This document shows, one piece after another, positions 1 through 64,000 of a stretch of 64,000 nt of DNA. The position numbers and the translations under genes are program-made. Positions within the stretch are counted from its first letter, which is position 1. Every line of letters begins with the position of its first letter. Location: NCBI GenBank assembly GCA_051251855.1, contig JBPOGI010000001.1, positions 256,001 to 320,000 of the forward strand. Reading direction: 5' to 3'. Source of the stretch: Roseibacillus sp. Lineage in GTDB: Bacteria; Verrucomicrobiota; Verrucomicrobiia; Verrucomicrobiales; Akkermansiaceae. The notes under the pieces were generated by a model, which saw nothing but the letters and a program-made list of their open reading frames with translations, was not told the origin of the DNA and did no database searches.

Positions 1-179
1 ACGACGTCTACGTCGAGAACTTGACGCTCACGGTAAGTGCCACAGGAAGGGCACGCGATATGACCGGGGACGCGGCTACCGCACTCGGGGCACTCTTTCA
101 AAAGAGGCGCACGCCAACGGTTCGCACCACGGCGCATTTTCTGCTTCATCTTGGAGGTTCTGCGTTTTGGAGATGCCAT
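1..179 (-). CDS. rpmF: 50S ribosomal protein L32 (zinc-ribbon form), 3' end runs off the window
   Basis: Hand translation from ATG at 179: MASPKRRTSKMKQKMRRGANRWRAPLLKECPECGSRVPGHIACPSCGTYRERQVLDV; two CxxC motifs; lies downstream of yceD. Confidence 0.97.
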   Translation of the reverse strand, partial: MASPKRRTSKMKQKMRRGANRWRAPLLKECPECGSRVPGHIACPSCGTYRERQVLDVDV

Positions 180-191
180 AGTAAAAAAGAG

Positions 192-686
192 TTAGGATTC
201 GTCCGTTTGGAATGAGTCTAGTGCTGACCAGCGACTGTCTGCTTCCTCGCGGGGCGCAGGGTCTACATCATCCGAATGGACTTTGTCCACTGCTAAATAA
301 AGAGGATCGATTTCGCATTTCTGCAAGGTGTCAGCAATATCGCAAGTGGGATGGTGCGGAATCTCCAGCAAAAGCTCTTCCCGTAAGGCTTCGGTGGCAT
401 CGACCTCTCCGAAATTGCCTACTTCGATAGCAACAGCAGCTTGAGGTAAAGAGAGCGTTTTTGTGAAGGGGTGGAGGGTGCGAACGCATTCAAATTCGAA
501 AGGGCATGACAAAGAGCCTTGGAGGAGAACTTCGCCTTCGAAGCGCTGTACGTTCAGCTCGAATGCCAAAGGCCCCTTGGGTTGAGGATCCTGCTCCCTG
601 AGCTCGAAAATTGAAGGATCGAGCTCACCCTTAACTACTTTTCCATCTTCAGGCAGGTCGCCTAGGTCGATAATCAGCTTGTTCAT
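192..686 (-). CDS. yceD: YceD/DUF177 family protein
   Basis: ECVRTL, LREELLLEIP and DSRWSALD motifs; classic position upstream of rpmF. Confidence 0.9.
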   Translation of the reverse strand: MNKLIIDLGDLPEDGKVVKGELDPSIFELREQDPQPKGPLAFELNVQRFEGEVLLQGSLSCPFEFECVRTLHPFTKTLSLPQAAVAIEVGNFGEVDATEALREELLLEIPHHPTCDIADTLQKCEIDPLYLAVDKVHSDDVDPAPREEADSRWSALDSFQTDES

Positions 687-735
687 GGAGAAGATTGTAG
701 ATTGAAAGAGCGCCTTTGGGTATGGAAATGACGTC

Positions 736-1320
736 GTGGCGCGAATTCCCCCTGATGTTTTACTTGGAGCGTATGCTCAAGGTGTTTTTCCGATGGCGGA
801 GGACGGGGAGATTTATTGGTTTTCTCCTGAGAAGCGTGGCTTGATTCCTGTCGATGAGCGTTTTCATATTTCTCGAGGTCTGCGCAAAGCGCTCCGTAAA
901 AATCCCTTCGAAGTGAAGCGAGATACGGCCTTCCAAGAGGTAATGGAAGGGTGTGCGGAGCGATCTGAAACTTGGATCGATGGCAAAATTGTGGAAAGCT
1001 ACTGCGAGCTGTTTGAGCTGGGATTTGCTCATAGTTTCGAGAGTTGGGATGATGAGGGCCTGCAAGGGGGGCTCTATGGAGTGCGGATTGGCGGGGTTTT
1101 CTTTGGGGAATCGATGTTTAGCCGTAAAGCTGAAGCGAGTAAGATTGCGCTGGTTCATCTTGTGGACTGGATGAGGGGTGAGGGGATGGTTCTATTAGAT
1201 ACGCAATGGCTGACCGAGCATCTCAAGCAGTTTGGAGGCTACGAGATTCCCCGTGGAGTGTATTTGGAGCTTCTAAGGGAGGCTATTGATGGCTTTGGAG
1301 AGGTTGCCGATGAGAGCTAG
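736..1320 (+). CDS. aat: Leucyl/phenylalanyl-tRNA--protein transferase
   Basis: AYAQGVFPM, GGLYGV, FFGESMFS, ASKIAL, LLDTQW motifs. Confidence 0.96.
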   Translation: MARIPPDVLLGAYAQGVFPMAEDGEIYWFSPEKRGLIPVDERFHISRGLRKALRKNPFEVKRDTAFQEVMEGCAERSETWIDGKIVESYCELFELGFAHSFESWDDEGLQGGLYGVRIGGVFFGESMFSRKAEASKIALVHLVDWMRGEGMVLLDTQWLTEHLKQFGGYEIPRGVYLELLREAIDGFGEVADES

Positions 1321-1466
1321 AGAGTGAATGCCCTTTCGGCCTCGGTGTTTCTTTCATTCCAGGTACTTTGGGAGAATAGATTGAAAAGGTGAAAACTCGT
1401 CTCGGTTTTGTCTTTACAGCTTGGCCGTGAGAAGTAGTCTCGCCGCCCCTCGCAGGGAAAATTCTC

Positions 1467-1631
1467 ATGAAAGTTCTTAGTTCTTTGGCTTCAATGAAGC
1501 GCCGCCACGCAGGATGTCAGGTTGTTAAACGCAAAGGCACCCTTTACGTGATTAATAAAACCGACCCCAAGTTCAAGGCTCGCCAAGGCACCACTAAAGG
1601 TACCAAGCTTTCCAAGAAGGGCGTCAAGTAA
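1467..1631 (+). CDS. ykgO: 50S ribosomal protein L36, type B (zinc-free, YkgO-like), 54 aa
   Basis: Hand translation [54 protein letters not shown]; too short for the ORF track. Confidence 0.95.
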
Positions 1632-1654
1632 GAGCTCCTTCTGCTCATTTTTTT

Positions 1655-1683
1655 AAAAGCGGCCTATATGGTCGCTTTTTTTG
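1655..1683 (+). terminator. Rho-independent terminator after L36
   Basis: AAAAGCGGCC-TATAT-GGTCGCTTTT hairpin followed by a T run. Confidence 0.8.
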
Positions 1684-1764
1684 TGCTTTTTACGGCGTTC
1701 AAAATACTTCTGTCATAAAACTTCTTGATTAAGGTATCTAAATCATATACTTTTCTAAAAAGTT

Positions 1765-2595
1765 ATGAAGACCGAAAGATTTGTCCGTTCCCGTTCACTC
1801 ACGTTCTCCCGTGCCATTGCTTTGTCATGGCTTTGTTCGGAAGTTGCGATATCTGCGCCAGTGGATTCCGAAATCGTTATTTTAGTTGATGGGCAGACCT
1901 TCTCGCAAGCGAGTTTCGATCTGATGCTTGATGGGGTAGCTGATGCGTTCGAGCAGCAGTCTTTCATTGATAGTGTCACTGGAGGGCCTTACGGGTCTAT
2001 CGCGGCTTCTGTGATGGTTTTTACTGGCGGAGGGTCTTACACGGCGATTCCTTGGATGGAGATGTCGAGTGCGGGAGATCTTCAGGCTTTTAGTTCATCT
2101 GTTCGAAATGTGGCTGCGCCGGCTTCGTTCGGCCTCATTAGCTATGTCGATGCGATTGCTGCCGGTGCTGCTTCCATTGCTAATTCGACCGCGGAGGGAG
2201 TCATTAAGCAGATGACGATTATTGAAGATGGAGGTTATTTTTTCTTTAGCGATACGGGCGCAGAGATTCAGGCTGCTAGGGATTCCGCTCTAGCGAGTGG
2301 GGTCGATGTTATCAATTCCGTGGTCTATAACTCAGACGGCCGCGAAGATGTGATTCAGGACTACTACGATGCCAATGTGGTGAGTGGTGGACCAAATGGG
2401 CAGGCCAATGTCATTGGTGGATCGTCTTTCGGAGCGCCCGGTGGCGCCTTGGGTGAAGCCATCCAAGAAAGTATCGGAGAGACTGTTAGTCAGCCGACCA
2501 TTGACTCTAACAATCTGGCTGCGGTGCCTGAGCCCAGTGTGGCTCTTTTGGGTGCAATGTCTGGGCTTGCGCTGTTAGTGCGTCGTCGACGTTAG
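1765..2595 (+). CDS. DUF1194 (VWA-like) domain PEP-CTERM surface protein
   Basis: Signal peptide; PVDSEIVILVD start of a VWA-like fold; C-terminal VPEPS + hydrophobic helix + RRRR. Confidence 0.8.
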   Translation: MKTERFVRSRSLTFSRAIALSWLCSEVAISAPVDSEIVILVDGQTFSQASFDLMLDGVADAFEQQSFIDSVTGGPYGSIAASVMVFTGGGSYTAIPWMEMSSAGDLQAFSSSVRNVAAPASFGLISYVDAIAAGAASIANSTAEGVIKQMTIIEDGGYFFFSDTGAEIQAARDSALASGVDVINSVVYNSDGREDVIQDYYDANVVSGGPNGQANVIGGSSFGAPGGALGEAIQESIGETVSQPTIDSNNLAAVPEPSVALLGAMSGLALLVRRRR

Positions 2596-4001
2596 TTCTC
2601 TTGCTTGTAGCTCTTGCGTAAGTGAGAGGGCAAGATGTTGAGTTGCTCGCGATACTTGGCCACTGTGCGGCGGGCAACTTTGATGCCTTGGGACTTGAGG
2701 GCTTTCTCAATCGCTGAGTCGGAGAGGGGTTTGAGATGGTTCTCGTTTGCCACGATGTCTTGGATGGCTTGACGAACTCCTGCGTTGGAGACATCGGCTC
2801 CACTTGAAGTGTGGTAGCCTGTGGCAAAAAATTTGCGCATCTCGATGATGCCATGAGGGGTCTCGATGTATTTTCCGGCGACGGCTCTTGAGACGGTGGT
2901 GGGATGAACGCCAATGGTATCAGCGACATCGTTCATGGTGAGCGGTCGGAGGTGGCGTGAGCCTTTGTCGAGGAAGTCGGGCTGATGCTTAATGATTTCA
3001 GCGGTGATGGCGATGATGGTGTCTTGCCGTTGGTCGAGGGCTCGGATGAGTACGCGGCCGTCGCGAATTTGATCTCGTAAGTAGGAACGCACCTTCTTGT
3101 CGGGAGTGCTGGAGAGCATGTCCTTGTAGGTGTCGGCGATTCGAAGGCGAGGAAGGTTTTCGTTGGTGGATTGTGCGACCCATTGGCCTTCGTCCCATGT
3201 GATTCGGGCGTCGGCGCTGATGATAGGGTTGCGGGTGCCGTCGAAGATAGCGCCAGGGGAGGGGTCAAGGGCTGCGATGTGTTCGGCTGCTCTGGCAATG
3301 TGATCGACGGTGACCTTCATTGAGCGAGCGATCTGTGGAAATTGTTTGCGAGCGAGGCCGTCGAGGTGGCTGGAGATCAGGCGATGCTCGAGGGAGTCGG
3401 CGAGGCCTAGGCGTTCCAGTTGAAGTAGAAGAGAGTCTTGGAGGTTGCGGGCGGCGATGCCTGGAGGATCGAGGGTGTGAAGGAGGGCGAGGGCTTCTTC
3501 GAGAAGTTCGCTAGGTATTTCCAAGCGGGCAGCGAGTTCTTCAAGTGGTTCGGTGAAAAATCCACGATCATCTAAGTTTCCGATGAGGGCCATGCAGGTC
3601 AATCTGAGCTGCTCAGGGAGGGCGGATTCTTCGACTTGATTGGTGAGGTGGCTTGCCAGCGATTGGGGAGCTACGAGAGAATTGTAGAGGAACTCGCGGC
3701 GTTCTTCGGAGTCAGGGTTACTTCCAAGGGCGCGGCTTTCCATGATTGCGAGGTCACGCAAGTCGTCGTCATAAGTGTCGTGATGCTCGTCAAAATCGTC
3801 TTCATCGGCTTCATCGAAATCGAGGTCTTCGATAGAATCACTTTCGGTGATATCCTCCAAGGTGGGGTTCACCTCGATCTGTTGGCGTAGAAGCTGCGAG
3901 AGCTCCAGTGTATTAGCTTGCAGGATCTCCAAGCTCTGGCGCATCTGAGGCGCGAGAGTTTGTGATTGGGAGAGATTTTGCGAGAGAGCTGGACCAGCCA
4001 T
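2592..4001 (-). CDS. rpoN: RNA polymerase sigma-54 factor
   Basis: Gln/Leu-rich region I, HPTTVSRAV helix-turn-helix, RpoN box ARRTVAKYRE. Confidence 0.99.
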   Translation of the reverse strand: MAGPALSQNLSQSQTLAPQMRQSLEILQANTLELSQLLRQQIEVNPTLEDITESDSIEDLDFDEADEDDFDEHHDTYDDDLRDLAIMESRALGSNPDSEERREFLYNSLVAPQSLASHLTNQVEESALPEQLRLTCMALIGNLDDRGFFTEPLEELAARLEIPSELLEEALALLHTLDPPGIAARNLQDSLLLQLERLGLADSLEHRLISSHLDGLARKQFPQIARSMKVTVDHIARAAEHIAALDPSPGAIFDGTRNPIISADARITWDEGQWVAQSTNENLPRLRIADTYKDMLSSTPDKKVRSYLRDQIRDGRVLIRALDQRQDTIIAITAEIIKHQPDFLDKGSRHLRPLTMNDVADTIGVHPTTVSRAVAGKYIETPHGIIEMRKFFATGYHTSSGADVSNAGVRQAIQDIVANENHLKPLSDSAIEKALKSQGIKVARRTVAKYREQLNILPSHLRKSYKQEN

Positions 4002-4051
4002 GACGGTTAGGAGTGTTACCCTAAAAGTCGGGGAAGGCTAGAATTTTTATA

Positions 4052-4068
4052 AGCAGTTTTTATGCCAA
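4052..4068 (-). promoter_or_regulatory. Candidate sigma-54 -24/-12 site upstream of rpoN
   Basis: Minus strand TTGGCATAAAAACTGCT: GG-N10-GC with TGGCA core, about 50 bp before the rpoN ATG. Confidence 0.7.
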
Positions 4069-4108
4069 ACGAGAAATTGTTGTTTGACTTTGATTTGAAA
4101 TTGGGGAG

Positions 4109-4615
4109 CTAGACGTTGAAATCCTCGTGAACAGGGTCTTGTAGCTGGACTTCGGTGATGACCCATTGCCCGCCCTTTTTCTTCCAAAGCAGCCGAACTG
4201 GCATTGTTTGAGGGTAGGAAACATTGTCTCGTAGGATTATATCCAGTTGGATAGTGGCGTCCATTTCGGCCTGATCTGCTGCCTGAAGCTTCACGAAAAA
4301 ATCGCCTGTTCTTTTCGCTTGAGAGCTCTTCGCGGCAGTGCGGAACTTGATGAGATAGAGTTCACGCATCTCAGCGGGGCTGACCGTTCCAGAAATGATG
4401 GAGTTTCCCGAACCCGAGAATTCGACTTCGGATGCAAAATGAGCAGCAAACTTGTCAGCTTCTTTGTCCATGTCGGCTAGGCTAATGGTTCCAAAGCTGA
4501 GAGTTCCCAAAAGGGATTCGAGTCTTCGCTCTAGAACTTTAGGCGCGGAAAAGTAGTAGTAGGCGAATCCGGCTAATCCTAAAATCGCCATAAGTAGAAA
4601 CAGAAACTTCTTCAT
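4109..4615 (-). CDS. Membrane-anchored hypothetical protein, NTF2/SnoaL-like fold possible
   Basis: N-terminal TM helix after MKKF; C-terminal WKKKGGQWVI pattern seen in NTF2-like folds. Confidence 0.55.
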   Translation of the reverse strand: MKKFLFLLMAILGLAGFAYYYFSAPKVLERRLESLLGTLSFGTISLADMDKEADKFAAHFASEVEFSGSGNSIISGTVSPAEMRELYLIKFRTAAKSSQAKRTGDFFVKLQAADQAEMDATIQLDIILRDNVSYPQTMPVRLLWKKKGGQWVITEVQLQDPVHEDFNV

Positions 4616-4678
4616 ACCAAAGATGTTCGAGGAAAGAGGTCTCCGGAGCAAACGGAATCGTTCGAAACCGCGGAGGGT

Positions 4679-5140
4679 TTAACGTCGGCCCAGCGGATCG
4701 GAGCCGTGGAGGTTGGGGCCGGGCGTTCCTACCAAGCATCCGCATTCAATTATCACCCAGATGCCCCCCACGAAGGGGATGAAGTGGAGGGCTGCCATCC
4801 ACCCGCTCTTCCCTCGGTCATGAAAGCGTTTGGCGGTGGCCGCGAGGCAGACCCACAGGGCGAGCACGCAGAAGGCAAGAATGAGAAGGGCTAGGATTGT
4901 AACCGTTGGGATGTGGGCGGTAGTTCCCGATTGCTCCGCCACAATTATCATGAAGATGATGATGAGGTAGGGGGGGGTCATCCCTGTCGATATTAAGGAG
5001 CCGATCCCGAGGCCGTAGCCCCAGTAATGGGAGCGGCTAAAGCGACCCTTAAAGCTGAAGAGCCTTTGTCTCAGGGTGGGAGGGTTGGCGTTTTGGAGGC
5101 TGAATTGAGCGACGGGGGCTTGATGGAGATTGTCAGGCAT
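4679..5140 (-). CDS. DUF805 (YhaH-like) membrane protein
   Basis: FSFKGRFSRSHYW, KRFHDRGKSGW, GTPGPNLHG motifs. Confidence 0.9.
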   Translation of the reverse strand: MPDNLHQAPVAQFSLQNANPPTLRQRLFSFKGRFSRSHYWGYGLGIGSLISTGMTPPYLIIIFMIIVAEQSGTTAHIPTVTILALLILAFCVLALWVCLAATAKRFHDRGKSGWMAALHFIPFVGGIWVIIECGCLVGTPGPNLHGSDPLGRR

Positions 5141-5224
5141 CGCTTTGGTGATTGATAGCGTTAGGGTGATAGATGATTCTCTCGGAGTTGTAAAACTTGT
5201 TGAAACTCCGCCTATTCACCGAAA

Positions 5225-5944
5225 ATGACTGCTCTCTCCAAACTCGATAACCGTCGCGAGATCGAGTTGGCGGAGGGGGTGCATATTCACTTGCGGCCCG
5301 CAGGGCTGTTTCCGCGAATGTTGGCACGCATGATTGATATGACGATTTGGGTGACGGTCTATCTGGTTGTTCTGATGGCTCTCTCTCTGACGAGCTGGAT
5401 CGTGGGTGGGGAGGCGTCGCAGGGGCTCTCGCTTTTGCTGACCTTTGTGATGGTGTGGTTCTATGATCCGTTTTTTGAGGCGAGCAAAGCTTCGGCCACT
5501 CCTGGGAAAAGGGCGCTTAAGTTGAAGGTGGTGCAGCGTTCTGGTGCGCCGGTTGGTTTTGCCTCTGGTTTTTTACGATGTCTCTTGTTTTGGATTGATA
5601 TCCTGCCGGGGTTTGGATCGGTGGGGGCGGTGTCGATTTTGGCGTCGGGTAACTCTCAGCGGTTGGGAGATATGGTGGCGGATACCCTCGTGGTGTACCG
5701 CAGTCCTTCGGTGGTTGATGAGGTGGATTCAATTCCATCGCCTCCGGTTCGACCGGGTCTTCTCTTACAACGTGAGGAGCAATTGGCTTTTATTGGATAC
5801 GCGGATCGTTATCAGCGGTTGAGTCCAGCGCGTCAGAGCGAAGTGACCGCTCCTTTGGTTGCCTTGGATGCGGCTCAGAAGTCGCCGAACACGTCGTTGT
5901 TTGCTCTCGGAGTCGCGCGCTGGTTGTCGCAGAACGAAAAATGA
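5225..5944 (+). CDS. RDD family membrane protein
   Basis: R..A..ID, TPGKRALKLKVV, QRLGDMVADTLVV motifs. Confidence 0.9.
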   Translation: MTALSKLDNRREIELAEGVHIHLRPAGLFPRMLARMIDMTIWVTVYLVVLMALSLTSWIVGGEASQGLSLLLTFVMVWFYDPFFEASKASATPGKRALKLKVVQRSGAPVGFASGFLRCLLFWIDILPGFGSVGAVSILASGNSQRLGDMVADTLVVYRSPSVVDEVDSIPSPPVRPGLLLQREEQLAFIGYADRYQRLSPARQSEVTAPLVALDAAQKSPNTSLFALGVARWLSQNEK

Positions 5945-6915
5945 TCTCGCGTAAACAATTTCAAGAGATGAACAAGGCTCGCTGGGAGGAAAGCGAGTCT
6001 CAGATTGCGCGTTTGGATGGCAAGGGCTCATTGTCGCCGGAGGAGGCGCGAGCATTGCCGTCGAATTTTCGTAAAGTTTGTCAGGACTTGGGGCTGTCGG
6101 GGGAGCGACTGTATGGGATGACGCTGTCGAGTCGTCTCAATAGCTTGGTGATGGGGGGCTTTCGGCATCTCCATCGCAGTCGTGCGCGCTTGCAGCCGGT
6201 TCGATTTTTGACGCGGACGTTTCCGGGGGCTTTTAAGCACAATCTGGGGCTCTTTTGGATCAGTGTGGTGCTCTTTTGGTTGCCTTTCTTTCTCTTGGCG
6301 TTTTCGGGGCAGTGGGGCCTGACGTGGATTCAAGCGATTTTAGGTCCGGAGGGAATGCAGGGGATGGATGCAATGTATGGAAAGGACGGCGATGCTCTCA
6401 AGCATGGTCGAGCGACTCATGGTAGTGACTTCATGATGTTCGCGTTTTATATCCAAAACAACGTGAGCATCGATTTTCGCACCTTTGCGGGTGGGATTTT
6501 GTATGGGGTGGGGACTTTGTTTTTTACAGTTTTCAATGGCCTTCATATTGGTTCAGCAGCTGGTTATGTGCAGGCGACGGGGGATCCGATGAAATTTTGG
6601 ACTTTCGTGTCGGGGCATTCGGCATTCGAGTTAGTGGGGTTGCATATTTCTTCAATGGCTGGGCTCCGCTTGGGGTGGGGGATGATTCGTCCCGGGCAGC
6701 TAACGCGGATGGCGGCGTTGGTGAAGAATGCGCGTGAGGCTTTGGTTTTGTTGGGAGGAGCAGCGGTGTTGACCTTTTTTGCGGCCTTTATCGAAGGGTT
6801 CTGGTCGGCGCATCCCAATCCACCAACGCTGAAGTTTGCGGTGGGTGCTTTCTTTTGGGGGCTCACGATTGTTTACCTGATGTCGGGGAGAAAGGAGTGG
6901 TATGAACGTCCGTGA
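5941..6915 (+). CDS. SpoIIM/DUF95 family membrane protein
   Basis: YIQNN, FNG, HSAFEL, AAFIEGF motifs; ATGA overlap with the RDD gene. Confidence 0.88.
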   Translation: MISRKQFQEMNKARWEESESQIARLDGKGSLSPEEARALPSNFRKVCQDLGLSGERLYGMTLSSRLNSLVMGGFRHLHRSRARLQPVRFLTRTFPGAFKHNLGLFWISVVLFWLPFFLLAFSGQWGLTWIQAILGPEGMQGMDAMYGKDGDALKHGRATHGSDFMMFAFYIQNNVSIDFRTFAGGILYGVGTLFFTVFNGLHIGSAAGYVQATGDPMKFWTFVSGHSAFELVGLHISSMAGLRLGWGMIRPGQLTRMAALVKNAREALVLLGGAAVLTFFAAFIEGFWSAHPNPPTLKFAVGAFFWGLTIVYLMSGRKEWYERP

Positions 6916-8470
6916 CTTGAGCATTGTATTACGGCCTCGCTCCAGCTGGGAGGCGGTCGATTTGGGGACGGGTTTAGCGAAGCGATACTATCGCGACCTT
7001 TTTAGAATGGGGTTAGTTGGGTTTGGGCCTGTTTTTCTGGTGCTTGCGCTGCTGTGCTGGAAGCTGCCGCTGTTACTTCCGGTGTTGATTTGGTGGTTCA
7101 AGCCGGCTTACGATCGATTTTATCTTCACTATTTGAGTCGTCGCATTTTTGGGCAAGAGGTGACGGTGGGAGAGACGTGGGGAGAGTGGAGGCGCTTGCT
7201 GTTCAAGGGGACGTTTTCGCTGCTGACGTGGCGGCGGTTTCTAGTGAATCGCTCGATGGTGCTGGCGGTCTCTGATTTGGAGAATCTCAGCGGTTCGGCG
7301 CGAGGTGCTCGCTGTGGGGTTCTCTCCCGGGTGGGAGGGGGGACTGCGTTTCTCATTACGTGGGGCGGGTTGTTTATTGAGTTTTTGGGGCTGATGACGA
7401 TTTCAGTTTTGGTTGGTTTTTTTATCCCGCAGGGGCAGGGCGTTGAGTGGGATGCGATGATGGTTTGGTTCGGGAACGGTGGAGTGGGGCTCACCCTTCT
7501 GATCCTGTTCTTCGGATTGTTTTATGGGATGCTAGTTGTGCTTTGGGAGCCCTTTTATCTGGCAAGTGGTTTTGCGCTTTATCTCAATAGTCGCACCAGT
7601 CAGGAAGGTTGGGATATTGAGTTGCGGTTTCGTGAATTGGCGGCCCGGGTTGCTCAGACGAGAGTGAACGTGGGGAATATAAATGAGGAGGGAGGCAAGT
7701 CTCGCAAGAGCGGAGGGGCGGCCTTTGCTAGCTCGAAATCGAGTGGAGTCTTGGGGCTTTTTCTTTTGGTGGGAGCGTGTTTCTTGGCGAGTTCACTCAA
7801 GGCTGAGGATGGTTCTGAGCCTCAAGAGGTGATTCACGAGGTTCTTGCTCATGAGGACTTTGCGAATCATGTCGAGAAATACAAAGAGTGGGTGCCGAAT
7901 GAGAACAGTTGGTTAGAGCGCTTCGGCGAGTGGTTGGAGGGGGTGGGAGTCCCGCAAAGCCTTGATGGTGGCGCTGGCGCGGCGATGGGGGTGCTCTTTC
8001 AGTTAGTGGGAATTTTAGCACTCTGTCTATTGGGGGTCGTGTTGGTGGTATTGATGGTGAACCTCTTTCGTGCGCGTTCTTTGCGGGTGGGACCAGGGGA
8101 GAAGATTTTTAAGCGGCTGCCTCCTCAAGTGTTGATGGGAATGGAGGTGACGCCTGAGTCGCTGCCGGATAATCTGCTTGGCCAGGCGCGTCACTATTGG
8201 GGTGCTGGGCAAACGCACTTGGCGATGTCGTTGCTTTATCGGGGAGCTTTGACGAAGTTGATCACCGAGCAGGAGGTGCCAATTGAGGGGTCGAATACGG
8301 AGCTGGAATGTGTGGCTCAGGTAGAGTCGGCGGCGCCAGCGAATTTGGCCGCGTATTTCCAGCTGCTGTCGTTGCAATGGATGAAGGCCGCCTACTCGAA
8401 GGAGGAGGTCGAGCCGGAGTCTTTTGAGCGCTTGTGCGCGACGTGGCCATTTGAAGGGAGGGCAGAGTGA
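6902..8470 (+). CDS. DUF4129 domain membrane protein
   Basis: LRPRSSWEAVDLG, YLNSRTSQEGWDIEL, AMSLLYRGAL motifs; MoxR operon context. Confidence 0.8.
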   Translation: MNVRDLSIVLRPRSSWEAVDLGTGLAKRYYRDLFRMGLVGFGPVFLVLALLCWKLPLLLPVLIWWFKPAYDRFYLHYLSRRIFGQEVTVGETWGEWRRLLFKGTFSLLTWRRFLVNRSMVLAVSDLENLSGSARGARCGVLSRVGGGTAFLITWGGLFIEFLGLMTISVLVGFFIPQGQGVEWDAMMVWFGNGGVGLTLLILFFGLFYGMLVVLWEPFYLASGFALYLNSRTSQEGWDIELRFRELAARVAQTRVNVGNINEEGGKSRKSGGAAFASSKSSGVLGLFLLVGACFLASSLKAEDGSEPQEVIHEVLAHEDFANHVEKYKEWVPNENSWLERFGEWLEGVGVPQSLDGGAGAAMGVLFQLVGILALCLLGVVLVVLMVNLFRARSLRVGPGEKIFKRLPPQVLMGMEVTPESLPDNLLGQARHYWGAGQTHLAMSLLYRGALTKLITEQEVPIEGSNTELECVAQVESAAPANLAAYFQLLSLQWMKAAYSKEEVEPESFERLCATWPFEGRAE

Positions 8471-9567
8471 GAGTTCGGGATGTGATTTTTGTGAGCCTTT
8501 CCTTCTTGTTGGTGGGGTGTGGTAAGTTTGAGGAGAGCGAGCGAGAGGTGGGTTATCAGGGAGAGGCCAAGATGAACCATTTGCTGGGGGCCGAGAGGCT
8601 GGCGAACGAGTTGGGAATGAAGGCGTCGAGTTATGCCGGAGCGCCGTCCTTGCCTCCCGCTGCCGGAACGACCTTGATGCTGCCCGCAGAGAGTTTGCAA
8701 AGCGTGGGGCAGTTGAGCGAAATAGAGGATTGGGTTGTGGAGGGAGGGAATCTAATCGTCTATCTGACTCTCAAAAATAAACGGCTTCCAGCTTGGGATG
8801 AAGACGAAGGCGCTGAGCCTTTTCGAGCTTTTTTGGACTACTTCGCACTCGATGCACAGCAGGCCGGAGGTGAGAAAGAGGAAGGGAAAAATCGGAAGAT
8901 CTCGTCGCTGGGTTTTGAGGAAGATGACGAGTATGAGACTGATTTTGAGACCCCGTATCTCATTTTGGACGATGAGTCTCTAGATGAGGAGTTGAAGGCC
9001 TTTCATTCATACAGTTACGGAGAGGGGAACTTAACGGTTTTGGCTTCGGCGCAGTTGTTCACTAATGAGTTCATCGGGAAGGGGGAGCATGCGACTTTAT
9101 TGTGGCACTTGTTAGAAGATGGAAAAGAGGAACAGGTGTGGTTCATTCACTCGGCGCGTCTTTCTTTTACGAGGCTTCTTTGGCAGCAGGCCCCGTACGC
9201 GGTGGTAATGTTGTTAGTGACTTTAGTTTTGTTGGTTTGGTGGGCCGCGCGCGGGTTTGGGCCAAAGTTTGTGCGGGGCGCGAATCCGTCCGCGAAGTTG
9301 GACGCGCATTTGGAGGCGAGTGGTGCCTTTTTCGTGAAACACGGGGCCGATGCTTTGGTTGTTTCGCAGCTGCAGGGGAGACTGTTTCGAAGGCTGGCGC
9401 GGGCTTTGAATCAACCTCTCAATACCAAAGAAGGTGAACTTCTTTCGCTGGCGGACCAGGAAGGGCTTTTAGATGCTTCCGAGAGGGGGGCATTGATAAG
9501 CCAGCCGACGAGCAAAACACTTTTCACCACGCTACAAACTCTCAAAAATCTCGATAAAAAATTATGA
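8467..9567 (+). CDS. DUF4350 domain protein (possible lipoprotein)
   Basis: LVGC lipobox-like motif, WVVEGGNL, GEGNLTVL, C-terminal TM then RGFGP; directly upstream of MoxR. Confidence 0.75.
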   Translation: MRVRDVIFVSLSFLLVGCGKFEESEREVGYQGEAKMNHLLGAERLANELGMKASSYAGAPSLPPAAGTTLMLPAESLQSVGQLSEIEDWVVEGGNLIVYLTLKNKRLPAWDEDEGAEPFRAFLDYFALDAQQAGGEKEEGKNRKISSLGFEEDDEYETDFETPYLILDDESLDEELKAFHSYSYGEGNLTVLASAQLFTNEFIGKGEHATLLWHLLEDGKEEQVWFIHSARLSFTRLLWQQAPYAVVMLLVTLVLLVWWAARGFGPKFVRGANPSAKLDAHLEASGAFFVKHGADALVVSQLQGRLFRRLARALNQPLNTKEGELLSLADQEGLLDASERGALISQPTSKTLFTTLQTLKNLDKKL

Positions 9568-10610
9568 GCAACGAAGACGAATTATCTCAACTACCTCTTC
9601 CTAATGAACCCGAGCCTGTTACAGCCGCAGCAGGGGTGGAGGCGCCTCCGTTGCCGGTGCCTGACCCGAGCCTGGCGATGTTGTCGCGAATCCGAAAGCA
9701 GATTGAGCGGGTGTTTGTGGGGCAGGATGCACTTGTGGATAATATCTTAGTGGCGTTCGTAAGTTCGGGGCACGTCTTGATTGAGGGGCATCCTGGATTG
9801 GGAAAGACGCATTTGGTTCTCTCGTTGGCGCAAACCTTTGAGGGGCTGTTCAAGCGGATTCAGTTCACGCCGGATTTGATGCCGTCAGATGTCACGGGGC
9901 ATAGTCTCTACGATATCTCGAAACAGGCTTTTGAGGTGAAGCAGGGCCCGGTGTTTACCAATCTCCTTTTGGCGGATGAAATTAACCGAGCGCCTGCGAA
10001 GACACAGTCGGCCTTGTTAGAGGTGATGCAAGAGCGGCAAGCGACGATTGACGGGGTGTCGTATCCTTTGCCGAGGCCGTTCATGGTCTTGGCCACTCAG
10101 AACCCTGTTGAACAGGATGGGACGTATCCTTTGCCTGAGGCGCAGTTGGACCGCTTTATGATGAAGGTGATTGTCTCCGAACCGAGCCTAGAGGAAGAGG
10201 TTCTCATCGCGAGTCGTGCCACTGAGTCTGGGATGGAGTCTTTGAAGCCTGAGCAGATTGATTCGGTTTGTTCTCCGCAGGACATCGAGGAGCTGCGGGC
10301 GTCGTTGAAAAACGTGACGATTTCGCCAGCGGTGATTCGCTATGCGGTGGAATTAGTGCAGGCGACGCGAGCTTCGGAAATGACGTCTTATGGTGCCAGT
10401 CCGCGGGCGAGTATCTCCTTAGTGCAGGCAGCGAAGGGGTTCGCTATGTTACGCGAGAGGAATTATGTGGTGCCAGACGATATCAAAGGGTGCGCCTTGC
10501 AGGTTCTTCGGCATCGGGTGCGGTTGACTCCTGAGGTGGCGATTTCTGGGCAGACTGTGGATGAGACCGTGGCGGCGATTGTGAATTCGGTAGAAGCTCC
10601 TCGGCAGTAG
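9564..10610 (+). CDS. MoxR family AAA+ ATPase
   Basis: Walker A GHPGLGKT, RIQFTPDLMPSD, LLADEINRAPAKTQSALLE, YPLPEAQLDRF. Confidence 0.97.
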   Translation: MSNEDELSQLPLPNEPEPVTAAAGVEAPPLPVPDPSLAMLSRIRKQIERVFVGQDALVDNILVAFVSSGHVLIEGHPGLGKTHLVLSLAQTFEGLFKRIQFTPDLMPSDVTGHSLYDISKQAFEVKQGPVFTNLLLADEINRAPAKTQSALLEVMQERQATIDGVSYPLPRPFMVLATQNPVEQDGTYPLPEAQLDRFMMKVIVSEPSLEEEVLIASRATESGMESLKPEQIDSVCSPQDIEELRASLKNVTISPAVIRYAVELVQATRASEMTSYGASPRASISLVQAAKGFAMLRERNYVVPDDIKGCALQVLRHRVRLTPEVAISGQTVDETVAAIVNSVEAPRQ

Positions 10611-10613
10611 TTG

Positions 10614-11921
10614 ATGCGTCCTGCTATCCAGTTGCTTATTTGGTCCTCCGTGTTGTTCGGGTCGGCTGTGGTTCTGGCTTTCGTTGGGAAGGGGGAAGTG
10701 TTCTTTCTGATGGTGGCGTTGTTAATGTTCTTTGTGGTTTTGGCCGATGGGGTGCTCTTGCTCTTGCCCAGAAAGGTGGTCTTTCATCGTGAGCTTCCAC
10801 CGCGGTTTGCGCTGAATCAGAATACAGAGGTTCCTTTTGTATTGCAGAATCAGGGACGGGTGCCCTTGCGAGTAAAGTTTTTCGATGGTTTGCCTGAGGA
10901 GTGTTCTTACCAGTCCTTGCCGTTCGATATCCCCAAGTTGAAGCCGAAGGAGTATGCTCGCTCAAGCTATCGAGTGACCTTTTTGCGGCGGGGTGATTTG
11001 ACGATTTCTTCTGGTTATCTTGAGGTGCGTTCGTTGTTGGGGTTTTGGTGGCAGAATAGCCGGTTGGGGGAACCGGAAATTGCTAGGGTCTATCCCAACT
11101 ACGTTCCTGCCTTAAATTATGGTCTGCTGGCAACTGCAGATCGCGCTGAGTTGATGGGGATTGTGAAGCCGAGGAATCGGGGGATGAGTAAGGAGTTTCA
11201 TCAGCTGCGGGATTATCAAGATGGGGACGGCATTTCGCAGGTGGACTGGAAAGCGACCTCTCGGTTCAATCGCTTGATCACACGGGAGTATCAGGAGGAG
11301 CGCGATCAAACCATTTTGTTGGTGCCAGATTGTAGTATTCGAACGCGTGCTATGGATGGCGAGTTACCGATTTTGGATCATCTCCTCAATGCCGCCATTT
11401 TGCTTTCTTATATTGCATTGGGTCAGGGCGATAAAGTGGGGGTGATGTCGTTCGGGGGGGAGGTTCGTCATCTTTCTCCGGTGAAGGGGACGCACGGGAT
11501 GGCGCAGATTCTTGATCATCTCTACAATTATCAGCCCACGCGGGACTATGGAGATTATGCAGAGTTGGTCTCGCGGATCATGAGGGTGCAAACTAAGCGT
11601 TGCCTCGTGGTGGTTTTGACGAATTTGCGGACGGAAGATCAATTTGGTTCTTTAGGAGCTTTGCAGTTGTTGACGAAGCAGCATTTGGTTCTCTTAGCCT
11701 CAGTCAGAGAGACTGCGGTGGAGCGTGCTTTGGACAAAGAACTGATGACAGCGAAGGATGCCAATTCTTATTTGGGAGCGCTTGCTTATGAAGAGGATAT
11801 TGAAGGCCTGGTGAGTGAGGCGAGGGGACGAGGTTTCAGTGCGGTGCACGAGTCTTTGGAGAAGTTCCCGATTTCGCTCGCAAATCAGTTCCTTGATTTG
11901 AGAGGATCGGGACGTTTTTGA
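10614..11921 (+). CDS. DUF58 domain protein (VWA-associated)
   Basis: EFHQLRDYQDGD...VDWKATSR...REYQEER motif. Confidence 0.92.
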   Translation: MRPAIQLLIWSSVLFGSAVVLAFVGKGEVFFLMVALLMFFVVLADGVLLLLPRKVVFHRELPPRFALNQNTEVPFVLQNQGRVPLRVKFFDGLPEECSYQSLPFDIPKLKPKEYARSSYRVTFLRRGDLTISSGYLEVRSLLGFWWQNSRLGEPEIARVYPNYVPALNYGLLATADRAELMGIVKPRNRGMSKEFHQLRDYQDGDGISQVDWKATSRFNRLITREYQEERDQTILLVPDCSIRTRAMDGELPILDHLLNAAILLSYIALGQGDKVGVMSFGGEVRHLSPVKGTHGMAQILDHLYNYQPTRDYGDYAELVSRIMRVQTKRCLVVVLTNLRTEDQFGSLGALQLLTKQHLVLLASVRETAVERALDKELMTAKDANSYLGALAYEEDIEGLVSEARGRGFSAVHESLEKFPISLANQFLDLRGSGRF

Positions 11922-11987
11922 ATCAGGAACGCTGTCATGGCGGCACTTCCGCTTGTTTCTGGAGTTAAAAAGAGGAATAACTGTGAG

Positions 11988-12179
11988 GTGAAAGTTACCC
12001 TATCTGTTCTCGCGGTCGCATTCTGTGCGCTTTCTTGCACCCCTGTTCACAAGCATCAGGCGGGTGGGGGAGCGTTTGACGATTCACAAGTGGGACAAGC
12101 TCTCGATGCCAATGCACCCTTGCCAGAAGACAATATCAGCGGGGCTCGTAGCTTTGAAGAGTGGAGGGAGCGCGAGTGA
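11988..12179 (+). CDS. Small putative lipoprotein
   Basis: GTG start, [17 protein letters not shown] signal/lipobox; stop overlaps the next start (GTGA). Confidence 0.55.
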
Positions 12180-13279
12180 AAGATCCGCGCTACGCTGCAC
12201 TCGCTCGCCAGCTTACCGCCTATTCGACTCAGCTGAAGAAGGGGGAATCGATCCTGCTTGATCTCTATGATGTGCCGGAGAGCTTTGCTGTTGAATTGAT
12301 TCGGGCCGCTCGTAAGCGGGGTGCTCAGCCAGTGGTTCGTTTGCACAGTGCGGCGGTTACCCGAGAGCTTTTGAAAGGTGCGACTGAAGGTCAGTATCGC
12401 GTGATGGCGAAGCATTTGCTCGCTGAAATGAAGGATATGGATGCTTATCTCGCGGTGAGAGGTTCGCATAATATTGCCGAGCAGAGTGATGTTTCGCCTA
12501 AAAATATGGCGTTGGCGATGAGCCACATGCGCAAGGTAATAGACCATCGCGTGAAGAAGACTAAGTGGTGCGTGCTCCGTTGGCCTCATCCGGCGATGGC
12601 GCAGCAAGCAGGGATGAGCACGGAGGCTTTCGAGGATTTTTACTTCAAGGTTTGCTTGCTCGACTATAAGGCGCTGCTGCCATCCATGAATGCGCTCAAG
12701 CGGTTGATGGAGAAGACGTCACAGGTTCAGCTCACGGGCCCAGGGACAGAACTTAATTTTTCGATTCAAGATATTCCGGCAGTGGTTTGTGGGGGCAATT
12801 ATAATATCCCTGATGGGGAGGTTTTTACTGCGCCAGTAAAGGATTCGGTGGAGGGGGTGGTGGCTTACAATGCACCCAGTATTTATCGGGGGATTCCTTT
12901 TGATGGGGTGCGTTTTGAATTTGAGCAGGGCAAGATCGTGAAGGCGACTGCCGCAGGAGGTAAGACACGTGAGCTGAATAAGATCCTCGATTCGGACAAG
13001 GGTGCCCGCTACATCGGCGAGTTTGCCTTGGGTTTCAATCCGGAGATTAAGGAGCCAATGCGCGATATCCTCTTTGATGAGAAGATTGCGGGTTCATTTC
13101 ACTTCACGCCTGGGCAAGCTTACGAGGAGGCTGACAATGGAAACCGCTCGCAGGTTCACTGGGATTTGGTGAACATTCAACGTCCCGATTACGGGGGCGG
13201 TGAGGTGATTTTCGACGGCAAAGTGATCCGGAAGAACGGGAAGTTCCTAGCCAAGAACTTGGCGAAGCTGAATTGGTAA
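12176..13279 (+). CDS. Aminopeptidase, M29 family (AmpT/PepS-like)
   Basis: [37 protein letters not shown] motifs. Confidence 0.93.
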
Positions 13280-13345
13280 GGGCGCAAGGACGTTGCTGTC
13301 CTTGACTGTTCGCTTCAATTGAAGGACAGGAATGTCTTTGTTCCA

Positions 13346-13849
13346 TTAATCCTCGTCGCGCTTGGTCTTGGTGTCGGTCGCCTCGGCAGGACTGGGGAGG
13401 GCGATGACTTTGCGGACGAGCTTGCGAAGGCCTCCAGTGGCTTCGTCGTATTCGCTTTCGGCTTGGCGAAGAGCGACTTCCCAAGCAGAGGCAAACCCAG
13501 GGGCCTGCTCGCGCATCAGGCGCACGGCGGTCTCCATGGTGTGAAGGGCTCGTAACTCGCTACGGCCGGGCTTGTTCTCGAGGGCGGCTAAATTGACACG
13601 AAGGTTCTCGTTCTGTTCCTGAAGTTTGTCGACTTTGTCTTGGACGGTGCTGTTTCCAGAGGCGTTGATTTTGAGCTGAGTGTTCAGATGGCTCTCGAGT
13701 TCACGCATTTCTGTTCCCAAGCGTTTATTCTCCTTCTTCAGGTTCATTTTGGCCGCCAAGGCGGATTTCCATGTGAAAAAGGTCAGCGCGAGTCCAATTG
13801 CCAATCCCCAAGCGAAGGGGTTCTTAATAAATTCCCAAAAGGTGTCCAT
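13346..13849 (-). CDS. Hypothetical membrane-anchored coiled-coil protein
   Basis: N-terminal TM helix, heptad-rich body. Confidence 0.7.
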   Translation of the reverse strand: MDTFWEFIKNPFAWGLAIGLALTFFTWKSALAAKMNLKKENKRLGTEMRELESHLNTQLKINASGNSTVQDKVDKLQEQNENLRVNLAALENKPGRSELRALHTMETAVRLMREQAPGFASAWEVALRQAESEYDEATGGLRKLVRKVIALPSPAEATDTKTKRDED

Positions 13850-13972
13850 GCCGGAACTCTAACGTCAGCTGATGCTTTTCCAACTGGAAATTGGCTTTCG
13901 TCAGAAGATTGGTGAGAATTACAGCTTCAGGGGTTGAGGCGAGTTGGGGGGATAGTCTAGTCTTCAAGCTTG

Positions 13973-14794
13973 ATGAGGTTGGCAGTGCTGGGCAGTGGAA
14001 GTGGGGGAAATGCGACTTTGCTCGATCATGGGCAAGGATGTCTCCTCGTAGATGCAGGGCTCAGCGCCAAACAACTGGTGCTGCGGATGAGAGAGCTTGG
14101 GGTTGAGCCTGAAGAACTCTCTGGAATTCTCATTACTCATGAGCACGGCGATCATGTGAAGGGGCTGGAGGTCTTTGCTCGCAAATTTGAAGTGCCGGTC
14201 TATGCAACGGCTCTCACGCAAGAGGTTTTGATGCGGAAGGTGACCTCTGTGCGGCAGTGGAAACTCTTTTCGGCGGGACAGGGGTTCGATTGTGGGGGAG
14301 TGACGGTCCAAAGTTTCTCGATTCCTCACGATGCGGTCGATCCGGTTGGCTTTAAGTTTGAGTTTGAAGAGGCGAAAGCGGCGGTCGTGACAGATTTAGG
14401 GCATGCGAACTCGCGTCTGATAGAACGACTAAAGGGGGTGACAGCAATGGTGTTAGAGGCCAACTACTGCGACCAAATGTTAGAAGATGATGAGGTTCGT
14501 CCTTGGTCGCTGAAGCAACGGATTTCTTCGCGTCATGGGCATCTCTCTAACGATCAAGCTCGCGAGCTTGCGCGTGAGCTACAGGCGTCAGGTCTAGAAC
14601 GGGTGGTTTTAGGGCACCTGAGTAAGGATTGTAATACTGCCGAAGTAGCGAGCAAGGTTTTCGAGGGCCTGGGCTTGAGCGAAGTTCGGGTGGCTTCTCA
14701 GACGGTGGTGACAAATTGGATGCCAGTGAAGTCGCCGGTAGAAGCGCCTAATGTGGTCGAGGAAACGGGACAGGTCTTGATGGGGTTGTTCTAG
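13973..14794 (+). CDS. MBL-fold metallo-hydrolase (YycJ/WalJ-like)
   Basis: LGSGSGGNA, THEHGDH, PHDAVDP, TDLG, LEANY, HGHLSN, LGHLS motifs. Confidence 0.92.
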   Translation: MRLAVLGSGSGGNATLLDHGQGCLLVDAGLSAKQLVLRMRELGVEPEELSGILITHEHGDHVKGLEVFARKFEVPVYATALTQEVLMRKVTSVRQWKLFSAGQGFDCGGVTVQSFSIPHDAVDPVGFKFEFEEAKAAVVTDLGHANSRLIERLKGVTAMVLEANYCDQMLEDDEVRPWSLKQRISSRHGHLSNDQARELARELQASGLERVVLGHLSKDCNTAEVASKVFEGLGLSEVRVASQTVVTNWMPVKSPVEAPNVVEETGQVLMGLF

Positions 14795-14924
14795 TGTCTC
14801 GCGACATTTATTTTGTGGGATTAGAAAAAATCCTCAAGCTCATTCTTCTGTCCGACGGAAGGAGGCTTTTCTCAAAGTTCAAACAGAAAACCAATGTCCC
14901 AAAATTGATGTCGTGAGGCACTAG
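14791..14924. mobile_element. MITE-like element with imperfect terminal inverted repeats and CTAG at both ends
   Basis: Left CTAGTGTCTCGCGACATTTATTTTG vs reverse complement of right CTAGTGCCTCACGACATCAATTTTG; no ORF inside. Confidence 0.7.
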
Positions 14925-15013
14925 TAGTCTGAAAAATGATGTGCGATGGATCACTTGCTTCAGGTGCGTTCAATCGGCGTTAACTTTTATTTTTTTCGTG
15001 ATGGCTTAGGTAA

Positions 15014-15793
15014 TTACCAATGCAACTCGGTGCCGTCGTAATACCAGAACCCGCCGGAGTGGGTTGCATCGAGTTTGGCGATGAGTGCGATGATTTTGGA
15101 AACACTCTTTTCGGGCTTGAGAGGGGCTCCCTTGCCGCCCATCGCCGTTTGGTTGCGGCCAGGTGCCAGCGAGATAACGATGAAGCCTTCTTTCGCCAGC
15201 TGGCTGTGGAGATTTCGGGTGACCATGTTCACTGCGGTTTTACTGAGGGCGTAACCGGTCATTCTGCCAGTGCCATCGGTCAATCTTCCTGCGCGGGAGG
15301 AGATGTTGATGATCTTGGGGGTATCCGAGAGTTTGAGATTGGGAATGAGAGCTCGAGAAACGAACAAGGGGCCCAAAGTGTTCACCGAGAAGCTGAGGGT
15401 CATGTCTTCTCTTGTCTGCTTTCGGCCGAGGTATCCTGCATTATTAATCAGGATGTCGATTCGCTTTCCTTTGAGGCTCTTGGCAAGGTTGGCGATGTCC
15501 TCGTCACTGGTGACATCGAGCTGGGCCACTTCTGCGCCGGTCTCTTTCAGTTCGGTGGCCTCCTCGGGCTTGCGAGCGGTTCCAATGACATGGTGTCCGC
15601 TGGCGCGGTATTGTTTCGCATACTCAAGTCCGAGCCCACGGTTGGCACCCGTAATCAGCACGGTCAGCGGCTGATTTTTTGAGGCATCTTCGGCCTGAGT
15701 GGTTTGGACGCCCAGAGCGAATATCACGAACAAGACGCTGGGCAAAAAGTATCGAGAGAGCATTGTTGAAGTGAGTGTTTCTTGAGTGTTCAT
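15014..15793 (-). CDS. SDR family oxidoreductase (CsgA/C-factor-like) with N-terminal signal peptide
   Basis: TGANRGLG, LINNAG, YALSK catalytic motif, C-terminal HSGGFWYYDGTELHW. Confidence 0.9.
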   Translation of the reverse strand: MNTQETLTSTMLSRYFLPSVLFVIFALGVQTTQAEDASKNQPLTVLITGANRGLGLEYAKQYRASGHHVIGTARKPEEATELKETGAEVAQLDVTSDEDIANLAKSLKGKRIDILINNAGYLGRKQTREDMTLSFSVNTLGPLFVSRALIPNLKLSDTPKIINISSRAGRLTDGTGRMTGYALSKTAVNMVTRNLHSQLAKEGFIVISLAPGRNQTAMGGKGAPLKPEKSVSKIIALIAKLDATHSGGFWYYDGTELHW

Positions 15794-15902
15794 TTTCTAT
15801 CGGGAATAGAGTGGCGACGAGAAGGAGAGGAGTTGACTCTTCGCGATCGTCTCTGAGAGTAGCAGGGGAGTAAGCCTCAATGAAGGGGAGAGTCGATGAG
15901 AT

Positions 15903-18900
15903 TTACGGCGAGATGTTTGAAATGCGGAGGAAGTATCGGTCTGCAGTGGTGGGGACTTTGACTCTGATTCGACTGAGGTCAGGCCCGGGAGAGTTGGCTA
16001 TGGGTTCTGATGATATCAGAGTGAACTCAGTTCCAATGGTCAGGTTGGAGAAGTTGAGATCTTCTGACCCCTGAATAATGTAATCGGTGCCAATGGTAAG
16101 GTCGCTGCGGATGATCCATTCAAAGGAGTAGCCTTCGTTGCCAGGAGTGGTGGTCGCTTCGTAGGGACAAATCGTGAGGCCTCGACTTGCGGGATCATTC
16201 GGGTCGCTGTCCGCCCAAAACTCCAGAATCTCGGGGCTACCGTCTTGGTCGGTATCACCGGCGGGATTCACTGCCGAGGAACCGAGGTTCGCTAAGGCCC
16301 ACTCATCGTGAATGCCATCACCCTGGCTGTCGTCGTTGGGGATGTCAGTCACATTGATATTGACTGTGGTCATGACCTCGCCCGGGTTGGGAGCAAAGCC
16401 ATCGCTCACCAAGATAGACAAGACGTCAGCAGGGGATTCCTCAAAGTCCAAGCCATTTTGGACCAAGCCAATCTCGCCGGTGAGCGGGTTGATATCGTAG
16501 TAACTGCCCTCGTTTCCTCCTACGATGGAGTAGGTGAGAGTTCCGCGGGTGGGATCGGGATCATCCAAGTCGGTGACTTGCGGTCCTGCTCCAACGACCG
16601 TTCCAGAAGTGGAATTTTCTATCACCGCATAAGGTCCAGCCGCCGCATCCAAAGTGGGCTTGGCGTTCGCATAGTTGTTGATCCAATCCGTAATGAGAGT
16701 GACGCCTTCTTGGTCGATAATCTCGGTGGCTATGGGAGGCATACGGGTGTAACCATTGGAAGCGGATGCCAAACTCAGAATCATCGATTTGTTCGGATTA
16801 CCCGGGATAACAAATCGATCCGTTGAATCTGCCACTGCAAAACCAATGCCTTCACCGTGGAGAAGGTTTGTCTCTTCAATGCTCAGATTGGGATCGCCTT
16901 TCCAAGTGTCACCCACCGAGATTTCAGTCGTTCCTTCGTAGTGGCAGTAGGAGCAGTTGACCGCAAGATACGACCGGACCCGTTCTTCCAAATTCACACT
17001 GACATCATCAGGAGTATAGAACTTCGGCAAATTCGCGGCCACCGGAGCGGCGCCCGCGCCTTTGTCGAGATACCCTGTCTCGTAAAGAAGCTCCAAGAGG
17101 TTGCCTGACACTCCACCAAGGGAGCCTGGCCGATTTTGTTGCCTCGTGTTGAAGCCAAGCATCACTCCGTTGTCATTGGTGTGACAAGTCCGGCATTCGC
17201 CACGAGAAGGAATAAACCAGTTCGGCTGGCTTCGGGTGCTCCCATCCGCTTCCGTGATCGTTGGTAACGGAATTGATTCGCCGCTGGCGTCAGCCAAAGT
17301 CGCTTCGGTCTGAGCTGTGTTCCAGCGATAGGAAACGGCATAGAAGTCATCTTCCGTCTTAACGATAAATCGAGTTTCCAACCTTTGCACGTTGGTGCCG
17401 GGATTCTGCAAATTCAAATCCATGTCGAAATGCTTCACCCAAACCCCACCTGCTGGGGCTTCCCAAAGACCATCTTCGGAATAGGTCACCATATCAGTGG
17501 CCTCTTTGAGAGCGAAGAAGCGAGTTTTATCAGCATGGTCAGACCAAAAACGCAGGTTGAGATCGTAAGGAACCACCGCCGCACTCGGAGTCAAGGTCGC
17601 GACGTTGCTGAAGGCTCCCGTTTCGGTCAAAGTTTGAGGAAGAGAGCCATCGTCGACATCGAAGGTGATCCGCCGGATTTGGCCCCCGTAGTCGAGCATC
17701 AAAATGCTTCCGTCACCCGGGTCGGTCTCCATCGCTACGATGCCTCCTTCGCTTCCGATGCGCACAGGTGAACTGGCTCCGTAGGTCTTGGTCTCGAAAT
17801 TACTGGAGGTGGAGAGCACCGAGGTCGTCATTCCGGTCTCGTCCATTCCCCAATCACCACCCACCGCCACTCGTTGCACGGTTTGAAAGTCTCCATGATC
17901 AGGGCGATGCATATACCAGATTTCTCCACTAGTGTAGTCGGCAAAGACATAGGCACCAGCGAGAACGGGTATGTCCGTGCTTTGGTAGAAGGCTCCTCCA
18001 ATGATGGACTTCACTCCTCCGGTGTCGTTGCTTCCGGGTCGCAAGTATTGCATCACCGGTTGAATGAAATCCACTCCCGCTGGTGGGTCAAAGAAGGGGC
18101 CGGAGTATCTATTGCTACCCAACTGCAGCACGCCAGGATCAGTTCCTTCGAAGTAGCCCCACCCGGCATTTCCTCCCGGAGGCATGATGCTCAGTTTCTC
18201 GTATCCCGCCGCGCCATCATCCGCCACCCAAAGCTCTCCCGTGTTGGGCACGAAGCCAATTTTCCAAGGGTTTCGGAAGCCGACACAATACATCTCGGTG
18301 CGAACCTCGTAAGCATTCCCCGTAGGAATGGCCTGACCGTTGAAGGTGGTCACTCCCCGACCATCGGTGAAGTTCTGATCGACGTAAGGGTTGTCCGCCG
18401 GAATCGAATAGTAGGCCAAACCGCCATTGAGAGTGACCCCATCCAGATTGGCAGGCTCGTAATTTCCCGCCTTCTTATCCACATCGATGCGTAAAACCGA
18501 AGACCAGATGTCATCATCAATGCGCTGGGTGTGAGCAGGACCGGTAAAGTTTCCATCATCACCGACCGCAATATAGAGATAGCCGTCTGGTCCAAAAAGC
18601 ATTCGGTTGATGCGGTGGATCCCTTGTCCTGAGCCATCACCCGTTCGAGCCTGATGGAGAATCACCTCGGTTGCCGAACTCGCCTCGTTCAGATCGTTGG
18701 CGTTGGCTGTAAAACGTGAAATCCGAATCGAGTCTGGTGCGCCCCCAAAGCCCACCGTGCTGTCATATCCCACATAAAAGTAGCGGTTATTGGCGAAGTC
18801 AGGATGAAATGCCACCCCGCGCAGACCGGCAAAAGTGGAGGTGCGCACATTAGGGATATCAAGTAAAAGCGACCGCGAGGGAGAGGCCGAATCAATGTCG

Positions 18901-20534
18901 TTGACCAAGTAGATCTGACCGCTGCGCTCGGTGACCACGAGCTTACTCGTGTCTCCAGACAAATGCTCCAGACAAGTGGGCTGACTAAAAGTGATTCCCG
19001 GGAAGGCATCAGGAAAAGAAAACCCTCCAGAGGGAGCCTCTAACGGAAAGCTCAGAGTGTCACCATAGGACTCTTTGTTGCCATTATTGGCGATTACAGT
19101 GACTTCGCCGGAATACAAGTTGTTGTCCAAGTCCTCCACGGAATAGGCAAAGACATCGTTTCCCACGCAGCCCCCTTGAACATACTCAATGGTTCCATCG
19201 ACTTGAACCGAAGCCGTGCCTTCCGTTGGTGGAGTGGTCACTTGCAAGGTGGTGAGATCCCAGTTTCCGGTATCGTTGCTCAAGACATCCAAAAAAGTAG
19301 TCGAGGAAGTGATGACGTTGAACAAGTCGTCAACAACGCCGGGGGGAGAGGAGGAAGACAATTCAATGGTCGCCTGCAAGGCGGTTTCGTCTCCACCAAA
19401 GTGACTATTATTGCCGACGACAAAGCTAATGGTGTCACCCGCAGCCACGACGACATTCGAAAGCAAGAAGGTTCCGTCAACCTCGAAGAGTCTTCCTGCC
19501 GAACCTGTCGCCGAGAATAAGCTCGTTGAGTTATGATAGACACTGACTGCGACAGAGTTGCCACCGTTTCCGCTCGTTCCTCCCTGCAAATCCCGGAAGC
19601 TCCCTGCGATCTCCGCATTGACCCCATTGGCAATATCCGCTGCCGAAATCGTATAGCGTGCAATGATGAAGGCGTCGTCCGAGTCATTACCTGGTTGAAT
19701 GAGCAAGTCGGTTCCCGCGACGCCGCTGTGTCCGGCGCTCGAATACAGCCGGTAAGGACTTCCACTGCCGAGAATGGAAGCCGAATCAACATCACCTGCT
19801 CCTCCGAACCCGATATTTGCCGAATCCCCAACAGATTGATTAGCCGCCAAAGCCGCCTCGGTGCCACCTGAGGCGGCGGTCGCTTCGAAATACTGCCAGC
19901 CTGTAGGAAAAGTAGCAGCGTCAATATAGTCCGCTGCCGTATCCGCCACGATGACCGGTCCCGTTGGCGGCACGAAAGTCTCCCGAAGCTGATAGCCGGT
20001 CAGTCGGACTCCTTGTCTGCTGGATGTGACGACCAGATTTTGGCTGGTGGAGTTTGCAGTAAAGGTGCCTATTGCGTAGTCATTACCGTTCAGAACATTG
20101 TCTCCTGTCCCAGTCAAAGTCATGGTCCGCTGAGGGCTCGCATTGAAGCCTCCATCATCGGCGTACCAGACCTGCACCCGATAGCTGGTGCCGCTGTCCA
20201 CTGAGAGTGGAATGGTTACTGAAGTTTCGCCGTTGGGAGTAAAATCAAGATCCCCGAGAAACACATCGTAATCGCTGTTGCCGGTAACGAGAGAAAAGAA
20301 GTCGCCGTTGTTGTCGTTTGTGAGGCTGTTGTTTTCGGCAAAGTCGATGCCAGCGATTGTGACCACAGAAGGAGCACCCGTTCCCGAGAAGTTTTGCGCC
20401 GTGATGAAGGTCCCGGTTGAATCAATGTCGTTGACATCAGCAATGTCCGAAGTGGTCCAGTCAATGGTCGCTGCGTTTGTTTGAATAGCGAGAAGGCATA
20501 GTGCCGAAAATCCTGAAAAAGGGTTGAGGGTCAT
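15903..20534 (-). CDS. Large secreted protein: N-terminal beta-sandwich domains, Ig-like repeat, glucose/sorbosone (PQQ-type) dehydrogenase propeller, two heme-c motifs, cadherin-like domain
   Basis: AFHPDFANNRYFYV, FGPDGYLYIAVGD, GFRNPWK motifs; CRTCH (17181-17195) and CSYCH (16941-16955); YSIVGGN...LDFE cadherin pattern. Confidence 0.85.
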   Translation of the reverse strand: MTLNPFSGFSALCLLAIQTNAATIDWTTSDIADVNDIDSTGTFITAQNFSGTGAPSVVTIAGIDFAENNSLTNDNNGDFFSLVTGNSDYDVFLGDLDFTPNGETSVTIPLSVDSGTSYRVQVWYADDGGFNASPQRTMTLTGTGDNVLNGNDYAIGTFTANSTSQNLVVTSSRQGVRLTGYQLRETFVPPTGPVIVADTAADYIDAATFPTGWQYFEATAASGGTEAALAANQSVGDSANIGFGGAGDVDSASILGSGSPYRLYSSAGHSGVAGTDLLIQPGNDSDDAFIIARYTISAADIANGVNAEIAGSFRDLQGGTSGNGGNSVAVSVYHNSTSLFSATGSAGRLFEVDGTFLLSNVVVAAGDTISFVVGNNSHFGGDETALQATIELSSSSPPGVVDDLFNVITSSTTFLDVLSNDTGNWDLTTLQVTTPPTEGTASVQVDGTIEYVQGGCVGNDVFAYSVEDLDNNLYSGEVTVIANNGNKESYGDTLSFPLEAPSGGFSFPDAFPGITFSQPTCLEHLSGDTSKLVVTERSGQIYLVNDIDSASPSRSLLLDIPNVRTSTFAGLRGVAFHPDFANNRYFYVGYDSTVGFGGAPDSIRISRFTANANDLNEASSATEVILHQARTGDGSGQGIHRINRMLFGPDGYLYIAVGDDGNFTGPAHTQRIDDDIWSSVLRIDVDKKAGNYEPANLDGVTLNGGLAYYSIPADNPYVDQNFTDGRGVTTFNGQAIPTGNAYEVRTEMYCVGFRNPWKIGFVPNTGELWVADDGAAGYEKLSIMPPGGNAGWGYFEGTDPGVLQLGSNRYSGPFFDPPAGVDFIQPVMQYLRPGSNDTGGVKSIIGGAFYQSTDIPVLAGAYVFADYTSGEIWYMHRPDHGDFQTVQRVAVGGDWGMDETGMTTSVLSTSSNFETKTYGASSPVRIGSEGGIVAMETDPGDGSILMLDYGGQIRRITFDVDDGSLPQTLTETGAFSNVATLTPSAAVVPYDLNLRFWSDHADKTRFFALKEATDMVTYSEDGLWEAPAGGVWVKHFDMDLNLQNPGTNVQRLETRFIVKTEDDFYAVSYRWNTAQTEATLADASGESIPLPTITEADGSTRSQPNWFIPSRGECRTCHTNDNGVMLGFNTRQQNRPGSLGGVSGNLLELLYETGYLDKGAGAAPVAANLPKFYTPDDVSVNLEERVRSYLAVNCSYCHYEGTTEISVGDTWKGDPNLSIEETNLLHGEGIGFAVADSTDRFVIPGNPNKSMILSLASASNGYTRMPPIATEIIDQEGVTLITDWINNYANAKPTLDAAAGPYAVIENSTSGTVVGAGPQVTDLDDPDPTRGTLTYSIVGGNEGSYYDINPLTGEIGLVQNGLDFEESPADVLSILVSDGFAPNPGEVMTTVNINVTDIPNDDSQGDGIHDEWALANLGSSAVNPAGDTDQDGSPEILEFWADSDPNDPASRGLTICPYEATTTPGNEGYSFEWIIRSDLTIGTDYIIQGSEDLNFSNLTIGTEFTLISSEPIANSPGPDLSRIRVKVPTTADRYFLRISNISP

Positions 20535-20825
20535 ATCAATGAGTTAGGGAGTTTTGAAACGGTCATTGGCCAGTTTGTGGGGAACATATGAATAACTGTG
20601 ACGTCTCGGCGCAGTTTGAGACTGTAAGTCGACAAAAGTCGAAGCCACGCGGGATGGCAGTTGGGTTAGGTCTGAATCTTCAACCATCACGGGTTTTTTA
20701 CGTTTGGGTTCAAAGAGTGGAGAAAATGTGGGTAATGCTCCTATTCTACGGCAATAAACGTAGTCGAGTAATGGGTGGGCATTAATGATTCGTCTTCAAT
20801 TAGGACGTTGACGAGATGGTGATCT

Positions 20826-20857
20826 AAAAACCGCAGCACCTGAATGGCACTGCGGTT
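20826..20857 (-). terminator. Probable terminator downstream of the PEP-CTERM gene
   Basis: AACCGCAG...CTGCGGTT stem with a T run on the minus strand. Confidence 0.6.
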
Positions 20858-20914
20858 CTTGAAAAATCGCCCTGCCATGATCGCAGCAGGGGAGTCTGAA
20901 ATTTTTCGAATCGT

Positions 20915-21577
20915 CTAGCGACGGCGGCGCAAGAGGCCGAGAAGACCAAGGCCTCCTAAGAGAGCTACGGATGGCTCAGGAATAGCACGCAACTGCATGG
21001 CCGTCATTCGAACTCCATTGTGGGTCGATGAGGTGATGATGTCGATGGAAGAGGAGTCTGCCTTGAAGGTAGCGGTGGTAAACTCTTCACCATTGATGGT
21101 GTTGTCTCCAGTCTGCGTAGAAGCAGGCGATCCACCAGTATTGACAATGCTGATCGTGATTTCTCGATTGCGAACTGCCCAGTTGTCATCAGCATACCAA
21201 TACTGAAAGACGTAGTCCTGACCAATCGAAAGTCCCGTTATGGTTGTCAAGGTGAGGTCACCAGTACCGTTTGTCTGATAATCGATATTGGACATCATTA
21301 GTTCATAGTCGCCTGTTCCGGCTCCGGACCATGAATCACCAGTGAACGAATTGCCCAGTAAGGTGGTGGAGGGAGTGAAAGTAACTCCATTGACAACTCG
21401 ATTAGCCGTGACGCCGTTTCCAGCACCATTGTAGGCCACTACCGTACTCCCGACGTTGTTCACGTCCGATGCTCCGGAGATTGCAGATGTTGACCACGAA
21501 ATAGTCGCCGCATTCGCGGACAAGGCAAGTCCTCCAAGCAGCAAGGAAGCGCAGCCTATTTTTATTTTCATTTTCAT
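20915..21577 (-). CDS. PEP-CTERM surface protein
   Basis: Signal peptide (SANA-ATI); C-terminal IPEPS + hydrophobic helix + RRRR. Confidence 0.93.
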   Translation of the reverse strand: MKMKIKIGCASLLLGGLALSANAATISWSTSAISGASDVNNVGSTVVAYNGAGNGVTANRVVNGVTFTPSTTLLGNSFTGDSWSGAGTGDYELMMSNIDYQTNGTGDLTLTTITGLSIGQDYVFQYWYADDNWAVRNREITISIVNTGGSPASTQTGDNTINGEEFTTATFKADSSSIDIITSSTHNGVRMTAMQLRAIPEPSVALLGGLGLLGLLRRRR

Positions 21578-21708
21578 TTTTTTATGTCCTAGCGAAAAGA
21601 CTTCGATCTCGAAGGTTCTTCACTAAGGGTTCTTGTTCGTTGTTAGGTAGGTTCACTTCAAAGTTTCAGCGCCATAAAGAAACTGAAACTGGTCAGAGAT
21701 GGTTTTCG

Positions 21709-24228
21709 TTAGTTAGGTGTCACAACGACTCGCCCAAAGAGTTTGTCGTCATTGGTGAGAGAGATTTTGCTGATGGTGATGGTTACTTCCTGCTCGCCAC
21801 CAGATGGAGTTCCCAAGCTTACTTGAGGGTCTCCGGTGTCGATGGATACCTGAGTGAAGCTTCCTGAAGTCAGAGTCTCGCTATACTCAAAAACGTGAGT
21901 CTCAGTGGCCGCAGCAGTATCCGCGCGAGTGTAGGTAAAGACGAAGTTGGCTCCCGAACCATCGGGAGTTTCCAGACAAATGGCCTCCTGAGGTTCTACC
22001 ACCAAATTAGGGTCAAAATCGACGCAAATGGCGGCCTGTAGGGCGGTTTCATCGGCTCCGAGGTGGCCATTGGCTCCGACCACAAAATCGATGGTGTCGC
22101 CCTCAGCGAAGGTGAGGCCGGTGATGTTGAAGGTGCCTTCCGCTTGAGTAAGCGCATTGGGCGTTGATTGGTTTCCAAGCGCTGCAAATTGACTGACTCC
22201 ATTGAGGAAAACTTCACTACTAACGGAATCGACGGCAGCGTTTCCCCCAATAATAAGCTCACGGAAGTTGCCGCTGATTGCGCCTGTGTTCGGGACCTGT
22301 CCGTTCACATCGTCCGCAGAAACGGTGTAACGGATAATGAGAAACTCATCGTTGTTACCTACTGCCCCAGGGTGAACGAGCAAATCGGTTCCAATCACTC
22401 CATCGTTCAGGTCACCATTCGCAAAGATTTCAAACTCGGCTGCTTCGTCAGTTTCCGTTCCATAGACTGAGGCTGTTCCATTACTAGATACGCCCACAAA
22501 TCCTTGGTAATCAGCAGCTGGATTTTGGTTGCCAACCCGACCCGCAGTGAGAGGGGTGAGGGCAGCTCCAGAAGCGGCAGTCGATCCAAAATAGCTCCAA
22601 CCAGAAGGAAGAACCGTCAAGTCTTCAACTAATCCGCCAGCAGCTGCGACGTAGTCAAGAGCGGCATCGGCAATGGCGACTTTTCCGGCTGAAATCGCAA
22701 AGACATCGACCGTGATGGTGACGGTAACAGTTTCAAAGCCATCGGTGACATCTACCGTGAAGGTATCATCAGTCGTAGTGCCGGCAGCAGGGAAATAGCC
22801 TACCTCAGTCGGAGTGAAGCTGATGGTGGCTCCATTCACGCTCACTCCGTCGGCTCCTGTAATCGTCAAAACGTCTCCGTCAGCATCTGTTGCCAGAGCG
22901 CTAGTGGTGAGAATGAGAGGAGTATTCTCAGGGGTGCTTTCGCCTGGTGCGTTGGCCACAGGAGGATCGTTTGTTCTGACCACAATATCGGCAGGATCAC
23001 TGAATGCATCACCCGCGCTATTTGAGACAAAGCAGTCGTAACTCCCAGAGTCGCTCTCTACCACCGAGGCGATAGTGAAAGTCGAGCTCGTCGCACCTAC
23101 AATATCTTCAAATCCACTACCGTCATCATAGGCCCACTGGTAGGCGAAAGGTTCATCTGTTCCATCAGCGATCACAGTCAGGGTTAAGGTCTCTCCCTCA
23201 ATCAATGTTTGTGAAGCCGGTTGGGTAGTAATGGTGGGCGGCTCAACGCTAACGGTGACTATCGCTGCCAAGCTAGTATCAGTTCCAAAGGCATTCGTGA
23301 TAACGCAATCATAGGATGCCGCGTCACTTACGATCACCGAAGCAATGTTGAAGGTCGCACTCGTTGCACCACTGATATCGACCAGATCCTTCCGCCATTG
23401 ATAGGTGAAGGGTTGGGTTCCGGTGACGCTCACGGCGAGGTCTAATGCTTCGCCTATGAAGAGGTCTTGATTGCCCGGGTCGGCGGTGATCGTGGGTGGA
23501 TCATTGAGCGGAGCGTCTCCAAGGTCGATGGAAGCGACTAGCGCAGTTTCATCACTGGCAAAATGGCCATTATTGAAGGCGACAAAGCTAATGGTGTCGC
23601 CTTCGGCCACAGCGGTTTCTACATTGAAGACTCCGCTGGGCAGGGTGCCGTCATTGTAGAGTCTGCTTAGCTCTCCAGTGGCTGAAAAGAGCGAACTGTC
23701 ATTCAACAAAACTTGCGCGACGATGGAGTTATTGCTGTTGGTGTTACTGTTTCCCTGCAGATCTCTGAAGCTACCCGTAATCGTGGCGTAGTCGCCATTC
23801 GTGATATCGGCAGCGGAAACTGTATAGCGCACGATGATGTATGCGGTTCCCGCATTGTTGCCAGGGTGAATGAGCAAATCATCGCCGACTACTCCAGCAT
23901 GCGCAGTCCCAAACAGTCCGTAATTTGTAGCGGTCCCAGCGATGCTGCCGAGGACATTTGGTGTCCCAGAACCTCCGGCCGTACTGCCAAAGCCGTTGTT
24001 GTCTTGATTCCCTACTCCAACATCAGCAGTCAATGGAACTTCCGTCCCACCTGAAGCGGCATCGGAGTAGACGTATTCCCATCCCGCAGGAGGAGCGGTG
24101 GGAGCCAATCCAGCGCCGATGCCTGGTGCCGTTTGATAGTCAGCAGCCGCATTGGCCACTTCTACCGCTTGAAGGTGGGCCCCGAGGAGGCCCACGACGA
24201 GAGTTGTGAGAATGGTTTTATGTTTCAT
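21709..24228 (-). CDS. Secreted protein with two copies of an unnamed beta-rich domain, two I-set-like Ig domains and an Ig-like/cadherin repeat
   Basis: Signal peptide from MKHKT; YQW...D.ASYDC and YQW...DSGSYDC Ig motifs; ATDADGD; internal repeat ending DETAL. Confidence 0.8.
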   Translation of the reverse strand: MKHKTILTTLVVGLLGAHLQAVEVANAAADYQTAPGIGAGLAPTAPPAGWEYVYSDAASGGTEVPLTADVGVGNQDNNGFGSTAGGSGTPNVLGSIAGTATNYGLFGTAHAGVVGDDLLIHPGNNAGTAYIIVRYTVSAADITNGDYATITGSFRDLQGNSNTNSNNSIVAQVLLNDSSLFSATGELSRLYNDGTLPSGVFNVETAVAEGDTISFVAFNNGHFASDETALVASIDLGDAPLNDPPTITADPGNQDLFIGEALDLAVSVTGTQPFTYQWRKDLVDISGATSATFNIASVIVSDAASYDCVITNAFGTDTSLAAIVTVSVEPPTITTQPASQTLIEGETLTLTVIADGTDEPFAYQWAYDDGSGFEDIVGATSSTFTIASVVESDSGSYDCFVSNSAGDAFSDPADIVVRTNDPPVANAPGESTPENTPLILTTSALATDADGDVLTITGADGVSVNGATISFTPTEVGYFPAAGTTTDDTFTVDVTDGFETVTVTITVDVFAISAGKVAIADAALDYVAAAGGLVEDLTVLPSGWSYFGSTAASGAALTPLTAGRVGNQNPAADYQGFVGVSSNGTASVYGTETDEAAEFEIFANGDLNDGVIGTDLLVHPGAVGNNDEFLIIRYTVSADDVNGQVPNTGAISGNFRELIIGGNAAVDSVSSEVFLNGVSQFAALGNQSTPNALTQAEGTFNITGLTFAEGDTIDFVVGANGHLGADETALQAAICVDFDPNLVVEPQEAICLETPDGSGANFVFTYTRADTAAATETHVFEYSETLTSGSFTQVSIDTGDPQVSLGTPSGGEQEVTITISKISLTNDDKLFGRVVVTPN

Positions 24229-24443
24229 GGGTATTGAAAAAGTGTCTGTCCACGCGTTGAGGTATTTAGACAGTGAAAATGGACGCATTTTTGGTCAATG
24301 CTGTCTGTCCTCTTTTTGGAGGACAAAAGTGGGAGGATCCCACTGAGAATAAGCCTTTTTCGATGCCCTAGTGAAGGCGTTCTCTTGATTTCTCTTTGCG
24401 ATCTGGGGTGAATCGGTAATTTGGTCGCAAGTTGTTGATTGAT

Positions 24444-26462
24444 ATGGTTCTCGCTCAAAAAAGAGGCTTTCGTGAGGCCTTCGTGGTTCAGAGGGCTCGT
24501 TGGTTTGTCTTGTGGCTGTCGTTTTTGGTGCAGCCCTTGGCTGGAAATGAGCCATCGACTTTGGACGAGCTTTCTTTGGACGAAATGGAGGGCCGCCTGC
24601 TGGAAATCGATTCTGAACTGGAAGAATTGGCCAATCTAACTTTGCGCACGGGGGTCGGCAATTTTGGGTGGTCTTCCAAGGGACATCACAGTGGGGAGAA
24701 CACCGAGTGGGTCCATATTGACCTCGAGGATGAAAGAACAGTGGATCAAATCGTGTTGGTTCCGGCGATTTGGCGGGACACTCATTTTGGGCCTCAAGCA
24801 GACGCCTTTCCGCGTGAATTCGAAGTTTTAGTGGGGCTGAATGGAGATCAAGAAGGAGAGGTGGTGGCTTCTTTTGGCCCGGAGGATAAAATATTTGCTC
24901 GTATCGCCCCACTCGTGATTCCCATTCCTCCGGTGACTGCCTCTTGGATTCGAGTGAGAGCGACTTCTCTTTCCCGAACCGCGGTGGGTGGGGGCTTCGC
25001 CTTTCGATTATCAGAAATCATGGTCTTTGGGGGAGAAGAGAACTGGGCCTTGCATCGACCAGTGGCAGTTTCGTCTACGAGGCGCTCACGGGTGCGTTAC
25101 TCTCTATTGGCAGAGGCCCTCGTCGATGGATTTTTGCCCTATGTGATCGATACCGCGCAAGGGGAGGCGAGCAGGGCTTGTGTGATTTTCTATCAGCGAG
25201 AGTTGAAAGCTTCGATTGAAACGGATCTGGGTGAGAGTGTTCCGGTTAATCAGATTCGACTGCACGCGGCCGACGTGAGCGAGAGTGTTCCTCAGATTCA
25301 GCATGCGGATTATGCCTTTCCAAAGCACTTGTTATTAGAAGGTGCTCATCAGGCGGACTTTTCGGATGCTTTCGAGCTACTCAACTTTAGGAGGGAAACG
25401 ATTTATAGCACGGGTCCTTTTGTCACGGTGCAGTTTCCCGAAATGACTTGTCGCTACGTGCGTATTTCGTTCTTAGAGGGGTATCGAAGCCCGGAAGCAA
25501 GGGATGTATGGAGGTGCGTGGGCTTTGCTGAGGTTGAGTTGTTTTCAAGGGGAAGCAACTTTCTACGGGGAAAAGAAATGAGTCTGAAAATTGGAAACGG
25601 CTCTCTTGAAGAAGGGGTCAATTTGGAAGGAGACCTCGCTGCCATGACTGATGGACGGAATCACTTTGGGAGTATCTTGCCCATCCGGAAGTGGGTGGAG
25701 CAACTGGGCAGGCGCCATGATTTGGAAGTGGAGCGACCCTTCGTGGAGGAAGAGCTTCGAAAGCGTTATGGTCGCCAAGAGTCGTTGTTAAAGTTTATGC
25801 GTGTGGCGGTCATTTTGCTGGCCATCGGCATTGTTCTTACTTTTCTGATCGACCGTATCCTTCGGATGAGGCAGGTCGCTCGCATCAAGAAACGCTTTGG
25901 CGCGGACTTGCATGACGAGGTGGGGGCGAACCTACACGCCATTGCTTTGCTCTCCGACATGATTCAGCAAAAGGTGAAAGATGAAGAGCTGTCTGACATG
26001 GTTGAGGAAGTGCGCACAATCTCATTAGAGACCACTGAGGCGACTCAACACTGCACGAGTATGTTAGAGGCGAAGGGCATTTGCGAGGATTTGGCTGGAG
26101 AGTTGAAAAGGGTAGCCGGAAGAATGCTTGTCGATTTGGATCATGAAATGGAAATCGAGGGAGAGGAGCACCTTCAACTCTTGAGTCCCAAGAGGAGGAT
26201 TGACCTTCTTCTTTTTTACAAAGAAAGCTTGGCCAACATCGTGCGACATTCCCAGGCAACAAAAGTGACGACACGAATTGCGGCCGACTCAAAGAATATC
26301 GATCTTGTGGTGAGCGATAACGGGGTGAGCTTTTTGGGAGGAATTCCCTCCTCGCTGCGTCGTCGTGCGCGCTTGGTGCGTGCTAAGGTCGAAATTTTGC
26401 GACCTGAGGGCGCGGGAACGAGTATCGCCTTGAAAACGAAAACCCGCAGATTTGCGATCTGA
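24444..26462 (+). CDS. Sensor histidine kinase (HisKA_3 type) with periplasmic discoidin/F5-8-like domains
   Basis: EWVHIDL, WIRV, RYVRI...FAEVELFS discoidin patterns; TM helix; H-box ADLHDEVGANL; KESLANIVRHS, SDNG; start codon uncertain. Confidence 0.88.
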   Translation: MVLAQKRGFREAFVVQRARWFVLWLSFLVQPLAGNEPSTLDELSLDEMEGRLLEIDSELEELANLTLRTGVGNFGWSSKGHHSGENTEWVHIDLEDERTVDQIVLVPAIWRDTHFGPQADAFPREFEVLVGLNGDQEGEVVASFGPEDKIFARIAPLVIPIPPVTASWIRVRATSLSRTAVGGGFAFRLSEIMVFGGEENWALHRPVAVSSTRRSRVRYSLLAEALVDGFLPYVIDTAQGEASRACVIFYQRELKASIETDLGESVPVNQIRLHAADVSESVPQIQHADYAFPKHLLLEGAHQADFSDAFELLNFRRETIYSTGPFVTVQFPEMTCRYVRISFLEGYRSPEARDVWRCVGFAEVELFSRGSNFLRGKEMSLKIGNGSLEEGVNLEGDLAAMTDGRNHFGSILPIRKWVEQLGRRHDLEVERPFVEEELRKRYGRQESLLKFMRVAVILLAIGIVLTFLIDRILRMRQVARIKKRFGADLHDEVGANLHAIALLSDMIQQKVKDEELSDMVEEVRTISLETTEATQHCTSMLEAKGICEDLAGELKRVAGRMLVDLDHEMEIEGEEHLQLLSPKRRIDLLLFYKESLANIVRHSQATKVTTRIAADSKNIDLVVSDNGVSFLGGIPSSLRRRARLVRAKVEILRPEGAGTSIALKTKTRRFAI

Positions 26463-26463
26463 G

Positions 26464-27117
26464 ATGAGCGAGGAAATTAGAATCATGTTGGTCGAGGACA
26501 GTGCCTCTTATGGGAGAGTGATTCAACGTGCGCTTAAGGGAGAGTCGAAGATTCAGGAAGTTGTTCAAGTGGGAACGGCTGAGATGGCTTTACGGAATTT
26601 AAACAACTCCAGTCAGGAACTTCCCGACCTTATCTTGTTAGATTTGTCTTTGCCTGGAATGAACGGTTTGGAAGCGATTCCGCTTTTTCGCCAGGCTAGC
26701 GAATTACCGAAGATTATTGTCCTGACCCAGTCAGATCGGGAAGAGGACGTGGTGAAAGCGATCTCACTCGGGGCGGTGGGGTATTTGATGAAGTCCTCGA
26801 CTTCTCGCCGAATCTCGGAAGCGGTGCATGCGGTGATGGATGGTGAAGCGGCCCTTGATCCGAGCGTGTCGAAGTATGTTCTCCATGCGCTTCAAAAGAA
26901 CCAACCACAGGTGGAGTTGAAGCAGGATCTTTCCGATCGAGAGATGGACACCCTTGTTCTGATGGCAGAAGGACTTTCTAGAAAAGAGATCGCGCAACGA
27001 ATGGGGATTGGGGTGACCACGGTAGTGACCAACATCAATCGCATCTATACGAAGATGGACGTGAACAATGCTCCTGCGGCAGTCAGCAAAGCCTATCGTA
27101 GTGGTTTGTTGGAATAG
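26464..27117 (+). CDS. NarL/LuxR family response regulator
   Basis: LVED, LLDLSLPGMNG, GYLMK receiver; LSDREMD...GLSRKEIA helix-turn-helix. Confidence 0.95.
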   Translation: MSEEIRIMLVEDSASYGRVIQRALKGESKIQEVVQVGTAEMALRNLNNSSQELPDLILLDLSLPGMNGLEAIPLFRQASELPKIIVLTQSDREEDVVKAISLGAVGYLMKSSTSRRISEAVHAVMDGEAALDPSVSKYVLHALQKNQPQVELKQDLSDREMDTLVLMAEGLSRKEIAQRMGIGVTTVVTNINRIYTKMDVNNAPAAVSKAYRSGLLE

Positions 27118-27156
27118 AAATTCGAGTTCGTTGGGCTTGAAGGCTTCGAGCGTTCG

Positions 27157-28092
27157 TTAACGCGATTGCTCCAGCATGCGGAGCAAGGATTCTTCCGCTT
27201 TGACGCGGACGTCTTCGGGGATCTCGACTTGAGGTTCGAGGTTTTCGAGACAGGCGTGCAGCTTCTCCAAGGTGTTCATCTTCATGTAGCGACAGTCGGC
27301 ACAGGCGCAGTTGTCGGTGGGACCGGCGATAAGATTCTTGTCAGGGCACTCTTTTTGCAGGCGGTGGAGCATGCCGGATTCGGTGACGACGATGATGTTT
27401 TTACTGGGCGCATTCTGACAGAAGCTGATCATCTTCTCCGTGGAGCAAACTTCGTCTGCGAGGAGACGAACGGCCTGGGTGCACTCGGGGTGCGCGACGA
27501 CGAGAGCGTCGGGATATTCTTCCTTAATCTTGTGGATGGAGTCGCGGGTAAATTCGACGTGGACGTAGCAATTGCCCTTCCAAAGATCCATTTTGCGGCC
27601 GGTCTGCTCGATGACCCATTGGCCGAGGTTTTCGTCGGGAACAAAGAGGATGGGGCGGTCGGCGGGAGCCTTCTCGACGATGAGAGTGGCGTTGCCGGAG
27701 GTGCAAATGACATCGCAGAGCGCTTTGACACCTGCTGAGCAGTTGATGTAGGCGATGACGTAGTAGTTCTTGTCTTTGTGTTCGGTGAGGTAGGCTTCCA
27801 GTTGGTCGGCGGGACAAGCTTGTTCCAAGGAGCAGCCGGCGTCCTTGTCGGGAAGGATGACCGTTTTATTGGGATTAAGAATTTTGGCAGTTTCAGCCAT
27901 GAAATGAACACCACAGAAGGCGATGACGTCGGCATCGGTTTCGCGTGCTTGGTAGGAGAGACCCAACGAGTCACCCACGTAGTCGGCGATATCTTGGATG
28001 GGGCCCACTTGATAGTTGTGGGCAAGGATGACGGCGTTCTTTTCTTTCTTGAGACGAAGGATGTCTTCGACGAGGTCCAGTGCTGCGGGCAT
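27157..28092 (-). CDS. nadA: Quinolinate synthase
   Basis: ILAHNYQ, GDSL, FCGVHFMAETAKIL, AGCSL, AHPEC, C.YMKMNTL motifs. Confidence 0.98.
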   Translation of the reverse strand: MPAALDLVEDILRLKKEKNAVILAHNYQVGPIQDIADYVGDSLGLSYQARETDADVIAFCGVHFMAETAKILNPNKTVILPDKDAGCSLEQACPADQLEAYLTEHKDKNYYVIAYINCSAGVKALCDVICTSGNATLIVEKAPADRPILFVPDENLGQWVIEQTGRKMDLWKGNCYVHVEFTRDSIHKIKEEYPDALVVAHPECTQAVRLLADEVCSTEKMISFCQNAPSKNIIVVTESGMLHRLQKECPDKNLIAGPTDNCACADCRYMKMNTLEKLHACLENLEPQVEIPEDVRVKAEESLLRMLEQSR

Positions 28093-28174
28093 GTGGGAGT
28101 TTACCGCGAGCAAAGAAGAGAGGATAGGCAATTCTTAGGAATGCCAAAGCGAGTTATTTAGCCTCTTAAAGCAT

Positions 28175-28498
28175 TGTGAATAACTTTGGGAACAAAAGTC
28201 AAAACTGGGGTTCAACATTGTCGAATCCAAGAACCAAGGACGGAGTGGTGGAACATCTTAAGGGCGTGTTTGCAAGGGTTCCACGAAAAGTTATTATCAT
28301 TCCTAACAATTTTTGAACATTGATGTAGTTTGTGTAAGTTGCTTTATGTGAACGGTTTAGGTTCTAGGTTGTTGGGGCTGTTCCCATTGGTTCACAACTT
28401 GTTCACAATCCTAAGGGGTTCCAAATGAGCTGCCAGTTTTGGATGAGATATGGATTCGGAGGACAAAGGGAAACGATTGTGAATAACCTATAGAATAA
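28175..28498. promoter_or_regulatory. Cluster of DnaA-box-like 9-mers (oriC-like or DnaA titration site)
   Basis: TGTGAATAA at 28175 and 28478 (=TTATTCACA), TTGTTCACA 28399, TGGTTCACA 28388, CTGTTCCCA 28378, TGGGAACAA 28187, TGTGAACGG 28347, in a relatively AT-rich 500 bp intergenic region. Confidence 0.7.
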
Positions 28499-28598
28499 CT
28501 TCTGGAGACCCGTGAGGGCCCCCTGTTTTTCAAAGGGTTCCGTGGAGAACAAAGGTTTTGGCGGGCGCGAAAGTGAGGTGTTGTTTCGGCCGTCGTTC

Positions 28599-29867
28599 TT
28601 ACAGCCGTGACTTTGCAGCCCAGAGCCCGAGGGCTGGATTGGGGATGAAGTAGAAGCGGTTACCGTCGCGGTCTGTGTTCCAGCCTTCTTTGAGTTCGCT
28701 TGGCTGGTAGTAGTCGAGGGCTTCTTGGAGGTCGCGGTATTGATAACCGACGCCTTCGACCTCCTCGCGGGTGAGGTGGCCGGGGCAGTAGGTGACGTTG
28801 AAGCGGCCTTCGGAGGAACCATGGATGAGGTGGGCGGCGGCAGAGAGGTTGTTGGCGAGGTCTTCGTTTTCGTCCACGAATTTCATGACCTCGGGCGAAG
28901 TGCGGTAGCCATATTTGCGGATCAGGCGGTCGATCTCGGGGTCTTCGCCGAACTCTTTGACCTCGGGGGCGAGGACGGTGAGTTGCCCTCCGGTGGCGAT
29001 GGCCATGCGGGTGCGGTAAATCGCTTTGTTGCCAAGCCAGGTGGAGTGAAATTCGGTAGGATCAAGGTAGCAGACGATGCGCTCGGGCTCCTCGTCGAGT
29101 TGGTTGAAGTTGACTTCGACAGCGAGTTGGGCTGCGGCTTCGAAGGGCTCGGTGCCGTGACCAATATAGACTCCGCGCGTGGCGAGGCTGCCGTCGGGGC
29201 GGGGGCCAACCACTGTTTGGACATAAAGTGTGGGGAGCTTTTCGCAAAAGAGTTCTTCCGCCTTGTTGAGGATGCGTCGCAGCGGGGTGTCAGCTTTGCC
29301 CATCATACGCTCCATCCCGTAGGCGGCGCCGATGAAGTGTGACTCGTTAATTCCACTGACACCGCCAGTGCCGACGAAGAGGTTTTTATTGCCGTTAGCC
29401 ATTCCGATGACTTCGTGAGGAACCACTTGGCCGACGGAGATGATGAGGTCGTGTCCGCCCTCCCAGACGAGTTTATTAAGTTGAGCGGGCCAAGCCTTGG
29501 TCCAGATGCCGTCGGTGACATCGCTGACGAATTCAGCGGGGACTTCGCCAATGGTGACCACGTCGTCGCGCCATCGATGAGGACGGACGAGGTTATGGGG
29601 GAGGCCGGGGAACATCTCGTCCAATTGATGGGCGGGCATGGGAACGTGGGTTCCAAGTGCGGGGAGGACGTCTTTGAGGTTTTCCCCGTAATACTGATAG
29701 ATTTCGGAGGTGAGGAGACCAGCGCGCGAGTGAAAACGGGTAAAGTCTGGGGGAATAGCGAGCACGTTGGTGCGGGGGCCTAGTTGGTCGAGGGCGGAGC
29801 GCAGGGCGGCACGAAGTTCATCGTCGGTGAGGTCGGTGGTGGCGGAGCCTTTTGAATAGAGAAGCAT
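28599..29867 (-). CDS. Lactate racemase (LarA) domain protein / DUF2088
   Basis: PPDFTR, ALGTH, VVPHEVIGMANGNKN motifs. Confidence 0.85.
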   Translation of the reverse strand: MLLYSKGSATTDLTDDELRAALRSALDQLGPRTNVLAIPPDFTRFHSRAGLLTSEIYQYYGENLKDVLPALGTHVPMPAHQLDEMFPGLPHNLVRPHRWRDDVVTIGEVPAEFVSDVTDGIWTKAWPAQLNKLVWEGGHDLIISVGQVVPHEVIGMANGNKNLFVGTGGVSGINESHFIGAAYGMERMMGKADTPLRRILNKAEELFCEKLPTLYVQTVVGPRPDGSLATRGVYIGHGTEPFEAAAQLAVEVNFNQLDEEPERIVCYLDPTEFHSTWLGNKAIYRTRMAIATGGQLTVLAPEVKEFGEDPEIDRLIRKYGYRTSPEVMKFVDENEDLANNLSAAAHLIHGSSEGRFNVTYCPGHLTREEVEGVGYQYRDLQEALDYYQPSELKEGWNTDRDGNRFYFIPNPALGLWAAKSRL

Positions 29868-30035
29868 AAACGTGGGGTCAGCTTGACCGGATTTGGTAAA
29901 AATGAAAAGAGCGGGGATAGCCAGTGTGAGGGGAAAGGAAGAAGTGTTTTTTGCTACGAAATATCTGGGGATTTCGTATAACGCGGCACATCTCGGCCCT
30001 GAATCATCCTTCCTTCTTTTCACTGCTCATCATTT

Positions 30036-31550
30036 ATGTGCGCTTTCTTTCGACGACTTTCCTGTTGTGTTTTTGTTGCATTGGTTGGCAGAGCTTCTGG
30101 GGCTGAGGTCGGAGAGAAGGACCTGGGGCTCCAGTTGGCGGAGAATCCTCCCATGGAGGTTTTGGCCAGGGAGGCTCCTCCGTATCCAGAAATCCCCGAG
30201 AAGTTTGAAATTCGGTCAGGCTACCGCTTGATCGATTCTTTGGATGAGTTTCGATTGGCGATTCAGCGGAATAATCAGCGGATACGGATGAAGCCGGGGA
30301 TTTATCGTGCCAAAAAGACGGATCCGGCGATTGAACTGCCGCTTCGGAAAGGCATCGGGATGGGGCTGAATCGAGAGAAGGGAAGGCAGGAGCACATTTT
30401 TGCGGTCAATGGCTCGAACAACTTTTTCGATCTTCGGGATGTCGTCATTGAGACACCAGTTTCTGTTCAGAGCACGCTTTCGCGACGGGCCCACGTCTCG
30501 GATAGCTGGCACATCAATGGGGCGAACAATGTCTTTGTCGGAGGCTTCTTCCAAAACATTTTGGACCTGACTTACCCTGAGTATTTCGTGACCAATAATG
30601 AATTTGAGGTGACGGGAGATCGCAATCGGTTCTTTGATTGCACCTTTGTGATCAAGGGCTCGATTCCCTATGGATACACCGACTACTATGGGAAGGGGGC
30701 CAAGAATTTCGGGGTGCTCAATAAGCACTGCTTTATGTCCATCGATCATGCCAATGAAACTGAGCTGATTCGTTGCAAGGTCTTTCAGCAATCCTTTGGG
30801 CACTGTGTCCATTTCCACAATTGCAATGGAGTTCTCATTAAGGACTGTGCCTTCACGGGAGCACTGAGGCCGACGAATGATATTTTCAAAGAAGTGGCCG
30901 GTCGGGCAGTGGAATATGACTTTGAGATGAGGTATCGTAGCAGACAGCCTATTCCACGTGATCTGATGATTCCATTGGTGGAGGATGGGATTCGTTCCTA
31001 TGATAACGTGCGGAATATTACCGTCATCAATACGACGGTGGAGAGAATGCGGGGAGCCGTGCAATTGCTTTGCGAGGGGAATGTTACCCTGAAAAATGTG
31101 ACCGTGCGGGAGGCGGGTGATTTCGGTTTTGACGTCTCAGTTGGAAAGGAAGGGAAGGTCTTGTTAGAGAACTGTCAGAGCGATGTGGCCTACAATCCCG
31201 TCTTTCACCTCCTCCGAGGTGAGATGCCTCAGAATGCTCGGTATGAAGTCACTCTGTTGAGTCCTCCAGAAGGCGCTCAGCCAACGCCGAGGACGAACCT
31301 TGGGACGATTTCTGGGGAGCGTTGTCATTTCATTTTGAAAGACGGAACCACGCGGCCGATTCCCGAGGAGGCGAATGTTCTGGTGGCTGGAGGCCCTCGA
31401 CGAGACTTGGTGAAATCAGTAGTCGAAAACTACACTACCGCCAAAATTGTCCTGAACGAAAATGTGCGGGATTGTGTGATCAAATCTGTAGGCCCCGTGG
31501 AGGATGGAGGAAAAGGAAATGAAATCATTCAGTTGAAAGCTGAGGAGTAG
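30036..31550 (+). CDS. Secreted right-handed beta-helix (pectin-lyase-like) protein
   Basis: Signal peptide; MKPGIY early motif; repeated short beta-strands such as GHCVHFHNCNGVLIKDC and EDGIRSY. Confidence 0.65.
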   Translation: MCAFFRRLSCCVFVALVGRASGAEVGEKDLGLQLAENPPMEVLAREAPPYPEIPEKFEIRSGYRLIDSLDEFRLAIQRNNQRIRMKPGIYRAKKTDPAIELPLRKGIGMGLNREKGRQEHIFAVNGSNNFFDLRDVVIETPVSVQSTLSRRAHVSDSWHINGANNVFVGGFFQNILDLTYPEYFVTNNEFEVTGDRNRFFDCTFVIKGSIPYGYTDYYGKGAKNFGVLNKHCFMSIDHANETELIRCKVFQQSFGHCVHFHNCNGVLIKDCAFTGALRPTNDIFKEVAGRAVEYDFEMRYRSRQPIPRDLMIPLVEDGIRSYDNVRNITVINTTVERMRGAVQLLCEGNVTLKNVTVREAGDFGFDVSVGKEGKVLLENCQSDVAYNPVFHLLRGEMPQNARYEVTLLSPPEGAQPTPRTNLGTISGERCHFILKDGTTRPIPEEANVLVAGGPRRDLVKSVVENYTTAKIVLNENVRDCVIKSVGPVEDGGKGNEIIQLKAEE

Positions 31551-33087
31551 GGGAGCGGAGAGCTTTTCTTCGAAGGACTTCTTTGACGGCTTTGTGGCAA
31601 TTGATGAGTCCATGGCCAGTCTCGTAGTCGACTCCGGCAGGGCCGACGTCCGTGGCGGTAGAGGTGATGATCTCCTTGAGGTCCCAAGGGAGGAGGTCGG
31701 GATCGGCAGAAAGCATCAAAGAGATGGCACCACAAAACATGGGGCCGGCATAGGAATTGCCATTCAGTAATCCGGGATGAAAAGAGCCATCTGGAAATTG
31801 TCCGGGAACCGCAGCGTTGAAGGCACAGACCTCGGGCTTTTGCACTTCTCCGTCCTGATAGTGCTCGTTGTTCCACTCGACGGGGCCTACGCAGGAAAAG
31901 TCGGTTTTGCTGAGGTTTTGCTGAACTCCGGCTGCGGCGAAGACGGCGTTGGGAATGCTCTGGGGGATATTCATCAAGAAGGGGGTGGGGTGATTGCGAG
32001 CGATGTTGCCGGCACCGGAGACAAAGTAGACTCCGCAAAAGTTGCCGTGCTCCATGACCTTGCGCCAATGGGAGCGATACTCGCCGTAACCTCGTCGGGA
32101 GAAACTCATGCTGTAGGTGTCGGCGCCTTGTTCGATGGCCCACTCGACGGATTGTTCGATGCCGCCAGTATTGATAACTCCGGTCCATTGACTCTTGGGC
32201 GCGACTCCGCATTGGGTATTGCCACTGGTGCTTCCTGAACCGCTGACGATATTGGCGCAGCTGGTGCCGTGAAGAATACGTCGATCCTTTGGGTCACCAG
32301 TGAAGGGGAGGGTGGTGAGTTGGGCTGAGTCCTGGTCGAAGTTATAGCCATGATAGTCGTCGATGTAGCCGTTGCTGTCGTCATCGATTCCGTTGTGGGG
32401 GATCTCGTTGGGGTTGCGGTAAACATTGCGTGTGAGAGGTTCGGAGAAGATGAAGTTTCGATCATGGATCACGTTGAGGGTGCCTTCTCCGGTGACTTTG
32501 AAGTCCTTCCAGACTTGGTCGGCTTTCAGTTTCTGAATATACCACGGGATGTTCTCAAAGTAGGGTTCTTCAAGGGGCGCGATCGGGGGATTTCTTTCGA
32601 TTTCGCCAACTGTCTTTTTCTCGATGCGGGGTAAGGGACGTAGAAAGACCTTTCGCACCCCGGGGATCTGAGCGAGAGCGAAGAGGTCTTTGTGAAGCAT
32701 GGTGCAAGTAAAGCCATTGACGATCCAGTGGGGGACGAGGTCTTTGAGGACGTCCTGTTCCTCCAAGTTGGCAAGAGCCTTAGACGCTTTTTGGATTGAG
32801 GATTGGTTCTGGGATTTGAGGGCTTTGACGGTTTCGACTCGTAAGGTGCGGCGCTCGGATTCGGCAAACTCCTGCGCCCTTCTTTGGTATCCCGCGCCAT
32901 CGCCCAGCAGTTGCTTATCGAACCAGACGGTCACTCTGAGGGGAGTGATTTCACTGACTTCTGGTTGAGGGGGAGGGGAAAACCAAATCCCCGTGCCAGG
33001 AAGAGTTTCCATCGAGATGGTGAGGGCTGATGCTGAAATTGGAAAGAGAGCGGAACTTAGGAAGAGTGCGCGCAAGAGGAGGCTCAT
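31525..33087 (-). CDS. Subtilisin-like S8 serine peptidase
   Basis: NPNEIPHNGIDDDSNGYIDDYHGYNF insert, HGTSCA, SGAGN, GNSYAGP, TATDVG...GHGLIN. Confidence 0.88.
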   Translation of the reverse strand: MSLLLRALFLSSALFPISASALTISMETLPGTGIWFSPPPQPEVSEITPLRVTVWFDKQLLGDGAGYQRRAQEFAESERRTLRVETVKALKSQNQSSIQKASKALANLEEQDVLKDLVPHWIVNGFTCTMLHKDLFALAQIPGVRKVFLRPLPRIEKKTVGEIERNPPIAPLEEPYFENIPWYIQKLKADQVWKDFKVTGEGTLNVIHDRNFIFSEPLTRNVYRNPNEIPHNGIDDDSNGYIDDYHGYNFDQDSAQLTTLPFTGDPKDRRILHGTSCANIVSGSGSTSGNTQCGVAPKSQWTGVINTGGIEQSVEWAIEQGADTYSMSFSRRGYGEYRSHWRKVMEHGNFCGVYFVSGAGNIARNHPTPFLMNIPQSIPNAVFAAAGVQQNLSKTDFSCVGPVEWNNEHYQDGEVQKPEVCAFNAAVPGQFPDGSFHPGLLNGNSYAGPMFCGAISLMLSADPDLLPWDLKEIITSTATDVGPAGVDYETGHGLINCHKAVKEVLRRKALRSPTPQLSTE

Positions 33088-33250
33088 GGGGAGAGCTTGG
33101 CTGTTGAGAAGGCAAACGTCGAACTTTAGAGAAGCTCGACCCATTTCGACGTCCTAGTCATCGGGTTTGGAGGAGGCGCGGTCTTTTTTGTTCCAGATGG
33201 GTGGCTTTCGAATTGGCTTTAGGACCTAAAAGGAGCTTATTAGAAGCGAT

Positions 33251-34837
33251 ATGAGCAGTTGCCCCAGTATTTTTAATGATGTCCTTGGGCCGGTGATGCG
33301 AGGGCCATCCAGCTCCCATAGCGCTGCGGCCCTGCGGATTGGACGAGTGGCACGGGATTTGATGGGGGGGGAGTTGAGTCATGTGCGAGTGGACTATGAC
33401 CCCTCGGGTTCCTTGGTGACGACTCATGAATCCCAAGGCTCAGACCTAGGGCTCTTTGGGGGCTTAATGGGCTGGGATACGGATGACGAGCGCTTGATGA
33501 ACTTTCGGGAAGAGATTCGCAAAGCGGGAATTGAGGTTGAGATCTGTTACACGAGTTATGGCGCCGAGCATCCTAACAACTATCGGCTTACGATGGGTAG
33601 CGGGGAACGTGAGCGTAGCTTGGAGGCGATTTCCACGGGCGGAGGGATGATTGTGATTCAGAAAATCGACGGCATTTCGGTGGCGCTGAATGGGGATTTT
33701 TTTGAGACGGTGATTTGTCTCAAGGGGGCGGCTGAAGAGGTTGAGAAGCGTTTGGTGCAGGAAGGTTCCTTTGAGGAGATGGTGGTGAATTGTGAGGGGA
33801 ATTCTTCTCTGGTGGTGGCTAGCGGGCGTAAGTATCCTAAACAAGAACTGCTAAATGAGATTGTTGGCTGCGATGGTGTCACTTCGGTTGAGGTGGTGAG
33901 ACCAGTTCTTCCCGTTCTTGGGCGTAAGGATCTGAAGGTGCCTTTCCTGTGCTGTGAAGAGATGCTGGTCTACCTAAAAGAAGAGGGTGGAGAGCTTTCG
34001 TTGGCGGACTTGGCGATTCGATATGAAGCCGCTCGCGGGGGGATTTCTGAAGAGGAGGTGGTGGCGAAGATGGGGGAATTGGTTGAGGTGTTCGAGACTT
34101 CGATCAGTAAGGGCTTGGGAGGGACTCAATATGATGATCGGATTCTCCCGTATCAGTCAGGGCAGTTTGGGGAGTTGTTAGAAAAGGGAGAACTCATTCC
34201 CGGTGACGTGCTGAATCGGGTGATTCTCTACGTTACCGCAATGATGGAGATGAAGAGTTCGATGGGAGTGATTGTTGCGGCTCCCACGGCGGGATCTTGC
34301 GGGGCCTTGCCGGGTGCGATCTTTGGGGTGTGCGATGCCATGGGCTTGGACCGGTCGCGAAGAATTGAAGCTCTCCTCGCGGCGGGATTGATCGGGGTTT
34401 TCATTACCGCTCGTTCGACTTTCGCTGCCGAGGTGGCTGGGTGTATGGCGGAGTGTGGATCGGGGGCGAGTATGGCGGCGGCTGCTTTGACTGGCTTGGC
34501 GGGGGGCTGTCTTTCGCAGCAATTGAGTGCGGCTTCACAAGCATTGCAGAACTCGTTTGGGATGACCTGCGATACGTTGGCAAATCGAGTGGAAGCCCCT
34601 TGTTTGGGAAAAAATGTGATGGCGGCAAGTAACGCGTTGGCTTGCGCGAATATGGCACTGGCGAATTACCAGCATCTGGTTCCGATGGACCAAGTGATCG
34701 ACGCCATGCGTGAGGTCGGGGAGCTGATGCCGCGCGAGATTTGCTGCACAGGGCTAGGCGGGCTCGCTGTCACCCCTGCGTCGCGCGAGCTTGAAAAGCA
34801 GTTGAGCAAGAAAGGGTGTGGGGGCTGCGGTAGCTAG
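33251..34837 (+). CDS. Iron-sulfur L-serine dehydratase, fused beta and alpha subunits
   Basis: GPVMRGPSSSH, HPN, STGGG (beta); IVAAPTAGSCG, AGCMAECG, GMTCD, VEAPC, GLGGLA (alpha). Confidence 0.92.
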   Translation: MSSCPSIFNDVLGPVMRGPSSSHSAAALRIGRVARDLMGGELSHVRVDYDPSGSLVTTHESQGSDLGLFGGLMGWDTDDERLMNFREEIRKAGIEVEICYTSYGAEHPNNYRLTMGSGERERSLEAISTGGGMIVIQKIDGISVALNGDFFETVICLKGAAEEVEKRLVQEGSFEEMVVNCEGNSSLVVASGRKYPKQELLNEIVGCDGVTSVEVVRPVLPVLGRKDLKVPFLCCEEMLVYLKEEGGELSLADLAIRYEAARGGISEEEVVAKMGELVEVFETSISKGLGGTQYDDRILPYQSGQFGELLEKGELIPGDVLNRVILYVTAMMEMKSSMGVIVAAPTAGSCGALPGAIFGVCDAMGLDRSRRIEALLAAGLIGVFITARSTFAAEVAGCMAECGSGASMAAAALTGLAGGCLSQQLSAASQALQNSFGMTCDTLANRVEAPCLGKNVMAASNALACANMALANYQHLVPMDQVIDAMREVGELMPREICCTGLGGLAVTPASRELEKQLSKKGCGGCGS

Positions 34838-34852
34838 CTTTTAGGGAAATGG

Positions 34853-35572
34853 TTATTTGGGAGTGCTGAACACGAGATTGCCGACAAACTTGGTGCTGTC
34901 TTTGACCTTGAGTAGCTTTTTGGCTAACACATTGTTACCAGATAAGACGGAGTCGTAAGAAGTGTTAAGGCTCTTGGAAGCTAGATGGTCTCCGTCTTTG
35001 TCGGTGACCAAGATGATATAGTCGCTATATTGGTAGCCTCCCAGATTTCCTTCCCCTTTGTTGTCGGAGTCATAGCGAGTGACAAACTCTTTGAGCTGTA
35101 CCTCTGCTTCATTCAGCTTGGGAGGAGAGATCGAAAAGCTCTGATTCGCGAGAACACATTTAAGGTCATCATCACGCTGGTCTTCGCCAATGATGATAAT
35201 GTTGACCGTGACCTCGGGACTATCGATTTCGCGGCTAGTATTCTTTACAACGGCTTTACCTGAAATGGTCTGATTGACGTAATACGTGCCATCCTTTTTC
35301 CTCCGTTTTCCAACGGAAAATTCGATTTTATAATCGGGGAGCGCTGCGGGTAAATCCTTGGTCTTTTCCTTGAGGAGTTTAACTGTTTCTGCGCTCAGGT
35401 TTGAAAGAGGAATTTTGAAGAGTTTATTATCTTCGGTTCTTTTTACTGATACTGATTTCTCGGTAATGGAGATGACTTTGGCATTTAGGGTGTTTCCCTT
35501 TTTGTCAGTGAGATCCAATACTGGTGCTGCAAAGGCGCTTCCCGCAAATAGGAGTAAGGATAGAAATTTCAT
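34853..35572 (-). CDS. Secreted hypothetical protein with SHD1-like N-terminal domain
   Basis: Signal peptide; LTDKKGNTLNAKVI...FKIPLSNLS pattern. Confidence 0.6.
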   Translation of the reverse strand: MKFLSLLLFAGSAFAAPVLDLTDKKGNTLNAKVISITEKSVSVKRTEDNKLFKIPLSNLSAETVKLLKEKTKDLPAALPDYKIEFSVGKRRKKDGTYYVNQTISGKAVVKNTSREIDSPEVTVNIIIIGEDQRDDDLKCVLANQSFSISPPKLNEAEVQLKEFVTRYDSDNKGEGNLGGYQYSDYIILVTDKDGDHLASKSLNTSYDSVLSGNNVLAKKLLKVKDSTKFVGNLVFSTPK

Positions 35573-35737
35573 TGCTGTTCTTGTAGTTGCCCACATTCCA
35601 TAAGTCAAGAAGGCGAGATGTGTGTAGGACTGTAATGCCAACCCACGTATTCAACTGCTATAATTTTAGGAGTATTTTCGAAGCCTTATCTCATCAGATG
35701 GAGCAACAGTCTTATCTGAAACCTAGAGCCTTCTTTG

Positions 35738-37294
35738 TTATTCCTTTGGTTGCAGGCGGGGGAAGACGGGCTTTGGCTTATTGATGGTTTGGCCAGCTGG
35801 GAGGAGGCCCCACTTGAGTTCACTCAACTTGAGGTCGGCAAGCTGAGGAGCGTTCAGTTGGACTTGCATCTTGGCTGCTGCGGCAGGGACGAAGGGCTGC
35901 AAGAGCACGGAGGCGAGGGCGCAGGCTTCACACATATGGTGGAGGACAGCGGTGAGCTGATCGCGCTTGGCTTCGTCTTTTTTGAGTTCCCAGGGTTTGG
36001 TACGTTCTGCGAAGGTGTTGACGTCGGTGATGAAGCTGACAATGGCCTCAAGAGTCCCACGCAGGTCGATGGCAGCCATCTTTTCAGGATAGGCTGCGAG
36101 GAGGGCGGCGTGGGAGTTTCGGACAAGCTGGCACTCTTCGTCGTCGTATTGATAGGCGGTGAGCTCGCTGCCAAGGGAGGCCTTGGTCATGTTGAGTGAA
36201 CGGTTGAGGAGGTTACCGAGTCCGTTGGCCATCTCGGAGTTGAAGAGGACGAAAAGGCGCTCGGGATTGTAGTCTGAGTCTTTGCCGGTGGCGATGTCGC
36301 GAGCGAGGTAGTAACGCACGGCATCGGAACCAACGGTATCGATGAGTTCCATGGGGTCGATGATGTTCCCAAGTGAGCTGGACATCTTCTGACCGCTACT
36401 ATTCCAGAATCCGTGAACCAGTAGGTCCGGCATTTGTTCGTTGCCGAAGCCCATGGCATGAAGCATGCAGGGCCAGTAGACAGCGTGGGCTGGGACCATG
36501 ATGTCTTTACCTATGACGTGAAAATTCGCAGGCCAGAGGGTGTCGAAGTCGGGGAGTTCGCTGCCTTCTTCCTTGAGGTAGCCGGCAAAGGAAATGTAGT
36601 TGATGAGAGCGTCGAACCAGACGTAGGTCACAAAATTTTCGTCGAAGGGGAGGGGGATGCCCCATGAGAGTCGTTCCTTGGGACGAGAGATGCAGAGGTC
36701 AGTGGACTCGGCCTTTTCGATGGCGTTGAGCACTTCACTCTTTCGAAATGCGGGCGTAATGCCGAGAGCGTCGGACTCGACGGCTTCGCGTAGCCAAGTG
36801 GTGTGCTCGGAGAGCTTGAAGTACCAGTTCTCTTCTTCGAGCTCGACAACTTCGCCCCACTCGGCGCCAAAGTTGCCGTCCTCGCCGCGCTCTTTGTCGG
36901 TGAGGAATTGTTCTTGGCGGACGGAGTAAAATCCAGAATAGGATTTTTTGTAGAGCTGACCTTTCTCGTAAAGATCGGTGAGGATTTTGGAGACGCAGGC
37001 CTTGTGACGAGGGTCGGTGGTCTCGACCCAGCCGTCATTTGAAATGTCGAGAGCGGTGAGAAGTTGAGTGAATCTTTCGGTGTTTTGAGTCGCAAGGGCT
37101 GCGACATCGACCCCTTCTTTTTCAGCAGTTTGCACCATCTTTTGACCGTGTTGATCGACGCCGGTGAGAAAGTAGACTTCTTCGCCACAAAAGCGATGGT
37201 AGCGGGCGAGGACATCGGTGAGGACTTTCTCGTAGGCGTGACCGATATGAGGTGAGCCGTTGGGGTAGTCGATAGCGGTGGTGAGGAAGATCAT
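35738..37294 (-). CDS. metG: Methionine--tRNA ligase (short monomeric form)
   Basis: IDYPNGSPHIGHAY, GVDQHGQK, YVWFDALINY, IGKDI, KMSSSLGN. Confidence 0.97.
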   Translation of the reverse strand: MIFLTTAIDYPNGSPHIGHAYEKVLTDVLARYHRFCGEEVYFLTGVDQHGQKMVQTAEKEGVDVAALATQNTERFTQLLTALDISNDGWVETTDPRHKACVSKILTDLYEKGQLYKKSYSGFYSVRQEQFLTDKERGEDGNFGAEWGEVVELEEENWYFKLSEHTTWLREAVESDALGITPAFRKSEVLNAIEKAESTDLCISRPKERLSWGIPLPFDENFVTYVWFDALINYISFAGYLKEEGSELPDFDTLWPANFHVIGKDIMVPAHAVYWPCMLHAMGFGNEQMPDLLVHGFWNSSGQKMSSSLGNIIDPMELIDTVGSDAVRYYLARDIATGKDSDYNPERLFVLFNSEMANGLGNLLNRSLNMTKASLGSELTAYQYDDEECQLVRNSHAALLAAYPEKMAAIDLRGTLEAIVSFITDVNTFAERTKPWELKKDEAKRDQLTAVLHHMCEACALASVLLQPFVPAAAAKMQVQLNAPQLADLKLSELKWGLLPAGQTINKPKPVFPRLQPKE

Positions 37295-37372
37295 GTTTAC
37301 TTGTAGGAGGGTTGAGAAAGGTGGGACTGGAAACCAGACTTTTTCCTGAGAAAGAGAGGTCCTCCGCGCTTC

Positions 37373-37777
37373 TTAAGAATGAGCGAAGAGCTTTGGCTGG
37401 AGTTTTCGAAAGATAAGTGTGCCAGCGAGGGCTCCTAGGATGTCGGCGGTGAGGTCGCCGGAGTCGTTGCCAGAGCGGAAGGGATACCAAGATTGGTGCC
37501 ATTCGTCTAAGGAGCCCACTGCGAAGAGGATGAGAACGACCAATAGGTGAATGGTGCTCCAGTGAAAGTTCCGGCGCTTCTGAAGGAAGAGGGTTGCGGT
37601 GAGAAGGCCAGCACCTCCGAAGAAGTAGCCGAAATGGAGAACCTTATCAACGGGGTAGTCGAGAGGTAGTTTGGGACCCTGGAGGGGACGACTCGAAAGA
37701 GTCCAGAGAGTGACGAACCAGACCAGAAAGAGGCCCGACCATAGGTGGTGCCGTCTAGCAAAGGCAGGAGTTTTCAC
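37373..37777 (-). CDS. VanZ family membrane protein
   Basis: DKVLHF, DEWHQ..P.RSG...DL.AD motifs; start placed at GTG 37777 to avoid overlapping brnA. Confidence 0.85.
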   Translation of the reverse strand: MKTPAFARRHHLWSGLFLVWFVTLWTLSSRPLQGPKLPLDYPVDKVLHFGYFFGGAGLLTATLFLQKRRNFHWSTIHLLVVLILFAVGSLDEWHQSWYPFRSGNDSGDLTADILGALAGTLIFRKLQPKLFAHS

Positions 37778-37809
37778 GGCTTTGGAGCGACGGGGAATCC
37801 CAAAATGGT

Positions 37810-38085
37810 TTAATCCATTTTCCGCATTTCGTCTTCGAGACGCTCGGCGAGCCACTGCTTGATCATGGACTGATAGTTCAGGAACCGTGAGCGGGCGATG
37901 CGCTTGATGCGCGAAAGCATGCGAGGGTCGAAGCGAAGGGTGATAGTGGTCGATTCGCGGGAATCGGGGGCGTGAAGGGAGCCTTGCATCAGACGCGGAG
38001 CTAAATCGTGGTTGCTCCAAAATTTGGCTTCGTCTTCTTCTTCTTCGAAATCGGGGATTTCGTCCCAGCTGGTGATGGTCTTCAT
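37810..38085 (-). CDS. BrnA/CopG family antitoxin
   Basis: IPDF..EEDEAKFW..HD, ITLR, YQSMIK.WL motifs; adjacent to BrnT. Confidence 0.85.
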   Translation of the reverse strand: MKTITSWDEIPDFEEEEDEAKFWSNHDLAPRLMQGSLHAPDSRESTTITLRFDPRMLSRIKRIARSRFLNYQSMIKQWLAERLEDEMRKMD

Positions 38086-38364
38086 TTACTTGAACTCGGC
38101 GAACTTGCGTTCGTAAAAGGTTTGCTCGTCATCACTGGCGTTGCGGGCTGCAACGACGCGGACTTTTTTGCCATCTGTTGAGAAGGCGAGGAAAAGGTAG
38201 CGGTTGGAAATCGACTTTCCAATGGCATAGAATCGAGACTCGCCATCGGAACGGTCGTTCTCGGGCAAGAGTCGTACCGCGAAGGGGTCTTCTAAAGCCT
38301 CCTCAATTTCGCGGGGTTTCATCTCCTTGGTGTCGAAGGAGACATCTAAGATATCCAGTTCCAT
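38086..38364 (-). CDS. BrnT family ribonuclease toxin
   Basis: EIEEAL, GESRFYAIG, VRVVAAR.A...E...Y motifs. Confidence 0.85.
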   Translation of the reverse strand: MELDILDVSFDTKEMKPREIEEALEDPFAVRLLPENDRSDGESRFYAIGKSISNRYLFLAFSTDGKKVRVVAARNASDDEQTFYERKFAEFK

Positions 38365-38656
38365 GTGTGCAAGTGAAAGGTGCGGTTGGATTGCCCACTC
38401 TTCAAGGCAAAATGAGGACAGTGGGAAAGGAAGAAGGGTGACTGGCGAGAGTTGGAGGGAAGGCGCTTTTTCTCAAAGAGCCGTCTTTTCTTCTCTTATT
38501 GGGCTGTTCTGCGAGGGCGGAAGGTCCTGTAGACCCTTTCGCTACTGACATTTTGAAGGGTGGTTGCCAAACTTTTCGGTTGTCAGATGTTCTTTTTGGG
38601 GTCACTTTAGCAACGCGCAAGGTTGTCTTTGCGTTTGAACTAACCAAAGGAAAATT

Positions 38657-38971
38657 ATCGCAGGACCGCCAAGAAGACGAGGAGGAGGAGGCCGCAGACG
38701 CGGGAGAGGACGTGGAGGTCCTGGATTCAAGAAGAGTAATATCCGTGAAAAGGATGGCGAGGCGAAAGCAGTCGAGATTGAGGGCACTGTAAGTGCGGTA
38801 TTAGCAGGGACAATGTTCAAGGTTGAGTTGTCGAGTGGACACGAGGTTTTGGCCCACATTTCGGGTAAGATGCGGAAGAGGTTTATTCGATTGGTAATTG
38901 GCGACAAAGTCAAGATGGAGATGTCTCCTTACGACACCTCCAAGGCTCGGATCGTTTATCGGTTGGGCTGA
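38657..38971 (+). CDS. infA: Translation initiation factor IF-1 with RGG-rich N-terminal extension; non-canonical ATC (or ATT 38654) start
   Basis: Hand translation ...[68 protein letters not shown]; in-frame stop at 38636; AAGGA upstream. Confidence 0.93.
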
Positions 38972-38998
38972 GTTTTCTCTCATTACCTTTTTTCTTTG

Positions 38999-39026
38999 AG
39001 GCCTGCGATTACGCAGGCCTTTTTTT
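38999..39026 (+). terminator. Rho-independent terminator after infA
   Basis: AGGCCTGCG-ATTA-CGCAGGCCT followed by a T run. Confidence 0.9.
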
Positions 39027-39113
39027 GTGGATGGTAGGTAGGATAATTTTCGAGTTCTGCGAGATTTGAACTGACTGGGTACTATTCGGCGAGTAGCACT
39101 AGCGGTAGAGCAT

Positions 39114-40925
39114 ATGCTGGAGAATTGGGAATATTGGTTTTTAGCGGTTCTTATCGCGATTGTTTTTGTGTCTTTCGTCAAAGAGTGGATCTCAGTTGAG
39201 ATTGTGGCGCTGGTGGGGATGTTTCTGTGTGTTGGAGTGGGAATTCTTCCGCTCGGCGAGGCTCTCTCGGTTTTCTCTCATCCTGCTCCGCTCGCCATTG
39301 GTTGCATGTTCATTGTGAGCGCAGCGCTTGAGAAAACAGGCGTCATCGAGTCTTTGGGAGACTGGTTCGAAGACCTTGCTGGAAAAACAGAGAAGTCGAT
39401 GTTGCTTTGGTGTGTCCTGATTGTGGCGTTGCTATCCGGGTTCGTGAACAACACCCCGGTTGTGGTGGTCTTCATGCCGATCATTCTTGGGATCTGTCGG
39501 CGTAAGGACTGGAAGGCTTCACGTTTTTTGATTCCGCTGAGCTATGCCGCGATTGTGGGAGGAACCGTAACGATTATCGGTACCTCGACGAATTTGATCG
39601 CGGCGGGGATTGCAGAAGATAGCGGGATGGAGACCTTCAGTATGTTTGAGGTCACGAAGTTAGGGGTGGTATTCTGCGTGATTACGGCGGTCTATCTCAT
39701 GACGGTGGGGAGAAAGTTGCTACCGGATCGGACGACTTTGGCGTCCTTGATTGATACCGAGAGTTCGCGTGAGTTCATTACCCACGCCTATTTAAGTAAG
39801 GGCTCTCCGCTGGTTGGGAGTGAGTTTGGTGAGACGCCTTTTGCTAAAATCAAGAAGCTGCGACTGATTGAAGTACGTCGAAATGGCTTGCGGGTGAGGG
39901 TGCCGCTCAAGGAGGTGCGATTTCGCGAGGGAGATGAGCTTTTCTTTAAGGGGAGTCCGGACGGAGTGCTCGATGTTCATAAAACTGAGGGCGTCGAAGT
40001 GAGTAGTGAGACAGGGCAAGACGAGTTTGGGTTGGAAGGGGTGCGGACGGAATCTGCAGTGTTAATGGAGGGTATTCTGGGGCCTGATTCATCTTTGGTG
40101 GGGAAGTCTTTGGCTGAGATTAAGTTCCGCCAGCAATTCGGAGTAATCATCTTGGCGGTTCATCGACGTGGTAAGAATCTACAAGAGAAATTCGAGGACA
40201 CGAAGTTGGCCTTCGGTGACACGCTCTTGGTGCAAGGTTCCGCCGAGAAGATGAGGCGTCTGTTTGAGCAGCGTGACTTCATTAACTTGAGCGCGCCGAC
40301 GACGCAGGAATTTCGAAAGAAGAAAGCGCCTTGGGCCATTGGTGCCTTGGTGGTGTTTGTTCTCTTGGGTGCCTTGGGTGGTTTTGATTTAATTGAGAAG
40401 ATTCCTACGGTCCAGTTAGCTTTGGGGGCAGTGCTGTTTGTGTTGTTAACCCGTTGTTTGGAGCCCAAGGAGGCTTATGAGGCGGTGGATTGGCGAATTA
40501 TTTTTCTCATTATGGGGATGTTGGGGATTGGCCTTGCAATGATTCATTCGGGGCTGTTGGCTGCGATTGCGGACCAGGTTGAGGCCGTTTGCGGTGGACT
40601 AGATCCTCGCTTGATTATCGCTCTCATCTATTTACTCGCGGCTGTTCTTACGGAGTTGGTCAGCAATCAGGCGGTGGCAGTGCTGTTGACTCCTTTGGCG
40701 ATTCAGTTGGGCATTCAGCTAGATATTGAGCCTCGGGCTTTGGTCATTGCGATCATGTTTGGAGCTTCGGCGAGCTTCTCGACTCCGATCGGATATCAAA
40801 CCAATACTTATGTGTTTGGTGCGGGCGGCTACAAGTTTGGGGACTTTTTCCGAGTGGGTTTTCCGCTGGCGATTATTCTTTGGATTACAGCCAGTCTTCT
40901 GATTCCAATCATGTGGGAAATTTGA
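39114..40925 (+). CDS. SLC13/DASS family permease with two TrkA-C domains
   Basis: SGFVNNTPVV, LIPLSYAAIVGG, IGTSTNL, LTELVSNQA, STPIGYQTN motifs. Confidence 0.93.
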   Translation: MLENWEYWFLAVLIAIVFVSFVKEWISVEIVALVGMFLCVGVGILPLGEALSVFSHPAPLAIGCMFIVSAALEKTGVIESLGDWFEDLAGKTEKSMLLWCVLIVALLSGFVNNTPVVVVFMPIILGICRRKDWKASRFLIPLSYAAIVGGTVTIIGTSTNLIAAGIAEDSGMETFSMFEVTKLGVVFCVITAVYLMTVGRKLLPDRTTLASLIDTESSREFITHAYLSKGSPLVGSEFGETPFAKIKKLRLIEVRRNGLRVRVPLKEVRFREGDELFFKGSPDGVLDVHKTEGVEVSSETGQDEFGLEGVRTESAVLMEGILGPDSSLVGKSLAEIKFRQQFGVIILAVHRRGKNLQEKFEDTKLAFGDTLLVQGSAEKMRRLFEQRDFINLSAPTTQEFRKKKAPWAIGALVVFVLLGALGGFDLIEKIPTVQLALGAVLFVLLTRCLEPKEAYEAVDWRIIFLIMGMLGIGLAMIHSGLLAAIADQVEAVCGGLDPRLIIALIYLLAAVLTELVSNQAVAVLLTPLAIQLGIQLDIEPRALVIAIMFGASASFSTPIGYQTNTYVFGAGGYKFGDFFRVGFPLAIILWITASLLIPIMWEI

Positions 40926-40965
40926 GTCTTTCCGGCGGGGCTTGGTTGCGGTGATAGTCGGGGTG

Positions 40966-41667
40966 ATGAGGATATTTGCGCTCTTCTATTTTTTCAGTGG
41001 CTTGGTTGTTTTCGGGCAGGTGGTCGAGTTGGACCGCAAGAATCAGGAGATGGAAGGTTGGACGGTGCGGGTGGATGAGCGGTTGTTGGCCGGAGGGGAG
41101 TTTCATGAAGACTTTGGGGAACAAGCGCTAGCGGTATTGGGGGCGAGCTTGGTGAGGATTGCGGTCTTGGTGCCAGAGCCTCAGTTGTCGGAGTTGCGCA
41201 AGGTGAGCATCGTGATGGATGAGCACCCTAAATTGAAGGCGGCACAGTATCACCCCTCGGAGCAGTGGCTTGAGGAAAATGGCTATGAGTCTTCCTTGGC
41301 TAAGTGTGTGCACATTTCGCAGGCTTCCTTTTTTGCCAATCCCAAGTTGGTTTTTCAGCAGCCGTCAGTGGTTTTACACGAATTGGCTCATGCCTACCAC
41401 GATCAGGTTTTGTCTTGGGAGTATGCGCCTGTGATGGAGGCGTTTCAGGCTGCGGTGGCAGAGGGGCAATATGAGACTGTTCTTCATATCAGTGGTCGAG
41501 AGGCGCCGCACTATGCTTTGAGCAATCATAAGGAATATTTTGCGGAGGCGACGGAAGCGTGGTTCGGGTGCAACGACTTCTATCCGTTTGTTCGTCCTGA
41601 GCTGAAGAAGCATGATGGGAAGCTCTATGAAGTGATCAAGTCTATCTGGGGGGCGCCAAAGGAATGA
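40966..41667 (+). CDS. Secreted zincin metallopeptidase
   Basis: Signal peptide; VLHELAHAYH; YALSNHKEYFAE; NDFYPF. Confidence 0.85.
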   Translation: MRIFALFYFFSGLVVFGQVVELDRKNQEMEGWTVRVDERLLAGGEFHEDFGEQALAVLGASLVRIAVLVPEPQLSELRKVSIVMDEHPKLKAAQYHPSEQWLEENGYESSLAKCVHISQASFFANPKLVFQQPSVVLHELAHAYHDQVLSWEYAPVMEAFQAAVAEGQYETVLHISGREAPHYALSNHKEYFAEATEAWFGCNDFYPFVRPELKKHDGKLYEVIKSIWGAPKE

Positions 41668-42695
41668 GTAGGGGGAAGTCCTGTTTGGTTCTAGTGGGGC
41701 CGGTTCTCTTAGCGGTGGTTTTGTGCGCTCAAGTTATTACCCCAGTGTCTTGGCGGGAGGTTGCGGTAGAGGGGAAGGCGCACAAGCGACATGAGCATGC
41801 CTTTGTGGCGGTGGGGGAGCGATTCTATGCCTTAGGAGGAAGGAGGATACAGCCGGTGGATATTTTCGATACGGTGACTGAGTCTTGGGCTCAAGGTTCT
41901 CCGCCTCCGATTGAGTTGCATCACTTTCAAGCTCTGGAAAGAGAGGGGCGAGTGGTCATTGCTGGCGCCTTTACCGGACGTTTTCCGGGGGAGGTGCCGG
42001 TGTCAAATATTTACTACTATGACCCTAGTAGTGACCTTTGGAGCAAGGGGCCGAAAATTCCGGCCGATCGCCGTCGTGGTTCGGCGGGGGCTTTTATGCG
42101 TGAGGGGAAACTTTATTTGGTTAGTGGATTAACGGATGGGCACCGATCAGGTTGGGTGCCTTGGTTCGATGAGTATAACTTTACAAGTGATACGTGGCGG
42201 AGGTTGCCAGATGCGCCTCGAGCACGGGACCACTTTCAGGCGGTTATGGTGGGGGATCAGTTGGTGTTAGCGGGTGGACGTCGTTCGGGAGAGGGAGGAA
42301 GTGTATTTAAGCCAGTGATTCGCGAGGTGGATGTCTTTGACTTTTCCACGGGTGCTTGGCGCACTTTGGCTTCGCCAGCAGGAGATATCCCCACACCACG
42401 AGCGGGGACCTCAGCTCTTCTTGTGAGCGGGAAGGTGGTGGTGATTGGGGGTGAAAGTGGTCGCCGGGAGGCTCACGTTGAAGTGGAAGCGTTAGACCTC
42501 GAAAGCGAGACTTGGGCGAGTTGGGTGGACTTGGCACAAGGCAGGCATGCTACGCAGCCGGTCTTGCGTGACGGGAGAGTCTACCTGCAAGCTGGCTCCG
42601 TGACTCGAGGAGGAACGGAGACCAGCTCGCTGGTGACTTGTCCAGTCTTACTGTGGGATCCGTTTAAAGTGAGTTCTGGCGAGCTCCCTCGTTGA
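41664..42695 (+). CDS. Kelch repeat beta-propeller protein
   Basis: Repeated GG...Y/FD....W units (YALGGR, LAGGR, VIGGE). Confidence 0.9.
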   Translation: MSRGKSCLVLVGPVLLAVVLCAQVITPVSWREVAVEGKAHKRHEHAFVAVGERFYALGGRRIQPVDIFDTVTESWAQGSPPPIELHHFQALEREGRVVIAGAFTGRFPGEVPVSNIYYYDPSSDLWSKGPKIPADRRRGSAGAFMREGKLYLVSGLTDGHRSGWVPWFDEYNFTSDTWRRLPDAPRARDHFQAVMVGDQLVLAGGRRSGEGGSVFKPVIREVDVFDFSTGAWRTLASPAGDIPTPRAGTSALLVSGKVVVIGGESGRREAHVEVEALDLESETWASWVDLAQGRHATQPVLRDGRVYLQAGSVTRGGTETSSLVTCPVLLWDPFKVSSGELPR

Positions 42696-43407
42696 GGGCT
42701 GTGCGCTGGGCTTTCTCACTTAAGAAGGTTGCGTCGTCGCTCTTTTCACCTTCTGGTTTGGTTTCGAATTTTTCGGGGTCTACTCCAAGTGCACGGGTTG
42801 CATCGTCGATAGCTGTGCCATGAGCGCCCACTTCCGCGAGAGCTTCTTGATAGGTATCGGTGATAGTGGCCATGCTTTTAACTTCGCTAGGCACCTCGCG
42901 GAAATTATCGAGGAGCTCAGCGAATGCGGCCTGGTTTTGAGCTGAGGACTGATACCAAGCGGTGAATCCAAGGCAAGGAAGAGCAAGCAAGGTGAGAAGA
43001 GTGAGGTTAACGGCTAGGCTGAGTTTGAACTTCTTCTTTTTACGTTCGGCAAAGACTTCGCGCATTTCCTCGTCGCTTGGCCCTTGTTCTTCGAGTGGGA
43101 AAGGGTTGGTTTGTTGAGAGCCAGTAGGTGAAAAGGCTGCGTGCGCGGGAGGCATGCCATGAGCGGGTGAGGCTGCCGATTGAGCCTGCGGCTGAGCCAC
43201 GGGTATCTGATGAGTGGTTTGTGGCGTGGGCTCGACCGAATAGGTGGTGGCTGCGCTGGCCGCAGGGGCTGAGTAATGCGCAGGAACCGCCGGAGTGGCT
43301 GGGTGACCAGCGGTCTGAGGTTGAGGTGTTGGCTCAGGAGTGAAATTTTCCGCTGCGTGAGCTATGGCTGCGAGAATGTCTTGGTGGTCGTTGTTGTTGT
43401 TCGTCAT
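42664..43407 (-). CDS. Hypothetical single-pass membrane protein with Pro/Ala/Gln-rich N-terminus
   Basis: Low-complexity N-terminus, KKKK, TM helix, helical C-terminus. Confidence 0.65.
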   Translation of the reverse strand: MTNNNNDHQDILAAIAHAAENFTPEPTPQPQTAGHPATPAVPAHYSAPAASAATTYSVEPTPQTTHQIPVAQPQAQSAASPAHGMPPAHAAFSPTGSQQTNPFPLEEQGPSDEEMREVFAERKKKKFKLSLAVNLTLLTLLALPCLGFTAWYQSSAQNQAAFAELLDNFREVPSEVKSMATITDTYQEALAEVGAHGTAIDDATRALGVDPEKFETKPEGEKSDDATFLSEKAQRTALNEGARQNSL

Positions 43408-43555
43408 TTCAAGGCACGGTTAATTAGCGCTTCTTTTATGACGTAAATATTTAAATATGTCGAAATATAATAGTGACTTTATTATTAATAAATGATTATC
43501 AGTGAAATTTATAAACCAGTCCGATTGTTTTCTGGTCTGATTAACGCCCTAATTT

Positions 43556-44971
43556 TTAGTGGCTTGCTTCTATGCTTTGACCGATTTGGAGAACGAGCTC
43601 GTCTCGTAAGTGAGGGGCCATGATTTGCACTCCAACGGGAAGTGGGGTGTCTTCTTTGGACTGAATTGTTCCACAAGGGACCGAGATGGCGGGTAATCCA
43701 GCCAAGTTTGCGGAGATGGTGTAGACGTCGGCGAGGTAGTCTTGCAGGGGGTCGTTGTCGGCGGTGTGAAGCTTGCGCGGGGGGGTGGGTGAGGTGGGGG
43801 TAAGGATGGCGTCGACTTTTTGGAAGGCTTCGGTGAACTCGCGTTGAATAAGGGTGCGGACCTTTTGGGCGCGGGTGTAATAGGCGTCGTAGTATCCGGA
43901 AGAGAGGACGTAGGTGCCTAAGAGGATACGGCGTTTGACCTCGGGGCCAAATCCTTCTTCGCGGGACTTGCGGTAGGTGTCGATGATGTCAGTGGCGTTA
44001 CTACTACGCTTACCGTAGCGAATGCCATCGAAGCGGGACAGGTTGGAAGATGCTTCGGCAGGAGCGAGGATGTAGTAGGTGGCGACGGCGGCGTCAGTGG
44101 AAGGGAGGTCGATTTCGAAGAGTTCAGCGCCTTGTTCTTCCAGTTTCGCGGCGGCAGCGCGAACGAGGGCCTCGATGGCTGGGTCGAGTCCTTCGGCAAA
44201 GTATTGCTTGGGGAGGCCGATGCGGAGGCCTTTGACGCCATCATTGAGAGTGGCGGAGAAGTCGGGGACGGGTTCGTCAAGGGAGGTGGAGTCGAGAGGG
44301 TCGTGACCGGCGATGACCTGTAGGAGAGTAGCGGCGTCTTCGACCGTGTGGGTGAGGGGGCCGATTTGGTCGAGAGAAGAGGCAAAGGCAACGAGTCCGT
44401 AGCGAGAGACGCGGCCGTAAGAAGGTTTCATGCCGACGATGCCGCAATGGGCGGCGGGTTGGCGGATAGATCCGCCGGTGTCGGAGCCAAGAGAGGCGAA
44501 GGCCATCTCGGAGGCGACGACGGCTGCAGAACCGCCAGATGAGCCACCGGGGATCCGAGTGTGGTCGTGAGGGTTGACGGTGGTTGCGAGAGCGGAGTTT
44601 TCGGTAGCGGATCCCATCGCGAATTCGTCCATGTTGGCACGACCTAACAGAATGGCACCAGCTTCGCGTAGTTTGCGAGTGACGGTAGCGTCGTAGGGTG
44701 CGGTGTATCCGCTTTCGAGAATTTTGGAGCCGCAAGTGCAGGGTTGGCCAAGGGCGTTGATGTTGTCCTTAAGAACAATGGGGATGCCGCCGAGGGGTTT
44801 GGTGAGGTCGGCTTGTTCGGCATCGGCGCGTGCTTGCTCGGCGTTGAAGGAGATGAGGGCCCCTATGGTGGGGTTCTTTTCCTCAAATCTGGAGAGAAGG
44901 TCGTCGACGAGGGCGAGGGAAGTAGTTTCGCCAGCTTGGAGAGCCGCGCGGGCTTGAGAGAGTGTGGTCAT
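43556..44971 (-). CDS. gatA: Asp/Glu-tRNA amidotransferase subunit A
   Basis: KDNI, NMDEFAMGS, GGSSGGS, GSDTGGSIRQPA, SNLSRFDGIRYG. Confidence 0.98.
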   Translation of the reverse strand: MTTLSQARAALQAGETTSLALVDDLLSRFEEKNPTIGALISFNAEQARADAEQADLTKPLGGIPIVLKDNINALGQPCTCGSKILESGYTAPYDATVTRKLREAGAILLGRANMDEFAMGSATENSALATTVNPHDHTRIPGGSSGGSAAVVASEMAFASLGSDTGGSIRQPAAHCGIVGMKPSYGRVSRYGLVAFASSLDQIGPLTHTVEDAATLLQVIAGHDPLDSTSLDEPVPDFSATLNDGVKGLRIGLPKQYFAEGLDPAIEALVRAAAAKLEEQGAELFEIDLPSTDAAVATYYILAPAEASSNLSRFDGIRYGKRSSNATDIIDTYRKSREEGFGPEVKRRILLGTYVLSSGYYDAYYTRAQKVRTLIQREFTEAFQKVDAILTPTSPTPPRKLHTADNDPLQDYLADVYTISANLAGLPAISVPCGTIQSKEDTPLPVGVQIMAPHLRDELVLQIGQSIEASH

Positions 44972-44991
44972 GGAAATTTGGGAAAAAGTTT

Positions 44992-45285
44992 CTAAGAGGC
45001 GTCGACGACTTTGGGGACGCGGATTTGGCCTTGTGCAGATTCGGGCGCGTTTTGCAGGACCGCTTCGGGCGAGAGTCCTGAGCGCGCGATGTCGGGGCGT
45101 AAAACGTCAAAGACGGGCGTGGGATGTGCGGTAGGCTCGATGCCGTCTACATCCAGAGCGGCGAGAGTATCAATGTGTTTGAGAATGGGCGTGAGCTGGC
45201 CTTCGAAGGTGGTCAGCTCTTCCTCGGTCAAGTCGAGGCGGGCGAGTTCGGCAATGCGTTTGAGGGCAATATTATCGTCGGGCAC
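44992..45285 (-). CDS. gatC: Asp/Glu-tRNA amidotransferase subunit C
   Basis: IAELARL, IEPT.HP, LRPD, QNAP, VPKV motifs; upstream of gatA. Confidence 0.96.
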   Translation of the reverse strand: MPDDNIALKRIAELARLDLTEEELTTFEGQLTPILKHIDTLAALDVDGIEPTAHPTPVFDVLRPDIARSGLSPEAVLQNAPESAQGQIRVPKVVDAS

Positions 45286-45468
45286 GCGGCTTTCTAGCGG
45301 GTGCTTACGGGAAGTGAAAACCCTTTTTGATGAGGATGTCTCATCTGCGGACGTTCCCTTGACTCGAGGGATGCCGTATTAACTCGACTTTTTACGCTCT
45401 AACAAGAAACTGAAAAAACAGATGAACAGTGTTTTTGAGCTGTTTTTCGTTCGATAACACTAATTGTT

Positions 45469-48400
45469 ATGAAGTTTTCTCGATTCCGACCTCTTCTTTT
45501 TTCGTTCTTTGCTTCCATGGGACTACTCCCAGCGACTGACTATATATTCATCACGAATCAAGGTTATGTGGGTGTGCAAAGTGGACAGTTTATTCAACCT
45601 GTTTCAACCGTGGAGGGACTTGCTCCTACATTTTCGGTGGGCTCGGATGGGGCGCGAGAATACAGTTTTGATGGTGACCTGATTTTCGAAAGCAATGACT
45701 CCATTGTCTTTCGGACTTTGGGTTCAAGTGGAATTGATCGGCCGGTGCGAATCATCGCGACGGGAAATATTGTGATTCCTGACGGCATGGTGGTGGATGC
45801 CTCTGCATTTGGGCTCGCCGGGATTGCTGGCGGGGGGGATGGGGGAAGAGGCTCGGGGACTGGTGGTGCTGGTGGAGATGGAGGCAATGCGCTTTCGGGC
45901 GCCTCTGGTGGAGATGGCGGACTTGCCGATTCGCCTCGCACAGGGAAAAGCGGAAAGGTAAGAACGGAGAAGAAGTTGAACAATAGCACGAGAGGAGGTG
46001 ACGGGGAGGGAGGTCTCTTCAACAGCGGAGGAGTGGGATTCAACAACGCTGCGGAAAGCGATACTTCTCAAACCAGTTTTTCCCTAGGAGGAAGCGGAGG
46101 TCGACAGCGAGTGACCTCCAGCGGCGGAACCGGAGGAGCCCCCGGGCGTGGAACCTCGGATGATGGGGGGGATGGGGGAAAAGGAAGAGACGGGATTGAC
46201 GGGGTCACTGGTGGGAACCGTTTTCGGGATAGTGATGGGCGCGCAGGTCGAAATGGGACGAGAGGGACTCAGCGTTCGTCAGGAACATCTCTTGCCGGCG
46301 GCAATGGTGGTAATTCCGGCAGTGGAGGAGCAGGCGGAGGCGGCGGCTCTGGAGGCGGCGGCGGTGCAGGAGGCGGCGGAGGGGGAGCTGGAGATAGTGG
46401 TTTTCTTGGTGTTGCATCTGGTGGCAATGGTGGCGTCGGAGGACCGGGTGGCGATGGTGCTGATGGAGTAGCGGGAAAAGAGGGGCGAGATGGAGGTTCC
46501 GGCGGTGGCGGCGGAGGTGCCTTCGAGATTGTAGCGCGAGGCTCGCTCACACTCGGCGGAGACCTCCTCGCGCGAGGTGGCCAGGGAGGGACGGCAAATA
46601 CTTCCGTGAATATCAACACGGGGACTGCCTCTCCACCCGAGCCTGGGGATACAGGCGAGGCCGGTCAAGTCGTCAGCGGCGGTGGCAATGGAGGACATGG
46701 TGGCCCAGGAGGTTCTGGTGGAAAAGGTGGCCCCGGAGCAGACGGTGGCGGTGGCGGTCATGGAGCAGGAGGAGCGGGTGGCACGATTAAGTTGTCGTCA
46801 AACTCATTGAACGTCCAAAGAACCGCAAATATCGATCTCGCAGGTGGAGTGGGTGGTGGAAATACCACCAGCAAAGCGCCCAACGGAGGTGCGGGCAGAT
46901 TGGTCATCAGCTCGCTGTCGACATCCGTGACTAATCTGGCTCAGGTGGTGAATACGAGCACCGTTGTCATCGATAGAACGGGCGAAAAGGCTGCGAACGC
47001 TTTTGATGTTTCGGGGCTGGGCGAGGTTCCGGTGGTTGCTAATTTCGAGGGGGGTGCGGCCACGTCTGGAATTTTGGAAGACTACAGCGCAACTGAGTTT
47101 CTAGCGAATAACACCTATTTGACTGTGCCGAGTGACGCTGACGTCCTCATCAGTCGCAGGTCTGTTGATAGCCCTCAGCTTGTTCGTTACCCCGGCTATG
47201 ATTGGATATTAATACTGAACCTGACGAATGCGCCCTTGGTGGATGTGAATTTCGTGGTGGGGCGCACTTCGAATCCTTTGGATATTCCGATAATTGGGGT
47301 GGATGAAATTTACGCAATGTTGGTCCCTGCTGGCACCACGCAATATGCGGCTAGTTACATTCCGAATGGCGGAAGTAATCTCACGGAAGCGTTCTCAGAT
47401 TCTTATCAAGTGACGGATACGGTGGCGCTGGCGCCGCTTCCGCCTGATGTCTTCGTGGTGGATACTTTGGCTGACGAATTGGATTCTCCAGCGGGGGTGA
47501 CTCTTTCTCTGCGTGAGGCCATCCGTGATGCCGATGTTGGCGATGTCATCAAGTTTAGCTCTTCAGTCTTTGATGATCAGGATGATGCTATTGCTCTCAC
47601 GTCGGAGTTGGAGATAGCGAAGGATCTGACGATTGATGCGAGTGCGCTTCGGTATGGAGTTACTTTGGATGGTGGCGGGGTCACTCGCATTTTGAAGGTC
47701 ACTCCGAACGGAAATGTTGAGCTGGAGTCGATCCACTTCATGGACGGGTTTTTCGCCACGGGTAGTGATGGCGGTGGAGCGATCGATAATCTTGGAACAG
47801 TGGTGACAAGGCGTTGTTCGTTTTCCCAGAACTCCTCAAACTTTGGGGGAGCAATTGATAACGACGGCACGTTCACTGGCATCAACTGCACGTTTACTGA
47901 CAATAGTGCATCTACGTCGGGGAGTGTCATCTTTAACAATGGAGGAGGTTTTCTCACTTTGACCTATTGTTCGCTCAGTGGGAATTTGATGTCCAATACT
48001 AGTGCAGCTTTGATTGCGAGTGGTAACGAGACGATCTCGAATACGATCATTGCCTTCAATACCAATGGCTCTGGAAGCACAGAAGCGAATGTCAGCGGAG
48101 TCATTGATACTTTGTTGGGGACGAATATCTTAACTGGAGACCCGATGTTGGAGCTTTCCATTCCTGGCAGTGCGCAGACTCCGGCCTTGTTGCCTTTGTC
48201 TGGTTCGCCTGCGATCGATATGGCAACTGGTTCCACTGAGTTGCTGGACCAACGTGGGGTCTCGCGTCCGACGGCGGGCCTTGATATCGGTGCTGTCGAA
48301 GCATTGAAGGATCCGGTGGTGAACCGTTTGGAAGACACCGACAATTTGCCAAGTTCACTGCTCTCGTTGAGAGAGGCGCTACGCTTTGCTGCCGATGGCT

Positions 48401-51400
48401 CGACGATTACCTTTGATGCTGCGCTCTCTGGTGGGAGCATTCTCATGGAGGCTGGCCAAATGGAAATCAAAGGCGAATACACTCTTGATGCTTCGGGATT
48501 GCCCAAAGGCTTGGTCTTGGATGGCCAAGACAGAGCGTCGCTTTTCAAGGTGTTTGGCGCAGGCTCGCTGACGCTGGATTCTTTGACGATGACTGGTGGG
48601 GTGGATTCTGCATTGGAGAACGAGGGCTCGCTGACGATTCAAGGCTGCACTCTCCACGACAATGCCGGGGAGTCGGGGGGCGCGGTAAGGAATACGGGCA
48701 CTCTTGAGATCACGAATTCTACTTTGGCGAATAATTCAGCGGGAGCAGGTGGTGCGATTCACACGAGCGGGTCTGCGGCTTCTCACTCGCTGACGATGGA
48801 GAGTGTCACGGTGACGGGAAACACGGCGACTGATGCTTCTGGTTTTGGCGGAGGTGGACTTGTTCGAACGGGTGGTGATTTTGATATTGGGAACACGATT
48901 GTTGCGGGAAACACGAGCGCGACTGGCTCTGCCCACGATATCCAGAACCTGAATGGCGGGGTCATCAACGAGACATGGCCGAACATCTTGGATATTCGCG
49001 ATCCTATGCTGGGAGAACTGGCGGATCATGGTGGTCCGACGCCTACGGTGATTCCTCAGCTGACGATGTTACCTGCGAGGCAACCTGTTTTCTCTCCCGC
49101 AGTGAATTGGGGGTTGGGTGGTCCGGTGACGGACCAACGTGGGATAGCTCGCTTTGGCCGCCGTGATATTGGTGCGACTGAATTGCGCTATCGAGAGGTC
49201 ACTACGCCTAGTGACGAAAACGGTGAAGGCCCCACTCAGCTCTCGCTCCGTGAGGCTTTGACTCATTCTGATGGCTCGGATGTGATCTACTTTGATAGCA
49301 ACTTCACCCCTCTGCCGGTGTCGTTGGTGCATGGTCCGCTTGAGATTGCTCAACCCATCGAGATCTATACCCAAGAACCAGTCTATATTAACGGAAACGG
49401 CGGTCGTATCTTTGAGGTGACTCCTGAGGGACGCTTGAATCTAACGGGGCTCAACCTCATCGGCAGCGGTCCTAGTTTGCATGGAATTGGCATTAACTTT
49501 GGAGTGGAAGGGAACGCGGATGAACTCGCTCTTAGCGAGATGGCGGGAGTGCTTCCCACTTCGAACTGGAATCATGTCAATGTGGGACTGGCTGGCACAA
49601 GGGCGATCACAATTCCACCGACTGAGCTCCGCGATGAACGAGGGATGCTCAATGGTGCCACTATCGAGCTTTCTGCTACCTTGAGCTATGTGGACAGTTC
49701 GGGTGCTGGCACGAGCACGTCGAATCGCAAGCTGATGGATGGTTACCTCTCTTGGGATCCCATTGATGGGACGGCCCCTGAAGACACAGGTTTTATCAAT
49801 ATCGCAGGTCTTCCTACCCAGGTGGTAGCGCCCACTTACGACGTTATTGTTTACTTCGATTCCAACGTGAATGACCGGACTTTTGAGATCACTTTGGAAG
49901 ATGAGCTTGGAAGCGTGACTCTCTCTGGGAGCGATAGCACGACCTTTGACGGGACGTTCAAGAATGCTGCCGCTAATTCACTTGATGCCAACTTTGTCGT
50001 CTTTGAGGGGCAAACTCGGAGCGACTTCACTATTACGCTGAACTCCGACATTGGGCGTGCCGCGATTAACGGGATTCAGATTCTTCCGCAGGATAGAGTT
50101 TCGGTAGCGACTACTCTACAGGGAGGTGCTCTCTATAATGAGGGCGTGACCTCTCTCACCAGATGCAGTCTCTACGACAACGTGGCCGAAATAGGGGCTG
50201 GGATTTATAATCTGGGTCACCTCTCGCTCGACCAAGTGACTATCAGTGAGAACTACACAACGGGTTTGGATAGCGCGGCTGCCATTGCCAACTTTGGGAT
50301 GTTAAAAATGATTCACACGACGGTCTCGGGTAATACGAGTCTTGGAAGTCATGGCGGCGTTTTCAACTATTCAGATTCCTCGCAAGCGGAGGTGAGAAAC
50401 TCGATTGTAGCGGGCAACTCTGGGACCAACTATGGCGAGGTGTCTTTGGCGACTTCTACGATTTTGGAGAGTGTTGTCGATCAGGCTACCGTTGGCGAAA
50501 TTGATGCGATGTTACTTCCGCTTGGCAGCTATACCGGCGGCACCCTTACGATGCCACCTGTGCCGGGTTCGCCTGCTCTGAATTTGAGTGAAATTGTCTT
50601 CGAGGGAAGAGATCAGCGAGGCTTGCCTCGGACTTCTGGAGTCGGTTCGGACGCTGGTGCTGTTGAGTTTCAGACTTTTGTAGTCAACACCGCTGAGGAT
50701 ATTCGATCAGCGGATGTTTCCGTCTATGACTTTGATAATCTGAGTTTGCGTGATGCTATCTTTGGGGTTCGTGATGTTTCTCCCGCTGAAGGCGTGGTGA
50801 CTTTCGACCCAAATGTGTTCAACGGGGAGCCAGAAGATGTCATCACTTGGTCCGGCACAAATCAGATCACGATTTTCTTCGTAGGCGATATTCGGATCGA
50901 TGCTTCCGCGATTGCAGAAGGGGTGACATTGAGTGGGTTGAGGTTCAATGCTGATTTCGGGAAGAAGGTCGAACTCGAAAATCTGACGATCTCGGACACC
51001 ACGACCGGACTACGGATTCAGAATTCTGGAGTGGCACCAGCTGACGTTACCTTAGTCAACTGCACCTTCAAGAACTGCACCAGCACGGCCATTACCCATG
51101 GCAAAGGAGTGATCCGTTTAGAAGGGTGCACCTTATCGGATAATACGGCAGTCGATGGTAGTGGAGGAATTGAGGTTGATGGGCCGCTGGCTCAACTTTT
51201 CCTAACAAACTGCACCTTGGCTGGCAATCAATCCACGGGAGCAAGTGCGACTGGCGGCGCGATTGATTTGAAAGACGGTCTCGTGATTCTCAATCATGTC
51301 ACCGTGGTGGGGAATAGTTCCACTGGAGCTGGTGGCGGAATTTCTAAAAACGGAGGGCAGCTCTTTGCTGCTAATTCGATTATCGCTCAGAACTCAGCCG

Positions 51401-52953
51401 CAAGCGACAATGACCTTTCGGGGACCATCGATGTGGTGTCAGCACCCAACTGGATAGGTGGAGATCCAATGTTGCAAGTCCTCGGAGATTACGGTGGGCC
51501 GACTGAGACCATGCCTCCGCTCTTCGGTTCGCCGGTCATCGACCAAGGAGATATTCTTTCCACTCCTCCTGTAACCACATCCTTCGATCAGCGTTTGCTT
51601 TCAAGGCCGAGTGGATTTGGTTCTGACCTCGGGGCCACCGAGCTTGAGATGACGGTGGTGAATACCTTCATTGATGAGAACGATGGCATCGAGGTAGGCG
51701 ATGTCTCTTTGCGGGACGCAGTTGCAGCAGGCTCGAAAAACATCACTTTTGAACCTTATTTGGCGGATGAAACAATTACTCTAATCAACGGACCTATCCT
51801 TGTTTCAGGATCAGTCGATATCACAACAGGTTTCGTTGATGATAGCATCACGATTGATGGCGATGGAATGTCTCGGCTCTTTGAATTAAGTGCAGGCGAT
51901 TCCTTAGGTCTTACCGGCTTCACTCTCACAGGCGGACAAAGCCCTAACGCGGGAGGGGGTGCGATTCTGGCGGATGGTGCTGAGCTCAATCTGCTGAACT
52001 GCACGCTGCACGGAAACAGTGCGGGGGTTGGCGGAGCGATTCTAAATACGGGAAGCGTGGTGAGGCTGACCAACTGCACGCTGAGTGATAACCAAGTGAG
52101 CGGCTCAGGGGGAGCTATCTACTGCGGCAACGCTGGGGAAGTCACCGTTCTCAATCACTGCACCGTGACTCGCAATACCGCGACGAACTTTGGTGGGGGA
52201 ATCGACCCACGTGGTGACTTCACCATCATTAATAGTATCGTGGCAGGGAATACTGCGCCAGCAGGGCAAGGACCGAATATTACAGGATTTGTCCCCGTGA
52301 CCTTTCTTGGAGGTAACGTCACAACTGGCAGCCCGCTGCTGGCGCCTTTAGGTGATTACGGTGGTGCAACGCCAGTTCGGCCTTTGCTGCCGGGTTCTCC
52401 TGCCTTGGAGGCGGGTGTCTTACTTTCTAACACGCCGCAGATTGATCAGTTGGGTTACCGGCGTCCCTTTGGTGCTCTGCCTGATATTGGGGCGGTTGAG
52501 AGCTTCTTCATCAATGACGAGCTCTTCTCCGAAGACTTACTGATAGATTCAGATCTTGATGGGATTGCCGACATCCTCGAGGGGTCTGATGGCGCTTACT
52601 CACACCTTGTGGTTGGAGCCGACGACTCGGCCCGAGACAGCGATAGTGACGGGGTGACTGACCGCGAAGAAATTCTCGCGGCGACCGATCTGTTTGACGC
52701 AGGTGACCAATTAGAAGTGGTGAGCTTGGTGAATCTCGGAATTGATAGCGCCACGGGCAAGCGACGGTTGAGCGTGACATGGCGGGCAGTGCCGGGGGCG
52801 TATTACGAGATCATCTCTGATCGCAGTCTGGGCACGGAAGCTATTTTTGAAGTGCAGGAAGGCTACACCGGAACCTCGAGCTTGCTTACCGTGGAAGTGC
52901 TCCTTTCTCCCGAGAAAGACTTCATCCAGATCGGTCGTGTGGCGGCACCGTAA
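45469..52953 (+). CDS. 2494 aa secreted repeat protein: Gly-rich N-terminal region plus five CSLREA / beta-helix / choice-of-anchor-Q-like modules
   Basis: Signal peptide; SLREA or SLRDA x5; GGAI repeats; module ends DQ(R/L)..R....D.GA.E; DSDSDG repeats near the C-terminus. Confidence 0.85.
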   Translation: MKFSRFRPLLFSFFASMGLLPATDYIFITNQGYVGVQSGQFIQPVSTVEGLAPTFSVGSDGAREYSFDGDLIFESNDSIVFRTLGSSGIDRPVRIIATGNIVIPDGMVVDASAFGLAGIAGGGDGGRGSGTGGAGGDGGNALSGASGGDGGLADSPRTGKSGKVRTEKKLNNSTRGGDGEGGLFNSGGVGFNNAAESDTSQTSFSLGGSGGRQRVTSSGGTGGAPGRGTSDDGGDGGKGRDGIDGVTGGNRFRDSDGRAGRNGTRGTQRSSGTSLAGGNGGNSGSGGAGGGGGSGGGGGAGGGGGGAGDSGFLGVASGGNGGVGGPGGDGADGVAGKEGRDGGSGGGGGGAFEIVARGSLTLGGDLLARGGQGGTANTSVNINTGTASPPEPGDTGEAGQVVSGGGNGGHGGPGGSGGKGGPGADGGGGGHGAGGAGGTIKLSSNSLNVQRTANIDLAGGVGGGNTTSKAPNGGAGRLVISSLSTSVTNLAQVVNTSTVVIDRTGEKAANAFDVSGLGEVPVVANFEGGAATSGILEDYSATEFLANNTYLTVPSDADVLISRRSVDSPQLVRYPGYDWILILNLTNAPLVDVNFVVGRTSNPLDIPIIGVDEIYAMLVPAGTTQYAASYIPNGGSNLTEAFSDSYQVTDTVALAPLPPDVFVVDTLADELDSPAGVTLSLREAIRDADVGDVIKFSSSVFDDQDDAIALTSELEIAKDLTIDASALRYGVTLDGGGVTRILKVTPNGNVELESIHFMDGFFATGSDGGGAIDNLGTVVTRRCSFSQNSSNFGGAIDNDGTFTGINCTFTDNSASTSGSVIFNNGGGFLTLTYCSLSGNLMSNTSAALIASGNETISNTIIAFNTNGSGSTEANVSGVIDTLLGTNILTGDPMLELSIPGSAQTPALLPLSGSPAIDMATGSTELLDQRGVSRPTAGLDIGAVEALKDPVVNRLEDTDNLPSSLLSLREALRFAADGSTITFDAALSGGSILMEAGQMEIKGEYTLDASGLPKGLVLDGQDRASLFKVFGAGSLTLDSLTMTGGVDSALENEGSLTIQGCTLHDNAGESGGAVRNTGTLEITNSTLANNSAGAGGAIHTSGSAASHSLTMESVTVTGNTATDASGFGGGGLVRTGGDFDIGNTIVAGNTSATGSAHDIQNLNGGVINETWPNILDIRDPMLGELADHGGPTPTVIPQLTMLPARQPVFSPAVNWGLGGPVTDQRGIARFGRRDIGATELRYREVTTPSDENGEGPTQLSLREALTHSDGSDVIYFDSNFTPLPVSLVHGPLEIAQPIEIYTQEPVYINGNGGRIFEVTPEGRLNLTGLNLIGSGPSLHGIGINFGVEGNADELALSEMAGVLPTSNWNHVNVGLAGTRAITIPPTELRDERGMLNGATIELSATLSYVDSSGAGTSTSNRKLMDGYLSWDPIDGTAPEDTGFINIAGLPTQVVAPTYDVIVYFDSNVNDRTFEITLEDELGSVTLSGSDSTTFDGTFKNAAANSLDANFVVFEGQTRSDFTITLNSDIGRAAINGIQILPQDRVSVATTLQGGALYNEGVTSLTRCSLYDNVAEIGAGIYNLGHLSLDQVTISENYTTGLDSAAAIANFGMLKMIHTTVSGNTSLGSHGGVFNYSDSSQAEVRNSIVAGNSGTNYGEVSLATSTILESVVDQATVGEIDAMLLPLGSYTGGTLTMPPVPGSPALNLSEIVFEGRDQRGLPRTSGVGSDAGAVEFQTFVVNTAEDIRSADVSVYDFDNLSLRDAIFGVRDVSPAEGVVTFDPNVFNGEPEDVITWSGTNQITIFFVGDIRIDASAIAEGVTLSGLRFNADFGKKVELENLTISDTTTGLRIQNSGVAPADVTLVNCTFKNCTSTAITHGKGVIRLEGCTLSDNTAVDGSGGIEVDGPLAQLFLTNCTLAGNQSTGASATGGAIDLKDGLVILNHVTVVGNSSTGAGGGISKNGGQLFAANSIIAQNSAASDNDLSGTIDVVSAPNWIGGDPMLQVLGDYGGPTETMPPLFGSPVIDQGDILSTPPVTTSFDQRLLSRPSGFGSDLGATELEMTVVNTFIDENDGIEVGDVSLRDAVAAGSKNITFEPYLADETITLINGPILVSGSVDITTGFVDDSITIDGDGMSRLFELSAGDSLGLTGFTLTGGQSPNAGGGAILADGAELNLLNCTLHGNSAGVGGAILNTGSVVRLTNCTLSDNQVSGSGGAIYCGNAGEVTVLNHCTVTRNTATNFGGGIDPRGDFTIINSIVAGNTAPAGQGPNITGFVPVTFLGGNVTTGSPLLAPLGDYGGATPVRPLLPGSPALEAGVLLSNTPQIDQLGYRRPFGALPDIGAVESFFINDELFSEDLLIDSDLDGIADILEGSDGAYSHLVVGADDSARDSDSDGVTDREEILAATDLFDAGDQLEVVSLVNLGIDSATGKRRLSVTWRAVPGAYYEIISDRSLGTEAIFEVQEGYTGTSSLLTVEVLLSPEKDFIQIGRVAAP

Positions 52954-53001
52954 GGATGAAAGAAGCTAAGTCCCGGGCTCGAGTCGTTTCTAGAACTAAG
53001 C

Positions 53002-53352
53002 TCAGAGGGATTGGACAAACGAGATGATCCAAGAAAGGAGAGAGCCAATCGCGATGACGAGAAGGACGAAGAGGGCGGTGGAGCGTGCTTGGTAGCGGTG
53101 CTCGTTGCGGATTTCTCCTTTGGAAAGGTGGGCGTTGAAGCGTTTGGCGCGCTGGCGGTCTTCCCAATCGTCAGGAGGAGGCATCAAGGTGCGGCTTTCT
53201 TCATACTCGCGACGTATGCGATCAGGAGCAGTCGAAATCATGTCCTCCATCTTGGCGATCTGCTCGGCCACAGCTCGCTCTTGGGCGGCGAGTGCTGATA
53301 GTTCGGAAGCTACGATGGTAGGCTCCTTCTTTTTCTTTTTGAGAACAAGCAT
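53002..53352 (-). CDS. Hypothetical protein with C-terminal TM helix
   Basis: Coiled-coil-like N-terminus and hydrophobic tail; co-oriented with the upstream gene. Confidence 0.65.
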   Translation of the reverse strand: MLVLKKKKKEPTIVASELSALAAQERAVAEQIAKMEDMISTAPDRIRREYEESRTLMPPPDDWEDRQRAKRFNAHLSKGEIRNEHRYQARSTALFVLLVIAIGSLLSWIISFVQSL

Positions 53353-53367
53353 GGCGGGAAAGAGGTT

Positions 53368-53955
53368 CTATTTGCCCAGATAGATGAGCAAGGCGATCAC
53401 CGAGATGACGATGATGGGTAGGTTGAAAGCAAAGCCTTGGCGCAGAGTGGTCGAGAAGGATTCTTGGGTGGTCTTTGGCTTGGAAAGGAAGCCGCGACGA
53501 CGGCCTTCACCAATTTCTGAGGCTACTTCCTCGAAGTCGTTCTCACAGGCTTCAAGGGTATCCATCGCGTTTTGGACTTCCTCAGGCATTTTGGTCTTCT
53601 TCCACTTACGTGGGTCAATGTTCTGGAGAGTTTGGAGATGGGTGGCGAAGGTTTTGCGTGCTTCTTCGAGCTGTTTGAGTTCTTGGCGAGATTCAAAAAT
53701 TTCGCGGTCAACGGCTTGGACAGAGTGGTCGAGGCGCTCAAGGAGTTCAATCTGGCCGTCGATAAAGTCTTGGCGTTGGTTGGTGATTTCCTCGGCTTCG
53801 AGACGTTTGCGCTCGATTTCCTCGCGCTGGAGCTGCAATTTCTGCAACTGAGTCTCGGCTTGTTGAAGCTGGCGGTTGTACTCATCTCCAGTTCCTGCTG
53901 CGAGAGCCTTGGAGCCGGAAGCGACATTGAGGTGTTGTTTGCGAGGGGCGGACAT
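53368..53955 (-). CDS. Hypothetical coiled-coil protein with C-terminal TM anchor
   Basis: Glu/Gln/Leu heptads; tail GFAFNLPIIVISVIALLIYLGK. Confidence 0.7.
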   Translation of the reverse strand: MSAPRKQHLNVASGSKALAAGTGDEYNRQLQQAETQLQKLQLQREEIERKRLEAEEITNQRQDFIDGQIELLERLDHSVQAVDREIFESRQELKQLEEARKTFATHLQTLQNIDPRKWKKTKMPEEVQNAMDTLEACENDFEEVASEIGEGRRRGFLSKPKTTQESFSTTLRQGFAFNLPIIVISVIALLIYLGK

Positions 53956-54148
53956 GACAAAAATCTAGGAAAGGTTACAAAACTGACAAAGTTTTGGCTA
54001 CTAGAATATTAAGATAGTTTAAGTTTTTTAAAGTGAACTCTTTTCTACTATTTTTTGCATGAGAAAAAGGGGGGGGGAGGAGCTGATTTTCTTCTGTGAT
54101 TAGTCGAGTCTGTTCTTTTTTAGACAAACTGCTAGAGGTCGAGGCGCT

Positions 54149-54742
54149 GTGGATAATGACGAGTCAAAAAATGTGATTGCAGCAAAAGCACAGGAAGTCG
54201 AGGCGTTGTCTCTCGACTGGCAAGGATGGTTACGGGTCAATGGTCCGCGGCTACTGCTGTTTGCGCGGCAGCAGACCCGCAATGGCCAGGATGCGGAGGA
54301 CGCCATGCAAGATGCGTTGGTGAAGTTGGCGAAAAAGGTGAATGAGGGGACCTTCGTAGGGGGGCAGGAGGCTTGGAAGCCGTTTCTCTATACTCAAATT
54401 AGGCGGGAGGCGATTGATCGTGGTCGAAAGGATGATCGACGTCGAAAGCGTGAAGAGCATGTGGTGGATGATGCCAAGGGGCTCACAACGGTGGAGAGCG
54501 GGAACTGGTTTTTGGATAGTAACGCGGATGGAGAGCAGGCAGAGCTCGTAGAGCAGGCTTTGAAGGAGCTGCCGCCAAAGTTTGCGGAGGTGATTGTGAT
54601 GAAGGTTTGGGGAGACCGAACTTTCGATGATATTGGGAAGGCTCTAGACATTTCTTTGCACACTGCGGCCTCGCGGTATCGCTATGGATTAGAGGCCCTC
54701 AGAAAGAAACTTGCAGCCGCCCGTATTCGGGGGGATATTTAA
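54149..54742 (+). CDS. ECF sigma-70 factor
   Basis: DAEDAMQDA region 2, IRREAIDRGR, LKELP...EVIVMKVW..RTFDDIG region 4; start uncertain. Confidence 0.92.
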   Translation: MDNDESKNVIAAKAQEVEALSLDWQGWLRVNGPRLLLFARQQTRNGQDAEDAMQDALVKLAKKVNEGTFVGGQEAWKPFLYTQIRREAIDRGRKDDRRRKREEHVVDDAKGLTTVESGNWFLDSNADGEQAELVEQALKELPPKFAEVIVMKVWGDRTFDDIGKALDISLHTAASRYRYGLEALRKKLAAARIRGDI

Positions 54743-55293
54743 TGAGCCAAAATACAATGGATTCAGAATTGAAACAGTTGGAAGAAGAGCTTCGCGGATT
54801 TTCGCCGAGCCCGATGTCAGGGGAGGTGTTATCGCGCATGGTAGAGGCAATGGACAGGTGGGAGGAGGCCGAGGATCCGGTCGAGGCTGTGAGTGATAGC
54901 GGAAAGGTGGTCGCCTTTCCTGCTGAGAAAAAGAGCCGTTCCAGTTGGGGGCCTATGTGGGCAGCGGCAGCGGCGGTTGCTATTCTGGGCGCAGCGATGG
55001 GAGTCATTCTGCCGGACAACGGGGGTGCAAATCAGATTGCTGCCATCCAGGGGTTAGGGCCAGTTCCGGTGCTGCGACATGCTTCACTCGTGCCAGTGAA
55101 TGTGAAACGGAACGTAAGCTCGATGGATGCGGGGAAGGTTTCGAATAAGGATGGTCTCGAGTATCAAGTGATTCGAGTGATTAGGCAGGAAGAGGTGGAC
55201 TTTCGAGGAGTGGACTTCGAAGGGTCGGATAATGTGGGATTGAAGATAACGCGGCCCAAGGTCGATTATTACGTTAGCCCCGTCTCTTACTAA
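54742..55293 (+). CDS. Putative anti-sigma factor (single TM)
   Basis: Overlaps the sigma stop; LEEELR...P.P N-terminus, VVAFP, WAAAAAVA TM helix. Confidence 0.75.
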   Translation: MSQNTMDSELKQLEEELRGFSPSPMSGEVLSRMVEAMDRWEEAEDPVEAVSDSGKVVAFPAEKKSRSSWGPMWAAAAAVAILGAAMGVILPDNGGANQIAAIQGLGPVPVLRHASLVPVNVKRNVSSMDAGKVSNKDGLEYQVIRVIRQEEVDFRGVDFEGSDNVGLKITRPKVDYYVSPVSY

Positions 55294-55356
55294 AGTGCTC
55301 TTGGAAGACTGGAAACTTTAGACAAAAAGCGAATTGTTAGTCGCTTCTTTCACACA

Positions 55357-56346
55357 ATGAAAATTATGAAAAATAGCAGAAATGGGGTTTGTCGTTCCGT
55401 TTTGTTTTTGGGCTTGGTCGCTGCGCCCGTGGTGTTCGCAGTGGAGCGTCCGGGCGAGTTAGATGAGAAGCCTCATCAATTGAAGAGCAAGTCGGCTCAG
55501 ATTGTTCCTTTAGATGAAGAGGTCGCTCAGGAGTGGCCGGTGGAGAGAAGAGCGGTGGTAGAAGTTGTTCCTGGCAAAGAGGGTGCAGGTGCGGTGGTTC
55601 CTTACCTTGGGGTGGGAAGTACTGTCGTTGATGAGTTGCTTTCGGGCCACCTTGGTATTGAGCACGGGGTGGTGGTGCAACAAGTTCATCAGGGCAGTGG
55701 AGCAGCAAAGGCTGGACTACAGAAGAATGATATTTTGCTCAATTTTGATGGGCGCAAGATTGCCTCTCCGCTGGACCTGCGAGATGCCGTTCAGAATTGC
55801 CAAGTGGGTGATGAAGTCGCGGTAGACATCATTCGTAAGGGGCAGAAACGAGAAGAAGTGGTCTTGCTGGAGGAACGCCCAGAAGGATTACCTGGCTTCG
55901 TGCCTCCTGGTCGTCGTGGCATGGGTCAATTGCGGCAGGTCTGGCCTGGGGCAGATGAGTTGCCTGAGGGTGCTCGTGAGCAAATGGACCGTTTGCGAAA
56001 CATGATAGATGAGGAGTTCAACGGGATTGGTCTTGGCCTGAAGTTGAATGAGGTGTTGCGGGGAGATCTTCCCGACGGTGATGGTCAAATGGACCTCGAT
56101 ATGAACGCCGAAAGCTCTGTGACATGGTCCGATGGACATGGCACGATCACAATGAAAATGAAAGACGGTCAGACTGAGGTTCTTGTGCGCGATAACAACG
56201 GAGACATTGTTTACGACGGTCCTTGGGAGACGGCTCAAGATAAAGGTGCTGTTGATCCTGAGGTGCGTGAGCGCATTGAGAGTATGGGCGTCAAAAAGCA
56301 GGGCAATCAGCTCAAGTTCTGGATGGAAGGTCTTCCGGGACGTTAG
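55357..56346 (+). CDS. Periplasmic PDZ domain protein (no visible protease domain)
   Basis: Signal peptide; YLGV...GVVVQQV..GSGAAKAGLQKNDIL. Confidence 0.85.
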   Translation: MKIMKNSRNGVCRSVLFLGLVAAPVVFAVERPGELDEKPHQLKSKSAQIVPLDEEVAQEWPVERRAVVEVVPGKEGAGAVVPYLGVGSTVVDELLSGHLGIEHGVVVQQVHQGSGAAKAGLQKNDILLNFDGRKIASPLDLRDAVQNCQVGDEVAVDIIRKGQKREEVVLLEERPEGLPGFVPPGRRGMGQLRQVWPGADELPEGAREQMDRLRNMIDEEFNGIGLGLKLNEVLRGDLPDGDGQMDLDMNAESSVTWSDGHGTITMKMKDGQTEVLVRDNNGDIVYDGPWETAQDKGAVDPEVRERIESMGVKKQGNQLKFWMEGLPGR

Positions 56347-56374
56347 ACGAACCTCCCTATTAAATTTTAGAGTG

Positions 56375-56408
56375 AGCCTGTGGTGAGTGATTCATCGCAG
56401 GCTTTTTT
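56375..56408 (+). terminator. Rho-independent terminator
   Basis: AGCCTGTGGTGAG-TGA-TTCATCGCAGGCT stem plus T run. Confidence 0.85.
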
Positions 56409-56601
56409 GTGTCTCTATGGAATGAGCTGGCACCTTCGAAATTGCGGCGAGTCGACTTCTTGGGTGGGAGCAATTTTTCCATCGGTAGGTCAAGGCGGCC
56501 CCGTCGCGCTGTGGTTTTCTGGTAAAAGAGGCGCGGATTTTTCTAGTGGGTGAAAAAACTTGTTAGGACGACATAGCTGACCCCTTTCTCTCTCGTTCTT
56601 A

Positions 56602-56887
56602 TACCATTTGAGCAGTTAAATCGGTGTAATGGTCGGAGTCAGGTTTTCCAAGACCGAGGCGCGCCGAGGGAGGAGTGCGAGTGGTATGCCCCTTGGGTGC
56701 ACTCTGACCGAGAAACGAGCGGAGCGAGATAGCTTGCCTGCCAAGGCAACCCGAAGGGTGCGACCGGGGGGGAGCAGCAAGCAACGCCGGTATTGGGAAA
56801 CTTGGCCCGACTTTCTGAGTGCTCGCGCAGCGCCTTTCTTAAAACCCAAAGTAAAACCATTACATCAATTTAACTGTGAGAATGGTA
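56602..56887. mobile_element. MITE-like element, about 32 bp imperfect TIRs, TTA target duplication
   Basis: Left TACCATTTGAGCAGTTAAATCGGTGTAATGGT vs reverse complement of right TACCATTCTCACAGTTAAATTGATGTAATGGT; TTA at 56599-56601 and 56888-56890. Confidence 0.78.
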
Positions 56888-57021
56888 TTAGCTGCGGGGG
56901 AGCGGGTTTGAACTTATTGGAAAGGAGGGAGGGTTTTGCAATGAGTGAATTGGGCGCGGCGGGCTTGCCACGACCCTACCGTTATATTGACTGCTGAAGC
57001 CCAAATTAAGGTCGAGCGAGA

Positions 57022-58281
57022 CTACTCAGACCCAGGAGCGAAGGTGATTTTGACACCTTTGGATTTCCAGCCTTTGGAAATATCTTCGGCCATCTCGGCG
57101 TAGGTACGACCTTGCTTGAGAGCTTCGAGGGCCTCTTCCCCTTTCTTTCCCTCGCGGAGAGCTTTGAGGAAGGCGGTGATCGCAACGCGGTCGCCGTTGC
57201 CCTCCATCTCGAAGAAGTAGGTGGTGATGAGAAGGCCAAGGCCATAGTTGAAGTTGGAGTTTCCAGTAAAAGAGGAATAGGACTGCAACATATAGGTCTT
57301 GAGGTCGGGGGCGTTGATATCGTCACCCAGGGCGCGTCCTCCGTTCCCTTCGCGACCATATTCGGTGGCGTAATCCTTAGCGGCTCGCTCGGTCTTGGAA
57401 ACCATGAAGATGCCGGAGCGGTAAGGGGTAACCGCGACGTATTCTGCCAAGCCTTCTGAGAACCAGCCTCGGGCTCCAGGGGCGTAGTAGCAGGAGTCGG
57501 TGAGTTGGTGGGCGAGTTCGTGGGGAAGGGTCTTATTGCTCTCGCCATAATCAACGGTGTAGGAGGAACCCAATTTTTTCACTCCGAGTGAAGTGAGAGG
57601 AACCATCACGACGTTACCGCGAGCACCGCCACTCATGAATACTCCCGCCGACCCGGGAGGTCCTCCGTTTCGGAAATAGGTTTCTTTCGATTCAAAGAGA
57701 AGGATACGGTGGCGAAATTCGTCGCCGGTGAGGTGTGCTTTCTTGGTCGAGATCGGAAGCACGCGGCAGAGTTCGCGGGTGCCTTCGAACATGACAGCGA
57801 ATTTTTCCACCAAATGAGATTTGAGGGCGACATCGCAGATGAACTCGTAGTGGTCACTGTGATAAACATATCTCCGTTTTTCTTCGTCTTCTTCGGCCAA
57901 GACAACGGTGATGTCTTCTGGTGACTTGACGGTTTTGGGCCACTCATCGTCGAAGTTGTCGGGAATATCGTCCCCTTCGTTCTTTTTGTTTTTCGAGCGG
58001 CTAGGCTTTTTGGCATTAGTTTCGCTGAGAGTGGGATCGGGCTTGCCGCCGTTTTCGCGGAAGGCGTTGATGAATTCTTGGTCTTCTTCGTTGAGAGTGT
58101 TGAGTTTGACTGAACGGGAGTTCTTCTGACCTGTGAAATGAATGATGGCTTCAGTCTCGGTGGCGGAAATGAGTTCGCCCTCCGCGGTCTGGTCTTTGGT
58201 GTTGGTCCAAAGCCGGGGTTCGGCTGCCAGTTGGGCGAGGACAGTGAAAGACAGAATGGAGATTAGGGTTTTCCGGCTCAT
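57022..58281 (-). CDS. Secreted protein with SHD1-like N-terminal domain and gluzincin-type metallopeptidase domain
   Basis: RLWTNTKDQT...LNEEDQEFI; HELAHQL followed by WFSEGLAEY. Confidence 0.75.
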   Translation of the reverse strand: MSRKTLISILSFTVLAQLAAEPRLWTNTKDQTAEGELISATETEAIIHFTGQKNSRSVKLNTLNEEDQEFINAFRENGGKPDPTLSETNAKKPSRSKNKKNEGDDIPDNFDDEWPKTVKSPEDITVVLAEEDEEKRRYVYHSDHYEFICDVALKSHLVEKFAVMFEGTRELCRVLPISTKKAHLTGDEFRHRILLFESKETYFRNGGPPGSAGVFMSGGARGNVVMVPLTSLGVKKLGSSYTVDYGESNKTLPHELAHQLTDSCYYAPGARGWFSEGLAEYVAVTPYRSGIFMVSKTERAAKDYATEYGREGNGGRALGDDINAPDLKTYMLQSYSSFTGNSNFNYGLGLLITTYFFEMEGNGDRVAITAFLKALREGKKGEEALEALKQGRTYAEMAEDISKGWKSKGVKITFAPGSE

Positions 58282-58403
58282 GGCGATATCTACCTTGTTA
58301 ACAAGGGACGTTTTTCTTGCCAGCACGAAAAAAGGAACCTTTTTGGCATTTTCTTCCAAGGAAAGTTCCCGAGGGGTGTCGTTAGCTATGAAAGGATGAT
58401 TAT

Positions 58404-58973
58404 ATGTCGAATTCGCCCTCCCAAAAAGTGATGCTCATTTCCGGTCATCCCGAGGGCGCCCCTTTGCCTGAGAAGCCTGCTATGCGGGAGGTTTTCGAGC
58501 AGGAAGAGGAAGGGCTGCTTCGGTTTGCCTTTGGTCTCTTGGGACGACGGGAAGTGGCTGAGGAAATTGTGCAGGAAGGGTTCTTGGCGCTGTTTGAGAA
58601 TTATGAAGAAGTTCAGAATCCGCGCGCGTGGCTCTATCGAGCGATTCGGAACAAGGCTTTTAACGAGATTCGAAAAAGGAAAAGGGAGGTGATTGATGAG
58701 CGGGCGGCCGAAGGGAAAGATGATGAAAGGGAAGCTCCGGACGAGGTGTTGGGACGAATGGAGGCGGCGGGGCAACTGCAGCTCTTGATGGCGGAACTGG
58801 CTCCGCGTGATGGCGAGTTGGTGCGGATGAAGTATTTCGAGGGTCTAGATTACAAGGAAATCGCGGCTCGTAGTAAGATGACGGTGGGGAATGTGGGCTA
58901 TCGCTTGCACCACGTTTTGAAGGGCCTGGCGGATGGCCTGCGCCGGGTCGGTGTGGAAGGGAGGCTGGGATGA
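58404..58973 (+). CDS. ECF sigma-70 factor
   Basis: AEEIVQEGF, RAWLYRAIRNKAFN, KYFEGLDYKEIA...GNVGYRLH. Confidence 0.93.
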   Translation: MSNSPSQKVMLISGHPEGAPLPEKPAMREVFEQEEEGLLRFAFGLLGRREVAEEIVQEGFLALFENYEEVQNPRAWLYRAIRNKAFNEIRKRKREVIDERAAEGKDDEREAPDEVLGRMEAAGQLQLLMAELAPRDGELVRMKYFEGLDYKEIAARSKMTVGNVGYRLHHVLKGLADGLRRVGVEGRLG

Positions 58974-59036
58974 GAGCTTTTGAAAAACGAAAAACGAAAG
59001 ACTTAAAAACTAAAAGGGAGTCGGTTCGAAGGGGAC

Positions 59037-59116
59037 GTAGCGGAGTTGGTGACAACTCGGGCAGGGTTGACTCACTTAAACGCCCTTTCCGCCTGAATTG
59101 TGACCAATCCAGCTAC
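59037..59116. repeat. Inverted pair of GTAG-type REP sequences (REPIN-like doublet)
   Basis: GTAGCGGAGTTGGTGACAACTCGGGC (59037-59062) and minus-strand GTAGCTGGATTGGTCACAATTCAGGC (59091-59116); each is GTAG plus a hairpin. Confidence 0.75.
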
Positions 59117-59147
59117 TTAGAACCTTTGACCCCAGCTCTAAACGACC

Positions 59148-62100
59148 ATGAATGATGATTTCGAAATAGTAGGTGACGCCGCTCGTGAAGCGCGGGTGGT
59201 GGCCGTTGTGCTGGGCGAGGCTTCGGACTTCGAGCGCGAGGAGGTGGAACGACTTTGTGAAGAGAATCCCGAGTTGCAAGTTTTTCGGAGGAGAATGGAG
59301 GCCGTGCATGGGTTGATTGGCGAATCCAGAGTCCAGAATCCAGAATCCAGACCCAACACTTGGAAGTTGTCGAAGGAGCGGAGGGAAGAGGTTTTGGCAA
59401 AGTTGGGGGAGAAGGAGATCGTGGTCGCAGGGCCAAAACGGTCGGTGCGTTTTCTGGGGCTCAACCCCTGGCAACATGCCGCTCTGATCGCGGTGGCTTG
59501 TGTGGTGATTGGATTGTTGGTTCCCACTCGCATGAAATCGCTGCAAGGCGATACCAGTTTCGCTATGGCTGAAGAGGCCGCACCCGAAGGAATGAGCAAG
59601 GCTTCGGTCGCTCCGGCGAGCCCGTCCGTCGCTCGCTATGAAGACGGACTCAGTGCTCTCAAAAAAGAGCAGGCTGTCAGGCCGAACTCTCTGAGGTCTG
59701 ATTTTTCAAGTGATGACCTCGCTGTGTTGTCGAGTTCTTCTTCAATTCCCAGTCTACCTGAGCCATCTGCGGAAAAGGTGATCGCTAGCGGCACTGATTC
59801 TCCGATGGAGGTTGTTGAGCTGGAGGAGAGCATTCCTGTCGCGGCTGCTCAATTCGGCGAGGGTGATGATTATGGGGCACGTTGGGGCTACAAAGAGGGC
59901 GAGGATGAGCCGGGAGCGATCGCTTCGGTCGAATCGAAAGGGTTGAACTTTGACCCGGATCTTCTGCCGCCGTTGGATGCGAAGCCGCAGTTGAGAAATG
60001 CTTCGGTGAATACTAGGGCTGGTAGTGATGAGTCTTTGGCTGGTGGGGTGGCTGGGGGAGGTGCCGATCCGTTTGCTTCGGAGACGGGATTGGGTGGGGG
60101 AGGCTTGCGGATGAGGTCGGATGCGTCGAAAGAAGAAAGTTTGGCTGGGGCCAGAGTGGTCGGGCGGTCGGAAGGTGGGCCTCTCTTAGAACAGCGCTTC
60201 AGAGTTCCTTCTTCTTTTCTATCTGATATCTCTGGAGATGGTTTTTCCGGTGATGTCGACGCCTTTGCCTCCTCAGAGGAAATGAGTAGTCCTTCGGAAG
60301 AAAAGACGGTGAAAGAGCTGCTGTCTGATTCTGGAGTCGATTTTCCTGAAGGAACTAGGGCTACCTTTGACGCTTCGAGTGGCGAGTTGATTGTCCGTAA
60401 CACCGCCAACAATATCGATCTAGTGGACCAGATTTCCGAGTCTTTAGGTGCGGCTCCAAAGCCAGTTGAGGAGCTTGGCGAGGTCAGTGATCGATTGAGT
60501 GTCGATACTGGCTTTGCATTTTCGCAAGCGACTGAGCCAAGCGAGAGGGGTAGGTGGGATTCTCGGGTGCCGAAGCTCAGTCGTCCTCCCGAATCTTTCG
60601 CTTTGTTTGCGAACGAAGTGGAGAATGGTCCTTCTTCTTCGAGGTCAGAAGAGAGTCAAGCTTATGGAAGAGGACTGAGGTCTGGTGATGATTCTGTTTT
60701 GTTAGGTAGATTGGTTGGTGAATCGGATGCTGAGCCCTTGGTGTCAAATTCATCAGGTCCGAGATTACTTGCGCAGGAGAGAGTGTGCCGGGAGGCATCT
60801 GAGGAGAAGGCCACAGAGTGGTTGCTGAAGGGGCGAGAAGCTTACGCTGACAAGGATTATGATGAAGCGGCCCGCTTTTATCGGGATTCGCTGAATTCAT
60901 TGCCTTTTGGAGCCCAGACCGAATCGAAGCGAGATGAAATTCAGGCTCACTTGGCCGATGGTGAGGTGGCTCTCTCAGAGCAGTATCAGCGGACTGGGAG
61001 GTATGATGAGGCCAAGGATTTATTGGGTGATGTCTTGTTGGTCCAACCCGAGCTGGCTCAGGCGAACGAGGCATTGGAGTATTTCGATGAGCCAATTCGA
61101 ACCAATCCTCGGGTGACACTCGAAGAGCAGATAGTCGCGAAAGAGCAGTCTCTCGCTGCCACTCGATTTGCTGGTCGGGAGCAAGACGAGTTGGTCGAGC
61201 TTGCGACGGAGATGCACGATTATAAGGAGGCCAATCGTGAGTATGAGAATTCCCTCGCGCTTCTCCAAGAGTTGAAGTTGGTGCAATCTTCAGAGCGGGT
61301 GGGGCTGCGGACTCCTGAGCCAGTGGTGATTCAGGAGCAGCCGAAGGTTTCCAAGAAGAGAGGCGGCTTTTTAGGTTTAGGAGACTATGAAAGCAAAGCC
61401 GCCGTTGAGGTTCGTCCTGGCCTAAGTCTTGGCAGTGAGCTTAGGGTCCCCGAGTCGAAGCAGTATTTCGATACTCAAAAGCAGGTCGCGACCGCCACAA
61501 AAACATTGAGCTTGGCCGTCGAGGAGGAGGGGCTTGATAAGAAGTGGGGTGTCTCGAAAGAAGAGGCAGTCAAGAGACTGAAGTCGAATGTGAAAGTGAC
61601 TCAGCGACGTGGGACGGATATTTTGGAAATCAAGGGGTCGAACAAAGATCCTAAAGTGGCAAAGGAAATCGCGGCCGCTGTAACCTCAGCGTATCAGAAA
61701 CGCCGAAACGAAGAGGAGGTTAGGCGAGCGGAGTCTCAGTTGGACGCCCTCAATGCTGAGATTGAAAACCAAAAGGACAAAGTAGAAGCCAAGCGTAAGG
61801 TGCTCGATACTATCGTTAGAATCACGGGGAGACCTTACTTTGAAGGGCGTGCGAAGGGCTCTCCAGGCAATCAGACACAGTTGAAGATGATTGCAGAGCG
61901 CAACGAGTCCGACATGAAGAAGAATCGCGACCAGTATCGGATCTATCTTGATAAGTTGGAGACTCTCGAGTCGGATCAGCTCCTTCGTTATGCGGCTGAG
62001 ATTCCAGTTGATAATAATTCGGTTCGGTCACTGCATTCCGAGTTGCTCTCTACTCGAAAGGAACTCAATAAGTTGAAGGCTAAGGGACTGGGTGAGAATC

Positions 62101-64000
62101 ACCCTTCGATGAGAGTCCAGAAGGAGAGGATTGAAGGTTTGCAGAAGGACACGGATTCTGCGGTTGCCAGCTTGAGAGAGTCTCTCATGACGAATTTTGA
62201 AATGGTTTCGGAACAGCTGTTAGTGATGGAGGCTACCGCTCAGCCCAAGCTCACACCGGAGGAGAGAGAAGAGAAAATCCGAAAAGAACAATCTGAGTTG
62301 GCGGAGCTGAAGAAGAAATTGTGGGCGGAGAAAAGATTGGAGGCCCAATCGAGCGACCCCGATTTATTCGCGGACTTGCAAAGCTCACGCAGGCAAGGGT
62401 TGCTCACCAATAAGCTGCAAAATATCATTATTCCTCGAGTTGATTTTGAGAACACGCCTCTCGATGAGGCGTTGGAGTATTTGACTCAAAAAACTCTCGA
62501 GCTCGATCCCGATCCGGATCCAGAGAGGAAAGGAGTGAATTTTGTCCTTGAGAAAGGCTTCGTTGACTCTGGTTTTGCTGAAGTAGATGAGGAACTCGGG
62601 GGCGGTGGTCTTCTTCTTGGGAATGATCAGAGCGAAAAGTCGATTGATGTTCTACAGCTCACTGATGTTCCTTTAGCGACGGCCTTGGAGTATATCGCTT
62701 CCAAGACGGGACTTCGTTATCGGGTTGATGATGATAAGGTGACTCTCTTGGCGATTGGGTCTGAGGGCTCAGCAGACTTGGTGACTCGGACGTGGAGTAT
62801 TTCGCCGGAGGCTTACGCTCAGTTGATGGAGCCACCGGAAGCCAACGTGTTTGTCGCTGAACTGGAAGAAGTGGCTTCGGAGCAAGAAGCGCTGGAGAAT
62901 TGTGGAGTGGGTTTTCCGGATGGGGCTTCGGTGAGATACATCGCTAGTAGTGGCTCGCTCTTTGTGAGGAGCACGGTTTCGAATCTCGACTTGGTAGATC
63001 AGGTTGTTGAGGTTTTGAACTATGAGGCCAAGGTCGCTCAGGAAACTTTGGCGATGGATGAGAAGGATGCGGCGACGGAGGGGGATTCGACGTTCTCGCT
63101 ACATGTGAGTGATGTGAGCTTTAAGTTGGCGAAGGCGGCACTGGAGCAGGGGAAGTGGCCAGAGACGGTGCGGGTGGAGGAGTTTGTAAATGCCTTTTCT
63201 TATGGGGAACGAGCGCTGGCACCTAACGAGCGGGTAGGAGTGGCGATGGAGCAGGCGGCGCATCCGTTTTTGTCGCAGCGCAATTTGTTGAGGGTGTCTT
63301 TGCAGACCGCGGCCACGGGCCGAGGGGCGGGAGTGCCGTTGCGCTTGACGGTGGTGCTTGATAAGTCGGGTTCGATGGAGCGGCTCGATCGGGCGGCGGC
63401 GGTGGATGAGGCCTTTCGGGTGTTGGTGAATCAGTTGAATCCTGGGGATAAAGTGACTTTGGTGGGATTCTCACGCACGCCGACTTTGTTGGCGGACCAT
63501 GTCGATGGTTCAGAGGGCGAGCGGTTGTTGAAGATTCTGCGTGAGACGCCCAGTGAGGGGGGGACGAATGTGGAGGAGGCGCTGAAGTTGGCGCGGGCGA
63601 AGGCTTTGGAGCACTTTGAGGAAGGGGCACAGAATCGAGTGATTTTGTTGACGGATGGAATTGCGAATCTTGGTGAATCTGTTCCGGAGCAGTTGATGAC
63701 GCTGGTGGAGGGAATGCGTGAGGAGGATGTGGCCTTTGATGCGTGTGGAGTAGGGGTGGAGGGCTTGAACGATGATATCTTGGAAGCGCTGACGCGGAAG
63801 GGTGATGGACGTTACTACCTTCTTGGGAGCACGGAGGAGAGTGGAGCCGATTTTGCGAAGCAGGTGGCGGGGGCGTTGCGTCCAGCGGCCCAGAATGTCA
63901 AGGTGCAGATTGAGTGGAACCCGGAACGGGTGGGTAAGTGGCGTCTCTATGGCTACGAGAAGCATGAGCTGAAGAAAGAGGACTTTCGCAATGATTCTGT
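59148..64000 (+). CDS. Giant putative anti-sigma factor (>1600 aa, 3' partial) with TM helix, secretin-like periplasmic domains, TPR, Wzc/GumC-like domain and YfbK-type VWA module
   Basis: Hand translation is open from ATG 59148 to the window end; VLGEASDFEREEVERL N-terminus; TM; GVDFPEG...LIVRNT; KLQNIIIPRVDF; GLGENHP; STFSLHVSDVSF, VLDKSGSM, VILLTDG, RLYGYE. Confidence 0.88.
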   Translation, partial: MNDDFEIVGDAAREARVVAVVLGEASDFEREEVERLCEENPELQVFRRRMEAVHGLIGESRVQNPESRPNTWKLSKERREEVLAKLGEKEIVVAGPKRSVRFLGLNPWQHAALIAVACVVIGLLVPTRMKSLQGDTSFAMAEEAAPEGMSKASVAPASPSVARYEDGLSALKKEQAVRPNSLRSDFSSDDLAVLSSSSSIPSLPEPSAEKVIASGTDSPMEVVELEESIPVAAAQFGEGDDYGARWGYKEGEDEPGAIASVESKGLNFDPDLLPPLDAKPQLRNASVNTRAGSDESLAGGVAGGGADPFASETGLGGGGLRMRSDASKEESLAGARVVGRSEGGPLLEQRFRVPSSFLSDISGDGFSGDVDAFASSEEMSSPSEEKTVKELLSDSGVDFPEGTRATFDASSGELIVRNTANNIDLVDQISESLGAAPKPVEELGEVSDRLSVDTGFAFSQATEPSERGRWDSRVPKLSRPPESFALFANEVENGPSSSRSEESQAYGRGLRSGDDSVLLGRLVGESDAEPLVSNSSGPRLLAQERVCREASEEKATEWLLKGREAYADKDYDEAARFYRDSLNSLPFGAQTESKRDEIQAHLADGEVALSEQYQRTGRYDEAKDLLGDVLLVQPELAQANEALEYFDEPIRTNPRVTLEEQIVAKEQSLAATRFAGREQDELVELATEMHDYKEANREYENSLALLQELKLVQSSERVGLRTPEPVVIQEQPKVSKKRGGFLGLGDYESKAAVEVRPGLSLGSELRVPESKQYFDTQKQVATATKTLSLAVEEEGLDKKWGVSKEEAVKRLKSNVKVTQRRGTDILEIKGSNKDPKVAKEIAAAVTSAYQKRRNEEEVRRAESQLDALNAEIENQKDKVEAKRKVLDTIVRITGRPYFEGRAKGSPGNQTQLKMIAERNESDMKKNRDQYRIYLDKLETLESDQLLRYAAEIPVDNNSVRSLHSELLSTRKELNKLKAKGLGENHPSMRVQKERIEGLQKDTDSAVASLRESLMTNFEMVSEQLLVMEATAQPKLTPEEREEKIRKEQSELAELKKKLWAEKRLEAQSSDPDLFADLQSSRRQGLLTNKLQNIIIPRVDFENTPLDEALEYLTQKTLELDPDPDPERKGVNFVLEKGFVDSGFAEVDEELGGGGLLLGNDQSEKSIDVLQLTDVPLATALEYIASKTGLRYRVDDDKVTLLAIGSEGSADLVTRTWSISPEAYAQLMEPPEANVFVAELEEVASEQEALENCGVGFPDGASVRYIASSGSLFVRSTVSNLDLVDQVVEVLNYEAKVAQETLAMDEKDAATEGDSTFSLHVSDVSFKLAKAALEQGKWPETVRVEEFVNAFSYGERALAPNERVGVAMEQAAHPFLSQRNLLRVSLQTAATGRGAGVPLRLTVVLDKSGSMERLDRAAAVDEAFRVLVNQLNPGDKVTLVGFSRTPTLLADHVDGSEGERLLKILRETPSEGGTNVEEALKLARAKALEHFEEGAQNRVILLTDGIANLGESVPEQLMTLVEGMREEDVAFDACGVGVEGLNDDILEALTRKGDGRYYLLGSTEESGADFAKQVAGALRPAAQNVKVQIEWNPERVGKWRLYGYEKHELKKEDFRNDS
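59322..59351 (+). repeat. Heptamer tandem repeat (GAATCCA) x4 inside the anti-sigma CDS
   Basis: GAATCCA GAGTCCA GAATCCA GAATCCA GA. Confidence 0.8.

What the first reader, a model, noticed from the sequence alone, without database searches (positions are those of the whole stretch)
38636..38815. infA appears to start at a non-canonical ATC/ATT codon
Seen: between the in-frame stop at 38636 and the first ATG (38813) there is no ATG, GTG or TTG. That ATG lies inside the IF-1 fold, after the conserved VEIEGTV strand. A Shine-Dalgarno-like AAGGA (38647-38651) precedes ATT-ATC-GCA. Known: infC uses AUU for autoregulation, and IF1 assists IF3 in start-codon discrimination. Inference: an analogous fidelity feedback loop on IF1, which gene callers would miss or truncate.
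Basis: partly seen in the sequence, partly recalled or inferred. Interest (0 to 1): 0.75.

Follow-up and report, generated by a model that had tools for sequence, protein, structure and literature searches.

The report
IF1 gene starting at AUC codon
In this bacterium and most of its family, including gut Akkermansia, the gene for translation initiation factor IF1 appears to begin at the rare codon AUC instead of AUG, a trick known from the sister factor IF3, which probably lets the cell's start-codon proofreading set how much IF1 is made.

Summary
Confirmed. The genome's only infA has no in-frame ATG/GTG/TTG between the stop at 38636 and an ATG inside the fold (38813). The start is inferred to be ATC 38657, not ATT 38654. 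It is no sequencing error: 61 of 92 family genomes carry ATC/ATT/ATA at this position, 43 of them have no canonical codon before the fold, and the other 31 have ATG in the same register. The tail evolves as coding sequence. In this genome 37 of 37 other housekeeping genes have canonical starts; only infC and infA do not. A tree needs three changes, most simply one gain and two returns to ATG. In all 9 Akkermansia-like genomes infC begins with GTG, while infA keeps ATC/ATT in 6 of them. Most likely mechanism (inferred, 0.6): IF1/IF3 proofreading represses the AUC start, giving negative feedback on IF1. A static throttle is the main rival. Initiation at this codon and the feedback are untested. 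Not found in ten literature searches; RefSeq has one such start, and an earlier scan note saw the same clade.

The parts
38615..38634 (+). Leader stem-loop upstream of the ribosome-binding site (weak; probably a 5' hairpin, not specific to the non-canonical class)
   Evidence: 8-bp hairpin in the local fold; z -0.8 in this genome; z<=-1.5 in 23 of 63 ATH-start and 12 of 41 ATG-start relatives versus 14 of 120 background genes
38636..38638 (+). In-frame TGA, 6 codons before the ATC; excludes an upstream in-frame start
   Evidence: sequence
38647..38651 (+). Shine-Dalgarno-like AAGGA, 5 nt before ATC
   Evidence: predicted pairing <= -5 kcal/mol in 40 of 64 ATH-start infA, 4 of 44 canonical-start infA and 38 of 517 background ATG genes of this genome; anti-SD sequence confirmed in 4 of 5 complete relatives
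38654..38656 (+). ATT, not the start; supplies the conserved U at position -1
   Evidence: codon -1 is variable (ATT 20, GTT 17, CTT 7 and others, of 64), but base -1 is T in 62 of 64 versus 106 of 517 background genes
38657..38659 (+). ATC, inferred start codon of infA
   Evidence: ATC/ATT/ATA in 61 of 92 family genomes, ATG in the same register in 31; RefSeq WP_343125203.1 begins with Met in this register
38660..38764 (+). 35-codon Arg/Gly/Pro-rich N-terminal tail of IF1, ending in an acidic stretch
   Evidence: lengths vary only in whole codons; pairwise substitutions at codon positions 1/2/3 = 1118/1014/2536 over 48 sequences of 7 genera; the tail is also present in ATG-start relatives
38765..38968 (+). 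IF1 OB-fold domain
   Evidence: TIGR00008 91.8 bits; a profile matches 12 solved bacterial IF1 sequences at E <= 1.4e-19
38813..38815 (+). First in-frame canonical codon (ATG); starting here would give a 52-aa protein lacking the first strand of the fold
38657..38971 (+). infA coding sequence, 104 codons plus TGA; single copy
38998..39031 (+). Intrinsic-terminator-like hairpin plus T run after infA (suggests a stand-alone transcript; the upstream gene is divergent)
   Evidence: 2 sites found in the region, 1.1 expected by shuffling

Best explanation
infA is translated from AUC 38657. Initiator fMet-tRNA (anticodon CAU) decodes AUC with a third-position mismatch. An unstructured A-rich region, a U at -1, a purine at +4 and, in most genera, a Shine-Dalgarno sequence help it, in a lineage whose genes rarely use one. 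The product is a 104-aa IF1 with a basic tail. AUC is a codon that the IF3/IF1 checkpoint rejects, so IF1 synthesis should rise when that checkpoint slackens (too little IF1 or IF3 per 30S subunit) and fall when it is saturated: negative feedback like that on infC, placed on IF1. Shown by sequence comparison: the lack of canonical starts, conservation and register of the codon, coding nature of the tail, specificity to infA and infC. Established elsewhere: IF3 rejects AUC/AUU/AUA and IF1 supports this. Inferred: initiation at this codon (about 0.95), the feedback, and the role of U-1 pairing with A37 of the tRNA (idea recalled, not from a call).
For: No canonical codon before the fold in 43 of 92 family genomes; ATH in 61 and ATG in register in 31. 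18 of 18 IF1-linked metagenome matches are ATC and in frame. 37 of 37 other housekeeping genes of this genome have a canonical codon at or before the HMM start, and infC and infA do not; five ribosomal-protein genes in 30 relatives are canonical in 148 of 148 genes found. All three IF3-rejected codons are used (ATC 53, ATT 6, ATA 5 of 64), including ATA, which is only 2808 of 61042 Ile codons in long ORFs here. The trait is old: three changes on a 30-genome tree, 0 of 500 shuffles as low. IF1 and IF3 antagonise locking with non-canonical ligands (PMC4611024 passages); infC AUU/AUC is the target of IF3 autoregulation (PMC5499595 passages).
Against: No proteomic, ribosome-profiling or reporter data were available. 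31 family genomes and 13 of 16 genomes of other families of the order use canonical infA starts, and 3 Akkermansia-like genomes have canonical starts on both infA and infC, so the loop is dispensable. 24 of 64 ATH starts lack an SD. A weak start kept for dosage would leave the same comparative signature. I found no paper showing that IF1 level itself derepresses AUC starts in vivo (one search returned unrelated papers). 20 of 108 start calls were corrected by hand. Kin are not independent, so the counts overstate the evidence.
Confidence: 0.6

Rival explanations
1. Static throttle: AUC is the real start but only keeps IF1 low; the SD and U-1 tune it, and there is no meaningful feedback.
For: AUC/AUU/AUA start at 1-2% of AUG in E. 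coli reporters (10.1101/063800 passages). pcnB is limited by an AUU start (reference title seen). The lineages that returned to ATG mostly lack an SD (4 of 44 have one), as if two designs reach a similar output.
Against: UUG, GUG or a poor context would also throttle, yet all 64 non-ATG tail-start cases but one GTG use the IF3-rejected class, and the only other such gene among 39 with a family match is infC. Adding an SD to a weak codon is an odd way to lower output.
Confidence: 0.25
2. The AUC start is read by another signal: stress (ppGpp, cold, starvation), or IF1's own Arg/Gly-rich tail binding its leader, rather than IF1/IF3 concentration.
For: ppGpp and growth medium lower the competitiveness of AUU/AUA mRNAs, and IF3 discrimination is temperature-sensitive (PMC5499595 passages). 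A modest leader hairpin recurs, and the tail is basic and low in complexity.
Against: The hairpin and the tail are also present in ATG-start lineages, and no Rfam family matches the leader. This rival can coexist with the best explanation.
Confidence: 0.1
3. Translation starts elsewhere: at an internal canonical codon in the fold, at another near-cognate codon, or by frameshift from an upstream frame; the Ile is just a conserved residue.
For: In 22 of 64 ATH genomes a canonical codon lies 2-4 codons into the fold and would give a 64-66 aa protein, as some database records have it. In 6 a canonical codon lies within the tail.
Against: That codon is not conserved (in 20 of 64, including this window, the first one is 16 codons into the fold). 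The tail evolves as coding sequence right up to the ATH codon, and upstream stops lie 6 codons before it in 3 of 9 genus members. Open upstream frames with a canonical start are no commoner in ATH genomes (28 and 33 of 64) than in canonical ones (28 and 28 of 44). ATG occupies the same register in 31 relatives.
Confidence: 0.04
4. Sequencing error, private mutation or pseudogene.
For: The genome is an assembly and its raw reads were not checked.
Against: 9 of 9 genomes of the genus and 15 distinct metagenome sequences have ATC; it is the only infA in the assembly; the fold is 97% identical to close relatives.
Confidence: 0.01

Closest known systems
infC (IF3) AUU/AUC start codon with translational autoregulation (PMC5499595 passages; Butler 1987 and Brombach and Pon 1987 seen only as reference titles)
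   Same: An initiation-factor gene starting at an IF3-rejected AUH codon, conserved over a long lineage; infC of this genome also starts at ATA.
   Different: The gene is IF1, not IF3; the codon is mostly AUC; it is confined to two families of one order; base -1 is U (62 of 64) whereas infC has C (22 of 27 auto-called); regulation untested.
E. coli pcnB AUU start (10.1101/063800 passages)
   Same: A chromosomal gene limited by a non-canonical start.
   Different: pcnB is not part of the proofreading machinery, so no loop is possible; here the product acts at the checkpoint that reads the codon.
Chlorella chloroplast infA with UUG start (PMC9845219 passages)
   Same: An infA gene with a weak non-AUG start; changing it to AUG raised translation strongly.
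   Different: UUG is accepted by IF3 as canonical (PMC4611024 passage), so it is not a fidelity sensor of the infC type.
eIF1 and eIF5 autoregulation through start-codon stringency (PMC3326321, listing and start of abstract; Ivanov 2010 seen as a reference title)
   Same: Fidelity factors whose own mRNA reads out the stringency they impose.
   Different: Eukaryotic scanning, AUG context and uORFs; eIF1 is not the IF1 homologue (that is eIF1A; PMC2731904 abstract start).
eIF1A N-terminal tail
   Same: The IF1 orthologue eIF1A carries an N-terminal tail before the OB fold (PMC2731904 abstract start); its basic Lys/Arg/Gly-rich make-up is recalled, not from a call.
   Different: Homology not shown: one eIF-1A chain (2oqk) matched the profile at E 0.0075 with no stretch significant on its own; the likeness may be compositional.

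Membership tests
Bacterial IF1 (infA, TIGR00008) | Scores above the curated family cut-off | tested here: met
   91.8 bits versus 61.15
Bacterial IF1 (infA, TIGR00008) | OB fold like solved IF1 structures | tested here: met
   By sequence: 12 solved IF1 sequences at E <= 1.4e-19. The AlphaFold model was too poor to use (pLDDT 49).
Bacterial IF1 (infA, TIGR00008) | About 72 residues, start 3-7 codons before the first strand | tested here: not met
   104 aa with a 35-residue tail; tails of 26-169 codons in all 92 family genomes; 48 of 50 loci from outside the order have the short form
infC-type autoregulated non-canonical start | Start codon AUU, AUC or AUA with no usable canonical start | tested here: met
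   (comparative inference, not a measured start)
infC-type autoregulated non-canonical start | Codon conserved across a lineage and rare in other genes | tested here: met
   61 of 92 family genomes; 37 of 37 other housekeeping genes canonical
infC-type autoregulated non-canonical start | The gene encodes IF3 | tested here: not met
   It encodes IF1; infC lies on another contig
infC-type autoregulated non-canonical start | Protein N-terminus or initiating ribosome mapped to the codon | not testable with these tools
   No proteomics or ribosome profiling; only contigs could be laid
infC-type autoregulated non-canonical start | Translation derepressed when the factor is limiting; an AUG swap abolishes control | not testable with these tools
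   Needs reporter and titration experiments
eIF1A-like N-terminal tail | Sequence homology of the tail to the eIF1A tail | tested here: inconclusive
   2oqk_A E 0.0075, 0 significant stretches; the TIGR00523 match covers residues 33-102 only

The most novel reading that the evidence does not exclude
In this branch of Verrucomicrobiales IF1 has become a self-tuning fidelity factor: its AUC start senses IF1 itself, and its Arg/Gly-rich tail acts at start-codon selection as the eIF1A tail does. In the Akkermansia muciniphila group the sensor has passed wholly from IF3 (infC now starts at GUG) to IF1 (AUC, strong SD, about 100-residue tail), so the textbook infC loop is replaced by an infA loop in a culturable gut bacterium that also has an A29-U41 initiator tRNA.
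Probability: 0.25. Interest if true: 0.82.

Novelty: new variant of a known kind. Interest (0 to 1): 0.63.

Why it matters
Only a few natural AUU/AUC/AUA starts are confirmed in bacteria, and infC is the one known to use such a start as feedback. A second initiation factor with a conserved start of this kind would give a natural in vivo readout of how much IF1 contributes to start-codon proofreading, which a 2026 preprint still calls mechanistically unclear (10.64898/2026.06.26.734871 passages). The family offers all four combinations of canonical and non-canonical starts on infA and infC, and includes culturable genera, so the question is directly testable. It also corrects the annotation of an essential gene, whose database records are mostly truncated or wrongly extended, and exposes an IF1 tail of 26-169 residues that I found no paper on.

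Tried and rejected
ATT 38654 as the start: rejected, the codon varies and sits too close to the SD. Frameshift from an upstream frame or a conserved uORF: no enrichment. An altered initiator anticodon: the initiator-type tRNA has CAT, and no tRNA-Ile gene was found in the assembly, so nothing can be said of those. Changed genetic code: ATC is the commonest Ile codon here. Leader RNA family: two chance-level Rfam hits; the 101-nt region folds no better than shuffles (z 0.55); the leader hairpin is not specific to ATH starts. Promoter scan: 0 sites. AlphaFold model uninformative (pLDDT 49); no fold search was run. RNA evidence on the Akkermansia-like locus L198: all 4 runs laid were contigs. One RNA-library contig (X14) covers the fold and nearly all the tail but stops 9 nt short of the ATC; two others span the whole stretch and may be DNA, with no changed letter at the codon. 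This is one study and cannot show a transcript start. A metagenome scan for ATH before a generic short IF1 N-terminus found 0 matches and had no positive control, so it says nothing about other phyla. My first automatic start rule picked upstream codons or nothing in 20 of 108 genomes; these were reset by homology to genus mates or by inspection. The first ribosomal-protein start check was flawed by queries that included upstream residues and was repeated. The 80 named records were left out of all counts because they may duplicate the handle genomes; one partial second hit in G080 was dropped. Earlier-findings look-ups by sequence, by place and by one word set returned nothing.

Full report
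Observation. The window reads TGA (38636), six codons, ATT (38654), ATC (38657), GCA, and then an open frame to TGA 38969. No ATG, GTG or TTG lies in frame before 38813. The frame from ATC gives 104 residues; residues 37-103 match TIGR00008 (infA) at 91.8 bits against a cut-off of 61.15, and ATG 38813 is residue 53, inside the fold. This is the only infA in the assembly. A BrnT/BrnA-like pair lies upstream on the other strand, and a terminator-like hairpin follows the gene, so infA probably stands alone. The closest named records are Akkermansiaceae/Verrucomicrobiales; that placement is inferred from record titles.

Survey. I searched 94 genomes of the window's family and 16 of other families of the order; 92 and 16 gave an infA locus. 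Without any judgement about starts, 43 of the 92 have no ATG/GTG/TTG between the upstream stop and the fold. Starts were called by a rule, with 20 of 108 reset by hand. They are ATC 51, ATT 5, ATA 5 and ATG 31 in the family, and 3 ATH (all in one sister family) against 13 canonical in the other families. The state is uniform within genera except one. ATG-start genera have their ATG in the same register, at the head of the same kind of tail. Outside the order I read 50 loci from 48 of the 74 genomes searched: all have a canonical codon before the fold, 48 of them within 3-7 codons. A metagenome scan with the third base of the codon left free gave 26 matches; 18 lie before IF1 (15 distinct), all 18 read ATC in frame, and 16 have no canonical codon before the fold. 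Among the 80 named records, ATC starts occur in records titled Roseibacillus, Oceaniferula and Akkermansia muciniphila, and the Luteolibacter-titled records have ATG; these records were not added to the counts.

Which codon, and is the tail translated? The codon before the ATH is one of 12 different codons in 64 genomes, while base -1 is T in 62. The start is therefore ATC 38657. Between start and fold lie 26-169 codons rich in Gly, Arg and Pro. Within seven genera the lengths differ only by whole codons, and substitutions fall mostly on third positions (1118/1014/2536; 48 sequences, pairwise and not independent). The first canonical codon downstream is not conserved in position, and upstream frames offer no frameshift route.

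Specificity. In this genome I scanned 40 stop-to-stop frames chosen from the translation gene clusters. One had no family match; 37 have a canonical codon at or before the HMM start, and the two exceptions are infC and infA. Five ribosomal-protein genes in 30 relatives are canonical in 148 of 148 genes found, one by inspection. Predicted SD pairing of -5 kcal/mol or better occurs in 40 of 64 ATH-start infA, 4 of 44 canonical-start infA and 38 of 517 background ATG genes. This fits a report that Akkermansia is SD-scarce (PMC10783764 passages). The anti-SD used was recalled, then confirmed in 4 of 5 complete relatives; this assembly shows no 16S 3' end. Against a simple story, 24 of 64 ATH starts have no SD.

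History. A tree of five ribosomal proteins from 30 genomes (793 columns) needs three changes of state; 0 of 500 shuffles need as few. Rooted on a genome of another family, the simplest reading is one gain at the base of the family plus its sister family (node support 94/91, not starred) and two returns to ATG. The tail is older than the codon, since ATG-start families of the order have it too.

infC in the same genomes. Of 30 genomes, 29 have ATA/ATC/ATT at the homologous infC start (27 by rule, 2 by inspection) and one has GTG. Ten more were read: all 9 genomes of the Akkermansia-like genus have GTG-CC at the head of infC, while 6 of the 9 keep ATC/ATT on infA with a strong SD and a tail of 90-169 codons. 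The other three are canonical at both genes. In three of the nine an ATH codon also lies two codons after the GTG, so these infC calls are less secure than the infA calls. A RefSeq protein labelled A. muciniphila is 98% identical over the tail of one of the six. All four combinations of start types thus exist in one family.

Mechanism. Established: AUU, AUC and AUA are rejected by IF3; IF1 supports this at complex locking and at 50S docking (PMC4611024 passages); infC uses such a codon for autoregulation (PMC5499595 passages; PMC9723500 passages); AUC initiates with Met at 1-2% of AUG in E. coli (10.1101/063800 passages). Inferred: the AUC start makes IF1 synthesis depend inversely on the activity of that checkpoint (0.6). 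Whether IF1 or IF3 is the sensed variable cannot be told from sequence. A static throttle (0.25) and stress- or tail-mediated control (0.1) remain open. Lineages without any non-canonical start show that the loop is not essential.

Annotation and literature. Of the best 120 database homologues, 69 extend past the Ile from an upstream codon, 6 begin with Met in this register and 45 are other, mostly ATG-start forms (regex classes). That search favours long forms; cluster members include truncated 60-82 aa records. RefSeq WP_343125203.1 (165 aa) and a few GenBank MAG proteins begin at this register, so NCBI's pipeline sometimes picks it; I could not see their DNA. Ten full-text searches listed no paper on a bacterial infA with an AUH start or on this tail. 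The nearest is the UUG start of Chlorella chloroplast infA (PMC9845219 passages). Limits: the library lacks most subscription journals, the term 'infA' matched unrelated words except, I read passages and not whole papers, and I opened no supplements, where start-codon tables could list this case. The arXiv survey by Gvozdjak and Samanta was seen only as a reference.

Verdict. A real, lineage-wide non-canonical start on IF1: a new variant of the infC kind, with the start well supported by comparison and the feedback untested. Interest 0.63.

Noticed in passing
L314-L321 and L033 (infC of 9 Akkermansia-like genomes): infC appears to start at GTG in 9 of 9, against the statement that infC uses AUU or AUC in all bacteria (PMC5499595 passage); the sister genus keeps ATC.
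   Followed up: partly
G000:C1:941782-941858 and 35 of 42 genomes searched: The initiator-type tRNA has A29-U41 instead of the first of the three G-C pairs in the anticodon stem, in 38 of 38 matches across the phylum. PMC5389676 (passages) names this variant for alpha-proteobacteria and some mycoplasmas only. It does not track the infA start type.
   Followed up: partly
L312 (G096): 16S rRNA 3' end with AUCUCC in place of ACCUCC in three copies, a variant anti-Shine-Dalgarno sequence.
   Followed up: no
L029, L206, L214, L197-L203: Very long low-complexity Gly/Pro/Arg/Ser IF1 tails (90-173 codons) in Akkermansia-like genomes and one genome of another family.
   Followed up: partly
L256 (G132) and L262 (G151): Second infA-like copies with Ser/Thr-rich N-terminal extensions in two genomes of another order.
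   Followed up: no
window 37810-38364 (-): BrnT/BrnA-like toxin-antitoxin pair divergent from infA; the antitoxin matches NF047399 below cut-off, and the toxin-like ORF has no NCBIfam match (label recalled).
   Followed up: no
L308:5454-6287 (G000:C6): infC follows thrS but is followed by a HAD-like gene, not rpmI-rplT; IF3 has a C-terminal extension of about 97 residues beyond the HMM match.
   Followed up: no
L303:16933-17682 and L304:686-1429 (G000:C6): A non-ribosomal ORF of about 230 codons lies between rpsS and rplV, and L22 carries a C-terminal extension of about 135 residues.
   Followed up: no
G000:C1:329166-329259 (window end is C1:320000): A tRNA-SeC gene is predicted just beyond the window.
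   Followed up: no
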